Assembly: GCA_038317375.1 (NCBI GenBank)
Contig: JBBQBM010000001.1
Location: forward strand, 1,447 to 65,446
Length of the DNA stretch: 64,000 bases
Reading direction: 5' to 3'
From: Candidatus Saccharimonadales bacterium
GTDB taxonomy: Bacteria; Patescibacteriota; Saccharimonadia; Saccharimonadales; JAGQMS01
This document shows positions 1 through 64,000 of this stretch, one piece after another. The first letter of the stretch is position 1. Each line of letters begins with the position of its first letter. The translations under genes were made by a program, and so were the position numbers. Under the pieces are notes generated by a model. The model saw only the letters and a list, made by a program, of their open reading frames with translations. It searched no databases and was not told the origin of the DNA.

Positions 1-52
1 GGAAGAAGGTATCAAGCAGACCTTCAACAAGCTAGCGAGCGTGATTGAATAG
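1..52 (+). CDS. 3' end of an upstream CDS (partial, product unknown)
   Basis: Open frame from position 2 (..EEGIKQTFNKLASVIE) ending at TAG 50-52 and followed by a terminator hairpin. Confidence 0.3.
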   Translation, partial: EEGIKQTFNKLASVIE

Positions 53-121
53 AGTCAAACTATAGCTAAATCTTGCTTAATCACGGTTATAACTTCCTCT
101 ATCGTTGTGAGCCATAAAAAT

Positions 122-150
122 GCCCTCGTCTTATGACGGGGGAATTTTTA
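122..150 (+). terminator. intrinsic terminator hairpin
   Basis: CCCTCGTC-TTAT-GACGGGG stem-loop followed by a T-rich tract. Confidence 0.6.
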
Positions 151-279
151 TTGTTCCAGAGCGACGGGCGAGAACGGTGAGCCCAGTGGGCTCGGCCGCC
201 TAAAACCCCTAGAATTGTGAAACAATTCGTGGGGTGAGCGAAGCGAAGGTCAGAGCCCGGCCTCCGGAGCCATGAAAAA
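151..279 (+). ncRNA. candidate small structured RNA or tRNA-3'-end-like remnant between two terminators
   Basis: Non-coding 130 nt with hairpins (GAGCCC-AGT-GGGCTC; CCCC..GAATTG-TGAAA-CAATTC..GGGG). It ends in ..CCTCCGGAGCCA then TGAAAA plus a terminator, the same tail layout as 20285-20354. Confidence 0.25.
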
Positions 280-306
280 TGACCGTCGCAAAAACGGTCA
301 TTTTTT
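280..306 (+). terminator. intrinsic terminator
   Basis: TGACCGT-CGCAAAA-ACGGTCA hairpin followed by TTTTTT. Confidence 0.75.
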
Positions 307-376
307 ATTTAATAGGACCATACCCAAAAACAGCAAGAGTATACTTAAGGTATTAACTTTTAAGCAAGGAGGCAGT

Positions 377-634
377 ATGGGAATTATAGCTTGGTTAATC
401 CTTGGGGCTCTTGCGGGCTGGATTGCGTCAAAAATCATGAACACAGATGCAGAACAGGGCGCTGTGGTTAATATTGTTGTTGGTATCGTAGGTGCTGTGG
501 TTGGTGGATTTGTCTTTCAACAATTCGGAGGCTCGAAAGTAACAGGGCTGAATCTTTATAGCATAATGGTATCTATCGTCGGTGCTGTGATACTGCTTGC
601 TATATTTAAAGTAATAACAGGGAGAAAAGTATAA
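377..634 (+). CDS. GlsB/YeaQ/YmgE family (transglycosylase-associated) small membrane protein
   Basis: ORF 272..634 trimmed to ATG 377, which follows AGGAGG. GIIAWLILGALAGWIASKI and glycine-zipper TM helices are typical of this family. Confidence 0.8.
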   Translation: MGIIAWLILGALAGWIASKIMNTDAEQGAVVNIVVGIVGAVVGGFVFQQFGGSKVTGLNLYSIMVSIVGAVILLAIFKVITGRKV

Positions 635-1044
635 TGTCAGACCAATTACGAAGAGTTGTACAAAAAGATAACACTACAGTAGATTCCGAAGGGGCTGTAG
701 TTAGAGAAAAAACTCAAGCAACAAGTACTAAAGTTGACTCAAAAGTTACGGTTGCGAATATCATTTGGTATATATATGGCGTAGTGGGTATATTGCTCGC
801 CTTAAGGTTTGTTTTAAAACTATCAGGAGCTAATCCTATAAACTCATTTGTCGACTTCATCTACTCCGTAAGTGGTGTTCTGAGTGGGCCTTTTGACAGT
901 ATTTTTGGGGTGGCGAAATCGACCAGCGGTACTGTAAATTCCGTCTTTGAACCATCAATACTAGTCGCAGTAGCTATATATGCGTTAGTTGCCTGGGGTA
1001 TCGCGAAACTCTTAACACTAAATGAACCGTCTGAGACTGTTTAA
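634..1044 (+). CDS. membrane protein, YggT-like (tentative)
   Basis: ATGA overlap with the previous gene. Two TM segments, and LALRFVLKLSGANP..FV.FIY..S..L..PF resembles the YggT repeat. Confidence 0.6.
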   Translation: MSDQLRRVVQKDNTTVDSEGAVVREKTQATSTKVDSKVTVANIIWYIYGVVGILLALRFVLKLSGANPINSFVDFIYSVSGVLSGPFDSIFGVAKSTSGTVNSVFEPSILVAVAIYALVAWGIAKLLTLNEPSETV

Positions 1045-1065
1045 GACTCTAAGATTCGATATTCT

Positions 1066-1374
1066 ATGGCTGAATCGTCAAAGAAGAAAGTCCAGGCAGA
1101 TAGACAGAGATCGATTCTCGACAAAATCTTCAGGGATAAAGATGGTGATATTGTCATATGGCAGTCGCCGAACATCCCACTCTATGGGTGGATAGTATTT
1201 AAGCTGCTATCTGTTGTATTCCATGGAAGTTTGCTAAAAACTGACTTTGGTCAATTAGGGAATGCTTTTCTGTTTATATGGTCATATCTTGAAGCTAAAG
1301 AAGGCGTGAATTACTTTCGAAAACTGCTAGGTCTAGCGATTTTGGCTTCAATCGCCATAAGCTTCTTTCGGTAA
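1066..1374 (+). CDS. hypothetical membrane protein
   Basis: 102-aa ORF with hydrophobic segments; no recognised motif. Confidence 0.55.
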   Translation: MAESSKKKVQADRQRSILDKIFRDKDGDIVIWQSPNIPLYGWIVFKLLSVVFHGSLLKTDFGQLGNAFLFIWSYLEAKEGVNYFRKLLGLAILASIAISFFR

Positions 1375-1449
1375 GTCTCTTTTTGGACAAAGCCTAGATC
1401 GCTATAAAGCGTGATTGAGTCGTATTGATTGCGCATGTAAAATATAGGT

Positions 1450-1704
1450 ATGAACAAAAAAGTCTCTAGTGGGGTCGTGCACAAACTACCAACTGATTTG
1501 AAAGACGCCCTTGTATCTGAGCCAACGGCGCTGATGGCGTGGGAGGACATTAGTCCGCTAGCTAGAAACGAATGGATCTGCTGGGTAACATCGGCAAAAC
1601 AAGAAGCTACTCGGGAGCGTCGTGTTAAAGTTGGCATCGATAAGCTCTTGTCTGGCATGCGCAGGCCGTGTTGCTGGGCTGGCTGTACGCACCGAGTTAA
1701 ATAA
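1450..1704 (+). CDS. YdeI/OmpD-associated family protein
   Basis: NEWICWVTSAKQEATRERRVKVGIDKLLSGMRRPCCWAGC matches the C-terminal pattern of the bacteriocin-protection YdeI/OmdA domain. Confidence 0.7.
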   Translation: MNKKVSSGVVHKLPTDLKDALVSEPTALMAWEDISPLARNEWICWVTSAKQEATRERRVKVGIDKLLSGMRRPCCWAGCTHRVK

Positions 1705-1758
1705 CTATATTTCTTAAGCCTATAGTTTATGATTAGAGTACTTACTTAGAGGGGGATT

Positions 1759-2483
1759 ATGACTAAGATTAATTTAAAACAAGGGTTCTTATTACAGGGT
1801 TTTCAGATCTTGCTGTTAATAGTTACGGTAGGCTGCTTATTTGGTCGACACCGTGGAATTCAACTAACGATACACGGAAGATAACTGTTAGCGGCGAGGG
1901 AACCGTAAAAGCAGCACCCGACTCGTATCAATTTACGCCGTCCTATGAAGAGACCGGCACCGAACCAGACGCCCTAATTGCCGCTATGACAACTAAGGCC
2001 AATGACGTAACAGCAAAACTGAAGGAACTTGGCGTGAAAGAAGACGACATTGCCTTGCAGTCAAACGCCTATAACCAAAGTTGGCTAAATACTGGCGAGA
2101 GCCAAGTTGTTAGCTTTTCACTGACGATTGAAGTGGCAGATAAAGCGCTGGCGCAAAAAGTGCAGGACTATCTTTTGACTACTTCGCCTCAAGGAGCAAT
2201 TAGTCCGTATTCAATCTTTAGTGGCACAAAACAAAAGGATCTAGAAAAACAGGCACGCGAAAAGGCAATTAGTGATGCACGCTCAAAGGCTGAAGAAATT
2301 GCCAAAGAAACAGGCGTTAAGGTCGGAAAAGTTATTGAGGTTAGCGATGGCTATTCCGGTGGTGGTGTTGTCGCCTTAGAAGATAAAGCTAGTAGTGCCA
2401 CTAGCGCAGCCTTGAGCTTGCCAATCCTGAGCGGCAAACAAGAGGTTGGCGTTAGCGTGACAGTCAGTTTTGCGATCAAATAA
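1759..2483 (+). pseudogene. SIMPL (DUF541) periplasmic protein gene interrupted by a frameshift
   Basis: ATG 1759 (RBS GAGGGGG) encodes signal/TM peptide MTKINLKQGFLLQGFQILLLIVTVGCLFG and hits TAA at 1882-1884. The SIMPL hallmark ITVSGEGTVKAAPD starts at 1881 in another frame that runs into ORF 1986..2483. Confidence 0.6.
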
Positions 2484-2504
2484 AATACAACACTTTCGCG
2501 AGCA

Positions 2505-2675
2505 ACATACCTGCTAAACTGTAGGTATTAACAATCTATGGTTGGAAGCAGGTGAGAATCCTGCACTGTGCCGCAACGGTGTGCTACTGAGTTAGTAGCG
2601 AGTCCGATACAACAGCAACTATTAACCCCGAGCAGGAGTACGTAGAAATCAATCGTCACCTCCCTGGTGATTTTT
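2505..2675 (+). promoter_or_regulatory. cobalamin (B12) riboswitch
   Basis: GGAAGCAGGTGAGAATCCTGCACTGTGCCGCAACGGT core plus B12-box-like GAGTCCGATACAACAGC. A weak terminator (GTCACC..GGTGAT TTTTT) lies just upstream of a DUF4430 gene. Confidence 0.75.
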
Positions 2676-2713
2676 TGTTTCTTACGCCTAGTTTCTTGGG
2701 AAGAAAGGGATCA

Positions 2714-3112
2714 ATGAAGAAGTACCTAAGTAGAATATTAACAGTAGTAGCAGCCGCAGCTTTGCTTGGTGGTGGTTTCATAGTATTAAGATCACGGGAC
2801 GCTACAGCTCCGGATAGTTCTCAGGCGGTAACAAAAAGCACCAAAGTAATCACATTCAGCACAGACAAAAAAACCGTTAGTTATGACGGCCAAGATGGGA
2901 AGACTGCGCTTGAGCTCCTTAAGGCTTTAGCAACTACCGAGACCGAATCTAGCGCCTATGGTGATTTCGTGACTTCAATTAATGGCTTAAAGGCCGAAAG
3001 TAACAAAGAATACTGGTCGTTTTACGTTAACGGAGCGTACGCCAGCGAAGGCGCGGGAACATATAAAACTAGTGATACGGAGAAAATACAATGGAAGCTC
3101 GAAAGTCTATAA
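2714..3112 (+). CDS. DUF4430 domain protein (transcobalamin-like B12-binding lipoprotein/secreted protein)
   Basis: Trimmed to MKKYLSRILTVVAAAALLGGG signal peptide. ELLKAL....YGDFVTSINGLKA...EYWSFYVNG matches DUF4430, and the gene is riboswitch-controlled. Confidence 0.75.
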   Translation: MKKYLSRILTVVAAAALLGGGFIVLRSRDATAPDSSQAVTKSTKVITFSTDKKTVSYDGQDGKTALELLKALATTETESSAYGDFVTSINGLKAESNKEYWSFYVNGAYASEGAGTYKTSDTEKIQWKLESL

Positions 3113-3114
3113 CT

Positions 3115-3651
3115 ATGAAAATAACTAACTCAAAAGACTGGACCGGTATAGCCATAGCAGTCGCACTAATTAGCTTCGCTGTAGTTAGCCGAGTTTTGCC
3201 ACACCCTGCAAACTTTGCGCCGATAGCTGCTGTAGCACTTTTTGGAGGTGCAATCCTACCGCGTAAGTGGGCGATTAGCTTGCCGTTAGTGGCGATGGTA
3301 ATAAGCGATCTATTTATTGGGCTACACCCGCTAGTTATTTTTACCTGGGGTAGTTTTGCGGCGATCGCACTAGTTAGTAGTTATCGTTTTGGGAAGCTAT
3401 CGGCCAGTAACGTTGTGTTTGGCAGTATTGGTGCTTCAATCTTGTTTTACGTTGTTTCTAATTTTGGCGTTTGGATCGAAGGACGTTTGTATGCTCGGAC
3501 GTTAGAAGGGCTAGCGCAGTGCTACGTCAACGCTCTACCTTTCTTTAGGAATACTCTTGCTGGCGATTTAGTTTATGCCGGGCTATTATTTGGCGCCTAC
3601 GCTCTAGCAACCCAGGCTATATATAAAACAAAAACTGCAAATAATACTTAA
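3115..3651 (+). CDS. membrane protein, putative B12-related transporter component (DUF6580/ECF-S-like)
   Basis: Starts 3 nt after the DUF4430 stop. Multi-TM protein with the PHPANFAPIAAVALFGGA motif; function inferred from riboswitch operon context. Confidence 0.6.
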   Translation: MKITNSKDWTGIAIAVALISFAVVSRVLPHPANFAPIAAVALFGGAILPRKWAISLPLVAMVISDLFIGLHPLVIFTWGSFAAIALVSSYRFGKLSASNVVFGSIGASILFYVVSNFGVWIEGRLYARTLEGLAQCYVNALPFFRNTLAGDLVYAGLLFGAYALATQAIYKTKTANNT

Positions 3652-3667
3652 CACGTCAAGTATTATT
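3640..3667. repeat. palindromic repeat copy 1 (AATAATACTTAACACGTCAAGTATTATT)
   Basis: Overlaps the stop codon at 3649-3651; same motif as 9888, 35990, 38472 and 59314. Confidence 0.8.
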
Positions 3668-3714
3668 CTTTTCAAGAAAACCCGCTTCTTAAATGTTGAT
3701 ATAATTAACATTGG

Positions 3715-4380
3715 ATGGGTAGTAAAATTCGAAAATCTATCAATGTGGGATATGCCTCGATTCCTAACAGGCGTCTACACCGACATATAAAACGGCAACT
3801 TCACCACATTCATATGCAGCAACTCGGCTGGCATCGCCAGTGGAAAAACTGGCGTTACAAGAACACCACATTATTACTTGTCAGCTTGTCGCTATTCTTC
3901 TTTTTATTATCAACTCGCTGGTTAGATGGCTCAATTAGCTCACTTGGTTCGAGCGGGTACGTTGGTGCGTTTATTGTCGGCATGTTATTTGTTTCTATAT
4001 TTACAGTTGCACCGGCCTCAGTTGTTTTATATCACCTAGCTGATTCGTTACATCCTCTAGAGATAGCAGTTATTGCCGGGGCAGGTGCGATGCTTAGTGA
4101 TTACCTAATCTTTAGGCAATTAAAAAACGGTTTGTTCGACGAGCTAACCCCGCTTTTTAACAAATTGACAACCCACAGAGTTACCAAACTATTTTACACA
4201 CCATATTTCTCGTGGCTGCTACCTTTTATCGGGGCGCTGATTATTGCATCGCCAGGACCTGACGAGATTGGTATAGGGTTAATGGGTGTATCAAAAATAA
4301 AACCTTGGCAATTTATGCTAATCACTTTTACCTTGAATTCTGTCGGGATATTTTTTGTAGTTTTGCTCGCTAGAACTTAA
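3715..4380 (+). CDS. hypothetical multi-pass membrane protein
   Basis: 221-aa ORF with a basic N-terminus and several TM helices; start uncertain. Confidence 0.6.
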   Translation: MGSKIRKSINVGYASIPNRRLHRHIKRQLHHIHMQQLGWHRQWKNWRYKNTTLLLVSLSLFFFLLSTRWLDGSISSLGSSGYVGAFIVGMLFVSIFTVAPASVVLYHLADSLHPLEIAVIAGAGAMLSDYLIFRQLKNGLFDELTPLFNKLTTHRVTKLFYTPYFSWLLPFIGALIIASPGPDEIGIGLMGVSKIKPWQFMLITFTLNSVGIFFVVLLART

Positions 4381-6083
4381 GATTCGGCGGAATCCTTCTC
4401 GTCTTCGTCAGACTTGGCTAAGAGCAAGTTCAAGTGTTTTTCGCGGTAGTTTTTGAACTCGGTTTTATTAAAACCATTGCGCTTTATGAAGGCGGTTATT
4501 TTTTCGGTGCCGATGTAGTGGGGCAAAATTACATACGAAGCTCCATCGCCGTAAAGATCAGCGGCTTGCTCGATACTATCAGCTGTGCAAATGAAGACAG
4601 CCTCGGGGTTATTAGTAGCCAGCCAGTGCCCTAAAAAGGTATTAGTTTTATTGTCGCTGATTGTTGATACTACCAATCTAACTTTGTCTAGATGCATCTC
4701 TTCAAGTAGCTCGGGATCGGTTGCGTCACCATACAAATAATGAATATGCTGCTTCTCAAGAATATCTATGATTTCGGGATCATAATCGACGACCACAAAA
4801 CGTTTTCCCATATCTTTAAAAGTCTTAATGAATTCAACCCCACCTTTTCGATAGCCAAATAGCGCAATAGAAAAATGATTAGCCATCTCTCGTTGTTCAA
4901 AGTTAGTGGTTTTACGTTCAAAAAATCGTAGTTGGCGCTCGAATTTAACATATAGCTCGTCGTCGTACTTCATAAAATATGTCGATACCGCAAAAGTTAT
5001 TAGTGCTACAAAAGTTAATGTGTCGGACGCTTTTTGGCTAACTAACCCGGCGCTAAGTGCGGCGAACATTAGAACCAAAGAAAATTCACTTATCTGGCTC
5101 ATCGAAATGGCAGATTTAAAACTTGCCCTTTTTGTGTAACCAATGATCCCCATGGTGATCATTACAACCAGAGGCTTTAAGAATAGCGCGACGGCGGCAA
5201 GAACTAGAGCCGTTGTGACTACGCCGGTTAATAGACTCGGCGTCATCGACTGGCCAAGTGCAATAAAGAAAATGACTATAAAGAAATCACGCAAAGGTTT
5301 TAATCTTGATGCCATCTCGCTACTGTAAGGCAGGCTAGCTAGGCTAACACCAGCAAATAGTGCACCGATCTCGATAGAGAATCCAACAGACTCAAATAGC
5401 GCTGCCAAACCAAGCCCCCAGCCAAGTCCAAAAAGGAGTAGCAACTCCTTAGAATTTTCTAGAGTACGAGTTAGCTTTGGTATTAGATAACGGCTCACAA
5501 AATAAACTACTCCTGTTAGGCTAATCCCTCGTAGTAGAAGTAGGATAATATTTAGGACGCTACCATCATTACCGCTACGAATAGCAATGATAATTTTAGC
5601 TGCTGTGGCGACAACGTCTTGAACTAGTAAAATACCGATTGTGATCTGAGCATAGAGTCGGGTTGTTTCTTTTTTGTCGTTCAGGAGTTTGACTATGATA
5701 ATAGTACTACTCATCGCAAGCGCTAGACCAATGATTCCAGACTCTAGCTTTCCGAAGCCAAGCAGACGGCTAATGAAGAAGCCGGTGATAGTCACCAGGC
5801 TAACTTGGACACTTGAGGTAATCAGAACGGTTTTACCAACCCGAGTGAAAATCTTGACACTAAGATCGAGGCCGATAATGAATAACAGAAGTGCGATGCC
5901 AATACTCGAGAAGACCTCAGTTGTTCCGGGTGTTTTTATAATGTTGAGAGCCGCTGGCCCGGCAATAATTCCGGTCAGGATATAACCGATTATTAACGGC
6001 TGGCGCAGGAGCTTCATAAGAAGTGCAACAATCGTGCCGATTCCAATGACTAATGCTAGTTCAGAGAAAATGTTCGTTTCCAT
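4377..6083 (-). CDS. monovalent cation:proton antiporter (CPA2/Kef-type) with C-terminal RCK/TrkA-N domain
   Basis: 568 aa. N-terminal Na+/H+ exchanger-like TM domain, then a FGYRKGG.. Rossmann-like RCK domain. Confidence 0.85.
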   Translation of the reverse strand: METNIFSELALVIGIGTIVALLMKLLRQPLIIGYILTGIIAGPAALNIIKTPGTTEVFSSIGIALLLFIIGLDLSVKIFTRVGKTVLITSSVQVSLVTITGFFISRLLGFGKLESGIIGLALAMSSTIIIVKLLNDKKETTRLYAQITIGILLVQDVVATAAKIIIAIRSGNDGSVLNIILLLLRGISLTGVVYFVSRYLIPKLTRTLENSKELLLLFGLGWGLGLAALFESVGFSIEIGALFAGVSLASLPYSSEMASRLKPLRDFFIVIFFIALGQSMTPSLLTGVVTTALVLAAVALFLKPLVVMITMGIIGYTKRASFKSAISMSQISEFSLVLMFAALSAGLVSQKASDTLTFVALITFAVSTYFMKYDDELYVKFERQLRFFERKTTNFEQREMANHFSIALFGYRKGGVEFIKTFKDMGKRFVVVDYDPEIIDILEKQHIHYLYGDATDPELLEEMHLDKVRLVVSTISDNKTNTFLGHWLATNNPEAVFICTADSIEQAADLYGDGASYVILPHYIGTEKITAFIKRNGFNKTEFKNYREKHLNLLLAKSDEDEKDSAES

Positions 6084-6125
6084 TTGTACCTAAGAAACAT
6101 TATACTGGTATAAGCTTAAACAATT

Positions 6126-6611
6126 ATGAAAACATTCTTTCATCGTATTTCTAGCAAGGTTTCGATGGCCATGGGATCGCCTTATTCGTTTATGCTCGCG
6201 GTCTTGGTGGTAATAATTTGGGCTGTGTCTGGACCTGTTTTCGCCTACTCTCAAACCTGGCAACTGGTTATTAACACTGGGACAACTATCGTTACGTTTT
6301 TGATGATCTTTTTAGTGCAGAACACTCAGAACCGTGACGGCAAGGCAGTACAACTAAAACTCGATGAGTTAATTCGTTCAACGACAGGAGCCAGAAATGA
6401 ATTTGTTACTTTGGGTCTTCTCAGCGATGAAGAATTAGAAGCTCTAGACAAAGACTTCCAATTAATCGGGGCGAAAAAGAATAGTCACCTACTTGCCGAC
6501 ATTCATGTTCATCTGGACGCCGAAAGGGCTCGCCGCCACAAATCGTTAGGCGATAGAATCAAAAACGTCGTTAATCATTCATCTATTCAGCAAGATCCTC
6601 CAGAAAATTGA
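6126..6611 (+). CDS. low-affinity iron permease family protein
   Basis: WQLVINTGTTIVTFLMIFLVQNTQNRDGKAVQLKLDELIR is the signature region of this family. Confidence 0.8.
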   Translation: MKTFFHRISSKVSMAMGSPYSFMLAVLVVIIWAVSGPVFAYSQTWQLVINTGTTIVTFLMIFLVQNTQNRDGKAVQLKLDELIRSTTGARNEFVTLGLLSDEELEALDKDFQLIGAKKNSHLLADIHVHLDAERARRHKSLGDRIKNVVNHSSIQQDPPEN

Positions 6612-6834
6612 CAAAGACCTTATGGTTATAGTAGGATAATACCCACGTGTCAAACTAGTGAGGAAAGTTGGGTCTTTCCGGAACAGAGGAAAATAAAAAC
6701 GGTAACTACCAAAATTTGTAGTTACTAAAAAAGACATCGGAGTGGAGGTTTTTATGAGTATTAAAGTACTCGTTGTACGTTCGAGGCGGAAGCGCATCAA
6801 TGTTCGCAAAATACGGCCTAACTGGCAAAAGTTT

Positions 6835-7476
6835 CTAGTTGTTTAAGGATGCAATGGCTGCGTCGATCTTTTTAGTAAACAGTTCTAGCGAGCCAACTTC
6901 GGCGCTATCGAGCTTTTGACCATTTAGTATAAAAGTCGGAGTACCATTAATGGCATATTTGTCTTCGCCTTCTTTTCTGTCGGCGTTAATAGTGTTATTG
7001 ACGGCTTCACTCGCGAAATCTTCTTTGAATTTTGTTAAGTCTAGGCTCAGGCTGGTAGCATAATTTTCGAATACGACTACGGGGCTAGTTAGTGACGACC
7101 ATGATGTTTGATTCTGGTAGAGTAGCTCGTACATTTCAAAAAACTTACCCTGTAAAGAAGCTGCTTCTGCGGCGCGATGTGCGGCGACGGCATTTCTATG
7201 TATTGTTGTTAACGGAAAGTTACGAAAAGTGAACTTCAACTTATCGCCGTAGTCAGTTCTGATTTGTTCAATTATCGGGAAGAAACTACCACATGCTGGA
7301 CACTGAAAATCCCCGTACTCCACTAGCTCAACTCCACTCGTTCCTGCACCAGACGAATGTTTACTAACAACGGCAGTTGTAGTGCTTTTCGTATCTGCTT
7401 TGTCTTTGGTGAAGAAAAATACCCCGCCAATTAAGGCTATAACTGCTAGTAATACTATGCCAAATTTCTTGTCCAT
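6835..7476 (-). CDS. DsbA-family thiol:disulfide oxidoreductase (membrane anchored)
   Basis: N-terminal TM anchor and a thioredoxin-fold CPAC active site (FQCPACGSF). Confidence 0.85.
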   Translation of the reverse strand: MDKKFGIVLLAVIALIGGVFFFTKDKADTKSTTTAVVSKHSSGAGTSGVELVEYGDFQCPACGSFFPIIEQIRTDYGDKLKFTFRNFPLTTIHRNAVAAHRAAEAASLQGKFFEMYELLYQNQTSWSSLTSPVVVFENYATSLSLDLTKFKEDFASEAVNNTINADRKEGEDKYAINGTPTFILNGQKLDSAEVGSLELFTKKIDAAIASLNN

Positions 7477-7548
7477 ATATCGTAACTATACGACAAATCA
7501 TGAGGTGTCGCTAGCATAAGATCCCCAAAAAGGTTTAATATAAGCAAT

Positions 7549-8559
7549 ATGAGAATTGTATTACTTATAGGATTTTTTATTATTTCGTGCTTCAACATCT
7601 TACTAATTCGTAGCTTCGAATATATGAGCGTGCGCGAGCTCAAGCGCCAAGCCCGGAGTGGGAATATTAAAGCCGCCAGAGTTTATAAGGTTCGAGGTGT
7701 TTACGGTATTCAAGTCTGGATTTTATTATGGGGGGCAGTTGGTATAAGCACTTCAGCCGTGGTCTTGATTCTTAATAGTTCAGTAGCGACGTGGCTGGCA
7801 ATTGTTCTTAGCATTCCAATACTCGTTTTTTTGCACGCTGTATTGCCACGTATAAAGAGGCCCAAGCCAAGCATTAATCTTGCCTCGTCTATTAGCCCGC
7901 AGTTGGAAGCTGTTTTACGCCTATTTCGACCCTTACTTTTAGTCGTGACCCGACTTGTCGGACGCTGGATAAAAGACGAACCATTCACCCGCATACACAG
8001 CAAGGAAGAGCTTCTAGAAGTCTTAAACCATTCTGAAATGGCAACACGCGTCAGTAAAGACGAAGTTTTAATAGCGACTTCAGCGCTAACATTTGGAGAT
8101 GAGAATATAGGCAAATTTATGACGCCAATCGGTGTAGTTAAAACGGTTGCAGAAAAGGACGTACTAACTCCAGTTATGCTCGACGAACTTCATGACAGTG
8201 GTTTCTCGCGCTTTCCGGTTAAAGGCAGTGGCAATACCTACGTTGGTACTCTCTATTTCAAAGACGCTGTCAATATGGAGACTAGTCATGCCGTTAAGAA
8301 TATTATGCGAAAAAGTGTTTTTTACGTGAACGAATCGGCCCTACTAGATCAAGCTTTGAAGGCTTTCTTGAAGACCCAGCACCATTTGTTTATGGTGGTG
8401 AATGAATATGAAGACGTCGTTGGTGTTATTACAATTGAAGATATTTTAGAACGAATAATCGGCAAAAAAATTGTTGATGAATTTGACCAGTACGATGATC
8501 TTCGTGTGGTAGCAAAATCCCTCGCAGAAAAGCAGGTGAGCCAAGCAGACCATGTCTGA
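7549..8559 (+). CDS. CNNM/HlyC-CorC-type transporter (DUF21 TM domain plus CBS pair)
   Basis: N-terminal TM region followed by two CBS-like repeats (..VVGVITIEDILERIIG..). Confidence 0.75.
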   Translation: MRIVLLIGFFIISCFNILLIRSFEYMSVRELKRQARSGNIKAARVYKVRGVYGIQVWILLWGAVGISTSAVVLILNSSVATWLAIVLSIPILVFLHAVLPRIKRPKPSINLASSISPQLEAVLRLFRPLLLVVTRLVGRWIKDEPFTRIHSKEELLEVLNHSEMATRVSKDEVLIATSALTFGDENIGKFMTPIGVVKTVAEKDVLTPVMLDELHDSGFSRFPVKGSGNTYVGTLYFKDAVNMETSHAVKNIMRKSVFYVNESALLDQALKAFLKTQHHLFMVVNEYEDVVGVITIEDILERIIGKKIVDEFDQYDDLRVVAKSLAEKQVSQADHV

Positions 8560-8572
8560 TGTATAATCTGTA

Positions 8573-9889
8573 GTGATTATGCAAAGAGTTTTATCAAATG
8601 AAGTTAAGTCACATGTCGGCAAGTCAGCTTTAGTTACTGGCTGGCTTCATAAAAAACGTCTTCTCGGCGGACTGACTTTTATAAATATCCGGGACCGCGG
8701 TGGCTTAATCCAAGTGCTTATCGAGGACAAAAAAGAAGTCGAGAAGTTGCGCGGTTTACAAATCGGCACCGTCTTATCGGCTGAAGGCGATGTCATTAAA
8801 GAGGGCCGAGCACCTGGTGGGGTTGAAATGCACAACCCAAAACTTACGATTTTAGTACCGGTGGAGCACGAATCACCGATCGAAATCGACAAGCCACTCG
8901 ATCATAAGTCAGAAAACTTAAATACGCTTTTAGATAATCGTGTTGTTGGACTGCGTAACATTAAAGAAACGGCAATCTTCAAAATTCAGGATCGAGTTTT
9001 AGAAGGTGCTAGGCGCTACTTCTACCAAAACGGTTTTACTGAAATGAAGACTCCGAAACTTCTCGCAAAGCCGACAGAAGGCGGTGCAGAGGTTTTTACT
9101 ATGGACTATTTTGGCAAGACCGCGAGCTTAGCGCAGAGTGCCCAATTTTATAAGCAGATAATGGTTGGGGTTTTTGAACGGGTCTTTGAAATGGGTGGCA
9201 CTTACCGCGCCGAACCAAGTTCGACTACTCGCCACATGACAGAATATGTAACCATCGACTGCGAGATGGGATTCATTACTTTTGATGAACTACGAGAATT
9301 TGCCCATGGGTTACTAAAATCTGTAGTCGATTTTGTTTGGAGTGAATGCCCGGACGAGTTGAAACTATGGAACGCAGAGAAGCCGGTTCTGTCTGATAAG
9401 GCGGCATCAATCACTATGGCCGAAGTTCACGAACTTTACGAAAAGGCGACAAAAGATATTGTCCAGGACAAAAAAGATCTAACCCCAGCCGAGGAAAAGT
9501 GGATCTGTGAGTATGCCAAGGAAAATCTAGGGACAGAAGCAGTTTTTGTAACGGAATGGCCATCAAGTTCGATGAAGTTTTATCACAGGAAGACTGAAGG
9601 CAATGAAGAGATGTGTGATCGCTCAGACTTTTTGTTCCGTGGTCTCGAGATCATGACAGCGCCAATGCGCGAGAACCGCTACGACATTCTGATTAAACAG
9701 ATGAAAGAGCAGGGTCTAGACGAAAAGGAAGAGGGCTATCAGGCTTATCTGAGTGCCTTTAAATATGGCCTGCCGCCTCACGGAGGCTTCGGGCTTGGGC
9801 TCGAGCGACTTACGCAGAAAATAGTCGGTCTTAACAACATTAAAGAAGCGACCCTATTCCCACGCGACATCAATCGCCTCGCGCCATAA
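8573..9889 (+). CDS. aspS: aspartate--tRNA ligase, archaeal/eukaryotic type (class IIb)
   Basis: 438 aa. OB-fold N-terminus, YRAEPSSTTRHMTEY motif 2 region, and C-terminal HGGFGLGLERL...FPRDINRLAP typical of type-2 AspRS. Confidence 0.85.
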   Translation: MIMQRVLSNEVKSHVGKSALVTGWLHKKRLLGGLTFINIRDRGGLIQVLIEDKKEVEKLRGLQIGTVLSAEGDVIKEGRAPGGVEMHNPKLTILVPVEHESPIEIDKPLDHKSENLNTLLDNRVVGLRNIKETAIFKIQDRVLEGARRYFYQNGFTEMKTPKLLAKPTEGGAEVFTMDYFGKTASLAQSAQFYKQIMVGVFERVFEMGGTYRAEPSSTTRHMTEYVTIDCEMGFITFDELREFAHGLLKSVVDFVWSECPDELKLWNAEKPVLSDKAASITMAEVHELYEKATKDIVQDKKDLTPAEEKWICEYAKENLGTEAVFVTEWPSSSMKFYHRKTEGNEEMCDRSDFLFRGLEIMTAPMRENRYDILIKQMKEQGLDEKEEGYQAYLSAFKYGLPPHGGFGLGLERLTQKIVGLNNIKEATLFPRDINRLAP

Positions 9890-9915
9890 TAATACTTAAC
9901 ATGTTAAGTATTATT
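9888..9915. repeat. palindromic repeat copy 2 (AATAATACTTAACATGTTAAGTATTATT)
   Basis: Perfect 28-bp palindrome overlapping the aspS stop codon. Confidence 0.85.
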
Positions 9916-9919
9916 TGAC

Positions 9920-10297
9920 ATGACAATATCAGATAAAGAATTCGACGACATCATATCGTCCGCCATGGATGAATTGCCTCAAAAGTACATAACCGGACTT
10001 AATAATGTCTCGGTTGTAATTGCAGATGATCCGGACGAAAATCAACGAACAAAACTCAAGCTTCGGTGCCACGAAACATTGTTTGGGTTGTATGAGGGGA
10101 TTCCGTTAACCAAACGCGGTAATGGCTATAATCTTGTTCTGCCAGATAAAATTACACTTTTTAAGAACCCGCTACTGAGAGCTAGCGCTGATATCCAAGC
10201 GTTCCGCGAAAACACTAAGCGAACTCTTTGGCACGAGATTGCACACCACTATGGGCTAGATCATGAACGAATTCACAAACTCGAAAACAGTAACTAA
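9920..10297 (+). CDS. zincin-like metallopeptidase family protein (DUF1025-type)
   Basis: 125 aa with a C-terminal HEIAHHYG zinc-binding motif. Confidence 0.7.
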   Translation: MTISDKEFDDIISSAMDELPQKYITGLNNVSVVIADDPDENQRTKLKLRCHETLFGLYEGIPLTKRGNGYNLVLPDKITLFKNPLLRASADIQAFRENTKRTLWHEIAHHYGLDHERIHKLENSN

Positions 10298-10312
10298 AGT
10301 TATAATATGGTT

Positions 10313-10708
10313 ATGAAATATTTTCTGGTCAAAACCGATCCTGGGACCTACAGTCTCGAAGACTTTGAGCGTGATGATGAGACTGAGTGGGATGGCGTTC
10401 ATAACTATGAGGCGATTAATTATATAAAGACTATGAGTCCAGGCGATAAGGTCTATATCTATTTATCGCAGACTGACAAAGCGATAGTCGGCATGGGTGA
10501 AGTAACAGGTGAACCGTACGAGAACAAAGATGACCCGCGGTTTTCTTGGGCGGTACGGTTGAAGTTTATAAAAAGAACAAAGCCGGTGACTCTCAAGCAA
10601 GTCAAAGCCGAACCAAAACTGGCGAAGTTTAAGCTAGTTACTCATTCACGGTTAAGTGTAATGTCTGTTGACGATAGTGTCGCAGCTTGGATTAACTCTC
10701 GTCTTTAG
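10313..10708 (+). CDS. EVE (PUA-like) domain protein
   Basis: MKYFLVKTDPGTYSLEDFERD..WDGVHNYEA.NYIK.M..GD is the EVE domain N-terminus. Start moved to the second ATG because TATAAT 10301-10306 abuts the first ATG. Confidence 0.75.
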   Translation: MKYFLVKTDPGTYSLEDFERDDETEWDGVHNYEAINYIKTMSPGDKVYIYLSQTDKAIVGMGEVTGEPYENKDDPRFSWAVRLKFIKRTKPVTLKQVKAEPKLAKFKLVTHSRLSVMSVDDSVAAWINSRL

Positions 10709-11309
10709 AGTCGAGCGAATGCCAGAGAGCGAGAGAAACAGCGCTGCGATGCGGCGACCACGAAGAGCTCAATTTTTTCAGTTTTTCTGGAGTTAGCTTT
10801 TTGCCTGCAAATTTGTCGGCAGCGTTTCTAAGGCCCAAGTCACCTGACGAGAAAACGTCTGGTCGAGCCAGCGTAAATAGTAAAAACATTTCAGCCGTCC
10901 AACGCCCCACGCCTTTTAGCTGAACTAGCTCAGCGATGATCGACTCGTCTTCAAGTTCGTCTAGATGATTGAGTCTAACTGTGCCATCGGTTACCCCATT
11001 AGCAATGTTTAAGATATAACTGGCTTTCTGATTCGACAGCCCGACAGACCTGAGTTGTTCGATTGTGAAAGTCTTAACTATTTCAGGATCTTCTGGTTTC
11101 TCAACGAGGCTTGCGAACCGGCTCCAGATGATATCTGCAACTTTAGTAGAAAGCTGTTGCGAAACGATACTAGCGAATAACTCTCGGGCATACATAGGCG
11201 GTGGGGATTTTTTGATAGTTCTCTTAGTAAGAGCATAGTGCTTTATCAGCTCACTAACTTTTGGATCTTTGGACTCAAAGTATTTTATTGCTGAGTTTAT
11301 GTCGATCAT
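10692..11309 (-). CDS. DNA-3-methyladenine glycosylase II-like (HhH-GPD family)
   Basis: 205 aa with the helix-hairpin-helix region LVQLKGVGRWTAEMFLLF and a downstream Asp. Confidence 0.8.
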   Translation of the reverse strand: MIDINSAIKYFESKDPKVSELIKHYALTKRTIKKSPPPMYARELFASIVSQQLSTKVADIIWSRFASLVEKPEDPEIVKTFTIEQLRSVGLSNQKASYILNIANGVTDGTVRLNHLDELEDESIIAELVQLKGVGRWTAEMFLLFTLARPDVFSSGDLGLRNAADKFAGKKLTPEKLKKLSSSWSPHRSAVSLALWHSLDSKDES

Positions 11310-11353
11310 TGTGTGAAGTCATCGTACGCCCGCGAGTACAATATATAAAGACC

Positions 11354-12181
11354 ATGCGCATAATATCGCTAGATATACCAGAAAAACGCAGAGTAAAAAA
11401 AGGCAATCGAGCCTTTCGGATAGTTTTTGTAGTTTTCGTTATAGGTCTTGTGATAATCGGGATGCGTGTTTATCGCTCTAATTATTTGATCGCTCAACCC
11501 GCAAGCGAGATAGAAGCAACTGTAGATAAGAACAAAACACTTCGTGTCTTTAGTGGTGAACAGTTTAAGGATCTTTACAATAACTTTCGCTACGCAAATA
11601 CCGATAAAATTGTCGATCCGCCAAATATAACTGGCAATACCACAGCTGACGCTAGGATTAGGTCGATAGCTGAATCACGCGGTTATAGACTTCGACGGCT
11701 GGCACGTGACGCCATCGGGGTTGCTGACGGACTTCCGCTACAATCCATTGCCGTTAAATCTTGGAATGATTTAAAGGAAGCAGCTGCCAAAGATGGGATT
11801 GTACTAACGGTGACTGCATCTTTCCGTACGTTTGAAGATCAAAGAATGATTTTCCTCGACGGACTTAGAGCTTATGGGGTCTCAACCCAAGATATTGCCG
11901 AAGGTCATGTCGACGCCTCAGTAGATAAAGTTTTGCAGACATATGCGCCACCAGGCTACTCTCGGCACCATACCGGCTTTACGATTGACCTAACCTGCGG
12001 TACCAACGGGCTAACTAATTTCGCAACGACCATCTGTTATCGGTGGTTGTCGGCAGATAATTATTTGCACGCCAAAACTTATGGCTGGGTACCAAGCTAT
12101 CCGGACGGAACTGATTTGCAAGGTCCCGAACCGGAGCCTTGGGAATATATTTGGGTAACAGTCGATGCCTTGCTCAAATAA
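11354..12181 (+). CDS. D-alanyl-D-alanine carboxypeptidase family protein (VanY/M15B)
   Basis: Trimmed to MRIISLD. TM anchor, and SFRTFEDQ...GYSRHHTGFTIDL zinc-ligand motifs. Confidence 0.8.
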   Translation: MRIISLDIPEKRRVKKGNRAFRIVFVVFVIGLVIIGMRVYRSNYLIAQPASEIEATVDKNKTLRVFSGEQFKDLYNNFRYANTDKIVDPPNITGNTTADARIRSIAESRGYRLRRLARDAIGVADGLPLQSIAVKSWNDLKEAAAKDGIVLTVTASFRTFEDQRMIFLDGLRAYGVSTQDIAEGHVDASVDKVLQTYAPPGYSRHHTGFTIDLTCGTNGLTNFATTICYRWLSADNYLHAKTYGWVPSYPDGTDLQGPEPEPWEYIWVTVDALLK

Positions 12182-12182
12182 A

Positions 12183-12821
12183 ATGAAGAAAGCGGCCTAT
12201 GCTACAATAAAACAGATGAAGAAGCTCAAGTTTATAGTAGTAATATTTGCTTTGTTTTTGATATTCCCAGCCATGGCTGGCGCCCATGAAGATGATCCCA
12301 CTGAAGCACCCGAGACAGTAGATGCGCGAATGCAACGGTTTGAAGAAGCTAAGAGGATTTTTACGATCCGACTAAGCGAAAAGGAGCAGGCCCGACTTGC
12401 TAGTCGTTGCGTCAGAGCTCAGGAGAAGTTATCTAAGATCAGTGACAGGTTAGATGTTCGGTCGCCAATAATTACCAAGAAATATGATTTGATTAACCTC
12501 CATCTATTAGCTGTTCAAAAACGTCTTGGCATTCAACAGGTCGACACATCTATCATCGATTTACTAATCACTAGTTTCCAGCAACTGGCAGATGATTACG
12601 ATACAGCTTTGGCGGATTATCATAATGCACTCGATGACGTCACTGTAGTCGGCTGTACATCTGACCCACAGACATTTAAGGCACTACTCGAAGACGTTCG
12701 AGCAAAACGACTGGTGTTTGTTGACTCATTGGAGGCTATCGGGAACTTTACTAAGACAGAACTTAAAACGGGATTCGACGACCTTCGTACTCGACTCAAC
12801 AGTAAGGGCTCAGAGCAATGA
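12183..12821 (+). CDS. hypothetical secreted coiled-coil protein
   Basis: Signal peptide KKLKFIVVIFALFLIFPAMAGA. Starts 2 nt after the vanY-like stop; alternative start at 12216. Confidence 0.6.
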   Translation: MKKAAYATIKQMKKLKFIVVIFALFLIFPAMAGAHEDDPTEAPETVDARMQRFEEAKRIFTIRLSEKEQARLASRCVRAQEKLSKISDRLDVRSPIITKKYDLINLHLLAVQKRLGIQQVDTSIIDLLITSFQQLADDYDTALADYHNALDDVTVVGCTSDPQTFKALLEDVRAKRLVFVDSLEAIGNFTKTELKTGFDDLRTRLNSKGSEQ

Positions 12822-13192
12822 ACCAAGACCCTAAGGATATAAATATCGCTGAAACTCCGACGAACCTACCGGATGAGACCGCTACCCCGGTAGTAAAAAA
12901 AGGAATTAATCTTGTTTTAGCGATTAGCATTGCCGTAGTCGTTGCTGCAATTCTTGCCGGCGGCAGCCTATTTATATTTATGCGTTCCGATACGAGAGAT
13001 ATGATTCGTACAAACGAGAGCGCTGAAAATGCTAAAACAGAGGAGAGTTTGTCGGACGCGCCAGATGAAACAAGTGCTCTGACTAGCGATGATCTTAATG
13101 GTATCGAACAAGATGTCGCCAGCTCGGCTGCGAGCATCAACAGTGGTGATTTTGGTTCATCAGAAGTGACCGACTCGGCACTAGGGCTATAG
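12818..13192 (+). CDS. hypothetical membrane-anchored acidic protein
   Basis: ATGA overlap with the upstream gene; one TM helix and an acidic Ser/Asp-rich tail. Confidence 0.55.
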   Translation: MNQDPKDINIAETPTNLPDETATPVVKKGINLVLAISIAVVVAAILAGGSLFIFMRSDTRDMIRTNESAENAKTEESLSDAPDETSALTSDDLNGIEQDVASSAASINSGDFGSSEVTDSALGL

Positions 13193-13783
13193 ATGGAAAG
13201 GGCAAAGTTAACGCTCCGAAGGGCGATAACTATTATTTTAGTACTGGCATTCTTGGCCTCGGCCGCACTAGGGGTGTATAGCTTACGCCAAAATAATCTT
13301 AGAATGCTCGAGCTTCGTGATGCGGTGTTCACAGCCGACAGAGACGATGGTGACACTGGTGCGGCGCTCTCTAGCTTGCAAATATATGTAGTCTCGCACA
13401 TGAATACGCGGCTACCGAAGCTGGGCAAAGAAAAGGCCATTCAGTTAAAATATACATACGAGCGCCGTCTGGCGGCCGATAAAGCCCGAGTATCTGCTGA
13501 AAGGGCCACAATCAGCGTTCAAGGTACAGATTATTGCAAAAGTACTTTCCCGGGAGCCAGTTTTGCAGTTAGATCACAGTGCGTAGAAGAGTATTACGCT
13601 GCGCATCCTGTAAAAAGCTTAGAAATTCCGGTCGAACTTTATTCATACGACTTCGTAACACCATTCTGGGTGCCAGACACGGCCGGACTTTCTCTATTAG
13701 CAACAACAGCACTATTTCTAGTGCTGTTGTTGAAGTTTACGAGTTGGTTAATCGTTAGACGTACGCTCAAGCCTACTGTGTAG
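13193..13783 (+). CDS. hypothetical membrane protein (N- and C-terminal TM helices)
   Basis: TAGATG junction with the upstream gene; 196 aa. Confidence 0.6.
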   Translation: MERAKLTLRRAITIILVLAFLASAALGVYSLRQNNLRMLELRDAVFTADRDDGDTGAALSSLQIYVVSHMNTRLPKLGKEKAIQLKYTYERRLAADKARVSAERATISVQGTDYCKSTFPGASFAVRSQCVEEYYAAHPVKSLEIPVELYSYDFVTPFWVPDTAGLSLLATTALFLVLLLKFTSWLIVRRTLKPTV

Positions 13784-14330
13784 TAGTTTTATCGGTACTG
13801 TCTGTTGTTGTAGCTTTACTTCCGTTTGCTTTGAAGTCAACAATTGCTTTGACGACCTTACCATCTTCTTTCAAGTTTTCCCAGAACAAGACTTTGTCTC
13901 TTGAGATGAACATTTCATCTTCTGGGCCGTGGAGTTCACTACCTAGTTTAGCTAAGCTGATGTTTTGGGCTGCTGTATCACCGGTGTCTGGCTGGACCTG
14001 CTCTACTCTAACGTAAAAGATATCCGTTAGTTGGTAGAACCTTGCGTTAACAACCGAGAGTTTCCCGAAATATACCTGACCGCTTTGGTCATTCAAAAAT
14101 ACCGCCTGATATTTATCAGTCTTAATTAGCTTTTCTTCGCCAGTACTTCGACCGAAGAAGACAAGCGCCATTACTGCGGAAATAAGTAGTGCCATAGACA
14201 CAACCATACCGACCATAACAACTTTCATGAGTCCCTTAGGCCCCTTGTGTTTTTTGCTTGTGCTTGAATCCCCAGCTCCACTTGTTTGGCTAGAAACTCT
14301 TCCCCGTGACATAAAATCGTTTGTGTCCAT
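13773..14330 (-). CDS. hypothetical membrane-anchored protein
   Basis: 185 aa. Basic N-terminus, single TM helix and an extracytoplasmic domain. Confidence 0.6.
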   Translation of the reverse strand: MDTNDFMSRGRVSSQTSGAGDSSTSKKHKGPKGLMKVVMVGMVVSMALLISAVMALVFFGRSTGEEKLIKTDKYQAVFLNDQSGQVYFGKLSVVNARFYQLTDIFYVRVEQVQPDTGDTAAQNISLAKLGSELHGPEDEMFISRDKVLFWENLKEDGKVVKAIVDFKANGSKATTTDSTDKTTTQ

Positions 14331-14541
14331 TATCTATAACCACCTTATTATTTAATCTGTAATGCCTATTAGTGTAGCGCAACAATGCTTATGTTCGCAA
14401 TGATAAAACGCTCAAGCTTTGATAGAAGTTACCGAGGGGATGTTTTTTCTACAGCGTCATCTGTTATAAAGATTGTTGACAAGGGTGAGCAAACCAGAGT
14501 ATGTTAGGGGTACTAACAGTGTTTAAGGAGGAGTAGAAAAA

Positions 14542-14745
14542 ATGGCAGGATACAAGCACACGAACTCAAAAGGGGTAACATATTTCCTAAATACAAAAAT
14601 GGTCACACTCCGCGGTGGCAAAGAACAGAGAATCTATTACTTCAGTAAAGACGAACGCCCAGAAGGTTGCGATCTTCCAAGCAACATGGCTGTCAACGAA
14701 AACCCACGAAACGGTTTCTTGACTGTCAAGCGCACAGACAAATAG
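14542..14745 (+). CDS. hypothetical small protein
   Basis: 67 aa with a strong RBS (AAGGAGGAG) and a TTGACA promoter-like box upstream; a hairpin follows. Confidence 0.6.
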   Translation: MAGYKHTNSKGVTYFLNTKMVTLRGGKEQRIYYFSKDERPEGCDLPSNMAVNENPRNGFLTVKRTDK

Positions 14746-14850
14746 TTCAACCAGAACTCCAAAACAGCCCTTCGGTAAAACCCGGGGGGCTTTTTGGTAG
14801 AGGGGCATTTTATAGTAGACACAAGCAGTATTTTGTGCTATAATAGCACT

Positions 14851-15543
14851 ATGCCTAAAAACAAAACAAACAACACCGGCGATACACTATTTGACCTCAA
14901 TGAGGGTAGTATTTCTGATCCCTCGGTTCAAGATGAGATAGTCGGCGGCCTAAAAACCTTTCGCGAAACAGGGCAGATTCCAGCTTTAACAGATGATCAA
15001 AGGCGCTTTCTGGGGATGACAGCTCCACCGCTATGGGAGAAGGATTGGTTTCCTCTTTCTGAGGCCGAACATAACCTAGCGCTACGAGGAATAACTCAAC
15101 ACCTTAGAAGTAGGCCGCGCTATGCAATCTACGAAGCCCCAAGGGCGCACGATATTGCTACTCGATCAATAACCTCTTCTACTCTCTTAAATGGACCGCT
15201 GGATAGCTACGAAGAGGGCACGCAGCCCAACGAACAAGATATCCGTCACGACCCTGAGGCTCTTCGGTCTATTGCCGAAGTGCTGGTTATCCAAGAAGTG
15301 TCGTCGGCTGGCGTTTGGCCACGAAGAGGGTCTAAGAAGTTTGCAGAGCTAGTGAAGAAAAAAGTAGCCGATCTAACAGAACGGGATCAAGAGACAGTCC
15401 TAGAGTTAGCTACCAAAGTAGCCCGCGCCAATCGTTTGCGTGCCGCTTTTTGGAGGGGCGAGATGAATGAGCTAGAAGATACAGCTGCCTGGAAGGCTAC
15501 AGTAACTGACGCACACCTGGCAAGACGCAATGACGGTCGCTAA
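14851..15543 (+). CDS. hypothetical protein
   Basis: Trimmed to MPKNKTNN. The extended -10 TGCTATAAT (14836-14844) lies 6 nt before the ATG, suggesting a leaderless mRNA. Confidence 0.6.
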   Translation: MPKNKTNNTGDTLFDLNEGSISDPSVQDEIVGGLKTFRETGQIPALTDDQRRFLGMTAPPLWEKDWFPLSEAEHNLALRGITQHLRSRPRYAIYEAPRAHDIATRSITSSTLLNGPLDSYEEGTQPNEQDIRHDPEALRSIAEVLVIQEVSSAGVWPRRGSKKFAELVKKKVADLTERDQETVLELATKVARANRLRAAFWRGEMNELEDTAAWKATVTDAHLARRNDGR

Positions 15544-16510
15544 ACAACCGATTTTTATACTGGCACCGATGGACGATGTCACAGACACTGTCTTTCGCCA
15601 GATTGTGGCGTCTTGCGCTGCACCGGATTTATTTTTTACGGAGTTTGTGAATGTCGATGGGCTGCAAAGTCCTGGCCGGCCGGCTTTAATGCCAAAAATA
15701 GCCAAAAAGGGAGAGAAATACCCAGTTGTTGCACAGGTTTGGGGTAAAAAGCCAGAAAATTTTGAAAAAACCGCTAGTGAACTAGTCGATATGGGCTTTG
15801 CGGGAGTCGACATCAACTTCGGCTGTCCTGTAAAAACTGTCGTCAAGAACAGTTGTTGCTCGGCAATGATACTGCCTGATAACAGGGATGCGGCAGTTGA
15901 GATTATCAAAGCCGTCCAAAAGGGCGTGAATGGACGTGTACCGGTTAGTGTCAAAACTCGTTTAGGCTTCAAGGAGATTGACCTCAGCTGGATCGAACTA
16001 CTTCTTAAACAAAAACTTAACATGTTAAGTATCCATGCTCGAACGTCCAAAGAGATGAGCAAGGTCGACCCGCATTGGGAGGTTATGCCAGAGATAATAG
16101 CAATGCGCGACAAACTGTCGCCCAAAACCCTGATTGTTGGTAATGGCGATATTATGAATCGAGAGGACGGGCTCAAGCTAGCCGAGGAGCACAACCTTGA
16201 CGGTATTATGATTGGCCGTGGAATCTTCACCGACCCTTATGTCTTTGCAGAAAGTTCGCCCTGGGCAAACAAAACAAAGAAGGAGAAGCTGGAACTATTT
16301 CAAAAACACGTCGAGTTGTTTGCAAGAACTTGGGCTAAGGGCGAGCGCCGTTTCGAAACGCTCAAGAAGTTCGTCAAAATCTATGTCAACGGTTTCGACG
16401 CTGCGGCCGAACTACGCGCCGAGGTGATGCTCACGAGTACGCCAGAAGAGCTAATAGCTCTAATCGTGGCAGCGATAAATGCCGATACTACCGCCAACCC
16501 GGTCGACTAG
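15530..16510 (+). CDS. dus: tRNA-dihydrouridine synthase
   Basis: LAPMDDVTDTVFRQ..., GVDINFGCP and SVKTRLG motifs of the Dus TIM barrel. Confidence 0.9.
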   Translation: MTVAKQPIFILAPMDDVTDTVFRQIVASCAAPDLFFTEFVNVDGLQSPGRPALMPKIAKKGEKYPVVAQVWGKKPENFEKTASELVDMGFAGVDINFGCPVKTVVKNSCCSAMILPDNRDAAVEIIKAVQKGVNGRVPVSVKTRLGFKEIDLSWIELLLKQKLNMLSIHARTSKEMSKVDPHWEVMPEIIAMRDKLSPKTLIVGNGDIMNREDGLKLAEEHNLDGIMIGRGIFTDPYVFAESSPWANKTKKEKLELFQKHVELFARTWAKGERRFETLKKFVKIYVNGFDAAAELRAEVMLTSTPEELIALIVAAINADTTANPVD

Positions 16511-18124
16511 GTCGAAGCCTTCGACCGCCCATTTATAAAACTCTTTGTTGCTGAGCCAAAGCGCCGTATCGCTGATTGCGAGAGTGCAGGGAAGTTTTGT
16601 GTCGTCGGTACACTCCGGAGTAAAGTTTTCGATTGTGCAAATAGACTCATCGCCAAGGACGTCGCCCATCTCACTGTTATGAAATAACGCCTCACCAAAA
16701 CGATTAATGTTTTTCTTTTCAAGATAGTCGTTTAGTCGGTATAAATCCTGGCCCCAATCACGACTCGAATCAACTAATACTGGTTGATGGCCAAAGTGCT
16801 CTAAAGTTCTGCCAATAGTGTTTTGGTACCCGATGGGGGTTCTAAGCGTCCCGATGAGTACTGGAGTGTACAGCAAAGCAAGTAAGAATATGATCAGATT
16901 CTTGAGTTTGTTATGAGTAAGTTTGGCGAGGACTATTGCTGCGGCAATATATAGAAATGGCCAAGCACCAAATACGTGCCGGATACCAATATTTATATGG
17001 CTGGTTATAGAAGTGATTACGAAGATGCTGGCAAAAGACAGCAGAATTAGCAGATTCTTACTCCGCCTATATTTGAAAATTACGAACCAAGCGGCGACGA
17101 GGTTTGCACCAATGATTACCTCGGGTAGCTTTATTGCCATACCTGTCGGAAAAAATAACAGATGCCCCTGCGTGTTGCGCATGCCATACAGATACGAGTC
17201 GTGACCCCATTGGTTGTGATGGACTAGGTTCACAAGCCCGCGGATATAGGCATAAGCCGGAACGGGCGAGTCGAAGGCCCAGGCTAGGCCGGGGTGACTT
17301 TGTTTAAAGCTTGCGGCTCCTTCAACTAGCGGATCGCTCTGAGGGGTTCTGCTTAATTCTTGGGCAAACGACGGAGCTCTGAACCCATATTGCAGCCAAA
17401 TTCCGAAGAATAATATAGCTGCGATGGCGACGAGGTGTTTTAGGATGCGTTTTTTGTTTGGCCAGTTCTTTTTTATGACAATAACCCCGGCAATCGGCAC
17501 TAGCAGTAGGCCGCTAAACTTAGCGCTAATTATTAGTAGTGTCGCTAGGGCAAAAAGCAGCAAATGTTTTCTGTCTGGTTTGGCCCAATAGTTCAAGGCG
17601 CCGAGCAAGAAGACGACTGCACCGAGGCCTAAGAATATGTCGTTGGTTATTAGATGCCCGTGCCCGTTTAGGGTTGGATCGAGAGACAGTAGCCCAGCAG
17701 CAAGTAGCCCAACCTTTTCGCTTGCTAGACGTCGACCAAGCAAAAATACGACATATATCAGTGTGACGGTGATAAGAATGCTTGGCAGGCGGCCGACTAA
17801 CAAAATCTTTCGGGCGCTAGTGCGACTGTTATAAATCAGATCTTTCCCGGCCGGCCACTGATTACCTTCGTCCCAGCCCTTAAGTTGTTTGGCCGGTTTA
17901 GTGTCGAGGGGCAAGATTGCCGTTCCGGCCAGCAGCTTAAATAGCGATGGGTGCTCTGGGTTTAGGCGGAAGTCGCCAGTTGTGACATATGTATAGCCGG
18001 AGGCTAGGTGTGCGCCTTCGTCAATTGTTTGCGAATCGCGAGTCGCCAGATAAAAGTTAATCGCAAATACAAAGGCTAAGATAACAAACAAAAGCTTCGG
18101 TATTTTTTTGATTTTGTTTTTCAT
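16460..18124 (-). CDS. glycosyltransferase family 39 (ArnT/PMT-like, lipid-carrier dependent)
   Basis: Trimmed to MKNKIKKIPKLL, because the longer ORF runs into the tRNA. Multi-TM protein with an early DEGAH..Y motif region. Confidence 0.75.
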   Translation of the reverse strand: MKNKIKKIPKLLFVILAFVFAINFYLATRDSQTIDEGAHLASGYTYVTTGDFRLNPEHPSLFKLLAGTAILPLDTKPAKQLKGWDEGNQWPAGKDLIYNSRTSARKILLVGRLPSILITVTLIYVVFLLGRRLASEKVGLLAAGLLSLDPTLNGHGHLITNDIFLGLGAVVFLLGALNYWAKPDRKHLLLFALATLLIISAKFSGLLLVPIAGVIVIKKNWPNKKRILKHLVAIAAILFFGIWLQYGFRAPSFAQELSRTPQSDPLVEGAASFKQSHPGLAWAFDSPVPAYAYIRGLVNLVHHNQWGHDSYLYGMRNTQGHLLFFPTGMAIKLPEVIIGANLVAAWFVIFKYRRSKNLLILLSFASIFVITSITSHINIGIRHVFGAWPFLYIAAAIVLAKLTHNKLKNLIIFLLALLYTPVLIGTLRTPIGYQNTIGRTLEHFGHQPVLVDSSRDWGQDLYRLNDYLEKKNINRFGEALFHNSEMGDVLGDESICTIENFTPECTDDTKLPCTLAISDTALWLSNKEFYKWAVEGFDLVDRVGGSIGIYRCHD

Positions 18125-18132
18125 TGATATTT

Positions 18133-18208
18133 TGGTGGGGGCGGTTGGATTTGAACCGACGGCCAAAGGATTATGAGTCCTCTGCTCTAACCACTGAGCT
18201 ACGCCCCC
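18133..18208 (-). tRNA. tRNA with CAU anticodon (elongator Met or Ile2-lysidine type)
   Basis: Reverse complement GGGGGCGTAGCTCAGTGGTTAGAGC..CTCATAA..GGTTCAAATCC..CGCCCCCACCA folds as a cloverleaf; CCA is encoded; C11-G24 elongator-type D stem. Confidence 0.9.
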
Positions 18209-18247
18209 GTAAAGAAAACCGATACTCGAACTTGTTCGAGTTGCTCT

Positions 18248-18338
18248 GGCAAGCTTCGCCTGCCCACAGAACTTTCATGTATGTAACAAGTTACATCCTG
18301 AAAGATTCTCTTGCGAACAGCCACGGGCTATTCTCACC
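18248..18338 (-). ncRNA. tRNA-linked multi-hairpin module, copy 3 (inverted orientation in this window)
   Basis: On the minus strand: GGTGAGAA, AGCC-CGT-GGCT, GAATCTTTC, ATGTAA-CTTG-TTACAT, GAAAGTTC, GGCAGG-CGAAG-CTTGCC. Collinear with the copies at 20111-20199 and 58675-58763. Confidence 0.45.
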
Positions 18339-18354
18339 ACTGAGCTATACCCCC
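18335..18354 (-). repeat. partial duplicate of the 5' end of tRNA 18133-18208
   Basis: Minus-strand GGGGGTATAGCTCAGTGGTG matches tRNA positions 1-20 (GGGGGCGTAGCTCAGTGGTT) at 17/20. Confidence 0.7.
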
Positions 18355-18529
18355 TCGTCGACGTGTGATGGTAAGATAACCAGTCTGCCGACAAAACAAG
18401 TTTGCTCGGACAGACTTAGTTATCTTACAAAGCCGTCTCCTCTCAAATTCGCCAATTCCCTCGCGAATTTGGTTGGGAAGTGCACGTAACAGATGAATTA
18501 TAACAGATGACGTATAATGAGATTAGGCT

Positions 18530-18973
18530 ATGCTCGATAAAATCAAAAATAATCTTGAGTCAAAAAAACTTCGCTCTTACTTTTCGCTTGGGGCGATGGG
18601 CATTTATCTAATCGCTATAGTTTCGCTCTCTGTGGCTTGGGCGAGTTCAAAGGCAATCCAACGGAACTATCAGCTCATGAAGCAGATTTCGGTGCTTGAG
18701 CAAGAGGCCGACATTGCCGAGCAAAAAGTAGCAAATCAAAAGCTCGAGAACGAATACTATAAGTCAGATGATTTTTTAGAGTTAGCCGCCAGGAGCCAAC
18801 TTAATAAAGCAGCACCCGGTGAGAAGTTGATGATTGTCCCGAAGAGTGTGGCTTTGTCAAAATTGCCGGCCGGTAGCGATCAAACAGTAGCGGTGGTTGA
18901 TTCTTCAAAAGAGAAGCTCCCGAATTGGCAAGCCTGGCTACAGTTCCTAACCGGCCGCGGCATAGAGGATTAA
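18530..18973 (+). CDS. septum formation initiator (FtsB/DivIC-like) protein
   Basis: N-terminal TM helix, coiled coil and the ..ELAARSQLNKAAPGEKLMIV motif. Confidence 0.7.
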   Translation: MLDKIKNNLESKKLRSYFSLGAMGIYLIAIVSLSVAWASSKAIQRNYQLMKQISVLEQEADIAEQKVANQKLENEYYKSDDFLELAARSQLNKAAPGEKLMIVPKSVALSKLPAGSDQTVAVVDSSKEKLPNWQAWLQFLTGRGIED

Positions 18974-19818
18974 CCTCGCTTTGCTCCATGGTTAGTTGCG
19001 TTTAAACCATTGCGCACGTGTTTTCTTAGTACTTCTATGTCGGCATGATGACTTAGCAGTTCACGTAAAACCACCGATGCCTGATGGGTGAACATGTCCC
19101 ACCCAGAAACAATCGTAAGTCCAGCTTGTTTGGCGAGTGTTATTAGATTTGTGTTTTCAGTCCCAAAGGTGACATCAGCAACTGCTTCGCACTTACTCAC
19201 GATCTCTTGTGTATAGAATGTATCATCTATGGTTGAGCCAATGCGGGATGCGTTTACTAACAAGTCTCCGGACGTATCGGCTAAATCTTCTAGCGAGCAT
19301 ACGGAAGTTACATTATCGAACTGCTCCTTAATAGCCTCTGCCGTGCTGTCCGTTCGATTGCATAAGATTATCTCACTTGGCCTATTAGTCGAGTTGGATA
19401 GGGCCATGACTAAAGTTTTAGCCACTGCGCCTGCGCCGACAATAACTACTCGCTTACCTGAAATATCGTATTTTTCAGTGATAGCCGCCAGTAAACCTTC
19501 ACCACCTTGATAGTGTGCTTGTAAGACTCCGTTTTGGTTTGTGATTATTCCTACTCTTCCGCTTACCCTTACCGTTTCTGAGCATTCGTCTACTAAGTCG
19601 GAGATATTGGAATCGTGCTCAAACCCTGCCGTGATGGCACCGCTGAGTTGTAAGTTTCGCAATCCTTCAACTAGTGGTTCTGCGGAGGCGTTGCGAAACA
19701 GCATGTACACTGCGTTTATTCCTACTTCTTCAAAGTAGGGGTTATATATGTCCAGCCCAGTGCCGTTCTTATCAGTATGCATCCTCGCGATGAGCTTAGT
19801 ATCGGTATTAATCTTCAT
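18970..19818 (-). CDS. shikimate/quinate dehydrogenase family protein (AroE-like)
   Basis: 282 aa with the Rossmann motif VVIVGAGAVAKTLV and an AroE-like N-terminal substrate domain; specificity unknown. Confidence 0.6.
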   Translation of the reverse strand: MKINTDTKLIARMHTDKNGTGLDIYNPYFEEVGINAVYMLFRNASAEPLVEGLRNLQLSGAITAGFEHDSNISDLVDECSETVRVSGRVGIITNQNGVLQAHYQGGEGLLAAITEKYDISGKRVVIVGAGAVAKTLVMALSNSTNRPSEIILCNRTDSTAEAIKEQFDNVTSVCSLEDLADTSGDLLVNASRIGSTIDDTFYTQEIVSKCEAVADVTFGTENTNLITLAKQAGLTIVSGWDMFTHQASVVLRELLSHHADIEVLRKHVRNGLNATNHGAKRG

Positions 19819-19882
19819 AATAACAGCATAACAAAGACGGGCTTCTCAAGTGTTATCAAAAAGTAATCGGTTTGCCGGTGGA

Positions 19883-19911
19883 TTGACATTTATCTCTGTT
19901 AGAGCTATAAT
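19883..19911 (+). promoter_or_regulatory. sigma70-like promoter for the initiator tRNA
   Basis: TTGACA, 17-nt spacer, TATAAT; all read directly. Confidence 0.7.
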
Positions 19912-19953
19912 TCGAGCCTACATTTGCGCCTTATTGCCTAGCAATTGTTGACG

Positions 19954-20028
19954 TGCGGGGTGGAGCAGTGGCAGCTCGCGTGGCTCATAACCACGAGGTC
20001 GCAGGTTCGAGTCCTGTCCCCGCAACCA
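19954..20028 (+). tRNA. tRNA-fMet (initiator-type, CAU)
   Basis: TGCGGGGTGGAGCAGTGGCAGCTCGCGTGGCTCATAACCACG..GGTTCGAGTCC..CCCCGCAACCA. A11-U24 in the D stem and a weak U1-A72 end pair are initiator features. Confidence 0.85.
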
Positions 20029-20037
20029 AAGAAAATC

Positions 20038-20066
20038 ACTCACCCCCGTGGTGGGTGTTTTTCTTT
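20038..20066 (+). terminator. intrinsic terminator after tRNA-fMet
   Basis: CACCCCCGTGGTGGGTG hairpin followed by TTTTTCTTT. Confidence 0.7.
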
Positions 20067-20199
20067 GGTACGGAACCAAGATTTGAAACTGCGACCGAGT
20101 AGAGGTCGTAGGTGAAAACTGCCTGCGGCAGTTTGTAAACGAATCTTCTCTTGCAAACTGGTTTGCAAAGATGAAGTTCGGGGGTCGCCGGAGGTGACC
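20067..20199 (+). ncRNA. tRNA-linked multi-hairpin module, copy 1
   Basis: GATTTGAA, CGACC-GAGTAGA-GGTCG, GGTGAAAA, CTGCC-TGC-GGCAG, AAACGAATCTTC, TTGCAAA-CTGG-TTTGCAA, GAAGTTCGGGGG, GGTCGC-CGGAG-GTGACC. Confidence 0.45.
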
Positions 20200-20209
20200 G
20201 AGTCCTGTC
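20199..20209 (+). repeat. 11-nt duplicate of the tRNA-fMet T-loop/T-stem segment
   Basis: CGAGTCCTGTC is identical to 20008-20018. Confidence 0.6.
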
Positions 20210-20302
20210 ACAGATATTTTACTGCGTAAAATTCCGCGACCCCGCCTCAACTCGGCGACATTCGTCATCCGGGCTTCCGGCCTTGCGAAAGTCCACAGGA
20301 CT

Positions 20303-20319
20303 TCCTCACCCCGCAACCA
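20303..20319 (+). repeat. 17-nt duplicate of the tRNA-fMet 3' end
   Basis: TCCTCACCCCGCAACCA versus tRNA 20012-20028 TCCTGTCCCCGCAACCA (15/17, the last 11 identical including CCA). Confidence 0.7.
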
Positions 20320-20327
20320 TGAAAAGT

Positions 20328-20354
20328 GCCCGTCCTCATGACGGGCTTTATCTT
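20328..20354 (+). terminator. intrinsic terminator
   Basis: GCCCGTC-CTCAT-GACGGGC followed by TTTATCTT. Confidence 0.7.
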
Positions 20355-20494
20355 GGTTATGCTTGCATCACAGCCTAGTTTCTATAAAACTGATAAGGTG
20401 GAAAAATCACTAACTAACCATTCGGGGTGTGTTAATGCCTCAATGGACAGAGTTGAACCTCGATCTATAAGAGATTCGCCAGCCTTACTTAATA

Positions 20495-21922
20495 ATGCCT
20501 AAACATAATTTACTAGGTGGGACTGACGGCTTCCGTGGTCATGCAACGACCGATCTGGGGCCTGGTTTAATTAACGAAGAAACCTTTGCTTTGGCAACAT
20601 ATGCCCTTGTTGAGCGGCAGCTAGAGCTAGGCCTGACCGGCCCGGTTATTATTGGTCAAGACACTCGAAAATCTGGCGATCGACTTCGTAGAGCTTCTAT
20701 TGCCGGGGCGTTGATGCACGACGTTAAGGTTTTGGATCTTCGAGTTGCTCCGACGCCTGTTCTGCAGAAAGTAGCGCTGGAGTTGGGTGCTATGGCAACG
20801 GTTGCAGTCACGGCAAGTCACAACCACCACAACGACAATGGCTGGAAGGGAATGGTCGGCAGCGACAAACCGTCCAAAGAGATAGTTAGCGATATAAGTA
20901 ATCACTATTGGAACCATGTTGAGAGTGGACTAACCGTCCCAACCGATAGCTTATATAGCGATAATCTACAATGGCCCGAACTCTTAACCTGGTACGCCGA
21001 CGAAGTAATAGCGGATATCCAAAAACAGTTTGGTGACAAGCCGTTGGCGGGTAGGTTGTTTGTGATTGACGGAGCATATGGCGCTGGTCAAACAATTACA
21101 CCAGCTATATTTAGGCGACTAGGCGCTGAGGTTGAAGAATTTTGTTGTGATGAATCGGGGAGTATAAACGACGGTTGTGGTGCTGCCGATCTCTCAGGTC
21201 TTGCGAGTTTTTTGAAGAATCGACCAGACATTACTTCGAATTCCAATTTTATCGGCGCACTTGCAAATGATGGCGATGCAGATAGAGTAATGTCGATAGG
21301 ATTCCTGAGCACAGCTAGCGGTGCTCAACTTGTTGAAGTTAACGGTAATCATGCGATGGGGCTGCACGCAATGGGCGAACCGGGCATAGTTGGAACAGAA
21401 TATACAAATAGCGGGCTTGTAAGGATGCTTGAACTGGAGGGAATAGGTTTCGAGTATTGTAAGAATGGGGATATATTCGTCACCCAGGCCCTAAGAGAGA
21501 AGCAAAGTCAGGGTGAGCCTTGGCGGAGGGGTGGCGAGTTCACGGGGCACCACGTTGACACCGATTGGCTATCAAGTGGTGACGGAGTGAGAATGGCAGC
21601 ATGGCTAGCGGCTTATGCGTCCAGCAAGGAGCTAACATTCGGTTCTATACATCAAGATATCCCACTATGGTCAGAGAGAATGGCAAAAGTTAAACTTCCA
21701 GTACCTTCTAGTCAATATGATCTAGGCGAAGATCAAATGCTTCAAAAACTTATACTCCAAACAGAGCAAGAACTCGGAGACGAAGGCCGGCTAATCATTC
21801 GTCCGTCCGGAACAGAACCACTAGTGCGAGTTTGGGGCGAAGGTAAGCAACAACATGCTATCGACAAAGCCGTACGCCGCATTGAAGAAACCATAAAGCA
21901 TAATATTGAGTCTGGGCAATGA
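20495..21922 (+). CDS. phosphohexomutase family protein (phosphoglucosamine/phosphomanno-mutase-like)
   Basis: Active-site loop TASHNHHNDNGWK (divergent from SASHNP..DNG) and metal loop NDGDADRV. Confidence 0.75.
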   Translation: MPKHNLLGGTDGFRGHATTDLGPGLINEETFALATYALVERQLELGLTGPVIIGQDTRKSGDRLRRASIAGALMHDVKVLDLRVAPTPVLQKVALELGAMATVAVTASHNHHNDNGWKGMVGSDKPSKEIVSDISNHYWNHVESGLTVPTDSLYSDNLQWPELLTWYADEVIADIQKQFGDKPLAGRLFVIDGAYGAGQTITPAIFRRLGAEVEEFCCDESGSINDGCGAADLSGLASFLKNRPDITSNSNFIGALANDGDADRVMSIGFLSTASGAQLVEVNGNHAMGLHAMGEPGIVGTEYTNSGLVRMLELEGIGFEYCKNGDIFVTQALREKQSQGEPWRRGGEFTGHHVDTDWLSSGDGVRMAAWLAAYASSKELTFGSIHQDIPLWSERMAKVKLPVPSSQYDLGEDQMLQKLILQTEQELGDEGRLIIRPSGTEPLVRVWGEGKQQHAIDKAVRRIEETIKHNIESGQ

Positions 21923-21949
21923 TATATATTCGCGTAAATAGGAGACATT

Positions 21950-22246
21950 ATGGAAATAATTAAACACGGTAATTCGGGAGTCGTAGAAGACTGGCGTGCC
22001 GACGTCACGTGTGAGCAGTTCGACCAATACGATAGAGAAGGGTGTGGAGCTGTACTTAGTATCAACGCCGAAGATTTGGTGTTGCGGTACTTCAAGGGTA
22101 CACACTTCCGCCATGACTATACGGCCATACAATGCCCAGAGTGCGATAAACATACTAGGGTCAGAGGTGTGCCCCGAAGTGTTTTGAAATTGGTCCGCAC
22201 CGAAGAGGCAATTGCAGCTGCTACATTCGACGGCTTCCAAGACTAG
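21950..22246 (+). CDS. hypothetical protein with a CPEC zinc-ribbon-like motif
   Basis: 98-aa ORF; C..C pairs (CEQF..GCG, CPECDKH); no family recognised. Confidence 0.5.
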   Translation: MEIIKHGNSGVVEDWRADVTCEQFDQYDREGCGAVLSINAEDLVLRYFKGTHFRHDYTAIQCPECDKHTRVRGVPRSVLKLVRTEEAIAAATFDGFQD

Positions 22247-22409
22247 GCTATGCAAATATGCCCAATAGTTGTATTATATTAAGGTAGTAGGTTCAGCGGG
22301 AATGGAAACATTCCGTCCAATGCGGTTGCTACATAAAGACTAAATAATTACAGAGGTCTTTGTGTAACAAGCGCATTTTTTGTTATTCAAGATTTCTAGA
22401 AAGGTAAGT

Positions 22410-22739
22410 ATGAAAAAGCAAATAGAAACAGGACCAAACACTGCTGTATGCCAGAAGTGGGAGGAGTCGGAGCAGGGGTGGGGAACGCGTCCGGATGGCT
22501 TCTCGCTACATCTTTCACTCGACGGTCTCGCAAAATTCTTAGAGAAGTATCGGGATAGAATGCCCAAAGCAGTTCCATACGAGTATTCACGTCCTTGTGG
22601 AACACCATACGAAGTTGAGGTAAGCGACAAGGTCATCGCTGAGATAGAAGCTTCAAAAAACGGCACGCAATTCTATGACGACTATGACTACCCCGGATCT
22701 GGCGGCGTTGATGGTTGGCTACCAATGAAGCGGGACTAA
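22410..22739 (+). CDS. hypothetical protein
   Basis: Trimmed to MKKQIETG after an AAAGG RBS; no family recognised. Confidence 0.5.
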   Translation: MKKQIETGPNTAVCQKWEESEQGWGTRPDGFSLHLSLDGLAKFLEKYRDRMPKAVPYEYSRPCGTPYEVEVSDKVIAEIEASKNGTQFYDDYDYPGSGGVDGWLPMKRD

Positions 22740-23302
22740 GCTGGCGCCGGGCAGGCCGCATCGGGGGAAGTAAAGTCTCTGCCGTGCCGCCATAAAAGGA
22801 CGAACTCGACATCACTATCTTCGGTCGGCCTGCCTGCTTCCCAGCAAGTTAACTCATATTCTTCATATGCATGAGGCGCATAGCCAACTGCTTCACGATG
22901 CTCAGGGCTACTGGTAGCCCTGAGGGCATCTTCTTCACTCTCCCATAAGCAAATTGACAATCCTTCCTCGAAGGCCTTGTAAAGTATAAGTCCGCCAGAA
23001 TCTCCGGCTGCGAGCAGGGCCCTACTGTCGAATGTTAATAAGGTTTTCATATCGACATTTGGGTTTCTTCTAGAGCGAAAAAAATAAGCAATAACCTTTT
23101 TCCCGATGGGTATATTAAGGTTCTCGAATTCACTAGACCAGTCAAAGCTAGTCATTGTTCGACGGTCTCTATCCTCTGGTTTTTCGTCGAACTCAGCATA
23201 GTCCTCACGCAAGGGTCTTAGTACTTCTGGGGTCGTGTGATAATTCTCGTGTGGGGTCATGATTACATCATATACCTGTCTACAGTCTTTAGTTATAAGC
23301 AA
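22736..23302 (-). CDS. hypothetical protein, ABM/DUF3291-like C-terminal fold (tentative)
   Basis: ..GLSICLWESEEDALRATSSPEHREAV.. resembles the antibiotic-biosynthesis-monooxygenase-like superfamily; start uncertain (alternative Met at 23260). Confidence 0.5.
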   Translation of the reverse strand: MLITKDCRQVYDVIMTPHENYHTTPEVLRPLREDYAEFDEKPEDRDRRTMTSFDWSSEFENLNIPIGKKVIAYFFRSRRNPNVDMKTLLTFDSRALLAAGDSGGLILYKAFEEGLSICLWESEEDALRATSSPEHREAVGYAPHAYEEYELTCWEAGRPTEDSDVEFVLLWRHGRDFTSPDAACPAPA

Positions 23303-23306
23303 AAGT

Positions 23307-24506
23307 CTATCTATTGTTCTCTAGGTGCGAGGCACTGTGTGCGATTTCATAGGCCTCATCGCAAGGGACAACTAAGACCTCTGCCGGGTGATTCTTGCGG
23401 CCGATATTTGCAACCTCGTCTTTAATTATTCCCGCATGGTTTTCTTTAGAGTCTAAGGTTAACCCTAAATAGAGTAGCTTTGAGGCTACTCGTTTCCGTA
23501 ACTCTGGGGAGCGCACACCAATGGTTCCCGTAAATACAAGGGAGTCAACACCACCTAGTGCGGCAACCATCTGGCCTATGCCTTGCTGGGCGCGGTCTAT
23601 GTACATTTCTAGTGCTAGTTTTGCGTCAATATTGTTGCTCTTCTCAAGTTCTAATAACTCCCTAACATCATCTGATAAGCCACTAACACCGAGTAGCCCG
23701 CTTCTTGTGTTTAAGAGTATCTGAAGTTTATCTTCGGTAATATTTAATCCGTTTCTGATAGCTTCAGTTGCTGCAGGATCAATATTTCCTGTCCGGGTCG
23801 ACATCATTAAGCCCTCAAGAGGTGAGTATCCCATGGTGGTGTTATAGCTTTTTCCGTCTAGGACCGCTGTTACGCTAGCGCCGCTTCCTAGGTGACAAAC
23901 AATCAGGCGTTTCGGTAATTTATCCGCGGCCTTAAGCTTCTTTACAACCGAGCCAACAGAAAGTCCGTGATAACCAAAACGCCAAATATCATGTTCCTCT
24001 GCGATGCGTTGAGAAATCGCATAACTATGAGAAATTAGTGGTTTTGTAGAATGGAAAGCACTGTCCGAGATTCCCCATATCGGTACCCCCGGAAAAGCAT
24101 CTCTTAACAGTTCTGTTTCTTGCAGAGTACCGCTTATATGAAGCGACGCCCTAGGCTCAAGCTCTTTTAAGTGGTCCATCGACGTCTTATTTAATAGCCG
24201 ATGTGTTTGGAAAAACGTTGAAGGGGCAACTATTCTGAGCCCAATGCACCCAACTTTATCACCATCACTAAATAGACCATTTGTTCTTAAAATATTAACG
24301 ACTTTTGTAGCAGCAAACGCCAGGTTACTTAATTCGGCATCGTTCGTAATGTCGCTATTATCCGAAACAGATACGGTATATATTATGCGCCCGTCACGAT
24401 GTTCAAAATGTAGGCCAGCTACTAAAGCATCATTTTCATAAAGCGCATACTTTCGACTTGCACTACCAGGGTTAGACACGAGTACTAGCTTTTTTGCCAT
24501 TGCCAA
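23307..24506 (-). CDS. ackA: acetate kinase
   Basis: 399 aa with N-terminal LVLVSNPGSASRKY, plus HLGSGASV and ..GYHGLS.. motifs of the acetate/propionate kinase family. Confidence 0.9.
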   Translation of the reverse strand: MAMAKKLVLVSNPGSASRKYALYENDALVAGLHFEHRDGRIIYTVSVSDNSDITNDAELSNLAFAATKVVNILRTNGLFSDGDKVGCIGLRIVAPSTFFQTHRLLNKTSMDHLKELEPRASLHISGTLQETELLRDAFPGVPIWGISDSAFHSTKPLISHSYAISQRIAEEHDIWRFGYHGLSVGSVVKKLKAADKLPKRLIVCHLGSGASVTAVLDGKSYNTTMGYSPLEGLMMSTRTGNIDPAATEAIRNGLNITEDKLQILLNTRSGLLGVSGLSDDVRELLELEKSNNIDAKLALEMYIDRAQQGIGQMVAALGGVDSLVFTGTIGVRSPELRKRVASKLLYLGLTLDSKENHAGIIKDEVANIGRKNHPAEVLVVPCDEAYEIAHSASHLENNR

Positions 24507-26821
24507 TCCTCTATAAAAGCCATGTCGACGCCATTCTCTTTGATATATGCAGTATTGTCATCGATACATTTCTGATATTTTGCAATCGTGTGCCGAGCTT
24601 CTTCGTATGGGATTTTATCTAAGGACGCTAACCGCTCCAACGTCTCAATTGCAAGATGATAGCGGTCGGTATTGTTGCGAACATGCATATCAAAAGGCGT
24701 AGTGGTTGATCCGTTCTCTATATAGCCGTTTATCGTAAACCTTTGGGGCGAGGTGTTGATGTAGTCGAAAATGATAGACTTCAAAGTTTCTGGGTAGCCG
24801 TGGAAGTTACAGATAACAGGCTTATCAGTTGTGAACAAAGCGTCAAAACCTTGTTTTGTCAGGCAAGTGCCTCCTTGACCGAAGCCGCAATTCGTTAAGG
24901 TCATTATGTTCACGAAGCGTAACTTTGTATTAGGGTGGTCTGATTTAACCAAACTAATTGCCGCTAAGGACTCTTTTGTTAGATAGTCTCCAACAGACGC
25001 TAAAACTACATCGGGTTCGTCGTCGCTGGCAAATTCCCAGATAGATACTCCAGTTTTTAGTGATTCACGAGCCTGCTCCGGTGTTAGCCAGCGAGGTTCT
25101 AGAGTTTTCCCGGCGACAATTACGTTAATCTGTCGGGTTGTTGATAGGCAGTGCTCTAAGACAACTAGAGTGCTATTACCGTCGGGCGGGAAATAGATAT
25201 TCACAAAGTCACCCTGTCTTTGCAATACGTCGTCGATAAAACCTGGGTTCTGGTGCGAAAAACCATTATGTTCTTGACGCCAGCCGGAGGAGGTTAAGAT
25301 GTAGTTTAGCGACGGAAAGGCTCCTCGCCATGGCACTTCTATGGCGTGACGCAAAAACTTAGCATATTGGTCCATCATACTCACCACTACTTGAACAAAC
25401 GCTTCATACGAAGCAAAAACAGCATGCCGCCCAGTCAATATGTAACCCTGCGCCAAGCCTTGTAGATTGTGTTCGCTAAGCATTTCCATGACTCTGCCTT
25501 CTTGGCTCAGATCTTTGTCCCAGCTTTCTATCGGTAGCATCCATGCTCTCTTGGTTGTTTTGAAAACCTCGTCAAGTTTATTGGAATATGTTTCGTCGGG
25601 TGACATCATTCTAAAATTACGGTTTTCTTGGTTGAGCTTAAAGACTTCGTTAAGGAAAAGTCCTGCTCGTCGCATACTACTCGATCCGATCGTGCCCGGA
25701 GCGGGGGTGGGCTCAGAGAATTCTTCGGCGGTCGGTAATAATAAAGGTTTATAAGTAGGCTCGCCACCAAAAGCATGTTTATTAACACCCATTCGCATTG
25801 CTGGTTCTGGCATAACCGAGTTAACAAATTCACCGGCGCCAGAATCTTTATCAAATAATTCACCAATTTTGTACGACTTCAGCCAATTACTAAGTAGCTC
25901 AAGCTGTTCTGGTTTGGTTTTAGCTTCGGTCAACACAACCTGGTGAGACAAACAGTTACCTTCAATTTTCTGGCCATCAAGCTCTTTAACACCTGTCCAA
26001 CCTTTCAAGGTTCGCATTACAATCATCGGCATTCTCGGGAAGTCCGTACCGGTCGACGATTTTATTTGTTTGATAGTGTCGTGCGCCCAGGCCAGCGTAT
26101 CTTGCATTTGTTGGTGCGGGTCGTCGCCACTAACGATTCGGGGTTGATAGCCGTAGCCCGTAAATAGCGCCATCAGCTCATCGTCAGTCATTCGTCCATA
26201 TATTGTCGGGGCTGATATCTTATAGCCGTTTAAATGTAGTATCGGTAAGACCGCACCATTTAACCGGGGGTTCACAAGTTTATTAAGATGCCAAGCGCCA
26301 GCTGTCGGTCCGGTCTCGGCCTCACCGTCACCAACCAGACAGGCGACGAGAAGGTCGGGGTTGTCCATTGCGGCGCCGTATGAGGTTGATAGAGAATATC
26401 CCAATTCCCCGCCTTCAAGAATTACACCAGGAGTGCCGGGATTGCTGTGGCTAGGGAAGCCATACGGCCAACTAAAATTACGACAAATATACTCTATTCC
26501 TTTGTAGTTATTGGTTGCTTCCGGATAATATTTTTCTAGCGTACCCTCCAGGAATAAGTTAGCTTGAAGAGCAGGGAAGGCATGCCCAGGCCCTAAAACA
26601 AACAAGATCTCCTGTTGTTTATTCTTGGCAAGTTGGCTTAGGTGAGCATATGCAAAGTTAACCCCGGGGCCAGAACCCCAGTGGCCTAAAAGCCTCGGCT
26701 TAATGTCGTCAAAAGTAAGTTCTCTTTCTAGAAGGAAATTGTCCTGTAAGAAAATTTGAGCAGCGGTCAAGTAATTTGCTGCTCTTAAATACTGCCCAAT
26801 TGCCTCACTACCTGTATTCAT
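24485..26821 (-). CDS. xfp: xylulose-5-phosphate/fructose-6-phosphate phosphoketolase
   Basis: 778 aa. LLGHWGSGPG, GPGH and EGGELGYS TPP-binding motifs; overlaps the ackA start. Confidence 0.92.
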   Translation of the reverse strand: MNTGSEAIGQYLRAANYLTAAQIFLQDNFLLERELTFDDIKPRLLGHWGSGPGVNFAYAHLSQLAKNKQQEILFVLGPGHAFPALQANLFLEGTLEKYYPEATNNYKGIEYICRNFSWPYGFPSHSNPGTPGVILEGGELGYSLSTSYGAAMDNPDLLVACLVGDGEAETGPTAGAWHLNKLVNPRLNGAVLPILHLNGYKISAPTIYGRMTDDELMALFTGYGYQPRIVSGDDPHQQMQDTLAWAHDTIKQIKSSTGTDFPRMPMIVMRTLKGWTGVKELDGQKIEGNCLSHQVVLTEAKTKPEQLELLSNWLKSYKIGELFDKDSGAGEFVNSVMPEPAMRMGVNKHAFGGEPTYKPLLLPTAEEFSEPTPAPGTIGSSSMRRAGLFLNEVFKLNQENRNFRMMSPDETYSNKLDEVFKTTKRAWMLPIESWDKDLSQEGRVMEMLSEHNLQGLAQGYILTGRHAVFASYEAFVQVVVSMMDQYAKFLRHAIEVPWRGAFPSLNYILTSSGWRQEHNGFSHQNPGFIDDVLQRQGDFVNIYFPPDGNSTLVVLEHCLSTTRQINVIVAGKTLEPRWLTPEQARESLKTGVSIWEFASDDEPDVVLASVGDYLTKESLAAISLVKSDHPNTKLRFVNIMTLTNCGFGQGGTCLTKQGFDALFTTDKPVICNFHGYPETLKSIIFDYINTSPQRFTINGYIENGSTTTPFDMHVRNNTDRYHLAIETLERLASLDKIPYEEARHTIAKYQKCIDDNTAYIKENGVDMAFIEDWQWQKS

Positions 26822-26929
26822 GCTTACGTTTATTGTAGTCGCTTATCTGTTAAATACGAAATTATTTTAACCATAGGCAATTTGAGTATTAGTTTGGTAC
26901 ACTGTTAATCAACTAAAGGGTGTGATCAA

Positions 26930-27796
26930 ATGAATCCAGACGAGCCGCAAAACCTAACCAGTGTTCCTGATGTGTTTCATCCGACCCAACCGGTTGAACA
27001 AAATACCGTAGCTGCGCCATCGGTTCAAGAGACTCCGGCGCCAGTCGAACAGCCAACTGAACCATTGTCGATGAATATGGACTTTGTAGCGCCGCCACCA
27101 GAAACACCTACATCCGTCGAACAACCAATCCAAATGCCTCCTTTCGCACCAACCCAACCACCTTCTTCAGAACCGGCCATGCCCGCTCAGCAAACCGACC
27201 AACCCACGCAGACAGCTCATCATAAAACCGATATTTTGGGTATCTTGAGTATCGTCAGTATCTTATTTGGCGTTTTACCAGTTGGTTTGATACTTGGGTT
27301 AGTCGGTGCGTCGCATGCTAAGAAGTCACATTCCTCTGCAGTATTGTCGCGCGTCGGATGGATACTCAATCTAATTCTGATGGTTGTACTCATACCCATC
27401 CTCGCTATTTGGTTTACTAATAACTTTCAAAAAGCACAGACTACGGCAAGAGACACCGAGCGCATACACGACACAGGAATAATAGAGGCTAAGTTAGAGA
27501 GTTTCTTCGAGACCAACTTCGGTTACCCTAACAACCTAAACGACATTGGTCTGACTGACAAGCAGGTACTGAAGGGGCCGAGCGGAACGACCATAAAGAT
27601 AAATGACGTTGTAGCCGACGAGGCAGCAGCTAAGGCCACCAGCAAGCCTACCCTCTCGCAGGAGTATACATATACGCCATACGGCAAGCCCGCCTGTCTA
27701 GCAACTTGCGATGGTTACGTTCTAAAATCAGTTATCGAGAGTCCAGCCAAGGGTGTTACTAACCCCTTAGTCAAAACCGGTCTAGAGAACCTCTAA
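26930..27796 (+). CDS. hypothetical membrane protein (Pro/Gln-rich N-terminus, DUF4190-like TM pair, pilin-like ectodomain)
   Basis: 288 aa. PTQP/EQP repeats, two TM helices, then ..AQTTARDTERIHD..IEAKLESFF.. resembling the post-helix region of type IV pilins. Confidence 0.6.
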   Translation: MNPDEPQNLTSVPDVFHPTQPVEQNTVAAPSVQETPAPVEQPTEPLSMNMDFVAPPPETPTSVEQPIQMPPFAPTQPPSSEPAMPAQQTDQPTQTAHHKTDILGILSIVSILFGVLPVGLILGLVGASHAKKSHSSAVLSRVGWILNLILMVVLIPILAIWFTNNFQKAQTTARDTERIHDTGIIEAKLESFFETNFGYPNNLNDIGLTDKQVLKGPSGTTIKINDVVADEAAAKATSKPTLSQEYTYTPYGKPACLATCDGYVLKSVIESPAKGVTNPLVKTGLENL

Positions 27797-29184
27797 GTAT
27801 TTTTCACTTTGGAGCAAGCAATGCGTACAGCTTCACTCCAGGTGGGGAAGGCGTGAAGAGTTTCAACAATGTCACGGGCCTTCAAACCCTTATGAACGGC
27901 TAGTGTTAACTCGTGGATCATTTCGCCAGCCCTAGGCGAGACAATACTTGCACCAAGCAGTACGCCAGTGTGCGAAGCTATTACCTTTACGAAACCGGTC
28001 GATTCGTTGCTTGTGTTCGAGCGGCCAATAATTGATATTTCGGCCGTTCCTATTTGTAGTTTAATTCCCTTGTCTCGAAGTTCTTGTTCGCCCGGGCCGA
28101 CCGATGCGATCTCTGGGTCTACGAAAATACAGCGAGGAATAGCACGATAGTCGGCCGATACCTTCTTCCGTTGATACATATTGTGGGCGGCTATCCGGCT
28201 TTGGTATGTAGCCGTGTGGGTAAACATATATGGCCCGACGACATCCCCAGCTGCATAAATATGTTTGACGCTTGTCTGCATGTGGCGGTTAACTTTTAAC
28301 CCTCTGCGGTCATATTCGACGCCGGCGTTATCAAGCCCTAGGTCAAGGTTTGGAGCTTTTCCGGCAGCTAACAAAACTTCTTCCACAACCACACTATGCC
28401 GCTTCCCGTTTGTCTCAAGGGTCACGGTCTTATTACCCTTAGTTCCGCTAACATTCAAAACCTTTGAGCTTACATGAACGCCAATTCCGCGTTGTTCGAA
28501 TAATGCGCCGAGTAGTTCGCCAACTTCTGCGTCTTCTCTGGCTAGCAAGTGTTTGTCGAAATCGGCAATGTGTACCTTAGACTCAAACGACCAAAAGAGT
28601 TGAGCAAATTCGCAACCAATTGCTCCGCCTCCAATTATAAAAATAGATTTTGGCGGTGATTTTAATGCAATCGCTTCGCGGAAAGTGATAAAGCCGGTTT
28701 CTTTTAGTCCCTCTATTGGCGGCACGACATTTCGTGTGCCTGTAGCGATTAGAAAGTTTCGTGCAGTGTAGCGCTTGTCACTAAGAGAAATCTGCCACGG
28801 ACTCAAAAAATGAGCATGCCCTCGTAGCACCGTGATGCCATCACTCTTATAAGCCTCGCGTCCGTCTTCGACGCCTGTTCTAAAAACGACTTTTACTCGC
28901 CAAGTGTTAATAGCCGAATAATTGAAAGTAAGCGAAGAAGTCTTGACCCCAAATTGCCCGGCATGCTTTGCTGTTTGATAAGCCTCAGCTGCTTGCAATA
29001 ACGCTTTGGTTGGCACGCAGCCGTAGTTTGGGCATTCGCCACCGATCGTGTCGGCTTCAATGATTGCCACTTTTTTGTGTTGACCAGCTAAAATATGCGC
29101 TGCTACGCCACCACCCGCACCGCTTCCGATGATGATTAGATCAAAATCAAAATGAGTCGGTCTCTTAGATCTTAGTTTATACAT
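27793..29184 (-). CDS. class I pyridine nucleotide-disulfide oxidoreductase (dihydrolipoyl dehydrogenase/glutathione reductase family)
   Basis: GSGAGG FAD motif, redox CxxxxC (GGECPNYGCVPTK) and a C-terminal dimerisation domain with HAFPTWSE. Confidence 0.85.
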   Translation of the reverse strand: MYKLRSKRPTHFDFDLIIIGSGAGGGVAAHILAGQHKKVAIIEADTIGGECPNYGCVPTKALLQAAEAYQTAKHAGQFGVKTSSLTFNYSAINTWRVKVVFRTGVEDGREAYKSDGITVLRGHAHFLSPWQISLSDKRYTARNFLIATGTRNVVPPIEGLKETGFITFREAIALKSPPKSIFIIGGGAIGCEFAQLFWSFESKVHIADFDKHLLAREDAEVGELLGALFEQRGIGVHVSSKVLNVSGTKGNKTVTLETNGKRHSVVVEEVLLAAGKAPNLDLGLDNAGVEYDRRGLKVNRHMQTSVKHIYAAGDVVGPYMFTHTATYQSRIAAHNMYQRKKVSADYRAIPRCIFVDPEIASVGPGEQELRDKGIKLQIGTAEISIIGRSNTSNESTGFVKVIASHTGVLLGASIVSPRAGEMIHELTLAVHKGLKARDIVETLHAFPTWSEAVRIACSKVKNT

Positions 29185-29200
29185 TTCCCACCTACTCCTT

Positions 29201-29470
29201 TTACCAGACTATCCGATGATGCATATAGGCATAGGCCGCATCGGGGTTATAAGCATATAAATATTTGGCCGCCACACGACGGATGTCGTTGCTCAAGACT
29301 TCGCTTTTTTTGACAATCCAGGCCTCGACATCACCGGCGACTTTTTCGGCGATAACCTCGGCAGTACCAACCGGTTCTCGCATGGCAAGGCAGGCAGCAA
29401 AAATACTAGCGTATAGTTTTTTAGCGTCGAATGGTTCGGTATGACCAGCTCGCTTTACGATATGTTTCAT
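29201..29470 (-). CDS. stand-alone ATP-cone domain protein
   Basis: Trimmed to MKHIVKRAGHTEPFDAKKLYASI (GGAG 9 nt upstream), which is the ATP-cone N-terminus. Confidence 0.7.
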   Translation of the reverse strand: MKHIVKRAGHTEPFDAKKLYASIFAACLAMREPVGTAEVIAEKVAGDVEAWIVKKSEVLSNDIRRVAAKYLYAYNPDAAYAYMHHRIVW

Positions 29471-29644
29471 CGCAAACTCCATACCGCAACGCCTAAATCG
29501 GCGGCAAAGCCACCGTTTTGGTCGTTGCTTTTGATACATAACTGCGTCACCGTCTCCGCTACTCTTTCGCAGTGTTCTCGACACAGCTCAATCCGTTGCT
29601 CGCCGCTTCCTTGTTCTGTTATCAAATATGAAGTTTGCATAGTG

Positions 29645-30346
29645 CTAGCCGAAGTTTACCGTGCCGTTGGCAATTAAGATTAATATCCAGCCTAAGCTGA
29701 CTAATAGCAGCCCCATGAATAGTCGCATAGTGCCTTTGCTGTCTTCCTTCCATTTTGCGACAGCACTGATCTTTGCGCCTCCAGCCACCATGAACAAAAT
29801 CACAATTAGTGGCAAGACAAATATGAAGTTATAAAGCACCATCATCATCAGTGCCGTGAAATCGAAGTTAATTCGTAGAATCGTAATGATGGCTAGGTAC
29901 GGCGCGCCGGTGCAGGGCAGCTCAACAGCCGCTACAAAAGCACCTAAAAACATCACGCCCATAATGCTCGTTTTTGACGTCGAATAATCATGAATCTTAT
30001 TTGCAAACTTAGTTGGGATCTGTAGGCTAAAGCCCTTGCCGTACCAGAAGTAATCTTTGACTTCCAAAATTCCACCAAGTACCACAAGAGAACCAACTGC
30101 CAGCGACAAATACTCGGCAATTACAATTGGGATAGAGGTGAAGAAATACACCAGGCCTAGTCCGGCAGCCAAATAGGTAACATAAATCGCAAAGATATAA
30201 GCCATTCCGGTGACGATGAGTTTTTTGGTGCCCTTACCGCTTCCTAAGATTACCGAAACCATCAAAATAAGGACACCGATTGCGCATGGGTTGATTGAGT
30301 CTATCGCCGCCGAGCCGATGACTAAGCCTAGTGTTGGCAAATCCAT
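29645..30346 (-). CDS. CcdA/DsbD-family thiol:disulfide transfer membrane protein
   Basis: Six TM helices with SINPCAIGVL and ELPCTGAPY cysteine motifs. Confidence 0.8.
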   Translation of the reverse strand: MDLPTLGLVIGSAAIDSINPCAIGVLILMVSVILGSGKGTKKLIVTGMAYIFAIYVTYLAAGLGLVYFFTSIPIVIAEYLSLAVGSLVVLGGILEVKDYFWYGKGFSLQIPTKFANKIHDYSTSKTSIMGVMFLGAFVAAVELPCTGAPYLAIITILRINFDFTALMMMVLYNFIFVLPLIVILFMVAGGAKISAVAKWKEDSKGTMRLFMGLLLVSLGWILILIANGTVNFG

Positions 30347-31263
30347 TAATCTACCTTCCTGTTTAGATAGTAGGCACCGGTCTCTTCAAGAGTACATTCT
30401 TTAAGTCCCTCGCCGGTTACTCCAAATTCTGGACAACGTGTTTTGTCACGGATCCCGTACTGTTCGCAGAGCCGGCTAGTCTTAAGCTTCGTAGGCGCGA
30501 ACTCCATAATTATGCAGTCCCCGGGAGGCACTAAACTCTCGTTACGGATGACATAGCTGCTAGGTGTATCTAGTTTAGTCTGAATGTAAGTATCGATGTC
30601 CTTATTGAACTGATACACAAAAACTTGAGGTTCAGCTTCTTGTCCGTCGCAAGTTTGGCCCTTATTCCCCACGAAAGACTTCATTCCCACGGCGTCAGAA
30701 GTTATTAAGCCGTCAATAGCGGCGTGACCAGAAGAATCTGGTTTATCGCCGTCAACTTGGTCTTCGATAATACTGTTAGCGAGTGGGTAACTCATCATTT
30801 CGTTCGAAATCGAACCACCGACTACGTTCATAAAATGCCCTAGTGTCGCGTCGGTGCTTGTATCTACAACCACGCCTTCTAGGTGAATGCGTTGATCGTT
30901 GTGTTCATGGAGAATGGGCGTACCAATTTTGTTAGACAAAAAGCCCGACGGGTTTCTAAGTTCCAACTGGACGCCACAGGCCCAAGCCTCAAAATCAGCA
31001 TGCCAATGTACCGGGCCACCCGAGTCGGAATGAGTGTTCAAATAAATCGTGCTACCAAACAGTGTCCCAGTCGACGCGATAATCGTAAAAGCAATAAGTA
31101 AAAATAACGGTAACCGAAGATGAGGCTTATTATTTTTGCTCATCCCGGCAACCAGAACCAAGATTAGAAGCGCCACAGTAGAAACCAAAACGACTCGTAC
31201 CCCGAGTGTTCTAACGTCTGCCTCTAGGTTGTTTGCGCTAGCAATTAACGGAAATCCACCCAT
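30346..31263 (-). CDS. hypothetical membrane-anchored extracytoplasmic His/Cys-rich protein
   Basis: 305 aa. TM helices, HWHADFEAWACG and LHEHNDQRIHLEG motifs. Its stop overlaps the ccdA-like start (TAATG). Confidence 0.65.
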   Translation of the reverse strand: MGGFPLIASANNLEADVRTLGVRVVLVSTVALLILVLVAGMSKNNKPHLRLPLFLLIAFTIIASTGTLFGSTIYLNTHSDSGGPVHWHADFEAWACGVQLELRNPSGFLSNKIGTPILHEHNDQRIHLEGVVVDTSTDATLGHFMNVVGGSISNEMMSYPLANSIIEDQVDGDKPDSSGHAAIDGLITSDAVGMKSFVGNKGQTCDGQEAEPQVFVYQFNKDIDTYIQTKLDTPSSYVIRNESLVPPGDCIIMEFAPTKLKTSRLCEQYGIRDKTRCPEFGVTGEGLKECTLEETGAYYLNRKVD

Positions 31264-31343
31264 TGTCTATATATAGCTCCTAGATGGTACTATACCATAA
31301 GCATAAGCGAATATTAACGCTACAAAAGGGAGGGAAAAGTAGG

Positions 31344-34025
31344 TTGGGTGAGTGGTTTAAAGAACCAAGCGAAAAAGTTCAAACCAAACTTGGTGTCTCG
31401 CCAGAAAGTGGGTTGAGTCTAGCCGAAGCCACGCTGCGGCTCAAAAAATACGGGCCAAACCATCTCAAGCCTGCAAAAAAGATCAATCCCTTCGCCTTGT
31501 TTTTCTCGCAGTTTAAAGATGTTTTGGTCATCGTTTTAATAATCTCGGCAACGGTGTCGTTAGCACTTAGTTTTATCGACGACGCTGGTAGCATCCGCGA
31601 GTCGCTACTTATCTTTGCAATAGTTATCGCCATTGCCATAATTGGTTTCTTTAATGAATACAAAGCCGAAAAGACGGTTGAAGCGCTAAGTAGGCTTGTC
31701 GGCCAAAACGCTGAGGTCCGTCGTGGCGGTCAGACCATTAGTATCAGCGCCGACCAGTTAGTTCCGGGCGACATAGTTATTCTCGCCGAAGGCCAAAAGA
31801 TCCCAGCCGATCTGCGGCTTATCAAAGTCAAAAACTTGCTGATAAACGAAGCTAGCTTAACTGGCGAATCTTTGTCGGTGTCTAAGAACGCTTTGACGAT
31901 TCCTGGCACTGTGCCTCTTGGCGACCAAAAAAATATGGCCTTTGCGGGGACATTTGTCTCGGCCGGAATAGGCGAGGGTATAGTCGTAGAAACAGCTAGT
32001 AATACCGAGCTCGGCAAAATTGCTACATTAGTTAATAGCATCGAAGTCGACGAGACGCCAATGCAACGTAAGCTTGATGATCTTGGCAAAAAGCTAGGTC
32101 TATTTATTATGCTAATTTGCGCCGTCGTCTTCGTTATCATCTTCTTTTTCGTTAGCGAAGCCGTCGATAAATCGCTCGTCCAGCGCCTAATCTTTGCCTT
32201 CACAGCAGCGGTGGCATTGGCTGTAGCCGCAATCCCTGAGGGCTTAGCATTTGTTGTTCGTATTAGTTTGGCACTCGGGGCGCGGCGCATGGCTACAAAG
32301 CACGCACTGGTACGCAAGCTCTCGGCGGTTGAGGCGCTGGGTAGTACAGATGTTATTTGTGCCGACAAAACCGGTACGCTCACAAAGGGCGAGATGACGG
32401 TTCGCGAAATACACGCCATTGGTAGCCGTTTCGATGTTTCTGGCAGTGGCTATCAACTAGAAGGTGCTATCTCCGGAAAACCCAACAAAGCCCTCGAACT
32501 AATTTTGCGTATTGGGGTCCTCTGCAACAGAGCCCACCTGCATAGTGGTACTGTGCTTGGTGACGGGACAGAGGGTGCTCTGCTCGTCTCAGCCGCCAAG
32601 AACAAGCAAGCATACGAGGCGGTTCGCAAGGACTTTACGTTAATTGATGAGGTGCCTTTCACCAGCGAGCGAAAGGTCATGAGCACAGTGCACAAAATCG
32701 ACAGTGGTTATTTCGTAGCGCACAAAGGCGCCGTCGAGTTGATGCTTCAAAACTGCAAGTCTTATGTTTCCGAATCAGGCCAGGTCAAGAAGCTAACTGA
32801 AGAAGTCCGCACAGATATAACTAAACTCAACTCAAGTCTGTCGCAAAAAGCTATGCGTGTTCTGGCCTTTGCCTACAAACAGGTCGACACAAAACCAAAA
32901 GATGATAAAAATATAGAATCCGATCTAATATACGTTGGCCTGCAAGCCATGATGGACCCTCCCCGCGAAGAGGTTATCGAAGTTATTCATAGGGCCCAGG
33001 CCGAAAGCGGCATTCGGGTCATTATGATCACCGGCGACTATGTCGAAACAGCCATAGCCGTCGCCCGCGAGATTGGCATCACTGGCGACGCTTTAACCGG
33101 TGTCGAGCTCGATGCCATGACTCAGGCCGAGTTCGAGAAAAAGGTTGAAAGTATCTCGGTTTATGCGCGCGTTAACCCCGAGCACAAAATCCGCATCGTC
33201 CAGGCTCTCAAAAAACACGGCCACCAAGTTGCCATGACAGGCGACGGCGTCAATGACGCCCCAGCCATCAAAGCCGCTGATATCGGCATTGCTATGGGTA
33301 TTACAGGCACAGATGCCGCCAAAGAAGCCGCCGACTTAATCTTGCTCGACGATCGGTTCCTGACAATTATCAGCGCCATCGAAGAAGGCCGGGGAATCTT
33401 CGACAATGTCCGCAAATTCGTCAACTTCCTAATATCCTGTAACATTGCCGAGGTTTTGGCTGTGCTGTTTGGAATAGTTTTCTTCCATAACCTCATCCTA
33501 ACCGCCGCCCAACTGTTGTTTATTAATATCGTCACCGACGGCTTGCCAGCCGTAGCGCTCGGTAGCGACCCCGCTCAGCGCGATGTCCTACGCGCCAAGC
33601 CACAGCGCTTCCAGGAGGCAATTCTAAATCGCCGTGTCTGGATCGAAATCTTCGTTTTCGGGAGCCTAATGACAATCGCCTTACTAATCCAGTTTTGGTA
33701 TAACCACACCCACGAAGGAGCGCTAGCGGCTGTTTCGGCGGCCTTCACAGCCATGGTCGTCTACGAGCTTGTTAGGCTAATCGACATCCGCACAGATTAC
33801 AAAATTCGTTGGTTCTCTAACCCCTGGCTAAGCGTCGCCATTGCCTCGTCGTTCATCCTGCAGTTTGCGGTGCTTTACGTTCCGTTTATGGCTACATATT
33901 TCGTGGTTGGTCCTCTAAGTAGCCATGACTGGGTGTTTATGATAGTCGGCAGCATTACCTTGTTCGTAATAATGAAAGTTCTAAATCCATTCTTCGACCG
34001 ATTCGGCCCTGAAACCGTAACATAG
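31344..34025 (+). CDS. P-type ATPase, Ca2+/cation-transporting (P2 type)
   Basis: DKTGTLT phosphorylation site, TGDGVNDAPA hinge, 10-TM architecture. Start placed at TTG 31344, 8 nt after AAGGGAGGGA; the ORF track's ATG 31284 is possible. Confidence 0.9.
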   Translation: MGEWFKEPSEKVQTKLGVSPESGLSLAEATLRLKKYGPNHLKPAKKINPFALFFSQFKDVLVIVLIISATVSLALSFIDDAGSIRESLLIFAIVIAIAIIGFFNEYKAEKTVEALSRLVGQNAEVRRGGQTISISADQLVPGDIVILAEGQKIPADLRLIKVKNLLINEASLTGESLSVSKNALTIPGTVPLGDQKNMAFAGTFVSAGIGEGIVVETASNTELGKIATLVNSIEVDETPMQRKLDDLGKKLGLFIMLICAVVFVIIFFFVSEAVDKSLVQRLIFAFTAAVALAVAAIPEGLAFVVRISLALGARRMATKHALVRKLSAVEALGSTDVICADKTGTLTKGEMTVREIHAIGSRFDVSGSGYQLEGAISGKPNKALELILRIGVLCNRAHLHSGTVLGDGTEGALLVSAAKNKQAYEAVRKDFTLIDEVPFTSERKVMSTVHKIDSGYFVAHKGAVELMLQNCKSYVSESGQVKKLTEEVRTDITKLNSSLSQKAMRVLAFAYKQVDTKPKDDKNIESDLIYVGLQAMMDPPREEVIEVIHRAQAESGIRVIMITGDYVETAIAVAREIGITGDALTGVELDAMTQAEFEKKVESISVYARVNPEHKIRIVQALKKHGHQVAMTGDGVNDAPAIKAADIGIAMGITGTDAAKEAADLILLDDRFLTIISAIEEGRGIFDNVRKFVNFLISCNIAEVLAVLFGIVFFHNLILTAAQLLFINIVTDGLPAVALGSDPAQRDVLRAKPQRFQEAILNRRVWIEIFVFGSLMTIALLIQFWYNHTHEGALAAVSAAFTAMVVYELVRLIDIRTDYKIRWFSNPWLSVAIASSFILQFAVLYVPFMATYFVVGPLSSHDWVFMIVGSITLFVIMKVLNPFFDRFGPETVT

Positions 34026-34040
34026 AGCATTAAAAGAATA

Positions 34041-34069
34041 TTGACATAAGTACTATTGTATGCTAATAT
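34041..34069 (+). promoter_or_regulatory. sigma70-like promoter
   Basis: TTGACA, 17 nt, TAATAT upstream of the small ORF at 34125. Confidence 0.55.
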
Positions 34070-34124
34070 GTAGTTACTGTCTTGAAATAAAGACAAAAAC
34101 CAATACAAAACTAAAAAGGTAAAA

Positions 34125-34283
34125 ATGCTTGGACTAAACAAAAAACCAAACAAGTCGAAAAAACTAAGTACCAAAAGTGCTAAGTCGACTAAAAAGTCTA
34201 GTAGAGCCAGCGAAGCCAAAGCCATGTTAAAAGCCATGAAGGCTCGCAAAAAAGCTCGTCCAGACGACTGCGTTTTCTGCTAA
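34125..34283 (+). CDS. unannotated 52-aa Lys/Ser-rich basic peptide ending in DDCVFC
   Basis: ATG after AAAAGG. MLGLNKKPNKSKKLSTKSAKSTKKSSRASEAKAMLKAMKARKKARPDDCVFC. Below the ORF-track cutoff; followed by a long stem-loop at 34301-34343. Confidence 0.4.
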   Translation: MLGLNKKPNKSKKLSTKSAKSTKKSSRASEAKAMLKAMKARKKARPDDCVFC

Positions 34284-34468
34284 GTATTTAGCCGTGACTT
34301 TAAGAAGATTCTTGGCAGTCAACACGACTGCCAAGCCTTCTTAAACGTACTAAAAAACGAAAGGGTATAACAAAATGGAAGCACTCTCACAACTCGGCTA
34401 CGAACTCATCGACACCACTCATTTAGATATTTTGGCTGTTGACCAAGAACTAAAAGCTGAAGAACCAG

Positions 34469-35116
34469 TTAATTAATTAAATCTGCGATTCCTGGGACAC
34501 TAACAGCTCCTGCTTCAGAGAATTGTTCAGCAGTTGTTAGCCCGGTCTCGACACCTACGAAATTAAAGCCTGCTCCAGTGGCCGCTTTCATATCTAACAG
34601 ACCGTCACCGACATAAGTTACTTCTTCAGGACTAATATGCACACCATGCAACCAAGCTAAAGTTGGTTTAAAAACTCTTGGGTCTGGCTTATGATGTGGG
34701 GTATCGTCACAAGTTTGAACATAATCAATAAATACTCTAGGAAATGCGGTTCTTACTAAGTCGTGCGACAGGCTAGCTATTGTGGTTGCAGTGATAATGC
34801 CCATTAACTTCCCAGCTACTCTCAGGTGCCTAAGGGTAGGAACTGTACCCGGGAATATATCTTTTGGATATTCGTCGTGACAGGTCCAATTATTAACAAT
34901 AGCTTGTTCAGCGTCGTCGGTTTCGTATAGATTGCTTACTATCACCGGAAAAGGCTCGCCCCAATGTTTTGCAATTTTTTCATCAGTTAGGGTTATTCCA
35001 TAAAATTCTAAAGCGACACGCTTATGTTGAGCCCACTTGGCCTGTATGGTTGCAACAAGGGTGTCGTCGAAATCAAACAATACCGCCTTAGTATCTTCGC
35101 CAATGTATTCGCTCAT
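34469..35116 (-). CDS. HAD-superfamily hydrolase
   Basis: Motif I VLFDFDDTLV and motif IV-like YVGDGLLDM. Confidence 0.8.
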   Translation of the reverse strand: MSEYIGEDTKAVLFDFDDTLVATIQAKWAQHKRVALEFYGITLTDEKIAKHWGEPFPVIVSNLYETDDAEQAIVNNWTCHDEYPKDIFPGTVPTLRHLRVAGKLMGIITATTIASLSHDLVRTAFPRVFIDYVQTCDDTPHHKPDPRVFKPTLAWLHGVHISPEEVTYVGDGLLDMKAATGAGFNFVGVETGLTTAEQFSEAGAVSVPGIADLIN

Positions 35117-35191
35117 TCGGGCATTATCTTGATGTGGCCAACTTTATGCAAGCACTAGCGATTTAAAATAACATCTGTTTTGAGGTTACTT

Positions 35192-35944
35192 TTAGCCCCA
35201 ACGCCAACCCTTAGGAAACTTGTCTAGCTCTGCTAAACGCAATTCTCTAAGTTCTTTCTGTTTTTGACCAGATCCTTGATACCAATAGCCAATAATAAGT
35301 GCTTGGGTCTCCCACGCTGAGTAAGAAGCGTGTGGTGCTGGAAACGGATGATTCTTAAAAACAACAAGGTCGCCAGTTTCTTGCTGAATGTTTACAGTTG
35401 ATGGCATAAGGGGAAAATAATAGTGACCTAACTTCCTAGTAGCCCAAGTACGGCACGGCTCTATGTGGATAAAACTACCGTCGTTAATACACGAAATAGA
35501 ACCATCAGGACTCCCGGGCCATGGCTGTACGCTAAGGCGACGAGGCGCATCATTATAATCCAGGCGAAGACTCCCGGTTATCGGGCCATAAAGCCTATAA
35601 GTCTCATCGATTTCGTCATACACACCGTCTATATGAGCATCGACACACTCCGACTTCAAATCTGCGTGGGCTAGGCCAGATAACGCTACGAAACCTTCGG
35701 GGCAGTCATGCTTATTGTATTCATCAACAAGCTTATCTAGATATTTAAGCTCCGGAATGTGTTCATAAGTAGTAGTGATGTTGGCATCATCCACTTCCTC
35801 CTCCTGAGTACTTAGATTATCAAGAAGCTCGAGTGCTTCGTCTGGTGTCAAGAATCCTCGCAAGGCTACTGATGACACTTCGGGATCGCTATAGAGTAAA
35901 TCTCCTACGCATTCTTCTATCAGGTGCTTTCGACGTCGTTGCAT
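35192..35944 (-). CDS. hypothetical protein (possible HxD...H metal site)
   Basis: 250 aa. AHIDG and a later ..FPAPHAS..; no family recognised. Confidence 0.55.
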   Translation of the reverse strand: MQRRRKHLIEECVGDLLYSDPEVSSVALRGFLTPDEALELLDNLSTQEEEVDDANITTTYEHIPELKYLDKLVDEYNKHDCPEGFVALSGLAHADLKSECVDAHIDGVYDEIDETYRLYGPITGSLRLDYNDAPRRLSVQPWPGSPDGSISCINDGSFIHIEPCRTWATRKLGHYYFPLMPSTVNIQQETGDLVVFKNHPFPAPHASYSAWETQALIIGYWYQGSGQKQKELRELRLAELDKFPKGWRWG

Positions 35945-35989
35945 CGGGGCATTATTTTACACAAAAGGCACTATTGCAAGCATGAGCGG

Positions 35990-36017
35990 AATAATACTTA
36001 ACACGACAAGTATTATT
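35990..36017. repeat. palindromic repeat copy 3 (AATAATACTTAACACGACAAGTATTATT)
   Basis: Intergenic, between two minus-strand genes. Confidence 0.8.
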
Positions 36018-36031
36018 TAGCTGACCTTTGT

Positions 36032-36700
36032 CTACGGATTCTTTATTTCTTCGGTTATGGCTATGATGCGGTGGTCGTAGGTTTTGTCTTTTGCTAGATA
36101 ATTCCCGCCGCATGTAATGAGGTTCAGTTGGTTGTCTATGCTGGGATCTTGCGAGAACAAAACATTTAGCGCATCTTCGAGATTAACTGTTTGTACTTCT
36201 TTGACGCGGTAGCTGAGAGTTTTGCCACTACCTAGTTCTAGCGAGAATCTGTCGCCAGGAAGTAGAGCAGACAGCTTGGCGAATATCCCGTCATTGATGT
36301 GACCGTTGATATGCCCATCAATAATGCTGAGTCCCTTGTCGCCAGGGCGAGCAGACCCGACATACCATCCAGCCATATGGACATTATTAGGCACAGCGAT
36401 CTGGTTGTGCTGATCTAAACCAACTTTTTGCAAGTAGCCGTCTATGCCGATGCTTGGGGCGACAATGCGTTTCGGGTCGTTATTGTTGCCTTGCCAGACA
36501 AAACCAGACTTTTCCGGAGGAGTTTCGTCTGGAGTGTCGGTCGAGATGGTGATGACGCGGTCTGCCGCCGAGACCGGAGCATCAAGGACGTCTGTCGAAT
36601 TAAGACGCAAGGCTATTACGATACCAATGATAATAACGAGGCTGATTACGATATGTGCAGTCGGCTTTTTTAAGAATTTTTGCAACAATGCACGATTCAT
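36032..36700 (-). CDS. sortase family transpeptidase
   Basis: N-terminal TM anchor, catalytic His region (IDGHINGH), LITCGG cysteine motif and a C-terminal Arg. Confidence 0.85.
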   Translation of the reverse strand: MNRALLQKFLKKPTAHIVISLVIIIGIVIALRLNSTDVLDAPVSAADRVITISTDTPDETPPEKSGFVWQGNNNDPKRIVAPSIGIDGYLQKVGLDQHNQIAVPNNVHMAGWYVGSARPGDKGLSIIDGHINGHINDGIFAKLSALLPGDRFSLELGSGKTLSYRVKEVQTVNLEDALNVLFSQDPSIDNQLNLITCGGNYLAKDKTYDHRIIAITEEIKNP

Positions 36701-36710
36701 AAAGCCGCAG

Positions 36711-38387
36711 CTAGTTTAGCCGCTTGAAACCAGTGTTAGGAGCGCCGATTGTTGCCGATGCCACACCTGATGGGTCGACAATAATGCCGTTTGCAGTGCC
36801 GTCTTGGTCTAAGGCTCCACCGTCGGTTATGTTATATATAACTTTAATTGCGGTCTGCCCGCCGATTGTGACTTGTTCGATGGTTGCGCCCGTAATTGCT
36901 TGGTAGGTGTTGGCAACGCTATTGTATTTCCGAACTACCAATCCCGAAGGACTGACGCTCGTGAAGAAATATTGAGTAACTGTTGCGGTCTCGCCGCTTG
37001 TGAGACAGTGCAAGGTAAAATTCATTAGGCCTAATGGATAGGCGAAGGCACTGTCGGCTGTTGAATTGGCCGATTCTGCGCCAATGTTAACACCAGAGTT
37101 GCTATCGCAAGTGGAGGACAAAACTGCGTAACCGCCAGTGACACTATTTACAAGACCAGTTACGTTGGACTGTGCGTTATCCGGGGTGCCGTCGTTATTA
37201 GCATCGCCGCTGTTTGGAGCTGCTGCTTCAACGGAATTGGTGGCGCCGTCGCTATCACCGTCAGTTAGTGCTGCGCCAGCCACGAGGGTAGGGTAGGCGC
37301 CGCTATTGACCTGCCAAATAGTCGTGAAGTTCCAGGCGCTAAGCGGAACATTGGTGCTGTTGCCCTTGAAATAATTAGGCGTGGCGTTGCCAACATTAAC
37401 ACCAGTTGCGCTACCGCTGCCGCCAGGAGTTGCACCAATGCCAGTTGAGCAGTTGCAAAGAGTGGCGTCATAATATGCCCCAGAAATAGTCGCACCACCT
37501 TCGCGGCTACCCGCAACGCCGCCCTTGCTTGGAGCTGATGCTCCTGTTACAGAACCCGCAAAAAAGACATTAGAAGCTGTTGTAGGGTCGCCGACGCCGT
37601 CGATCGAACCGAAGAGTCCTCCGACATCAAAGATATTACCGCCAAAAGTTACAGTTGCATCGCTGTAGGCGTTACTAATCGAAGTACCCGTACCAATAAC
37701 GCCAGCTATACCCCCACGGGCACCGATTGTACCGCTGGAATAAACATTATTCACTGTCGTGTTAATAGTGAGGGCAAACAAACCGCCGGTATAGCGACTC
37801 CCAGTCGAGGCCATAGTGCCGTTATACCAGCAATTACTTAATGAGCCACCAGATAGCAGGCCGACGATGCCGCCTCCTGTATCAGTAGTAAAGGACGTCG
37901 TTGACGAGCAATTCGAAATGGTGCTGCCAGACGCACTTGCAACTAATGAGCCGTTATAAGTAGTAGAAGTCGTAGTGATCGAGCCGCCCCGCAAATGAAT
38001 ATTTGTAATAGTCGCACCGTTAACACTTCCGAACAACCCAGCCCCGGTGTTATCGGCTCGATTAATATACAAAGAATTTATTACAAAGTTTTGCCCGTCG
38101 TAGTTGCCGGTGAACGTTCCGATAGGGATGAAACCAAGACCACTGTTCCAACCACTTGTAGCGGAACAGTCTATATCGCCAGTCTGTTTGTAGTAAGCTG
38201 CAAGGCTGTCATTGATTTCCTGAAGTTGCGTACAGTTAGCGACTCGGTATGGGTTGCTCAATGTACCGGCACCGGTGCCAGAGTAAGCCGACGCCCTTGA
38301 GGCTAGACCGAACACTGTCACTAGGACAGCCGAAAGAATATACAGGCTGCATCTACTTTGTTTTATAACTTTGGATATTGAGAACAC
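36711..38387 (-). CDS. secreted GLUG-repeat surface protein with a C-terminal APNTG motif
   Basis: Signal peptide, repeated G..GG(L/I)(F/V/A)G GLUG-type motifs, DQDGTANGIIVDPSG. Ends ..IGAPNTGFKRLN, 10 nt upstream of the sortase start. Confidence 0.8.
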   Translation of the reverse strand: MFSISKVIKQSRCSLYILSAVLVTVFGLASRASAYSGTGAGTLSNPYRVANCTQLQEINDSLAAYYKQTGDIDCSATSGWNSGLGFIPIGTFTGNYDGQNFVINSLYINRADNTGAGLFGSVNGATITNIHLRGGSITTTSTTYNGSLVASASGSTISNCSSTTSFTTDTGGGIVGLLSGGSLSNCWYNGTMASTGSRYTGGLFALTINTTVNNVYSSGTIGARGGIAGVIGTGTSISNAYSDATVTFGGNIFDVGGLFGSIDGVGDPTTASNVFFAGSVTGASAPSKGGVAGSREGGATISGAYYDATLCNCSTGIGATPGGSGSATGVNVGNATPNYFKGNSTNVPLSAWNFTTIWQVNSGAYPTLVAGAALTDGDSDGATNSVEAAAPNSGDANNDGTPDNAQSNVTGLVNSVTGGYAVLSSTCDSNSGVNIGAESANSTADSAFAYPLGLMNFTLHCLTSGETATVTQYFFTSVSPSGLVVRKYNSVANTYQAITGATIEQVTIGGQTAIKVIYNITDGGALDQDGTANGIIVDPSGVASATIGAPNTGFKRLN

Positions 38388-38471
38388 TTGCTACCTCTAT
38401 TTATGCTTATGCATATAGTACCTTCGTGTCGAGGCGCATGCAATATGAATATTGAAGGTGCGGTATTAAAC

Positions 38472-38493
38472 AATACTTGACGTGTTAAGTATT
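38472..38493. repeat. palindromic repeat copy 4 (AATACTTGACGTGTTAAGTATT)
   Basis: Reverse complement of the copy-1 core; intergenic. Confidence 0.75.
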
Positions 38494-38545
38494 ACCCTTG
38501 ACCGTATCGGTTATAAAAATACCTCAGACATGCTGAGGTGTTTTT

Positions 38546-38596
38546 TGGTAGCGGCGACAAGAATTGAACTTGTGCCCTTAGGCTTATGAGTCCTGC
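38546..38596 (-). repeat. 51-nt copy of the 3' half of tRNA 39928-40004, inverted
   Basis: Reverse complement GCAGGACTCATAAGCCTAAGGGCACAAGTTCAATTCTTGTCGCCGCTACCA matches 39954-40004 at 49/51. A bidirectional hairpin at 38521-38546 flanks it. Confidence 0.85.
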
Positions 38597-38603
38597 TTTT
38601 TAT

Positions 38604-39548
38604 CTACTTGATATTTAAGCGGGTCTTGGTGCGTCCTTCGAGGACGCTGAATGTAGTGGCACGCACTAGCTTTTCGACATTCTCAATAGTGCAGATTCTC
38701 TGTAGACCTTTTTTGCCAATTATCTGACCGGTGATGCCGCCCATGGTCGCGTCTCCGAAGTAGAATTGTTCTTCTTGGATGTAATGATCTTTCAAAGTTT
38801 GCACGAATCGAGCCAGGTTTTCCTTACTGGTGAGCCTGCCGACAATACTCACAAATGAGGTAGTTATTTGTTCGCTAGTGTCGTTTGATGTTTTTAGCCT
38901 GCCCAGTGCGTATTGATACGAAATATAAGGCTTGCTGTCGCTCCAGTCATCTCCGAGGTCATAACTAACGTATTTTTCATTAAGCTGCGGCACGACACCG
39001 AGAACTATGTATGAATAAAGGACGGTCACTAGTGGCAATATCTCTTGGTTGTCGCGGCAGAAGTCATTATCGAGCCTATGCTCAAAGATCGATAGTTTAT
39101 TCGATCGCGGTGAATAATCGCCATACGATATAAACTTAGCCTTAAAAGAACCGCGTCCTTTTGCTGAATTTACAAAATCTGCTTGGCCGACCCACGCTTC
39201 TGAGTGAAACTTATTAAGTAGCTCGGTAAGCTGATCGTAGTCTGTTTTAGAGCTAACGATCGGTCTGCAATATTCGATTGCACATTCTTGTGCCGCGCGC
39301 ATACATTCTTCTTTCGAAATAGCTTCTTGTGAAAGTAGAAGATTGTCAAAGGATCTCTCTGCGAGGGGTGATATCAGTTCTGTCTCGAGCATTGCAGTGC
39401 CCGCCTCTGTATAGCCACGTAGCGTAAAATCCACAAACTGCAGAAGGCCAGAACTATTCATTTTTTCGTGGATACGTCGAACAATCACATGCTCATAAAT
39501 GTGTGCATGCAAAGTGTGCTCGAATGATTTGTATAGTTTTTTTCTCAT
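38604..39548 (-). CDS. hypothetical protein with an N-terminal HxxEH motif (M16-like?)
   Basis: Trimmed from ORF 38604..39791 to MRKKLYKSFEHTLHAHIYEHV. The longer N-terminus overlaps a hairpin and the small ORF in another frame. HIYEH plus acidic residues about 60-70 aa later. Confidence 0.6.
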   Translation of the reverse strand: MRKKLYKSFEHTLHAHIYEHVIVRRIHEKMNSSGLLQFVDFTLRGYTEAGTAMLETELISPLAERSFDNLLLSQEAISKEECMRAAQECAIEYCRPIVSSKTDYDQLTELLNKFHSEAWVGQADFVNSAKGRGSFKAKFISYGDYSPRSNKLSIFEHRLDNDFCRDNQEILPLVTVLYSYIVLGVVPQLNEKYVSYDLGDDWSDSKPYISYQYALGRLKTSNDTSEQITTSFVSIVGRLTSKENLARFVQTLKDHYIQEEQFYFGDATMGGITGQIIGKKGLQRICTIENVEKLVRATTFSVLEGRTKTRLNIK

Positions 39549-39564
39549 ACCTGTGATGGTAATC

Positions 39565-39597
39565 GTCCCCCTCTCGCACGATGTGCGAGAGGGGGAC
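39565..39597 (-). other. 15-bp GC-rich stem-loop between the small ORF and the downstream gene
   Basis: GTCCCCCTCTCGCAC-ATC-GTGCGAGAGGGGGAC on the minus strand, with no U tract after it; 17 nt before ATG 39548. Confidence 0.7.
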
Positions 39598-39612
39598 TTG
39601 TGGTAATGATGC

Positions 39613-39759
39613 CTACCGGCGCTTCGATTGGCCGCTCTGGCCACGGGATCCGCCGTTATGCACGTTAGATCCCTTCGTGAAGTTCTTCGAAGGCTTCGGC
39701 TTTGCTCGTGCAGCACTCTTGGCTTTGCTTTGAGCACTCTTACCGCTTGGCGTACCCAT
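39613..39759 (-). CDS. unannotated 48-aa highly basic peptide
   Basis: GAGGAGG 4 nt upstream of the ATG. MGTPSGKSAQSKAKSAARAKPKPSKNFTKGSNVHNGGSRGQSGQSKRR, TAG stop. Below the ORF-track cutoff. Confidence 0.5.
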   Translation of the reverse strand: MGTPSGKSAQSKAKSAARAKPKPSKNFTKGSNVHNGGSRGQSGQSKRR

Positions 39760-39927
39760 AAGTCCTCCTCAGGATCTCGGGAATGGTACATTCATACCAT
39801 AATATATTAGGATAGATATATCAAGATGCGCTCAAATAATTAATGCAAAATTTTTATCGGAAGATAATACAGACTTGAAAGCTAGAAAACAGATACGATA
39901 CGTGGTATATTCACATCTGTTAATCAC

Positions 39928-40004
39928 GGCGGCGTAGCTCAGTTGGTTAGAGCGCAGGACTCATAAGCCTGAGGTCACAAGTTCAATTCTTGTCGCCGCT
40001 ACCA
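39928..40004 (+). tRNA. tRNA with CAU anticodon (candidate tRNA-Ile2, the TilS substrate, or elongator Met)
   Basis: GGCGGCGTAGCTCAGTTGGTTAGAGC..CTCATAA..AGTTCAATTCT..CGCCGCTACCA. Lies 8 nt upstream of tilS. Confidence 0.85.
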
Positions 40005-40012
40005 AGTTATCA

Positions 40013-40936
40013 ATGAATATTTCTCCGGGTAAATATATAGTGGCAGTTAGCGGTGGAGTTGATTCCGTCGTTCTTTTGGATATGCTCGTCGCTCAGAGTA
40101 AGGAAACAGTTTTGCCGAACCTTGAGCTGATCGTTGCCCACTTCGACCACGGCATGCGTGAAGATTCTTCGGACGACGCCAAGTTTGTTAGTGACATAGC
40201 CAAGAAATATGGGCTTCAATATGAAACTGAAAGAGTTGAGCTTGGTACGGACGCCAGCGAGGCCGATGCCAGAACAGCCAGATACGACTTCTTAAAACGT
40301 ACTCAACAAAAGCATAGTGCAACAGCAATTATTACGGCGCATCATGAGGACGATGTTCTGGAAACAGCAGTTATTAATATGCTCCGCGGTACTGGCCACC
40401 GTGGGTTACATTCACTCAAGAGTCGGTCGGATATCTCACGCCCACTACTGCATCTAAAAAAGACCGATATTCATACTTACGCCAAAGAACATGAGCTTAA
40501 ATGGCGCGAGGATGGCACCAACCAAGACACTAAATTCTTGCGTAACAAAATTCGGCTCGACGTTATCCCAAAAGGCGGAGCGGAGTGGCGAACAAAGATG
40601 CTTGAGCATATCGACAAAGCCGGCCAGCTCGGCGAAAAGCTAGACAGAGAGATCGACACACTTCTGGGCCAAGCCTTGCGTAGCGGCCAAGCCAGAATTT
40701 CGCGAAGTTGGTTTGTGAAGTTGCCGCACGATCTAGCCGGTGAGGTGATTGTAGCTTTACTTCGTCGGCTTAAAGTCGTCGATATTGATAAGCATTTGGT
40801 CGAACGGTTAACCTTGCAAATAAAAACCGCTAAGCCCGGCAAAAAGCTGGATATCGATAAAGACCATTACGTTTTAATGACCAAACGTTCTGCCAGAATA
40901 ACTAACCGAGCGACACATAAGACTGTCCGTGTATAA
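40013..40936 (+). CDS. tilS: tRNA(Ile)-lysidine synthetase
   Basis: PP-loop VAVSGGVDSVVLL and HFDHGMRE..; 307 aa. Confidence 0.85.
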   Translation: MNISPGKYIVAVSGGVDSVVLLDMLVAQSKETVLPNLELIVAHFDHGMREDSSDDAKFVSDIAKKYGLQYETERVELGTDASEADARTARYDFLKRTQQKHSATAIITAHHEDDVLETAVINMLRGTGHRGLHSLKSRSDISRPLLHLKKTDIHTYAKEHELKWREDGTNQDTKFLRNKIRLDVIPKGGAEWRTKMLEHIDKAGQLGEKLDREIDTLLGQALRSGQARISRSWFVKLPHDLAGEVIVALLRRLKVVDIDKHLVERLTLQIKTAKPGKKLDIDKDHYVLMTKRSARITNRATHKTVRV

Positions 40937-40945
40937 TGTTTATCT

Positions 40946-42808
40946 ATGGATAAAGGAGTAATGAAAAACGGCGGTAGCCGCAAACGGCAAATGAAGAATG
41001 CCGGCTTTTTCTCGATACTTATTTTAATCGGCCTGATCGTCTATGCGGTTTATGCCAACCCCAAGACCTTAACTAGTGTTGCACTCAGCGATGTGGTGGC
41101 TCAGGCCAACTCCGGCAAAATAGAAAAACTAGAAATCACCGGTAGTACTGTCGAAGTCACCAAAAAAGGCGACAAAGAACCGACCGAAAAAGCCTTCAAA
41201 GAAGCTGGCTCGAGTATCTATGAGCAAGGCCTCAACAAAGACGCGCCTGTAACGGTCGACCCTAAAGCCGATTCAAGCGGCGGCGATATTTGGGCAGTAG
41301 TTCTTCAAACACTTATCCCGGTTCTAATATTCGGCTTCTTTCTTATGATGATTTTCCGAGCTAGCCAAGGGCAGGGCAACCAAGCCCTCAGTTTCGGCAA
41401 AAGTAAAGCACGACTTTATGGCAACGAAAAAACCAAGGTCACATTTTCTGAAGTGGCTGGTAACAACGAAGCCAAAGAAGATTTGAATGAAGTTGTTGAA
41501 TTTCTAAAGTTCCCTAAAAAATTCGAAGCCACCGGTGCTCGAATTCCTAAGGGAGTTCTACTCGTTGGTGCGCCTGGAACAGGAAAGACTCTTTTAGCCC
41601 GCGCTGTAGCCGGCGAAGCAGACGTGCCTTTCTTTAGTATCTCTGGTTCAGAGTTTGTCGAAATGTTCGTTGGTGTCGGTGCTAGCCGAGTCCGCGACCT
41701 ATTCGCAAAAGCCAAGAAGAATGCGCCGTGCATAATATTCGTCGACGAGATCGATGCTGTCGGCCGCCGCCGTGGCAGTGGTATGGGTGGAGGCCACGAC
41801 GAGCGCGAGCAAACCCTCAATCAGATCCTAGTCGAGATGGATGGTTTCGAACAGGGCGAGAACGTCATAGTTTTGGCCGCCACTAACCGCGCCGATGTGC
41901 TCGACCCGGCACTGCTTCGTCCGGGCCGTTTTGACCGCCGAGTTATTATCGACTTGCCCGACCGTAAAGATAGAAAAGCAATCTTAGATATTCATTTTGC
42001 CAAGAAGCCGACGAATAAGGACGTTAATATTGAAGATTTAGCTGCAAAAACTGCTGGCTCATCAGGCGCCGACCTTGCAAACATGGCCAACGAATCGGCC
42101 ATCATTGCTGCTCGGCATAACCGCAAAGAAATTATTAATTCTGACGTTACAGAAGCACTAGAAAAAGTTGCAATCGGCCCCGAACGCAAGACAAAAGTCA
42201 TGAGCGAAAAAGACAAAGAGATGACGGCTTACCACGAAGGTGGCCACGCTATTGTTGGTCATGTTTTACCGGACAGCGATATGGTCCACAAAGTCACCAT
42301 CATTCCACGTGGCGGTACGGGTGGAGTGACTTGGTTTATTCCACCTGAAGATAAGTCTTATCATTCGATCCTAGAATATAAAGATATCTTGGCGCGGATG
42401 CTCGGTGGACGAATTGCCGAAGAGGTGATTTATGGTTCAGAGCGCGTTACTACTGGTGCTGGTAGCGATCTTCAAAAAGCCGCTGAACTGGCCCGTGACA
42501 TGGTTGCCTCGCAGGGCATGGGCGGTAAGAAGCTGCGCAACCAAGTCTTCCATACCGACGACGGCCTTGTCTTCGACAAAATGATGCACGAACGCCAATA
42601 CTCTGACGAAACCGCCAAGCTAATTGACGACGAAATCGAAAGCCTAGTTACAGAAGCCGCAAACCGCGCCCGCGCCGTAATTAAAGCTAACCTCAAGCAC
42701 CTCGAAGCACTAAAAGATGCGTTGCTCAAAAAAGAAACTGTCGAAGCCGAAGAAGTCCTTGAGATTTTGAAAGGCAGTAAGTTGCCAAAAGAAGCTGCGT
42801 TGTATTAA
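40946..42808 (+). CDS. ftsH: ATP-dependent zinc metalloprotease FtsH
   Basis: Walker [12 protein letters not shown] region and the HEGGHA zinc motif. Confidence 0.95.
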
Positions 42809-42860
42809 CAACCAAAATTGTTTTTCTTTTTGCTTATGATTGCAGATATAATGTCGGTAA

Positions 42861-44435
42861 ATGGGTAAATTTCTAAACAGAGCAAACGGACGACTAACTC
42901 TCAGTAGTGCGGCTTTTCTTTTAGCCGGATCATCGTTGGTTGGTACGGTGCTAGGCATCGTACGGACGTCGCTTATTAACTCAAACTTTAGCCCTTCGTC
43001 GGCCAGCTCTTATTTCGCAGCCTTTAAAATTCCAGATCTGATTTTCTTTACACTTGCAACTGGTGCGCTTGGCGTCGCCTTCATGCCAGTACTGTCGGAC
43101 AAGCTATCCAAAGGCGGTCGCAAACCAGCGTGGGAGTTAACATCGAGCATTTTAAACATGCTAGCACTTGTGACTCTAGTGTTTTCTATAATCTCAATAA
43201 TTTTCGCAAGACCGCTACTCGAACATATCGTGGCACCGGGCTTTACCCCAGACCAAATAGACCTAGCCGTAGCGGTTATGCGAATAGTTTCGATCAACCC
43301 ATTCCTGTTTGCCATCTCAACCGTACTAACCAGCGCTCAGCAAAGTATCGGCCGGTTCTTTTTCTTCGCAGTTGCGCCGCTTTTTTATAACACCATGATA
43401 ATTACGGGCATTGTTTTCTTTGGCGATAGTCTAGGAATCGTGTCTGCGGCAGTCGGTGTAGCTATCGGGGCTATGCTCCAACTTCTTGTCGTTAGCTTCG
43501 GCATGATAGGCACTAACTTTCGTTATAGGTGGGGAATTAACTTTAAAGATGCAGGTTTCCGGCAGGTAATGACTACTTTGCCAGCCCGTTCGGTCGATCA
43601 GGGCATTGATTATATAAACAGTATTGTCGAAACTCGCTTTGCGTCTGGTATTAGCCGGATAGCTGTCGCTAACTACGAGAACGCTCTCCAGCTTCACAAT
43701 GCTCCAGTTATGCTAATTGGCATCGCTATTTCTACAGCCGCCTTCCCGAGGTTTACGGAAAGAATTTCTCAGGGCCGACCAGATCTTTTCAGAAAAGAAT
43801 TTCTACAAGTTCTTCGTGCCATGATTTGGATCGCCCTGCCGGTCGTTGTTATATCGTATTTTGGGCGTGAATACTTCGCACGCCTTATATTCAAGCGAGA
43901 GAACTTAGAAATCGCTGTGATATTTGGGTCGCTCGGAGTGAGCATATTCTTCAGAACACTTTATACGATTATTTCGCGTTTCTTTTACGCCCAGAAAGAC
44001 ACCAAGACTCCACTGTTTGTGTCGATCTTCAGTATCGGGCTTAACATCTATTTGGCCTATACGCTTTCGCGCCCTGGTTCCTACGGGATTGTGGGATTAG
44101 CAATTGCGCAGTCGATTGTGGCGGTTGTTGAGGTAACGATTTTGCTTCTCATCATGATCATCAAGGACAAAAAACTATTTAATGCTCGATTTGTCGGCGC
44201 TATTGGTCAAATCTTATCGGTTTCTGGTTTCACGGTTTTGGCCACCTACCTTACTGTCAAAGCTTTGCCTCTTCATTCCGGAGACTTCGGTATAACGATT
44301 TTCGCCAAACTTGGCATCATCGCCGTAACTAGTTTGCTTGTGCACCTAATTTTCTCTGGCGTCTTCAAGCTTGAAGAATCCGCACCGGTTATTCAGCGAA
44401 TACGCAAAATTATATTGCGACCAGTCAAAATCTAA
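42861..44435 (+). CDS. murJ: lipid II flippase MurJ
   Basis: 524 aa, 14-TM MviN/MurJ pattern (..FKIPDLIF.., ..PRFTE..). Confidence 0.85.
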   Translation: MGKFLNRANGRLTLSSAAFLLAGSSLVGTVLGIVRTSLINSNFSPSSASSYFAAFKIPDLIFFTLATGALGVAFMPVLSDKLSKGGRKPAWELTSSILNMLALVTLVFSIISIIFARPLLEHIVAPGFTPDQIDLAVAVMRIVSINPFLFAISTVLTSAQQSIGRFFFFAVAPLFYNTMIITGIVFFGDSLGIVSAAVGVAIGAMLQLLVVSFGMIGTNFRYRWGINFKDAGFRQVMTTLPARSVDQGIDYINSIVETRFASGISRIAVANYENALQLHNAPVMLIGIAISTAAFPRFTERISQGRPDLFRKEFLQVLRAMIWIALPVVVISYFGREYFARLIFKRENLEIAVIFGSLGVSIFFRTLYTIISRFFYAQKDTKTPLFVSIFSIGLNIYLAYTLSRPGSYGIVGLAIAQSIVAVVEVTILLLIMIIKDKKLFNARFVGAIGQILSVSGFTVLATYLTVKALPLHSGDFGITIFAKLGIIAVTSLLVHLIFSGVFKLEESAPVIQRIRKIILRPVKI

Positions 44436-44461
44436 GCCACCTCTGTTATACTGTGCACTAA

Positions 44462-46240
44462 ATGCATCAGGATAAAATTCGGAATTTCTGCATAATTGCA
44501 CACATCGATCATGGTAAGAGCACGCTCGCCGACCGTCTATTAGAGCTAACTGGAACAATCGACAAGCGTCAGATGAAAGAACAGGTTCTCGACAAGATGG
44601 ATCTTGAGCGAGAGCGAGGAATTACTATCAAACTCGCTCCGGTACGGATGAACTATAAAGGGTATCAGCTGAACCTAATTGACACACCAGGGCACGTTGA
44701 CTTTAGTTACGAAGTTTCGCGTAGCTTAGAAGCCTGTGAAGGCGCACTACTTGTTGTAGACGCCTCGCAGGGCATCCAGGCCCAAACTCTAGCCAACGTT
44801 TATTTAGCACTTGGGGCCGACCTAACGATTATCCCAGTTCTTAACAAGATTGATCTGCCGGCTGCTGAAGTTGTAAGAGTTACGAGTGAAATTGTATCGT
44901 TACTCGGCTGCAAGCCCGAAGAGGTCTTAGCAATTTCTGCGAAGACTGGAGTTGGGGTTCTAGAAGTCCTAGACTCTGTGATCGATAAAGTACCAACGCC
45001 GACTGGCGACGAATCATCTAACCCTCGGGCATTAGTATTTGATAGTTTTTATGACGAATATCGTGGCGTCATTTTGTATGTCCGCGCAACAGACGGCAGT
45101 ATCAAAAAGAATGCTCGCATTACTATGGCCGCTACAAAAGCTAGTGGAATCGCGTTAGAGGTTGGTTTTCTCTCGCCAGGAATGACACCAGCTGCTGACC
45201 TGAAGGCAGGCGAGATTGGCTATGTCGTAACAAACTTTAAGAGCACGTCCGAAGCTCGCGTTGGCGACACGGTTCTACTAGAAGATCGGCCGGCCGAAGC
45301 TTTGCCTGGCTACAAAGAAGTTCGTCCTTTTGTTTACGCCGGGTTCTTTCCTAGTAGTAACGAGTTTTATCCAGCCCTAAAAGATGCTGTCGACAAATTA
45401 AAACTTAGCGATTCAGCGTTAGTCTACGAGCCCGAGAATTCTCCAGTTTTAGGACATGGCTTCCGCGTTGGTTTCCTTGGGCTTTTACACCTCGACATTG
45501 TCCGTGAACGGATTATTCGCGAGTTTGACATTGATTTGATTGTCACCAACCCATCGACCGACTACAAAGTTGAACTAACGGGTGGTGAAGAGCTAGACAT
45601 CAAATCGGCCAGCAGTATGCCAGACAACACTCTAGTTAAAGAGGTCAAAGAACCCTGGATTAAGGGCGAAATTGTTTGCCCAAAGAAATATGTAGGTGCA
45701 GTGATTCAGCTTATCTCTGAAGCTCGGGGTTTACAAAAAAATCTATCGTTTGTTGATGAACATTTGAGCATCGTGTCGTTCGAAGCGCCACTTGCGAACC
45801 TACTAACAGATTTTTATGACAACCTAAAAAGCCAAACCTCTGGTTACGGTAGCTTTAACTACGAACTCGATAATTATCGGGTCGAAGATCTAGTACGGCT
45901 AGATTTTTATATTGCCGGAGACATAGTTGAGGCGCTAAGTATTATGTGTCACCGCAGTGAGGCCGAAGCATTGGGCCGGTCGACGACAGAAAAGCTTAAA
46001 GACATTATTCCACGCCAGAACTTTAAGGTTGCCGTTCAGGCGGCAATTGGCGGAAAATTCATTGCCCGTGAGGACATCAGCGCTTTTCGTAAGGACGTAA
46101 CGACCGGACTGTATGGTGGCGACGTCTCGCGAAAGAAAAAGGTTCTGGCCAAACAGAAAAAGGGCAAGGAACGAATGAAGCGCTTTGGGAAAGTTGATTT
46201 ACCTGCCGAAGCTTTTACAGTACTATTGAAGCGAGATTAA
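44462..46240 (+). CDS. lepA: elongation factor 4 (LepA)
   Basis: IRNFCIIAHIDHGKSTLADR, DTPGHVDF, NKID and the LepA C-terminal domain. Confidence 0.95.
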   Translation: MHQDKIRNFCIIAHIDHGKSTLADRLLELTGTIDKRQMKEQVLDKMDLERERGITIKLAPVRMNYKGYQLNLIDTPGHVDFSYEVSRSLEACEGALLVVDASQGIQAQTLANVYLALGADLTIIPVLNKIDLPAAEVVRVTSEIVSLLGCKPEEVLAISAKTGVGVLEVLDSVIDKVPTPTGDESSNPRALVFDSFYDEYRGVILYVRATDGSIKKNARITMAATKASGIALEVGFLSPGMTPAADLKAGEIGYVVTNFKSTSEARVGDTVLLEDRPAEALPGYKEVRPFVYAGFFPSSNEFYPALKDAVDKLKLSDSALVYEPENSPVLGHGFRVGFLGLLHLDIVRERIIREFDIDLIVTNPSTDYKVELTGGEELDIKSASSMPDNTLVKEVKEPWIKGEIVCPKKYVGAVIQLISEARGLQKNLSFVDEHLSIVSFEAPLANLLTDFYDNLKSQTSGYGSFNYELDNYRVEDLVRLDFYIAGDIVEALSIMCHRSEAEALGRSTTEKLKDIIPRQNFKVAVQAAIGGKFIAREDISAFRKDVTTGLYGGDVSRKKKVLAKQKKGKERMKRFGKVDLPAEAFTVLLKRD

Positions 46241-46242
46241 TC

Positions 46243-46509
46243 ATGAGCGATAAATACAAACACAGCCATCTTCCCTTTACCGAGCTAGAAGAAAAACTGG
46301 TTAAGGAACTTGAGAAAAAACGAGATCGTGTTAATAAAAAATTCCCATTATGGACAGCTCTTGCAGCAACCTTTGGTGTTGTGGTAATCTGGTATGGCAC
46401 CACAAAACTAATCGACCAACTACCATTTTTTGTAAATAACCCCTGGACTCTGATTTTTATTGGCGTATTTGTTCTAGTAGCTACTGGCAGCACCTACAAA
46501 AAACTCTAG
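46243..46509 (+). CDS. hypothetical small membrane protein
   Basis: 88 aa, two TM helices, starts 3 nt after lepA. Confidence 0.55.
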   Translation: MSDKYKHSHLPFTELEEKLVKELEKKRDRVNKKFPLWTALAATFGVVVIWYGTTKLIDQLPFFVNNPWTLIFIGVFVLVATGSTYKKL

Positions 46510-46955
46510 ACCATAGAGTTTAGGTCTTCATAGACTTCTGTAAAGTTCTTTAATGGGTTCACGCCTTCATATTTCTTCACAATCTCGCCTTTGGGGTTGA
46601 TCAAATATGTATCTCGGTTGATTCCCATATATTCTCGGCCCATAAATTTTTTCAGTTTCCATGAACCAAATGCTTTGATTGTATTGGTTGATGGGTCGCT
46701 AAGTAGCGTGAAGTTCAAATTGTGTTTAGTGACAAACTTAGCGTGGCTAGCAACAGAGTCCTTGCTAATACCAACAACTTCGGCTCCGAGCGACCTCAGC
46801 ATGTCGCGCCCGTCACGAAAACTGCAGGCCTCTTTAGTGCATCCGGGAGTACTGTCCTTAGGGTAGAAATAGACAACTAGCCACTTGCCAGCATAGTCTT
46901 TTAGCGAATGTTCTTTATTATTTTGATCAGGAAGCGTGAAATCTGGTGCTATCAT
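46506..46955 (-). CDS. bcp: thioredoxin-dependent peroxiredoxin (Bcp type)
   Basis: FYPKDSTPGCTKEAC active-site motif. Confidence 0.9.
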   Translation of the reverse strand: MIAPDFTLPDQNNKEHSLKDYAGKWLVVYFYPKDSTPGCTKEACSFRDGRDMLRSLGAEVVGISKDSVASHAKFVTKHNLNFTLLSDPSTNTIKAFGSWKLKKFMGREYMGINRDTYLINPKGEIVKKYEGVNPLKNFTEVYEDLNSMV

Positions 46956-46982
46956 AGGGTAACTCCATTTAACATATCTAGT

Positions 46983-47714
46983 ATGTCAGAGAATTATCTA
47001 AAACATCTGGTCGAATTTCAAAAGTTACTGACGGGCTATACGCCTAGAGTTGAGTTCATTGATGCGCTTAAAGATATGAAGCTTGTATTACTAACTTCAC
47101 CCGCGGCAACCGGCAAGAACACTATCATTAACCAGTTATTGTTGACTGGCAGATATCAACATCTCGTGTCGGACACAACCAGGCACCCGCGTATAAATAA
47201 TGACGTGCCAGAGGTTAACGGCAAAGAATACTGGTTCCGTAGTGAGCTAGAGTTTTTAGATGGCCTAAAACATGGAGACTACATAACGGCCGAGATTATT
47301 CATGAGCAGCAGGTGTCAGCTATAAATCTATCAGAAATTATTAATGCTAAGAGCCAGAACAAAGTCGCGCTTGCAGAGGTTAATATCCACGGCGCTGCGC
47401 ATATAAATGATTATTCTGACAACATACTCCCAATTTTTTTACTGCCACCAAACTACGAAGAATGGATGCGCCGGCTGGAAAGTCGCGGACAGGTTAGTGA
47501 TGACGAGAAGATGAGAAGAGTGCGCAGTGCGCGTGATGAGATTCGATACGCACTAACCGCCAACTTCTTTACATTCATGATAAATAGCGACATACGAATT
47601 ACCTCGCAGAAAATTGACGAACTAGCTGTGACGGGAAAGCCGAATGAAGAACACGAATCGGTCAAGAAACACGCCGAGGCTTTTTTGGCGCGATTAATCA
47701 AACAGTTAGGTTAG
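46983..47714 (+). CDS. guanylate kinase-like protein (degenerate P-loop)
   Basis: Trimmed to MSENYLK. SPAATGKNT P-loop-like and SDTTRHPR..E.NGKEYWF guanylate-kinase motifs. Confidence 0.65.
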   Translation: MSENYLKHLVEFQKLLTGYTPRVEFIDALKDMKLVLLTSPAATGKNTIINQLLLTGRYQHLVSDTTRHPRINNDVPEVNGKEYWFRSELEFLDGLKHGDYITAEIIHEQQVSAINLSEIINAKSQNKVALAEVNIHGAAHINDYSDNILPIFLLPPNYEEWMRRLESRGQVSDDEKMRRVRSARDEIRYALTANFFTFMINSDIRITSQKIDELAVTGKPNEEHESVKKHAEAFLARLIKQLG

Positions 47715-47895
47715 CACTCTTGACTGGCGTCAAGATTGCTAAGTAGTTTCATTGCCTGAATATTGTCTTACTGCGCCCTAGACTAGCTAGTTTCTCCTGC
47801 GATTCTACTTTCGGTAGCTACGGCTACAGAAAGTTCTGATTCGCAGAAACTAGCGTCTATTGCATCAGCAATCCAATACCCAAACACCCAAACTA

Positions 47896-47922
47896 TTAGC
47901 ACTCTTGACGCTTGAGTGCTGA
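47896..47922 (+). promoter_or_regulatory. CIRCE operator overlapping the hrcA promoter
   Basis: TTAGCACTC-TTGACGCTT-GAGTGCTGA. The embedded TTGACG and TATAAT at 47929-47934 lie 8 nt before the hrcA ATG. Confidence 0.85.
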
Positions 47923-47942
47923 AAATCGTATAATTAGGCTAA

Positions 47943-48647
47943 ATGACAGAGCGTCAATACAAGATTTTATCGGCGATAGTTGAACAATACGCCGAAGTTG
48001 CTAGCCCAGTTGGCTCGCAACTCTTAGCGCGAGCTTTTAATGTTAGTAGTGCCACTATTCGCGCTGATATGGCTGAGCTTGAAAACCTGGGCTTTATTCA
48101 CCAACCACACACCAGTGCGGGGCGCGTCCCAACGGATCGAGGTTATAGATGGTATGTTAATAATTTGCAGGCGGCCGAACCATATACTGCGATTGAACGT
48201 AATGCGAGAACGTTTAATACAAGAGTTATTGGTGCCGGCGAGCCAACTCAGGCTATTAAGTCAGCGGTCGACAGTCTTGTTGATATGACCGGCAACCTTG
48301 GTATTGGTACGATAGGCAGCCAACTCTATATGAGCGGGCTTTCAAATCTATTCGCCCAACCAGAGTTTGCCACTGGAGATATGCTCAAAGGCGTAACTTA
48401 CTTGCTAGATAATCTCGAGCCGTGGCTGCGCGAAACAGCGCCGAACCAACCCCTAAATGTCTATATTGGTAAGGAGAATCCAATAGGTAAAGCTAGTGGT
48501 TGTAGCCTTATTATTAGTCGTTTTCGTAGCCCGTATTCTGATAAAAGTTACATCGGAGTAGTTGGTCCAACCCGCCAAAGCTATAGAAACGTAATGGGGC
48601 TAGTGTCACACGCCGGCCAAATGCTAGAGGAACAACTTTATGCCTAA
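47943..48647 (+). CDS. hrcA: heat-inducible transcription repressor HrcA (short form)
   Basis: N-terminal winged helix ..ILSAIVEQY....PVGS..LA......SSATIR.DMAELE..G; 234 aa. Confidence 0.85.
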   Translation: MTERQYKILSAIVEQYAEVASPVGSQLLARAFNVSSATIRADMAELENLGFIHQPHTSAGRVPTDRGYRWYVNNLQAAEPYTAIERNARTFNTRVIGAGEPTQAIKSAVDSLVDMTGNLGIGTIGSQLYMSGLSNLFAQPEFATGDMLKGVTYLLDNLEPWLRETAPNQPLNVYIGKENPIGKASGCSLIISRFRSPYSDKSYIGVVGPTRQSYRNVMGLVSHAGQMLEEQLYA

Positions 48648-49086
48648 GAAACCAATCAAAGAGAACACCCAAGTCAGTGAGTTAACTGCTAGTCTTCAGA
48701 GATTGCAGGCCGATTTTATCAACTTCAAAACTCGCTCCGAAAAAGAGCGAGGCGAAACTTTGAGATTAGGCCGAGAAATGGCCGTCTCAGAATTGTTGCC
48801 GGTATTTGACAATCTTGAGCGAGCATTTGCGCATACACCAGAAGAACTAAAGGAGAACACATGGGTTAAGGGTGTTAATGCTCTCGAGAAACAATTACTT
48901 GACGTGTTAAGTAATTTGGGACTACAAAAGATTGGAACAATCGGTAAGCCTTTCGACCCGCGACTCATGGAGGCGGTTAGTGTCGAAGACGGCCCCGGCG
49001 AAGAAGTCGTGGTCGAAGAGATACAAGCAGGATACATGCTTGGAGACAAGGTTTTGAGACCAGCATTGGTTAAAGTTAAAAAATGA
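48640..49086 (+). CDS. grpE: nucleotide exchange factor GrpE
   Basis: ..LQRLQADFINFKTRSEKE.. and C-terminal ..GYMLGDKVLRPALVKV. Confidence 0.9.
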   Translation: MPKKPIKENTQVSELTASLQRLQADFINFKTRSEKERGETLRLGREMAVSELLPVFDNLERAFAHTPEELKENTWVKGVNALEKQLLDVLSNLGLQKIGTIGKPFDPRLMEAVSVEDGPGEEVVVEEIQAGYMLGDKVLRPALVKVKK

Positions 49087-49436
49087 CAAAAAACGTCGAG
49101 ATTGGAAAGTATACGGTTAAGCCTCAATGTGCCGGTGAGTGTGCTTTGGAGATTCAATGTCAGTCAAGTCATGGTAGAGCCGTAATAGGCGAACAGATAT
49201 TAAAGGCTGTAGAGCAGGACGACATACGACTTCTACCTACGGAAGTTCTCATTGGAAAAAAGTTAGGTAAACGACCAGTTGAAGGTAAGGTTTGTCTGCA
49301 CCTAGGTCGGCTTATTGGCGCTACATTGCCAGCTGATGATTCTGCAGAATCTATCGAAAGAGCCGAACAGGCATTAGAGTGGGCCGTAGAAAGAGGGTTT
49401 GGCTACCCGGCATCCATAAACCAAGCGAGGGGATAA
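49083..49436 (+). CDS. hypothetical protein inserted between grpE and dnaK
   Basis: 117 aa with ATGA overlap to grpE; Cys-rich N-terminus (CAGECALEIQC); no family recognised. Confidence 0.55.
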   Translation: MTKNVEIGKYTVKPQCAGECALEIQCQSSHGRAVIGEQILKAVEQDDIRLLPTEVLIGKKLGKRPVEGKVCLHLGRLIGATLPADDSAESIERAEQALEWAVERGFGYPASINQARG

Positions 49437-49463
49437 TTAGCACTCTTGACATGAGAGTGCTAA
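49437..49463 (+). promoter_or_regulatory. CIRCE operator overlapping the dnaK promoter
   Basis: Perfect TTAGCACTC-N9-GAGTGCTAA with an embedded TTGACA; TATCAT follows 17 nt later. Confidence 0.9.
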
Positions 49464-49527
49464 TTCGATATCATTAGGGGTAGAAACAGACCAAATAGCT
49501 ATAAATTAGTTAACGAAAGGCAAAAAA

Positions 49528-51459
49528 ATGGGCAAAATTATAGGAATCGACTTAGGAACAACTAACAGCGCAATGGCCGTCATGCAGGGGGGCAGTGCCG
49601 ATATTATATCTAACTCAGAGGGTGATCGAACTACGCCAAGTGTTGTAGCTATCAACAAGAACGACGAACGATTGGTTGGTAAGCTAGCTCGCCGTCAATC
49701 TTTAACGAATGCTAAAAACACTGTTTATGAAGTAAAGCGCCTCATTGGTCGCAAGTGGGAAGACAAAGAGGTTCAAAAGGACATCAAACTAATGTCTTAC
49801 GAGATGGTAAAAGCTGGTAATGGAGTCAAGGTTAAGATGGGCGACAAAGACTACAGCCCGGAAGAAGTTAGCGCCATGATTCTATCAAAGCTAAAAGCCG
49901 ACGCCGAGGCCTACTTGGGTGAGCCAGTTACTGAAGCGGTTATTACCGTTCCGGCTTATTTTGACGATTCTCAGCGTCAAGCAACTAAAGATGCAGGCAA
50001 AATAGCTGGCTTGGAAGTAAAACGCATCATTAATGAACCAACAGCGGCAGCTCTTGCTTATGGTCTAGACAAAAAGTCTAAAAAAGACGAAAAGATTGCT
50101 GTCTATGACCTTGGTGGTGGCACATTCGATGTTTCTATTTTGGAGCTTGGCGATGGAGTTTTCGAAGTTAAGAGTACGAATGGCGATACGCACCTTGGTG
50201 GCGCCGACTTCGACCGAGTTATTGTTAATCACCTAATCGAACAATTCAAGAAAGACAGTGGTATCGACACTTCAGACGACAAAGCTGTCATGCAACGTCT
50301 TCGTGACGAAGCCGAAAAAGCCAAGATTGAGCTTTCGACAGCTCAAGAAGTGAATATTAACCTACCGTTCTTAACAGCGACGGCCGACGGTCCGGTGCAC
50401 TTCGAATACAAGATGACCCGCGCAAAACTTGAGGAGCTGGTTGGCGACCTCGTTGATCGTACCGCCGAGCCTTGCAAGAAAGCCCTAAAAGATGCCGGTG
50501 TTGATATTAAGGATATCGACGCTATCGTATTGGTTGGTGGAATGACTCGAATGCCCGCAGTTCAAGCTAAGGTTAAAGAAATTTTCGGCAAGGAACCTAT
50601 GAAGGGTGTTAACCCAGATGAGGTCGTAGCACTTGGTGCCGCTATTCAAGGTGGTGTTTTGGCTGGGGACGTCAAAGACGTGCTTCTACTTGATGTCACG
50701 CCGCTTAGCCTTGGTATCGAAACGCTTGGTAGCGTTACTACTAAGTTAATAGAACGCAATACGACTATTCCGTCTAGCAAAAGCGAGACTTTCTCGACAG
50801 CTGCCGACAACCAGGCGCAAGTCGAGATTCATGTTCTGCAGGGTGAGCGAGATATGGCCGCCGACAACAAGTCGCTCGGTCGGTTCATCCTTGATGGAAT
50901 CCCATCAGCACCACGCGGTGTGCCTCAAATTGAAGTGACTTTTAACATCGATGCAAACGGTATTTTGAACGTTGCTGCGAAGGATAAGGGTTCTGGCAAA
51001 GAACAGAGCATTACTATCCAGGGTAGTTCTGGTCTCAGCAAAGACGAAGTCGAGAAAATGGCCAAAGACGCCGAGGCTCATGCTGAAGAAGACAAGAAAA
51101 AGCGTGAAGCGATTGAAAACAAGAACCTACTTGAGAACGCCATCTACCAAGCCGAGAAGATGAAGACAGACAACAAAGACAAGATTTCTGAGGAAGATGC
51201 TAAAACTATCGACGAAGCAGTCGAAGTCGCCAAGAAAGTTATTGCCGACGAAAAGGCCGACAAGGATGCTCTCGAATCCGCCGCAAAAGAACTAAGCGAA
51301 AAGATCATGCCAATTGGCGCAAAAATGTACGAATCCGCCGCAAAAGAGGACGAAAAGAAAGAAGAGGCCGACAAAGATGGCGACAAAAAAGACAAGAAAT
51401 CTAAAAAAGACGAGCCAATAGAAGGCGAAGTAGTCGACGATAAAAAAGACGAAAAATAA
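49528..51459 (+). CDS. dnaK: molecular chaperone DnaK
   Basis: GIDLGTTNS and DLGGGTFD motifs; 643 aa with a Lys/Glu/Asp-rich tail. Confidence 0.97.
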
Positions 51460-51462
51460 ACC

Positions 51463-51714
51463 ATGAGTGATTCCAATTTTGGTCACATAAACCCAGCGCA
51501 TAGTGATTATGGTCAATGGGAGTCTGAAGTTTTGGCGTGGAATAACCGGAATGCTGAGAACGATCCCTACGAACCATATCAAGGAATACCAACCATTTGG
51601 AATGCCGACTTGCATGCACGAGGCTTAAGAGACAGGGAGGCTTGGTTGGTCGATAGCGCGCATAAACTAAGCAGGCCATCTGAAGAAATACTTATTGAGC
51701 TAGGATTAGACTAA
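51463..51714 (+). CDS. hypothetical protein co-transcribed with dnaK
   Basis: 83 aa, starts 4 nt after the dnaK stop; no family recognised. Confidence 0.5.
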   Translation: MSDSNFGHINPAHSDYGQWESEVLAWNNRNAENDPYEPYQGIPTIWNADLHARGLRDREAWLVDSAHKLSRPSEEILIELGLD

Positions 51715-51758
51715 TCGGTAAACTAAAGAAGAGCTCAATAGGCGTATAATCAAAGTGT

Positions 51759-52352
51759 ATGTTGAATAAATCAATAGATAAAAGCTGGTTTCAAAAATGG
51801 TATCCCTGGCTATTAACTTGTTTATCGGGGATCGCTTTGATAGCTTCATTTTGGCAGGCGGTTGAACGTATTAACATGCTTAAAAACCCGGCAATGGCGC
51901 TCGGCTGCAATATTAATCCGGTAGTTGATTGTAGTGGAGTTCTAGGTAATCGTTTGGCTGCATTATTTGGCTTTCCTAATGCCTTTATTGGCATCGTAAT
52001 GTTTAGTCTGCTCTTTATGTCAGGCCTTGCGCTGCTAGTAGGAGTAAAGCCGACAAAAGGCTTCCGGAATATTGTCGGTATTCTATCTAAGGTTGCTGTC
52101 TTGTTTAGCGCTTGGTTCTTTTTAGTTAGTTTATATACTATCGGCAAAGTATGTATATTTTGCATGTTCATTTGGCCTGCTAGCGTAGCACTATACTGGT
52201 TCGGGGTTCAGTTTTGGTTAGAAGGTCAGGCAAAACCTTGGAAGTGGTTAGAAAGATTCGCCAATAAGTTTAGAATCGAGCCGATCCTAACAGTTTATTT
52301 GTTAATGGTAGTGCTATTTTTATCTCGTTTTCGTGATTTCTACTTCAACTAG
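51759..52352 (+). CDS. vitamin K epoxide reductase (VKOR) family protein
   Basis: Loop cysteines (CNINPVVDCSGVL) and a CIFC redox motif in the last TM helix region. Confidence 0.8.
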   Translation: MLNKSIDKSWFQKWYPWLLTCLSGIALIASFWQAVERINMLKNPAMALGCNINPVVDCSGVLGNRLAALFGFPNAFIGIVMFSLLFMSGLALLVGVKPTKGFRNIVGILSKVAVLFSAWFFLVSLYTIGKVCIFCMFIWPASVALYWFGVQFWLEGQAKPWKWLERFANKFRIEPILTVYLLMVVLFLSRFRDFYFN

Positions 52353-52375
52353 CACTCGGGGTGCTCAAGTGCTAA
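52349..52375 (+). promoter_or_regulatory. CIRCE-like operator upstream of dnaJ
   Basis: CTAGCACTC-GGGGTGCTC-AAGTGCTAA; overlaps a TAAAAT -10-like box. Confidence 0.7.
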
Positions 52376-52385
52376 AATATACAAA

Positions 52386-53474
52386 ATGGCAAAACGAGAT
52401 TACTACGAAGTTTTAGGTGTCGGTAAGCAAGCATCGGCCGACGAGATAAAGAAAGCCTATCGCAAGGCTGCTATTGAACATCACCCCGATAAAGGAGGTG
52501 ACGAGGCCAAGTTCAAAGAAGTTGGCGAAGCCTACGAAGTTTTGAGTAATTCCGACAAAAGAAAACGTTACGACCAATTTGGTCATGCTGGGCTTGGCGG
52601 TGCCTCATCTGGCGGCACTGGAGGTTTCGGTGGTCAAGGTCAGGATACGCACTTTGACTTTGGTGATTTAGGCCTCGGCGATATCTTCTCGAGCTTTTTT
52701 GGGGGTGGTGCCCAGCATCAATCTAACCGCCAAACTAGGGGTCGTGATGTCGAAACATCTGTGGAGCTCGATTTTGACAAAGCAGTTTTTGGGACAGATA
52801 TCGACTTACGCCTTGAGCTCGAGGACAACTGTTCGCACTGCAAAGGCACGACTGCTGAACCTGGCCACGACCTAAAAACCTGCGAAACTTGCAAAGGTGC
52901 AGGCCAAGTAATGAATGTCACTCGAACTGTTTTTGGCAATATCCAACAAGCCAGTGTTTGCCCAACCTGTCATGGTAAAGGCAAAGTGCCAGAGAAGGTT
53001 TGCTCTGTCTGTCACGGTAGGGGTACTCAGCGTAAAGAGCAAAAGGTATCACTAAAAATTCCAGCTGGCATCGATGACGGGGCTACTATTCGCTTGCGTG
53101 AACATGGCGAGGCGATTGCTAACGGCCCAAAAGGCGACTTGTTCGTGAATATACGAGTCAAACCACACAAAAAGTTCATAAGAGAAGGCGATCTTATTCT
53201 AAGCGAACAGAATATCGACATGGTTGATGCCGCGTTAGGTACAGAAATTGAGGTCGAAACCGTCGACGGTATGGTCAAAATGAAGATTCCCGCCGGCACC
53301 CAGAGCGGTAGTGACTTTAAATTGTCTGGCCACGGTGTGCCACATATAAAGGGTGATTCTCGTGGCGCACACATAGTAGCGATTACTGTCGACACACCAG
53401 CAAAACTGTCTAAACATCAGCAGGAACTTCTTAAAGACTTCAAGAATGAAAAAAGCAGAGGCATTTTCGGTTAA
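52386..53474 (+). CDS. dnaJ: molecular chaperone DnaJ
   Basis: J domain with HPD, G/F region and four CxxCxGxG zinc-finger repeats. Confidence 0.95.
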
Positions 53475-53495
53475 AAAGCGCTAGAATATCTCTAA

Positions 53496-53606
53496 ATGCA
53501 TAAAAATAAAAAACAAGAAGGCTTTGTTACTTTGATATTGGTGCTAGCGGTTGTCTTGGTAGGAGCTGTAGCTGTAGCGTTTGTCCGCGTAAAGGCCCGT
53601 CAATAG
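53496..53606 (+). CDS. possible 36-aa single-TM peptide
   Basis: MHKNKKQEGFVTLILVLAVVLVGAVAVAFVRVKARQ; no obvious RBS; below the ORF-track cutoff. Confidence 0.3.
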   Translation: MHKNKKQEGFVTLILVLAVVLVGAVAVAFVRVKARQ

Positions 53607-53607
53607 A

Positions 53608-53636
53608 TTGACAATAACAGATTAATTTGGTATAAT
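53608..53636 (+). promoter_or_regulatory. consensus sigma70 promoter driving a leaderless mRNA
   Basis: TTGACA, 17 nt, TATAAT; the ATG at 53644 is 7 nt after the -10 box. Confidence 0.75.
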
Positions 53637-53643
53637 ACTACGC

Positions 53644-54258
53644 ATGAATACGCCTAACCACCCAAGTAATATTTCATCAGACCGACCAGTTGACCCAGGT
53701 GATTTAAAAATCATGCCCGAAACAATGCTTTCACCTGGTGAGATGCTCAATTTATCAGTAGAATTGCTGGCTAACTTTGAGGAAAAGTACCCTGAGATTG
53801 GTGCCATCCCTGTAGAAATCTACCCTGAGGCGGAAGGCTTTAACTCACAGTTAGAGGGACTAAGAATTTATACCCCAGGTGTCGGCGATCGACCATTATT
53901 TGATCCAACCAAAAGACCGGCTACCAAAGATCAGACACCAGAAAACACACCGCCAAAGGATTTTGCTACTTGGTTTGTTCAGTGTTTCGGAAAGACAGTC
54001 ACTATGCGTGCGCGTGCGCTACATGAACTACCCGAACCAGAAGATCTTCAACACAAGAAAGTACCTAGGTTGGTGAGAGAATTTTTAACCGCCAAAGATA
54101 GTGATGCTAAAACGTACGCTATGCTTAATTTAAGCAAGGTAATTGCGCACAATACCGGTCTTGAGATTGACGACGAAAGAACAGTTCAGGTAATAAGTGC
54201 CCATATCTGGCTGATTAATAAACTAAGTGCAGTTATCGCACAAGTCGAGGCAAGATAA
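53644..54258 (+). CDS. hypothetical protein
   Basis: 204 aa with a Pro-rich middle; no family recognised. Own promoter and terminator. Confidence 0.6.
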   Translation: MNTPNHPSNISSDRPVDPGDLKIMPETMLSPGEMLNLSVELLANFEEKYPEIGAIPVEIYPEAEGFNSQLEGLRIYTPGVGDRPLFDPTKRPATKDQTPENTPPKDFATWFVQCFGKTVTMRARALHELPEPEDLQHKKVPRLVREFLTAKDSDAKTYAMLNLSKVIAHNTGLEIDDERTVQVISAHIWLINKLSAVIAQVEAR

Positions 54259-54261
54259 TAG

Positions 54262-54297
54262 ATTTTTAGGCTTCTGCCTAAAAATGTTTGTTTATTT
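54262..54297 (+). terminator. intrinsic terminator
   Basis: ATTTTTAGGC-TTCT-GCCTAAAAAT followed by GTTTGTTTATTT. Confidence 0.7.
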
Positions 54298-54312
54298 AAG
54301 GAGGGACAGACG

Positions 54313-55230
54313 ATGAAAGACGTACTGGTATTCTTTAGTTTTAGGAAGCACAAGACTGGCTATTACCGGACTTTGTTCAAGCTGCTAAGCGCCGAGGCGT
54401 CAAAGCACGACCTAAAACTCTCTCAGGGATCTTTAAAAGACCTGCATATCCAGATTATTGAAAATCAAATGACGGTAACCGAGTCTATGACCGGACGGCG
54501 ATTAGATGACTTTGACGCGACTTATTTCGAATTATGGTACAAGGCACAGCAACAGGCGCTAGCGGCTGCACTTTATCTGACACGTAAGAATAAACAATTC
54601 ATCGGCCGCGAACTACTAGTTTCTATGCCAATCACAAAGATAGGCGAGATGGCTAAGATGGCCGATAATGATATTCCGCTTCCAAACACCTTTATGTCTA
54701 GTTCAAGAGAAATACTTAAAGTGTTTGAGAAGAATCCACCAATCGATTTCCCGATTATAGTTAAGTCTGCTGAAGGCTATGGAGGAAATGATAATTATTT
54801 AGTTAAGGATTACGCCACATTAAAGAAGACATTAGAAGAAAATAAAGGCATTGATTTTGTTGTTCAGGAGTTCATTCCTAACGATAGAGATTATCGGTGT
54901 TTAGTATTCGGCGGTGAGGTAAAACTTGTTTTAGAACGCAAGCGTTCGCCTGAGAATAGTACTCACTTGAACAATACGTCTCAGGGCGCCGAAGGAACTA
55001 TCGTCCCACTCTCAACATTGTCCGCGGAGTCAATTCAGAGTGTTTTAAGTGCTGCGAAGGTTCTAGGGCGAGATGAGTTCTGTGGGGCTGACTTAATGTT
55101 CGATATGAAGACCGGAGAGCACTATATCCTTGAGGTTAACCAGACGCCGCAAATCGAGATTGGGGCTTCTACAGACCAAAAGATGGCAGCGCTTTTAAAC
55201 TACCTAAAGAAGCTAGCGGGAGAGCAGTAA
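54313..55230 (+). CDS. RimK-like ATP-grasp ligase, paralog 1
   Basis: RBS AAGGAGGG. ..PIIVKSAEGYGG.., VVQEFIP..RDYRCLVFGG, ..THLNNTSQGAEG.., GADLMFD...HYILEVNQTP. Confidence 0.8.
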   Translation: MKDVLVFFSFRKHKTGYYRTLFKLLSAEASKHDLKLSQGSLKDLHIQIIENQMTVTESMTGRRLDDFDATYFELWYKAQQQALAAALYLTRKNKQFIGRELLVSMPITKIGEMAKMADNDIPLPNTFMSSSREILKVFEKNPPIDFPIIVKSAEGYGGNDNYLVKDYATLKKTLEENKGIDFVVQEFIPNDRDYRCLVFGGEVKLVLERKRSPENSTHLNNTSQGAEGTIVPLSTLSAESIQSVLSAAKVLGRDEFCGADLMFDMKTGEHYILEVNQTPQIEIGASTDQKMAALLNYLKKLAGEQ

Positions 55231-56609
55231 TGAAAAAAACCACACCAAAAGTTTTAGTTGTTTTTTCTGAACGACGTAGCGAGAACAGTACTTGGTTTGG
55301 CGGGTTTGTAAAGAGGCTTCAGAAGCGGCCGGGACTTGAGGGTGTTGACATTGATTATGTTGCGCTTGAGGATTTGATATTTGAGATAAAAGATAATAAG
55401 CCAAGCATTTTCGACATTCGGACAGAGAAATACATCAAAGATTATACTTGGGCATATTTCAAGCGTTGGATGAGTATGCCGGTCGAGGCGGCATCGCTAG
55501 CTATATTTCTGCAAGCGAACGGAGTACCATTTGCTGATAACTTAGTACTGACTGGCGTAAATGACGGCAAGCTTGCTTCTCAGTTTTTGTTTTGGGAAAA
55601 AGGAGTGCCGGTTCCTAACTCATATTACTGCGCATCGAAACACATAGGACTTATCTTAAAGCGGACCAAGCTTCCCTTTCCGGTGGTAGTTAAAGACATT
55701 GAGGGCCAAAAGGGCAGAATGAACTTCCTGGCTCGCAATAATAAGGAAGTCCTAAAGATTTATAGTGAAAATCCAGAGATTAAATTTATAATCCAAGAAT
55801 TCATTCCAAACAAATTTGACTGGCGGATACAGGTGTATGGTGGCCAGGCAGTTGTGGGCTATAAAAGGGTCGGCAAGAAGGGTAGCCACCTTAATAATGA
55901 ATCAACTGGCGGTACGTCATACCTAGTACCGCTGAATAAAATACCAACAAAAGTTTTGGAGCTTGCAGAGTTAGCGGCTGATGCGGTCGGACTTCAAGTT
56001 TCTGGAGTCGACGTACTCCCAAATCTTAAAAGCACTAAACACGTCGTCCTGGAGGCAAACCAAGGTTCACAAATTGTGACAGGCGATATTTCTGGTGAGA
56101 ATGTAGTTTGCATAGATGAATTTAATAAATATGTAACTCGAATGGCAAAGTCGCGAATCAAAGAAAATAAATATCTGCCTCGCAACAAGCTTCAAATAGT
56201 TGGATTGCACGAAGTTGTCGACCTAATAGAGCTTGGAATGTTTAATGCTCATGCTAAGGTTGATACAGGGGCTTATCGTTGCTCTATTCACGCTACAAAT
56301 ATTAAGGTCATAAAACGGGGCGGTAAAGAAGTACTACAATTTAGCGTTCCAGAGATAGCCAGGAAGGGCGTGTCTGAGGGCGAGCTAAGGCACGAGACAG
56401 AAGAGTTTTATGCTATGCCTGTTCGGAAGTCTGCAACCCACATCGAAAATAGGTACATAATCAAGACTAGGCTACGTATGGGAGGTCGAACATTTATAGC
56501 CTCCTTCAATCTTACGAATCGGGGGTCGATGAGATTTCCGATTCTGATTGGGCGTCGAGTCTTGAGTGGAAGGTTTTTAGTTAACACAGCATTAAGTACA
56601 AAGGAATAA
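55230..56609 (+). CDS. RimK-like ATP-grasp ligase, paralog 2, fused to a C-terminal retropepsin-like (DUF785 / putative ATP-dependent zinc protease family) domain
   Basis: TAATG overlap with paralog 1. ATP-grasp motifs (VVVKDIEGQKG, IIQEFIP..FDWRIQVYGG, SHLNNESTGG, GVDVLP...VVLEANQGS). C-terminal ..AKVDTGAYRCSIHA...FPILIGRRVL. Confidence 0.8.
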   Translation: MKKTTPKVLVVFSERRSENSTWFGGFVKRLQKRPGLEGVDIDYVALEDLIFEIKDNKPSIFDIRTEKYIKDYTWAYFKRWMSMPVEAASLAIFLQANGVPFADNLVLTGVNDGKLASQFLFWEKGVPVPNSYYCASKHIGLILKRTKLPFPVVVKDIEGQKGRMNFLARNNKEVLKIYSENPEIKFIIQEFIPNKFDWRIQVYGGQAVVGYKRVGKKGSHLNNESTGGTSYLVPLNKIPTKVLELAELAADAVGLQVSGVDVLPNLKSTKHVVLEANQGSQIVTGDISGENVVCIDEFNKYVTRMAKSRIKENKYLPRNKLQIVGLHEVVDLIELGMFNAHAKVDTGAYRCSIHATNIKVIKRGGKEVLQFSVPEIARKGVSEGELRHETEEFYAMPVRKSATHIENRYIIKTRLRMGGRTFIASFNLTNRGSMRFPILIGRRVLSGRFLVNTALSTKE

Positions 56610-56610
56610 T

Positions 56611-57516
56611 ATGAATATAGTAATTTTATCTAAAGGTTCGGGTAACTACACAACCAAGAGGCTAAAAGAGGTAGCACAACTTCGCGGACATAAGGTTCGG
56701 GTTATTAACTATGCCAAATGTTATATGACGGTCGAGAAGGGCAATCCGGTAGTTATGTATAAGGGTCAGCCGATCGAAGACATTGATGCGATCATACCTA
56801 GAATCGCACAGAGCCTTACAAAATATGGTACGGCAGTAGTCCGTCAATTTGAAATGAAGGGTGTCTTCACAACCGCGAGCTCAATTGCTATTAATAGGAC
56901 GCGCGATAAACTTCGCGCCTATCAACTTCTTGCGAAATACGGTATTGGAGTCCCGAAGACGGTGTTTGCCCGTGAGACTGCCGATTTTGATGATGTTTTA
57001 GAACTTGCCGGAGGTGCACCGGTAATTATCAAAGTCGCTCGTGGAACACACGGTAATGGTGTAGTGCTTGCTGAAACGCGCAAAGCCGCCAAAGCTGTAA
57101 TGCAGGCATTCTTTGTAGAGAGTGTGAGCTTTGTTGTGCAGGAATATATTGCAGAATCGGCCGGCAGCGACATCCGGGCACTAGTTGTTGGTGGACGCGT
57201 CGTAGCAAGCGTTAAACGACAGAGTCTTGACGACGACTTTAGGTCGAATACTCACCAAGGTGGAGTCGGTCAAAAGGTTCAGTTGACGCCAGAAGAAGAA
57301 AAGGTAGCAGTTCGGGCAGCCAAAGCTATGGGACTCCCTATTTGTGGCGTTGATATGATGCGATCTGAACGCGGTCCTCTAGTGCTTGAGGTTAACTCGT
57401 CTGCTAGTCTAAAGACACCAGAAAGAATAACTAAGCGTGATGTTGCTACGCAAATAATTGAATATGTCGAAAGAAATGCTAAACAAAAAAATCGTAAGGA
57501 CAAGATCGGCGCCTAG
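56611..57516 (+). CDS. rimK: RimK family alpha-L-glutamate ligase (ribosomal protein S6 modification type)
   Basis: Canonical RimK pattern: VIIKVARGTHGNGVVLAE, VVQEYI....DIRALVVGGRV, FRSNTHQGG, CGVDMM....PLVLEVNSS. Confidence 0.88.
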   Translation: MNIVILSKGSGNYTTKRLKEVAQLRGHKVRVINYAKCYMTVEKGNPVVMYKGQPIEDIDAIIPRIAQSLTKYGTAVVRQFEMKGVFTTASSIAINRTRDKLRAYQLLAKYGIGVPKTVFARETADFDDVLELAGGAPVIIKVARGTHGNGVVLAETRKAAKAVMQAFFVESVSFVVQEYIAESAGSDIRALVVGGRVVASVKRQSLDDDFRSNTHQGGVGQKVQLTPEEEKVAVRAAKAMGLPICGVDMMRSERGPLVLEVNSSASLKTPERITKRDVATQIIEYVERNAKQKNRKDKIGA

Positions 57517-57943
57517 ACTTGTTCTCGCAGTTGGTATGGTCTTGGTTGGGGTAGGGCTTGTGGCGTTTGGTTTGGGTGGAGTTTTAGAAAAGAAAGTCTA
57601 TATCCGTACGCCTAAAATGCTTATTAGAGCCGAGGTTTCTGATGACCAAACAGAACGAACCTTAGGACTGTCGGGGAGGGATAACTTGAGTGGTGGCAGG
57701 GCGATGCTGTTCGTATTTGACGAACCTGGCACGCACGGTATTTGGATGAAAGGTATGAAGTTTCCGATTGATATTGTTTGGCTGGATAAGAATAAAAGGG
57801 TAGTAACAATCGTGCCTAATGTTCAGGCAGCAAGTTACCCCAAGGTATTTGAGCCAAGCGAGCCCTCGCTTTATGTGATTGAATTTGCTTCTGGAAGATC
57901 TTCGGAGTTAGGGATAAAAACCAATCAAATACTTCATTGGTAG
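57458..57943 (+). CDS. DUF192 domain protein (membrane anchored)
   Basis: GLSGRDNL..GRAMLFVFDEPG..GIWMKGMKFPIDIVWLD is the DUF192 signature. Overlaps the rimK end; the real start may be 57464 or 57476. Confidence 0.75.
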   Translation: MNMSKEMLNKKIVRTRSAPRLVLAVGMVLVGVGLVAFGLGGVLEKKVYIRTPKMLIRAEVSDDQTERTLGLSGRDNLSGGRAMLFVFDEPGTHGIWMKGMKFPIDIVWLDKNKRVVTIVPNVQAASYPKVFEPSEPSLYVIEFASGRSSELGIKTNQILHW

Positions 57944-58453
57944 GTGTATCATAAGTTCATGAATGCTTACGTTTTAATTGCCATAATTGGTGGAGTGATT
58001 GGTATCTTGCCAATTGTTTGGCGCTCTAAAGGCACCTACGTCTTCCTGTTATTGTGTGCTGGAAGTTTGTTGAGTGCTTCGGTCAGTGGGTCGCTTGTCA
58101 GCGAGATACGTAGCGCTGCGTCAACCGAAAACATCCCTGTTCAAAACATCGTGCAAGGAGTTTTATTACTCCTGCCGGCGGTGCTGGCAATACTTATAAG
58201 CCGGGGCTCTGTTAAGAAAAAGAAGGCGCCCTTTCATCTACTGCCTTCGCTAGCGGCTGGAGTATTAGCCTATCTATGGTTTATTAGAGTTTTACCGTTC
58301 GATCAATTCTCGAGATTCGAAAACGCCGAGGTCACCCAACAACTTATGCGAATACGTGATACCGCCCTAGTGGCTGGGATTTTAAGTAGTATCGCGTTGG
58401 TATTTGTTGAGAAACCAAAACCCGACGAACTTGATTCAAAGAAAAAGAAATAG
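57944..58453 (+). CDS. hypothetical multi-pass membrane protein
   Basis: GTG start abutting the DUF192 stop (alternative ATG at 57959); four or five TM helices. Confidence 0.55.
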   Translation: MYHKFMNAYVLIAIIGGVIGILPIVWRSKGTYVFLLLCAGSLLSASVSGSLVSEIRSAASTENIPVQNIVQGVLLLLPAVLAILISRGSVKKKKAPFHLLPSLAAGVLAYLWFIRVLPFDQFSRFENAEVTQQLMRIRDTALVAGILSSIALVFVEKPKPDELDSKKKK

Positions 58454-58511
58454 CCCGAGACTAGTGTTGGTTGACTTTTGTTGTCAAAAATAAGATAATC
58501 ACCTCTGTTCC

Positions 58512-58588
58512 GGGTCCGTAGCTCAGCTGGTTAGAGCACCTGCCTTTTAAGCAGGGTGTCATGGGTTCAAGTCCCATCGGACCCTCCA
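58512..58588 (+). tRNA. tRNA-Lys (UUU)
   Basis: GGGTCCGTAGCTCAGCTGGTTAGAGC..CTTTTAA..GGTTCAAGTCCCAT CGGACCC T CCA. Confidence 0.92.
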
Positions 58589-58596
58589 AAACTAAC

Positions 58597-58625
58597 GCCC
58601 CACTCAAATGTGGGGCTTTTGTTTT
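58597..58625 (+). terminator. intrinsic terminator after tRNA-Lys
   Basis: GCCCCA-CTCAAATG-TGGGGC followed by TTTTGTTTT. Confidence 0.75.
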
Positions 58626-58626
58626 G

Positions 58627-58763
58627 GTCGTTCCAATGGATTTGAATTTATGACACGCCAGAAAGGGTGTCGTGGGTGAGAAATGCCTGTGGCATTTAGG
58701 AAACGAATCTTCCGATGCCAACTTGTTGGCAATCGAGAAGTTCGGGGGTCGCGGAACGTGACC
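58627..58763 (+). ncRNA. tRNA-linked multi-hairpin module, copy 2
   Basis: GATTTGAA, GACAC-GCCAGAAAGG-GTGTC, GGTGAGAA, ATGCC-TGT-GGCAT, AAACGAATCTTC, TGCCAA-CTTG-TTGGCA, GAAGTTCGGGGG, GGTCGC-GGAAC-GTGACC. Confidence 0.45.
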
Positions 58764-58783
58764 AAGTCCCATCGGACCCTCCA
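58763..58783 (+). repeat. exact 21-nt duplicate of the tRNA-Lys 3' end
   Basis: CAAGTCCCATCGGACCCTCCA is identical to 58568-58588. Confidence 0.9.
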
Positions 58784-58838
58784 CATTCCTATACGTTAGC
58801 CCTGAAGTCTATTTATTGGGCTATTGTATACTGCAATA

Positions 58839-59309
58839 ATGGATTCATCGCAAAAAGCTAAATACATTATCGAGAACACTGGCATTATGGTTATCGCAAC
58901 GGCCGACAGCACAGGAAAGCCGTGGATATCACCCGTAGGTTTTACGTACGACGATAATCACAATCTATATTGGGTATCGTATAAGAAAGCCCTACACTCC
59001 GAAAATATTGTCGGTAGACCAGAGGTTGCTATTACTATTTTTGGCAAGTTGCCTAGTGGCGATACAGATGGAGTTTATATAGACGCAACGGCTCATGAGT
59101 TAAGGAATGATCCTGAGATTCGACTGGCAATGTCTTTATTTGCCAAAAGACGCCCACAAATTTCTAAATTCACGGTGAATACGGTAAGAGACGTTACTTG
59201 CGATGCGGTATGGAGAATGTATAAAGCTGTCCCTGTGAGTATCTCAAAACGTGCAGACAAAGTAATCGACGGACAGTCGATTACTGTTCGCGAACCGGTG
59301 ACCCTATGA
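58839..59309 (+). CDS. pyridoxamine 5'-phosphate oxidase family (FMN-binding split barrel) protein
   Basis: Trimmed to MDSSQKAKY (TATACT 6 nt upstream). ..MVIATADSTGKPWISPVGF....LYWVS pattern. Confidence 0.7.
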   Translation: MDSSQKAKYIIENTGIMVIATADSTGKPWISPVGFTYDDNHNLYWVSYKKALHSENIVGRPEVAITIFGKLPSGDTDGVYIDATAHELRNDPEIRLAMSLFAKRRPQISKFTVNTVRDVTCDAVWRMYKAVPVSISKRADKVIDGQSITVREPVTL

Positions 59310-59313
59310 TTGA

Positions 59314-59341
59314 AATAATACTTAACATGTTAAGTATTATT
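59314..59341. repeat. palindromic repeat copy 5 (AATAATACTTAACATGTTAAGTATTATT)
   Basis: Identical to the copy at 9888-9915; lies 5 nt after the stop codon at 59307-59309. Confidence 0.85.
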
Positions 59342-59384
59342 TAGTAAGTTTAATTCATTCAGCCGAACTGATATATTTGGAGTA

Positions 59385-60827
59385 ATGCTATTTTCGAGGA
59401 TTATTACTATGATCTTCGATCATCGGTTTCGAAGAACAACCTTTCTAATATTCGGTAGCCTAGGCTTCTTGGGCGGATCGCTCTATGCGCTACAGGGTAG
59501 TGCTGGCTGGGCTTGGCTGATCCCAGCTTTCTTCTTTGCGCCGGCGCTAAAGGACCGTCGCTTTGTAGCGCTGGTAGTCGTTATGTATGGATGTTTCATC
59601 GGCGGAGTTATTAGAGGTAACCACGCGCTCGCAAAAGAGGACGTGCTACGCCAGTTCATGGGCCAGAAAGTGACGCTTGATGCTGTGATTACGGACGACG
59701 GCTATTATGACTACAAAAGGAGGGTGACCTTCACGGCCAACGTGTTTGAGATTTTGTCGCCAGAACGAGTCAAGGTTGACGTGCCGCTACGGATAAATAC
59801 CTTTGTACTATCATCTGCTACTCGCGGAGAAGTAGTGAGAGTAACAGGAAAGATTTTCCCTACGCTTGGTAATGTGGCTGGGTCGATTGGCTATGCTGAG
59901 GTCGAGACTTTAGGTACGACCGTAAATTTTTTGGACCTGGCGAGACAAAAGTTCACAGCTGGGCTACGAAACAGTTTGCCGGAACCAACGGCATCTTTTG
60001 CGGCCGGTATTTTAATTGGTCAAAGATCGTCATTGACTAGCAAGTGGCAAGATATTATTCGTGATGCCGGAATAACACATATTATCGCTGTGTCGGGCTA
60101 TAACCTGACCATCTTAGTAAGATTTACGCGAAGACTATTCAAGAGAAAGTCTCGCTATCAGGTATTAGTTAGTAGCGCACTGCTCGTTACTGCTTTCGTT
60201 ATGATTACTGGTCTTAGCCCTTCGATCTTACGGGCGATAATCGTGGTGATCCTATTACAGCTGAGCTGGTTCTATGGCCGGAAGATCCATCCGATTGTAC
60301 TACTCAGCTTATCGGCAGCGATCTCAGTACTTATTGACCCGTTCCAGCTTTGGAGAAGCGTTGGTTGGTATTTATCGTTCGCGGCTTTTTTTGGAGTAAT
60401 TGTTATGGCGCCGCTTCTTGTGTCTAAAAAACGCGAAAAATCTATCCTTGCCTTACTCATCACGGAGAGTTTATCTGCCGGTCTTATGACATTGCCGATC
60501 ATTGCTACGGTTTTTGGTAGAGTCTCAGTTGTTAGTATTTTTGCGAACTTGCTCGTGACCCCACTAGTTCCCCTGGCAATGTTGCTCAGTTTCATAGCCG
60601 GATTAGCTGGATGGATACTTCCGGCTATGTCTGGGTGGTTCGCGTTACCGGCACGGTTCTTATTAACCTATATGCTCGACATCGCCAATATCGTGTCGCG
60701 TTTGCCAGGCGCACGACTTGGCCTGAGTGTTAATGCATTAGTACTAGCAATATTTTATGCGTTACTCTGTGGTGGAATTTGGATTTTGCATCGACACAGA
60801 AAACCTAAACTATTAGTTCTAGACTGA
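59385..60827 (+). CDS. comEC: ComEC/Rec2 family competence channel protein (no metallo-beta-lactamase domain)
   Basis: ..GITHIIAVSGYNLTIL.. and the multi-TM competence domain; 480 aa. Confidence 0.8.
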   Translation: MLFSRIITMIFDHRFRRTTFLIFGSLGFLGGSLYALQGSAGWAWLIPAFFFAPALKDRRFVALVVVMYGCFIGGVIRGNHALAKEDVLRQFMGQKVTLDAVITDDGYYDYKRRVTFTANVFEILSPERVKVDVPLRINTFVLSSATRGEVVRVTGKIFPTLGNVAGSIGYAEVETLGTTVNFLDLARQKFTAGLRNSLPEPTASFAAGILIGQRSSLTSKWQDIIRDAGITHIIAVSGYNLTILVRFTRRLFKRKSRYQVLVSSALLVTAFVMITGLSPSILRAIIVVILLQLSWFYGRKIHPIVLLSLSAAISVLIDPFQLWRSVGWYLSFAAFFGVIVMAPLLVSKKREKSILALLITESLSAGLMTLPIIATVFGRVSVVSIFANLLVTPLVPLAMLLSFIAGLAGWILPAMSGWFALPARFLLTYMLDIANIVSRLPGARLGLSVNALVLAIFYALLCGGIWILHRHRKPKLLVLD

Positions 60828-60862
60828 CAAAAGTCTGATTTATTGAGACAATAAGAGTAATT

Positions 60863-61564
60863 ATGAGCGGACATAGCAAATGGTCGACAATCAAACGCGC
60901 AAAAGGAGCTACGGATGCTAAGCGTAGCGCCGTTTTTACTAAACTCGGAAATCAATTAGCTATAGCTGCAAGAAGCGGAGTCGACCCTAGCCTAAACTCA
61001 ACACTTGCAATGGCTATTGAAAAAGCTAAGGCAGCTAACATGCCAATGTCTAATATTGATAGGGCGATTGACCGAGTTAAGGACAAGGACGCTGCTCAAC
61101 TTCTTGAGGTAATGTATGAAGGTTATGGCCCAGGCGGGGTCGCTATTTTGATAGAATGCGCAACCGACAACATCAACCGCACATATCCAGAAGTTAAGAA
61201 TGCATTTTCAAAACACGGCGGTAATATTGCTGAAAAAAACTCGGTAGCCTTTCAGTTCACCAGGAAGGGAATTATTCGAGTGAAAGCATCGGGTGAAGAA
61301 GCACTACTTGCAGTCCTTGACGCTGGTGCCGACGATGCAATCGAAGAGGCTGGAGAAATGATCGTCTACACAAACCCATCACAACTAGCGAGTGTCCGCG
61401 ATAAGTTGAAGAGCTCCAGTCTCGAAGTGATTGAGGCGGAACTAACCTATGAGCCAAATTCTAGTGTAGAAGTCGATGAGGAAACGGGCGGCAAAGTTAT
61501 GCGGGTCATGGAAGCTCTAGAAGATTTGGACGATGTAGTGAACACCTACACCAACTTAGCATGA
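60863..61564 (+). CDS. YebC/PmpR family DNA-binding transcriptional regulator
   Basis: MSGHSKWSTIKRAKGATDAKRSAVFTKL N-terminus. Confidence 0.92.
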   Translation: MSGHSKWSTIKRAKGATDAKRSAVFTKLGNQLAIAARSGVDPSLNSTLAMAIEKAKAANMPMSNIDRAIDRVKDKDAAQLLEVMYEGYGPGGVAILIECATDNINRTYPEVKNAFSKHGGNIAEKNSVAFQFTRKGIIRVKASGEEALLAVLDAGADDAIEEAGEMIVYTNPSQLASVRDKLKSSSLEVIEAELTYEPNSSVEVDEETGGKVMRVMEALEDLDDVVNTYTNLA

Positions 61565-62028
61565 GAATTATTGGGATCGACCCGGGGACTGGACGCCTTG
61601 GGTTTGGGGTTATTGATGTTGAGAGCCGGGAAGTAAGGCTGGTTGATGCTGGTGTAATAACTACGCCCTCTACAGACACTACTGAAAAAAGACTAAAGAC
61701 TATACATGATGACCTAACTAGCATAATAATCGAAACCAAACCGACGGTAATGTCAGTAGAAAAGCTGTTTTTTGCAAAGAATGTCACGACAGCCATGACT
61801 GTTAGCCAAGCTAGGGGGGTGGTGTTATTGCTTGCCCAAAGTCACAATCTAGAGCTGCATGAATTCACGCCATTACAGATCAAACAATCTTTAACAGGTT
61901 ATGGTCGGGCTGATAAAAAGCAGGTCCAGGAGATGGTTAAGGTCGTATTGAAATTAAAGACGATACCTCAACCAGATGATTGTGCAGATGCTTTAGCGGC
62001 AGCGCTTATGTGCGCCAAAGGTCTGTAG
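61561..62028 (+). CDS. ruvC: crossover junction endodeoxyribonuclease RuvC
   Basis: MRIIGIDPGTGRLGFGVI.. and a C-terminal DDCADALAAAL. Confidence 0.92.
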   Translation: MRIIGIDPGTGRLGFGVIDVESREVRLVDAGVITTPSTDTTEKRLKTIHDDLTSIIIETKPTVMSVEKLFFAKNVTTAMTVSQARGVVLLLAQSHNLELHEFTPLQIKQSLTGYGRADKKQVQEMVKVVLKLKTIPQPDDCADALAAALMCAKGL

Positions 62029-62085
62029 TTTATAGGGGTGATACCTCTTATGATTGTGCTATAGTTTTAGTATGGAAGTACGAAC

Positions 62086-62499
62086 GTGAGGTTGGGTCAA
62101 AAGGGCTATTCATTTATCGAGTTAATGATTACGCTCGCCGTCTTGAGCATTGTTACTCTAAGTATTTTTTCTTTTATGATTCAGATTAACGGTACAATCG
62201 ACCGGAATGGTGAGCGCATATTAGCCACAACTTCGGCTTACGAAAAATATCAAGAATACGAGACTAAGTCATTCGCTAATCTAGTACAAGGTGTGAGCGC
62301 AAGTAGTTACCAAGTTGAGGATTTTACTAGTTCTTTACCGGCAGATTTAAAACCGCCCCGTTCAGCGAAAGTTTATATTCGGGATATTACGCCGACGCTC
62401 AAAAAACTGGATGTCCGTCTAACCTATCAAGATTCTAAAAATACATCAAAAACTATTAACATCTCAACTGGCATCCAAGAAAGTGGAGTGGGTAGATGA
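62086..62499 (+). CDS. type IV pilin-like protein (prepilin N-terminal cleavage/methylation domain)
   Basis: GTG start; leader MRLGQKG followed by YSFIELMITLAVLSIV. Confidence 0.8.
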   Translation: MRLGQKGYSFIELMITLAVLSIVTLSIFSFMIQINGTIDRNGERILATTSAYEKYQEYETKSFANLVQGVSASSYQVEDFTSSLPADLKPPRSAKVYIRDITPTLKKLDVRLTYQDSKNTSKTINISTGIQESGVGR

Positions 62500-63197
62500 A
62501 AGATACCCGTGGATTCACACTTGTAGAAATGCTTGTCGTCGTGCCTATTACATTAATTGTTTGTGTATTTATGGTTTCACTACTTATAACAAAGAATGGT
62601 GAGCTTTATGAAAGGAATGCCCGGATTGGACTACGAATCGAGGGTCTTACAGTGCTAGAGAAACTCCAAGATGAATTGTCCTTTGCAAGTAGATACAATA
62701 ACGACATTCGGGCACCACTAAGTGACCCGTATGCTCCAAGTGGAGGTTGGGTTTATAACTCGACACCCCCCACGCTCATCATTGATTTACCGGCTGTTGA
62801 TAAGCCGCGGAGCGACCCTTCAAGACAATTTATCTATTACACGTCGGGTAGTTATTCTGGGCAAATTGCCGTAAACAATATTATCTACTATGTTAGTGGG
62901 ACGAAATTATTACGTCGGGTAGTCATACCAACAGCATCACAGGTTTCGCCGACTAACTATTATAAGAAAACCTGCCCTCCCGCCAATTCATCAGCTACCT
63001 GCCAAGCGGATTTGACCCTGTCCTACCATATAAGTTCGATGGTAATACATTACTTTGACACCGATAACGTTGCAGTCGATACCAACCCGACAGTCGCAGA
63101 TAAAATAAAGGTAACGCTTAATATGCGCGACATTGTTAATGGTAATCAATTAGATGAGTCGATTAGCATTACTATAAAGAAATACAATGACTTTTAA
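62496..63197 (+). CDS. type IV minor pilin-like protein
   Basis: MKDTRG-FTLVEMLVVVPI prepilin motif; ATGA overlap with the upstream gene. Confidence 0.8.
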   Translation: MKDTRGFTLVEMLVVVPITLIVCVFMVSLLITKNGELYERNARIGLRIEGLTVLEKLQDELSFASRYNNDIRAPLSDPYAPSGGWVYNSTPPTLIIDLPAVDKPRSDPSRQFIYYTSGSYSGQIAVNNIIYYVSGTKLLRRVVIPTASQVSPTNYYKKTCPPANSSATCQADLTLSYHISSMVIHYFDTDNVAVDTNPTVADKIKVTLNMRDIVNGNQLDESISITIKKYNDF

Positions 63198-64000
63198 ATT
63201 CAGGCAACCCAATAAGAGCTCGGATGCATTTGTCATGCCGATGGTTTTGATCATTATGAGCACCATAATGCTAGTGATCTTACTTATCAGCCAATCTATT
63301 GTGATTAATCAGGCTCAGATTACCAGGCACGGCTATAACTTGATTGCGCGGGCGGCTGCGAAGGCTGCGACTGATTATGCTAAAGAAGAACTCGATAGTA
63401 ACTTGACGTACTGTGGAACCACCGAGAACCGAAATGATCCATCAACCGATAGCGCCTCGACCGTTTTGTATAATAGCACCGCCTATAAAGTGACTTACCA
63501 GGTAGAGGTTTATGACGGAGTTTGCACCGGAACCGGACGGAATATTCGTGCTATTGGTAGGGTTTATATACCAGAACTTTCTATAACGGCTGCATATGTT
63601 CAAGACATTCGCGTGCGCCTGGTGCGCAGCGGTTTATATACAGGATCTCCAGGCGACTTTTCGCCGATCGCTTGGTTTAAATCTAATGTTACAGCTTCAT
63701 TACAAAAAGATGTAGCTAGTAGCTACGGCAATAGTTTTAACGCAATCTCAAGCCACGAAGAAAAGGTCGACGGCACTGCCTCAAGCAATGTCTGCGCAAG
63801 TAATAATAAAGACCTCGAGATGCCATATGGTAGCGAGAACGGCACTACTCTAAATCAAAACATCGGGCTCGTGTTTTCGAATTTAAATATTCCTCAAGGA
63901 GCTACAATTACCAACGCTTATATTCAGTTTCGTTCGCTAGGGACCAGTGGTACGGACTTTACGAGCGCTATGCTGAGCCTTCCGTTAACCATGCGACTGA
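63187..64000 (+). CDS. PilX-like/large pilus-associated protein (5' part, runs off the window)
   Basis: ATG 63187 overlaps the previous stop. MTFKFRQPNKSSDAFVMPMVLIIMSTIMLVILL hydrophobic N-terminus; open to the window end, so not in the ORF track. Confidence 0.65.
   Translation, partial: MTFKFRQPNKSSDAFVMPMVLIIMSTIMLVILLISQSIVINQAQITRHGYNLIARAAAKAATDYAKEELDSNLTYCGTTENRNDPSTDSASTVLYNSTAYKVTYQVEVYDGVCTGTGRNIRAIGRVYIPELSITAAYVQDIRVRLVRSGLYTGSPGDFSPIAWFKSNVTASLQKDVASSYGNSFNAISSHEEKVDGTASSNVCASNNKDLEMPYGSENGTTLNQNIGLVFSNLNIPQGATITNAYIQFRSLGTSGTDFTSAMLSLPLTMRL

Follow-up and report, generated by a model that had tools for sequence, protein, structure and literature searches.

The block studied here, positions 58589-58783 of a 64,000-nucleotide window of DNA from a Candidatus Saccharimonadales bacterium, follows an intact tRNA-Lys(UUU) gene (58512..58588, plus strand), which was recognized by ARAGORN and by the Rfam tRNA model with a score of 73.4 bits. 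The gene has a predicted sigma-70-like promoter at 58471-58499 and a terminator hairpin at 58597..58616 on the plus strand, assigned from a terminator-like site prediction and from reading of the sequence. An extended palindrome is made up of this terminator, the A-rich and T-rich stretches that flank it and the tRNA CCA. A repeat search returned a 21-nt direct repeat, CAAGTCCCATCGGACCCTCCA, with 100% identity between 58568-58588 and 58763-58783; the left copy is the last 21 nt of the intact tRNA (the attL-like side), and the insert between the two copies is 174 nt long. The earlier note on this DNA had read the locus as a tRNA-Lys gene with its own terminator, followed by a multi-hairpin module that ends in an exact copy of the tRNA 3' end, and each of these elements was confirmed.

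The block, unit 1 of the window, consists of tRNA-derived arms and a core element, M, all on the plus strand. Arm X (58625..58656) is a degenerate antisense copy of tRNA-Lys ~42-77, placed by alignment to the tRNA reverse complement, and begins with TGG, the reverse complement of CCA. Arm A* (58665..58677), found by repeat search and alignment, is a sense copy of tRNA-Lys 42-54 that covers the variable loop, the T-stem 5' strand and T54, agrees with it at 12 of 13 nt and has GGT as its last bases. It was overlooked earlier, and was returned as a second direct repeat of 14 nt (93%; 58553-66 / 58664-77). Copy 1 of M (58678..58762; covariance model 101.7 bits) starts with GAGAA and ends with GUGAC. 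Arm B (58763..58783) is the exact copy of tRNA-Lys 56-76 and holds the remaining T-loop, the T-stem 3' strand, the acceptor 3' strand and CCA; it is the right, attR-like core. A second tRNA-Lys copy, truncated so that positions 1-41 are missing, has its T-loop split by M after G52 G53 T54 and before C56. The borders of the conserved core differ from those that had been drawn around the module: its first linkers (GATTTGAA) and its GACAC/GTGTC hairpin fall outside the core, being copies of tRNA-Lys ~42-77 (antisense at 58625-58656, sense at 58665-58677), so that half of the module is tRNA-derived. Likewise, the module had been taken for a tail of the tRNA; the repeat does stand at its end, but the core interrupts a tRNA copy that is itself truncated. 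In the minimum-free-energy fold of the unit (-78.8 kcal/mol, z = -4.75), X pairs with A* and B.

The same core occurs at two tRNA-Met genes of the window, as had been noted from the sequence, at 20111-20200 on the plus strand and inverted at 18247-18338 on the minus strand. The host of unit 2 is an intact initiator-type tRNA-Met(CAU) gene (19954..20028, plus strand; ARAGORN) with a predicted sigma-70-like promoter at 19883-19911 (12/12) and a predicted terminator at 20037-20057. Its arms span 20066..20113 on the plus strand (X 20066-20096, loop 20097-20103, A* 20104-20113), and are followed by copy 2 of M (20114..20198, plus strand; 101.4 bits over 20111-20200). Copy 2 likewise terminates in a tRNA 3' end, but here arm B is split into a first part, CGAGTCCTGTC (20199..20209, plus strand; tRNA-fMet T-loop and T-stem 3' strand, repeat 100%), and a second part, CCCCGCAACCA (20309..20319, plus strand; repeat search). 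The split is made by M', a divergent, expanded and inverted fourth window copy at 20210..20308 on the minus strand, which was matched over its full length by the covariance model (20215-20310; 25.6 bits, E ~6e-4) and follows GCGGGG on that strand. A second terminator is predicted after arm B, at 20328-20346. The M' arrangement was also found at the fMet loci L009 (85 bits) and L041, and an inverse M copy lies within arm B at three fMet loci. Unit 3 is of the 5' type. Copy 3 of M (18247..18335, minus strand; 75.4 bits over 18247-18338) is located upstream of an intact tRNA-Met(CAU) gene (18133..18208, minus strand; ARAGORN and Rfam), in the D-loop of a pseudo-5' fragment of tRNA-Met, GGGGGTATAGCTCAGTGGT, that comprises positions 1-19 (18336..18354, minus strand; repeat of 23 nt, 87%). 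M follows the GG of this fragment; next to it on the minus strand come AGAGCA, from the 3' strand of the D-stem, and then a hairpin (18224-18241). The flanking 5' tRNA fragment makes unit 3 a mirror image of the other arrangement.

M is a core of ~86-90 nt with three helices, laid out as P2 (8 bp), a G-N-A-A-R junction, a long P3 with a bulged U, a GGG junction and P4 (6 bp). The three window copies are ~65-80% alike. The pattern GGTGARAA..GCC.G.GGC..TT.G.AA..GAATCTT occurs exactly 3 times in the window with up to 3 mismatches and 0 times in 100 shuffles. Compensatory changes had been reported for the three window copies, and they were upheld on 77 distinct copies from other genomes. RNAalifold pairs showed compensatory changes in 21 of 33 cases; pairing was found in 95.7% of cells, compared to 25-44% when the partners were slid; and double changes at 20 pairs (399 cells) were reached by 0 of 500 shuffles. 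The single-stranded junction bases GGUGARAA, G-N-A-A-R and GGG persist over family-level divergence, and a G.U pair in P4 is kept in 69 of the 77 copies. The fold of M is under selection, as had been proposed.

In terms of known RNA families, a search of the whole window against Rfam 15 at gathering thresholds matched the four tRNAs and nothing else; the earlier note, too, had not recognised the module as a known RNA. With E values up to 10, no match within 58400-58900 spanned the core. ARAGORN found four intact tRNAs alone in the window and no tmRNA. A literature search for an earlier description of such units returned none. M is a structured family that is absent from Rfam and undescribed. 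Several more specific readings of the block were considered and set aside. The motif GGTGAGAA had suggested a D-loop, and the block a tRNA- or tmRNA-like RNA, but the block lacks an acceptor 5' strand and was negative with both ARAGORN and Rfam. A complete tRNA, tmRNA or tRNA-like gene is likewise rejected, as a cloverleaf with a paired acceptor stem is missing and the M-bearing copy begins after position 41. A hammerhead-like CUGAUGA in P3 is confined to a few variants. The spacer motif TTGAAC does not serve as a -35 box; its spacing is inconsistent, and it corresponds to the T-loop in reverse complement.

M is present at ~90 loci of Saccharibacteria/Patescibacteria. The pattern search gave 89 copies, and the covariance model gave 126 matches at 96 loci. 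It has the same orientation as the nearest tRNA in 96 of 98 matches, 90 of which lie within 300 nt, and its hosts include at least 16 tRNA species. Many tRNA genes of Saccharibacteria bear one to four units of ~175-200 nt, which may be stacked, and certain tRNAs bear units on both sides. The 3' arrangement begins with the intact tRNA and continues with the terminator, X (antisense), A* (sense), M and B (the exact 21-nt core in unit 1). The order in the 5' mirror is tRNA 1 to j, M, ~10 nt of tRNA, an inverted T-loop bit, an AT-rich spacer and the intact tRNA. Both arrangements have a Campbell-type (single-crossover) topology in which the target gene is regenerated. A GG run always precedes M. 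The junctions that follow GG are located in the T-loop, the D-loop, the anticodon loop or the variable region, and lack ~1-2 nt of the target. M is nested within the P4 of another module in five loci, and a single pseudo-tRNA-Trp contains two copies. An Rfam run on a non-tRNA hairpin target gave no match. Partial tRNA copies also carry unrelated inserts at the same position; because these share the place of M, the partial copies may arise independently of it.

The behavior of the repeats was compared across loci. Arm B is identical to the resident tRNA at 26 of 43 loci, while A* is identical at 1 of 43 and X at 0 of 43. An exact core with diverged arms is the repeat structure seen at an att site. 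A direct repeat of the tRNA end thus bounds the insert and an intact tRNA is regenerated, which is a feature of tRNA-integrating islands. Since B matches the tRNA more often than A*, simple local duplication followed by neutral decay was ruled out. The repeats end at tRNA +1 in 5 of 7 loci and at CCA in 25 of 33 loci, and because they stop at these termini, a tandem duplication rescued by selection was ruled out as well. Adenine mutagenesis by a diversity-generating retroelement does not account for the divergence of the arms, as the changes are C-to-T transitions. At L075 the outer B derives from a different tRNA-Lys allele, and serial cassettes with short tRNA-end repeats were seen at L066, L075 and L124.

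Two inverted arms give the unit one long interrupted hairpin in most of 30 loci. The plus strand of this X:A*B hairpin is the stabler one in 12 of 28 loci, so that there is no strand bias, and the hairpin is often decayed; for both reasons it is possibly a by-product and not a working part. The G.U-rich window copy had suggested RNA-level selection on the long hairpin, but the 12 of 28 loci indicate that this is not general. The G.U pair of P4, unlike the long hairpin, is strand-specific.

The insert had been judged too small for an integrase, with none in the window. This agrees with our data: the window has 46 ORFs of 185 aa or more, and among the 40 that were run against Pfam no integrase, transposase, recombinase or reverse transcriptase was found. 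No TnpA, TnpB, IscB or IS110-type gene was present in the 40 screened ORFs or in the six largest multi-tRNA neighbour clusters (8-kb flanks). In the 8-kb flanks of ~85 loci no neighbour family was broadly recurrent, and no integrase or reverse transcriptase recurred. The pattern of M was not found in the 2.9 million viral contigs of IMG/VR, and blastn of the unit against PLSDB plasmids and INPHARED phages found none. Exact-protein look-ups for three window proteins gave no match. The ends of M (GAGAA..., ...GUGAC) are not inverted repeats, the P2 and P4 hairpins are mutually unrelated, and the junctions miss 1-2 nt and show no duplication. A MITE is rejected on these grounds (terminal inverted repeats and target-site duplication are absent), and a retron is rejected because there is no reverse transcriptase in the tested window ORFs or among recurrent neighbours. 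The earlier note had suggested a comparison of the tRNA-Lys site in relatives: the syntenic site is empty in two related lineages and filled in 8 genomes. One of these 8 is a relative with 90% flank-protein identity, L113, which bears a different M subtype. No excised form, transposase or recombinase was found, nor any polymorphism of empty and filled sites between near-identical strains, so that the case for mobility is an anatomical one.

On balance, the block 58589-58783 is probably a single member of an undescribed family of protein-less insertion cassettes that is found across Saccharibacteria and has the three-hairpin core M at its centre. These seem to be miniature cassettes of a new kind, which target tRNA genes and yet spare the functional tRNA. 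The mobile element was one of three options offered by the earlier note, and it fits best of these given the hosts, the stacking, the nesting, the patchy occupancy and the att-like repeat. M would be the cis-acting core of a non-autonomous element whose mobilising enzyme is encoded at another place, and may act in a folded, single-stranded form, as RNA or ssDNA, in the tRNA sense. The tRNA-derived arms could provide homology or a folded mimic of the target, by which the tRNA that is hit would be restored. Copies within one genome are not always alike, and the covariation is deep; both observations would suit an ancient RNA gene under selection no less than a transposon. The transfer of M to new tRNA species is left unexplained by the mobile reading.

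As to how such a cassette would move, we tentatively consider a small single-stranded circle in which X pairs with A* and B and mimics a duplex tRNA gene, with M as a branch at the exchange point; this scheme is possible but doubtful. Recombination at the 3' or the 5' border of M would give the 3' or the 5' arrangement, respectively, in a manner analogous to CTX-phage attP(+) or integron attC. CTX-phage attP(+) and integron attC are imperfect hairpins in which structure is conserved over sequence, and the CTX phage has its recombinase XerCD supplied in trans. An inverted arm beside the hybrid site after integration would, in a CTX-like model, give the order X-loop-A*-M-B. The three-helix, 88-nt branch of M at the exchange point is not known to have a counterpart in attC or attP(+); in addition, no recombinase was identified here and the long hairpin shows no strand bias. 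A bolder version, which we regard as unlikely, makes M the core of a new protein-less, structure-driven element, a viroid-/CTX-like, tRNA-homing, rod-like circle of ~200 nt. Such a circle would be RNA cut at two CCA ends by tRNA-processing enzymes, or ssDNA, and would bear a folded mimic of the tRNA gene. Strand exchange after GG would be catalysed either by M or with a host enzyme that M recruits, and the element would home into any tRNA T-loop and rebuild the tRNA.

The insertion cassette has to be weighed against a family of host non-coding RNA genes that is co-transcribed with tRNAs and was slowly spread by duplication or gene conversion. Transcription would then occur by terminator read-through or from an upstream tRNA promoter, the tRNA-like arms would stabilise or process the RNA, and its function would be linked to tRNA, for example as a decoy or regulator. 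The deep covariation and the junction bases kept over family-level divergence agree with such a gene, as do the co-orientation with tRNAs, the strand-specific G.U pair of P4 and an arm B that stays identical to the tRNA. Saccharibacteria have some of the smallest bacterial genomes, and M is kept in them, including at the syntenic tRNA-Lys site in 8. However, units 1 and 2 have no promoter-like site in the stretch from terminator to M, two related lineages carry no unit at the tRNA-Lys site, and the 90%-identical relative has another M subtype there. The nesting, stacking, inverse copies and GG-linked junctions resemble insertions, and the niche in partial tRNA copies is shared with unrelated inserts. 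A host RNA family is for these reasons an unlikely account of the units, although a likelier one than the other alternatives.

The units could also be attR-side scars that were left at tRNA 3' ends after larger integrase-bearing islands or prophages were lost. A tRNA-end repeat that is exact while its arms are not identical is classically seen at att sites, the same sites hold real gene cassettes with short tRNA-end repeats, and tRNA-targeting elements are known to integrate serially and to push older ones outward (bioRxiv 10.1101/2020.12.28.424599). Random deletion would not yield ~90 units that share one small size and one order across at least 16 tRNA species, and M lies inside the T-loop, between the halves of the T-arm, instead of beside an intact core. 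In addition, 5' mirror units exist, the structural covariation speaks against decay, no integrase recurs in the 8-kb flanks, and M is absent from the viral contigs, plasmids and phages. We consider scars improbable.

Comparably low is the probability of an intron- or ribozyme-like RNA that inserts after GG in tRNA loops, by reverse splicing or by cleavage and ligation into mature tRNAs, and is fixed by reverse transcription and recombination. It would suit the insertion sites (mostly T, D and anticodon loops), the twintron-like nesting and the compact multi-helix junction formed by M and its closing stem. The repeats stop at mature tRNA termini (+1 and CCA), but these ends are equally expected for tRNA parts carried by an element. 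Group I and group II introns are far larger than the ~88 nt of M, and M has no Rfam intron or ribozyme match with E up to 10. The M-bearing tRNA copies are truncated and are thus not spliceable genes, the inverse copies on the non-transcribed strand and the site in a helix strand (P4) point to insertion at the DNA level, and there is no reverse transcriptase nearby. A group I or group II intron proper is rejected, M having 86-90 nt and three helices, truncated host copies and no Rfam intron match.

A non-autonomous IS200/IS605-type element (PATE), or an omega-RNA-like scaffold that serves an RNA-guided nuclease or recombinase and has arm B as its guide, would explain the insertion 3' of a GG motif with no target duplication, the hairpin at each end of M and the structured ~90-nt scaffold followed by ~21 nt that exactly match the tRNA gene, but it is highly improbable: none of the TnpA, TnpB, IscB or IS110-type genes was seen among the ORFs and neighbours checked, the end hairpins are mutually unrelated, a guide to the adjacent essential tRNA would be self-targeting, and the 5'-type units retain only ~10 nt 3' of M.

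The insertion-cassette family resembles several known systems in part. tRNA-targeting islands, prophages and tycheposons insert in a tRNA gene and regenerate it as the M units do, and they leave a direct repeat of the tRNA end that is exact in its core and diverged beyond. Insertions of the tycheposon type also stack outward (bioRxiv 10.1101/2020.12.28.424599). In contrast to islands, the units measure ~175-200 nt and carry no integrase or any gene. Their structured core lies inside the T-loop of the displaced tRNA fragment, their 5' mirrors carry the 5' part of the tRNA, and a single family serves at least 16 tRNA species. MITEs, CIMEs and PATEs are, like M, small, multi-copy, protein-less and presumably mobilised in trans; M differs from MITEs in having no terminal inverted repeats, in missing 1-2 target nt instead of duplicating them, in its deep covariation as opposed to recent near-identical copies, and in its strict link to partial tRNA copies. 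ROOL and GOLLD are conserved multi-helix RNA folds of 500-800 nt that are in Rfam and often lie beside tRNA genes. They are not embedded in tRNA fragments, as M is, and M has no Rfam match.

Integration of mobile elements has been proposed as the cause of tRNA introns and split tRNAs in archaea (Sugahara et al. 2012, PMC3293823). As in our units, the archaeal interruptions occupy non-canonical positions and tRNA fragments adjoin intact genes, but the archaeal insert is a recombinase-encoding element of 1.8 kb, and the tRNA genes that it interrupts are functional and spliced (PMC3293823). The interrupted copies described here are truncated. Bulge-helix-bulge splicing is not known in bacteria.

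If mobile, the units would be the smallest tRNA-restoring insertion cassettes described, and would imply that tRNA loops are recognised by a trans-acting enzyme or a catalytic nucleic acid, which might be developed for programmable insertion. They may also be a bacterial parallel to the origin of archaeal interrupted and split tRNA genes, and they mark tRNA flanks as hot spots of cassette acquisition in Saccharibacteria genomes. As a family of ~88 nt with strong covariation, M merits an entry in RNA-family libraries. The partial tRNA copies may mislead tRNA annotation and island finders.

Read against their tRNAs, the three copies in the window show that the module described in the earlier note, a series of hairpins behind tRNA-Lys, is a composite of tRNA-derived arms and a conserved core, M, with helices P2, P3, and P4. 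The tRNA-Lys(UUU) gene (58512-58588, plus strand; ARAGORN and Rfam) is preceded by a predicted sigma-70-like promoter at 58471-58499 and followed by a predicted terminator-like hairpin at 58597-58616, a degenerate antisense copy of a tRNA-Lys segment at 58625-58656, and M copy 1, GAGAA...GUGAC, at 58678-58762. A repeat search confirmed that the module ends in an exact 21-nt copy of the tRNA 3′ end, CAAGTCCCATCGGACCCTCCA (58568-58588 and 58763-58783), and returned a second direct repeat that had been missed, of 14 nt and 93% identity (58553-66 and 58664-77). The sequence GGGTGTCGTGGGT abuts M on the 5′ side and agrees with tRNA-Lys positions 42-54 in 12 of 13 nt, while positions 56-76, copied exactly, abut M on the 3′ side. 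These flanks place M, by alignment, in the T-loop of a truncated second tRNA-Lys copy, after G52 G53 T54. The core of the module as first drawn was conserved, but GATTTGAA and the 5′ strand of its GACAC/GTGTC hairpin belong to the antisense copy of the same tRNA segment (58625-58656).

The 195-nt unit 1 (58589-58783) was predicted to fold into a single long interrupted hairpin from which M branches out (-78.8 kcal/mol, z = -4.75), and the opposite strand to fold with nearly equal stability. Between the tRNA terminator and M no promoter-like site was found in units 1 and 2, so any transcription would be read-through. At 20025-20069 and 58585-58627, the tRNA terminators form extended palindromes in which the CCA of the tRNA itself takes part (ACCAAAGAAAA-hairpin-TTTTCTTTGGT), and they could act bidirectionally.

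The degenerate pattern GGTGARAA..GCC.G.GGC..TT.G.AA..GAATCTT had exactly three matches in the window (58675, 20111, and 18338 on the minus strand) and none in 100 shuffles, in agreement with the three copies first reported. These copies of M are only about 65-80% alike. Unit 2, behind an initiator-type tRNA-Met, has its parts in the same order as unit 1. Unit 3, on the minus strand, mirrors this order: it runs from a tRNA-Met fragment (positions 1-19; 18336-18354), with M in its D-loop, through AGAGCA and a hairpin to the intact tRNA-Met. A covariance model added a fourth, minus-strand copy at 20215-20310 (25.6 bits, E about 6e-4). It accounts for the insert of approximately 100 nt by which the tRNA-fMet 3′ end in unit 2 is divided between 20199-20209 and 20309-20319. 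This nested copy (20210-20308, minus strand) is a divergent, expanded M in inverse orientation inside the tRNA 3′-end copy; inverse nested copies likewise occur at the fMet loci L009 (about 110-199) and L041 (about 2227-2316) of other genomes, and at all three loci the inverse modules follow GCGGG(G) on the minus strand. On the minus strand, the pseudo-tRNA fragment in unit 3 has just upstream of it a long near-perfect hairpin, GTAAGATAAC...GCAAACTTGTTTTGTC...GTTATCTTAC (18372-18430), whose tip, AAACTTGTTT, is that of many P3 helices; similar tips were seen upstream of units at loci L072 and L024.

When one genome per species was scanned with a degenerate pattern, 112 stretches came back with 118 pattern matches, 89 of which were true modules with a paired P2. 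Their record titles were Saccharibacteria/Saccharimonadales, Patescibacteria MAGs, or unclassified "bacterium" MAGs, the one exception being a 1.6-kb contig binned as Gemmatimonadaceae. The pattern was absent from 2.9 million viral contigs, and blastn with the unit gave no match in plasmids and phages. The covariance model gave 126 matches across 96 loci. As the earlier note had supposed, the module matched no known RNA family: Rfam 15 found tRNAs alone in the window, and no match spanned the core at E up to 10.

RNAalifold on an alignment of 82 copies found compensatory changes in 21 of 33 pairs. When a hand-set structure of 31 pairs in P2, P3, and P4 was scored on 77 distinct core sequences, in which columns fixed by the search pattern are invariant by construction, 95.7% of cells paired compared to 25-44% with the partners slid by 1-3 columns, and two-sided changes were present in 20 pairs and 399 cells; the observed values were reached by none of 500 shuffles. 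The covarying pair 6:26 was G:C or A:U, the P3-closing base pair was C:G, G:C, A:U, or U:A, and the P3 stems formed four families. The compensatory changes first noticed in the stems were thereby upheld, and the alignments showed M to be a selected three-helix fold. A G.U pair in P4 was kept in 69 of the 77 copies, while G.U and A.C were equally frequent elsewhere, and its retention points to the tRNA-sense strand.

M was co-oriented with the nearest tRNA in 96 of 98 matches with a tRNA in the locus, and lay within 300 nt of it in 90; the hosts comprise at least 16 tRNA species. In the 43 loci of the 3′-type examined, the order is intact tRNA, terminator, antisense copy (X), loop, sense copy of positions about 42-54 (A*), M, and a copy of positions 55/56-76 (B). 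In the 5′-type, the tRNA runs from +1 to the junction, M comes next, and the tRNA then continues for about 10 nt; a short inverted piece of the T-loop and an AT-rich spacer separate this part from the intact tRNA. Most 5′-type loci have their junction at position about 54, the others in the D-loop, anticodon loop, or variable region. The junctions always follow a GG run with 1-2 target nt missing, as in the native sites TTAGG|AG|CATATG, GAAGG|CG|CACGAC, and AGAGG|GT|CGTCGG (replaced bases between bars). These comparisons showed that the adjacent tRNA has a truncated copy in which M is embedded at a GG run. Single tRNAs may carry units on both sides or in stacks up to four deep (L030), a divergent module is nested inside another module's P4 at five loci, and a pseudo-tRNA-Trp carries two M-family insertions, in the D-loop and T-loop (L100, about 2840-3400, minus strand). 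The intact tRNA-Trp of L100 additionally carries a 3′-type unit.

The arms differed in their resemblance to the resident tRNA. In 3′-type loci, B was identical to it in 26 of 43, A* in 1 of 43, and X in 0 of 43, with mean divergences of 11%, 26%, and 40%, respectively. Local duplication making both arms together, followed by decay, was rejected because the arms would not then diverge so unequally. Arms that differ around an exact core are the hallmark of recombination sites. The repeats end at mature tRNA ends, at +1 in 5 of 7 5′-type loci and at CCA in 25 of 33 3′-type loci; in the remaining 8 the repeat includes a duplicated terminator. At L075, the outermost B derives from a tRNA-Lys allele other than that of the resident gene. 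In another streamlined genome, elements that target tRNAs are known to insert serially and displace older ones outward (bioRxiv 10.1101/2020.12.28.424599).

It is unlikely that M is a host RNA gene, although its fold is under selection and a unit is present at all seven syntenic tRNA-Lys(UUU) loci (the window, L012, L038, L062, L064, L066, and L091; flank-protein identity 62-74%). The P3 subtype varies among these loci, M at L113 (90% flank-protein identity) differs from the window copy in every helix, M is missing beside the tRNA-Lys of two related lineages (84% and 81% identity), and one MAG has four near-identical copies at different tRNAs. Occupancy is patchy and the core exchangeable, which speaks for turnover rather than for an RNA gene that is essential and fixed by vertical descent. 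The gene downstream of unit 1 (59385-60827) likely encodes a competence (ComEC-type) protein, by position from the syntenic L113 gene, to which alone the Pfam PF03772 match belongs; if so, natural transformation would be available as a route of cassette exchange.

M also has a non-tRNA target, the conserved hairpin AAGAGCCTnnAGAGGGGGTGGGCACCGCnnnAGGCTCTT, with insertion after GAGG in the loop (L028, about 440-900; L076, about 5950-6400; L083; L092, about 4660-5000; L111, about 5960-6250). Ahead of the intact hairpin are one to three partial copies in a stack, and approximately 200 nt after it (ACACCCTTCAACCCACCTTGAAGGCC...GGCCCAC...AAATAAAACGAGGGAGG) are conserved across genomes; Rfam has no family for either. 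In other partial tRNA copies the same position is filled by other inserts, some sharing only M's first hairpin (TGAAAAyTGCC...GAGTTTTCyTTGCTTG...) and some unrelated hairpins of 45-60 nt (L088, about 4850-5020, minus; L103, 4333-4500; L075, about 3060-3160, minus; L053, about 1540-1700, minus; and, upstream of their tRNAs, L070, L029, L051, and L067). In L066 (7020-7700), L075 (about 2560-3000, minus), and L124/L126 (4700-5470), a cassette with one gene separates tRNA-Lys from a repeat of its 3′ end, 7-10 nt long. The genes are a glycosyltransferase-like ORF (judged by eye from the translation), one for a small membrane protein, and one for a methyltransferase. The methyltransferase ORFs of L124 and L126 are distinguished by a 1-nt indel at their 3′ end; gene callers nonetheless split the one in L124 to 65 aa.

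The topology of the units was shown to be that of an insertion regenerating its own target, and the units, which are protein-less, to stack, nest, and turn over. The window has 46 ORFs of at least 185 aa; consistent with the earlier note, the 40 of them that were screened included no integrase or transposase, and no reverse transcriptase. When 1216 ORFs of 85 loci were clustered all against all, no family recurred broadly from one tRNA context to another; the top clusters with several contexts were ordinary genes (response regulator, ABC ATPase, histidine kinase, FolD, and MurB). We infer that M acts in cis as the core of a mobile cassette that is non-autonomous and moved in trans. The closest kin include tRNA-restoring integrative elements, from which the units differ in having no integrase, and miniature non-autonomous elements, from which they differ in having neither terminal inverted repeats nor target duplication. 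It is very improbable that the units are scars of larger islands, and there is equally little to favor the view that M is an RNA akin to an intron or ribozyme that reverse transcription has fixed. M can hardly represent an element of IS200/IS605 type or a guide-RNA scaffold. The finding is larger than first thought: a widespread, unannotated family of structured elements with an unusual relation to tRNA genes.

For the mobile cassette, the leading but tentative route is a small single-stranded circle in which X (in the 5′-type, the short inverted piece) would fold back onto the tRNA-like arms, imitating a duplex T-arm with M as the branch at the exchange point. Exchange at the 3′ border of M would yield tRNA-terminator-X-A*-M-B, and exchange at the 5′ border A-M-B*-X′-spacer-tRNA. 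This one model reproduces both arrangements, including the odd placement of the antisense arms. Its weak points are that the hairpin has no strand bias and that we know of no recombinase. The model resembles CTX attP(+) and integron attC. For the family as a whole, a categorically new mechanism has a low but real chance.

Palindromic insertions of 16-28 nt occur at the T-stem/acceptor-stem border of displaced tRNA 3′ copies (L067, about 4010-4030; L045, about 6080-6110; L066, about 7895-7925; L049). A third CAU-anticodon tRNA in the window (39928-40004) has no M unit and lies directly upstream of a PP-loop (ATP_bind_3) gene at 40013-40936; this gene resembles tilS (tRNA-Ile lysidine synthetase), and the adjoining tRNA may therefore be tRNA-Ile2.
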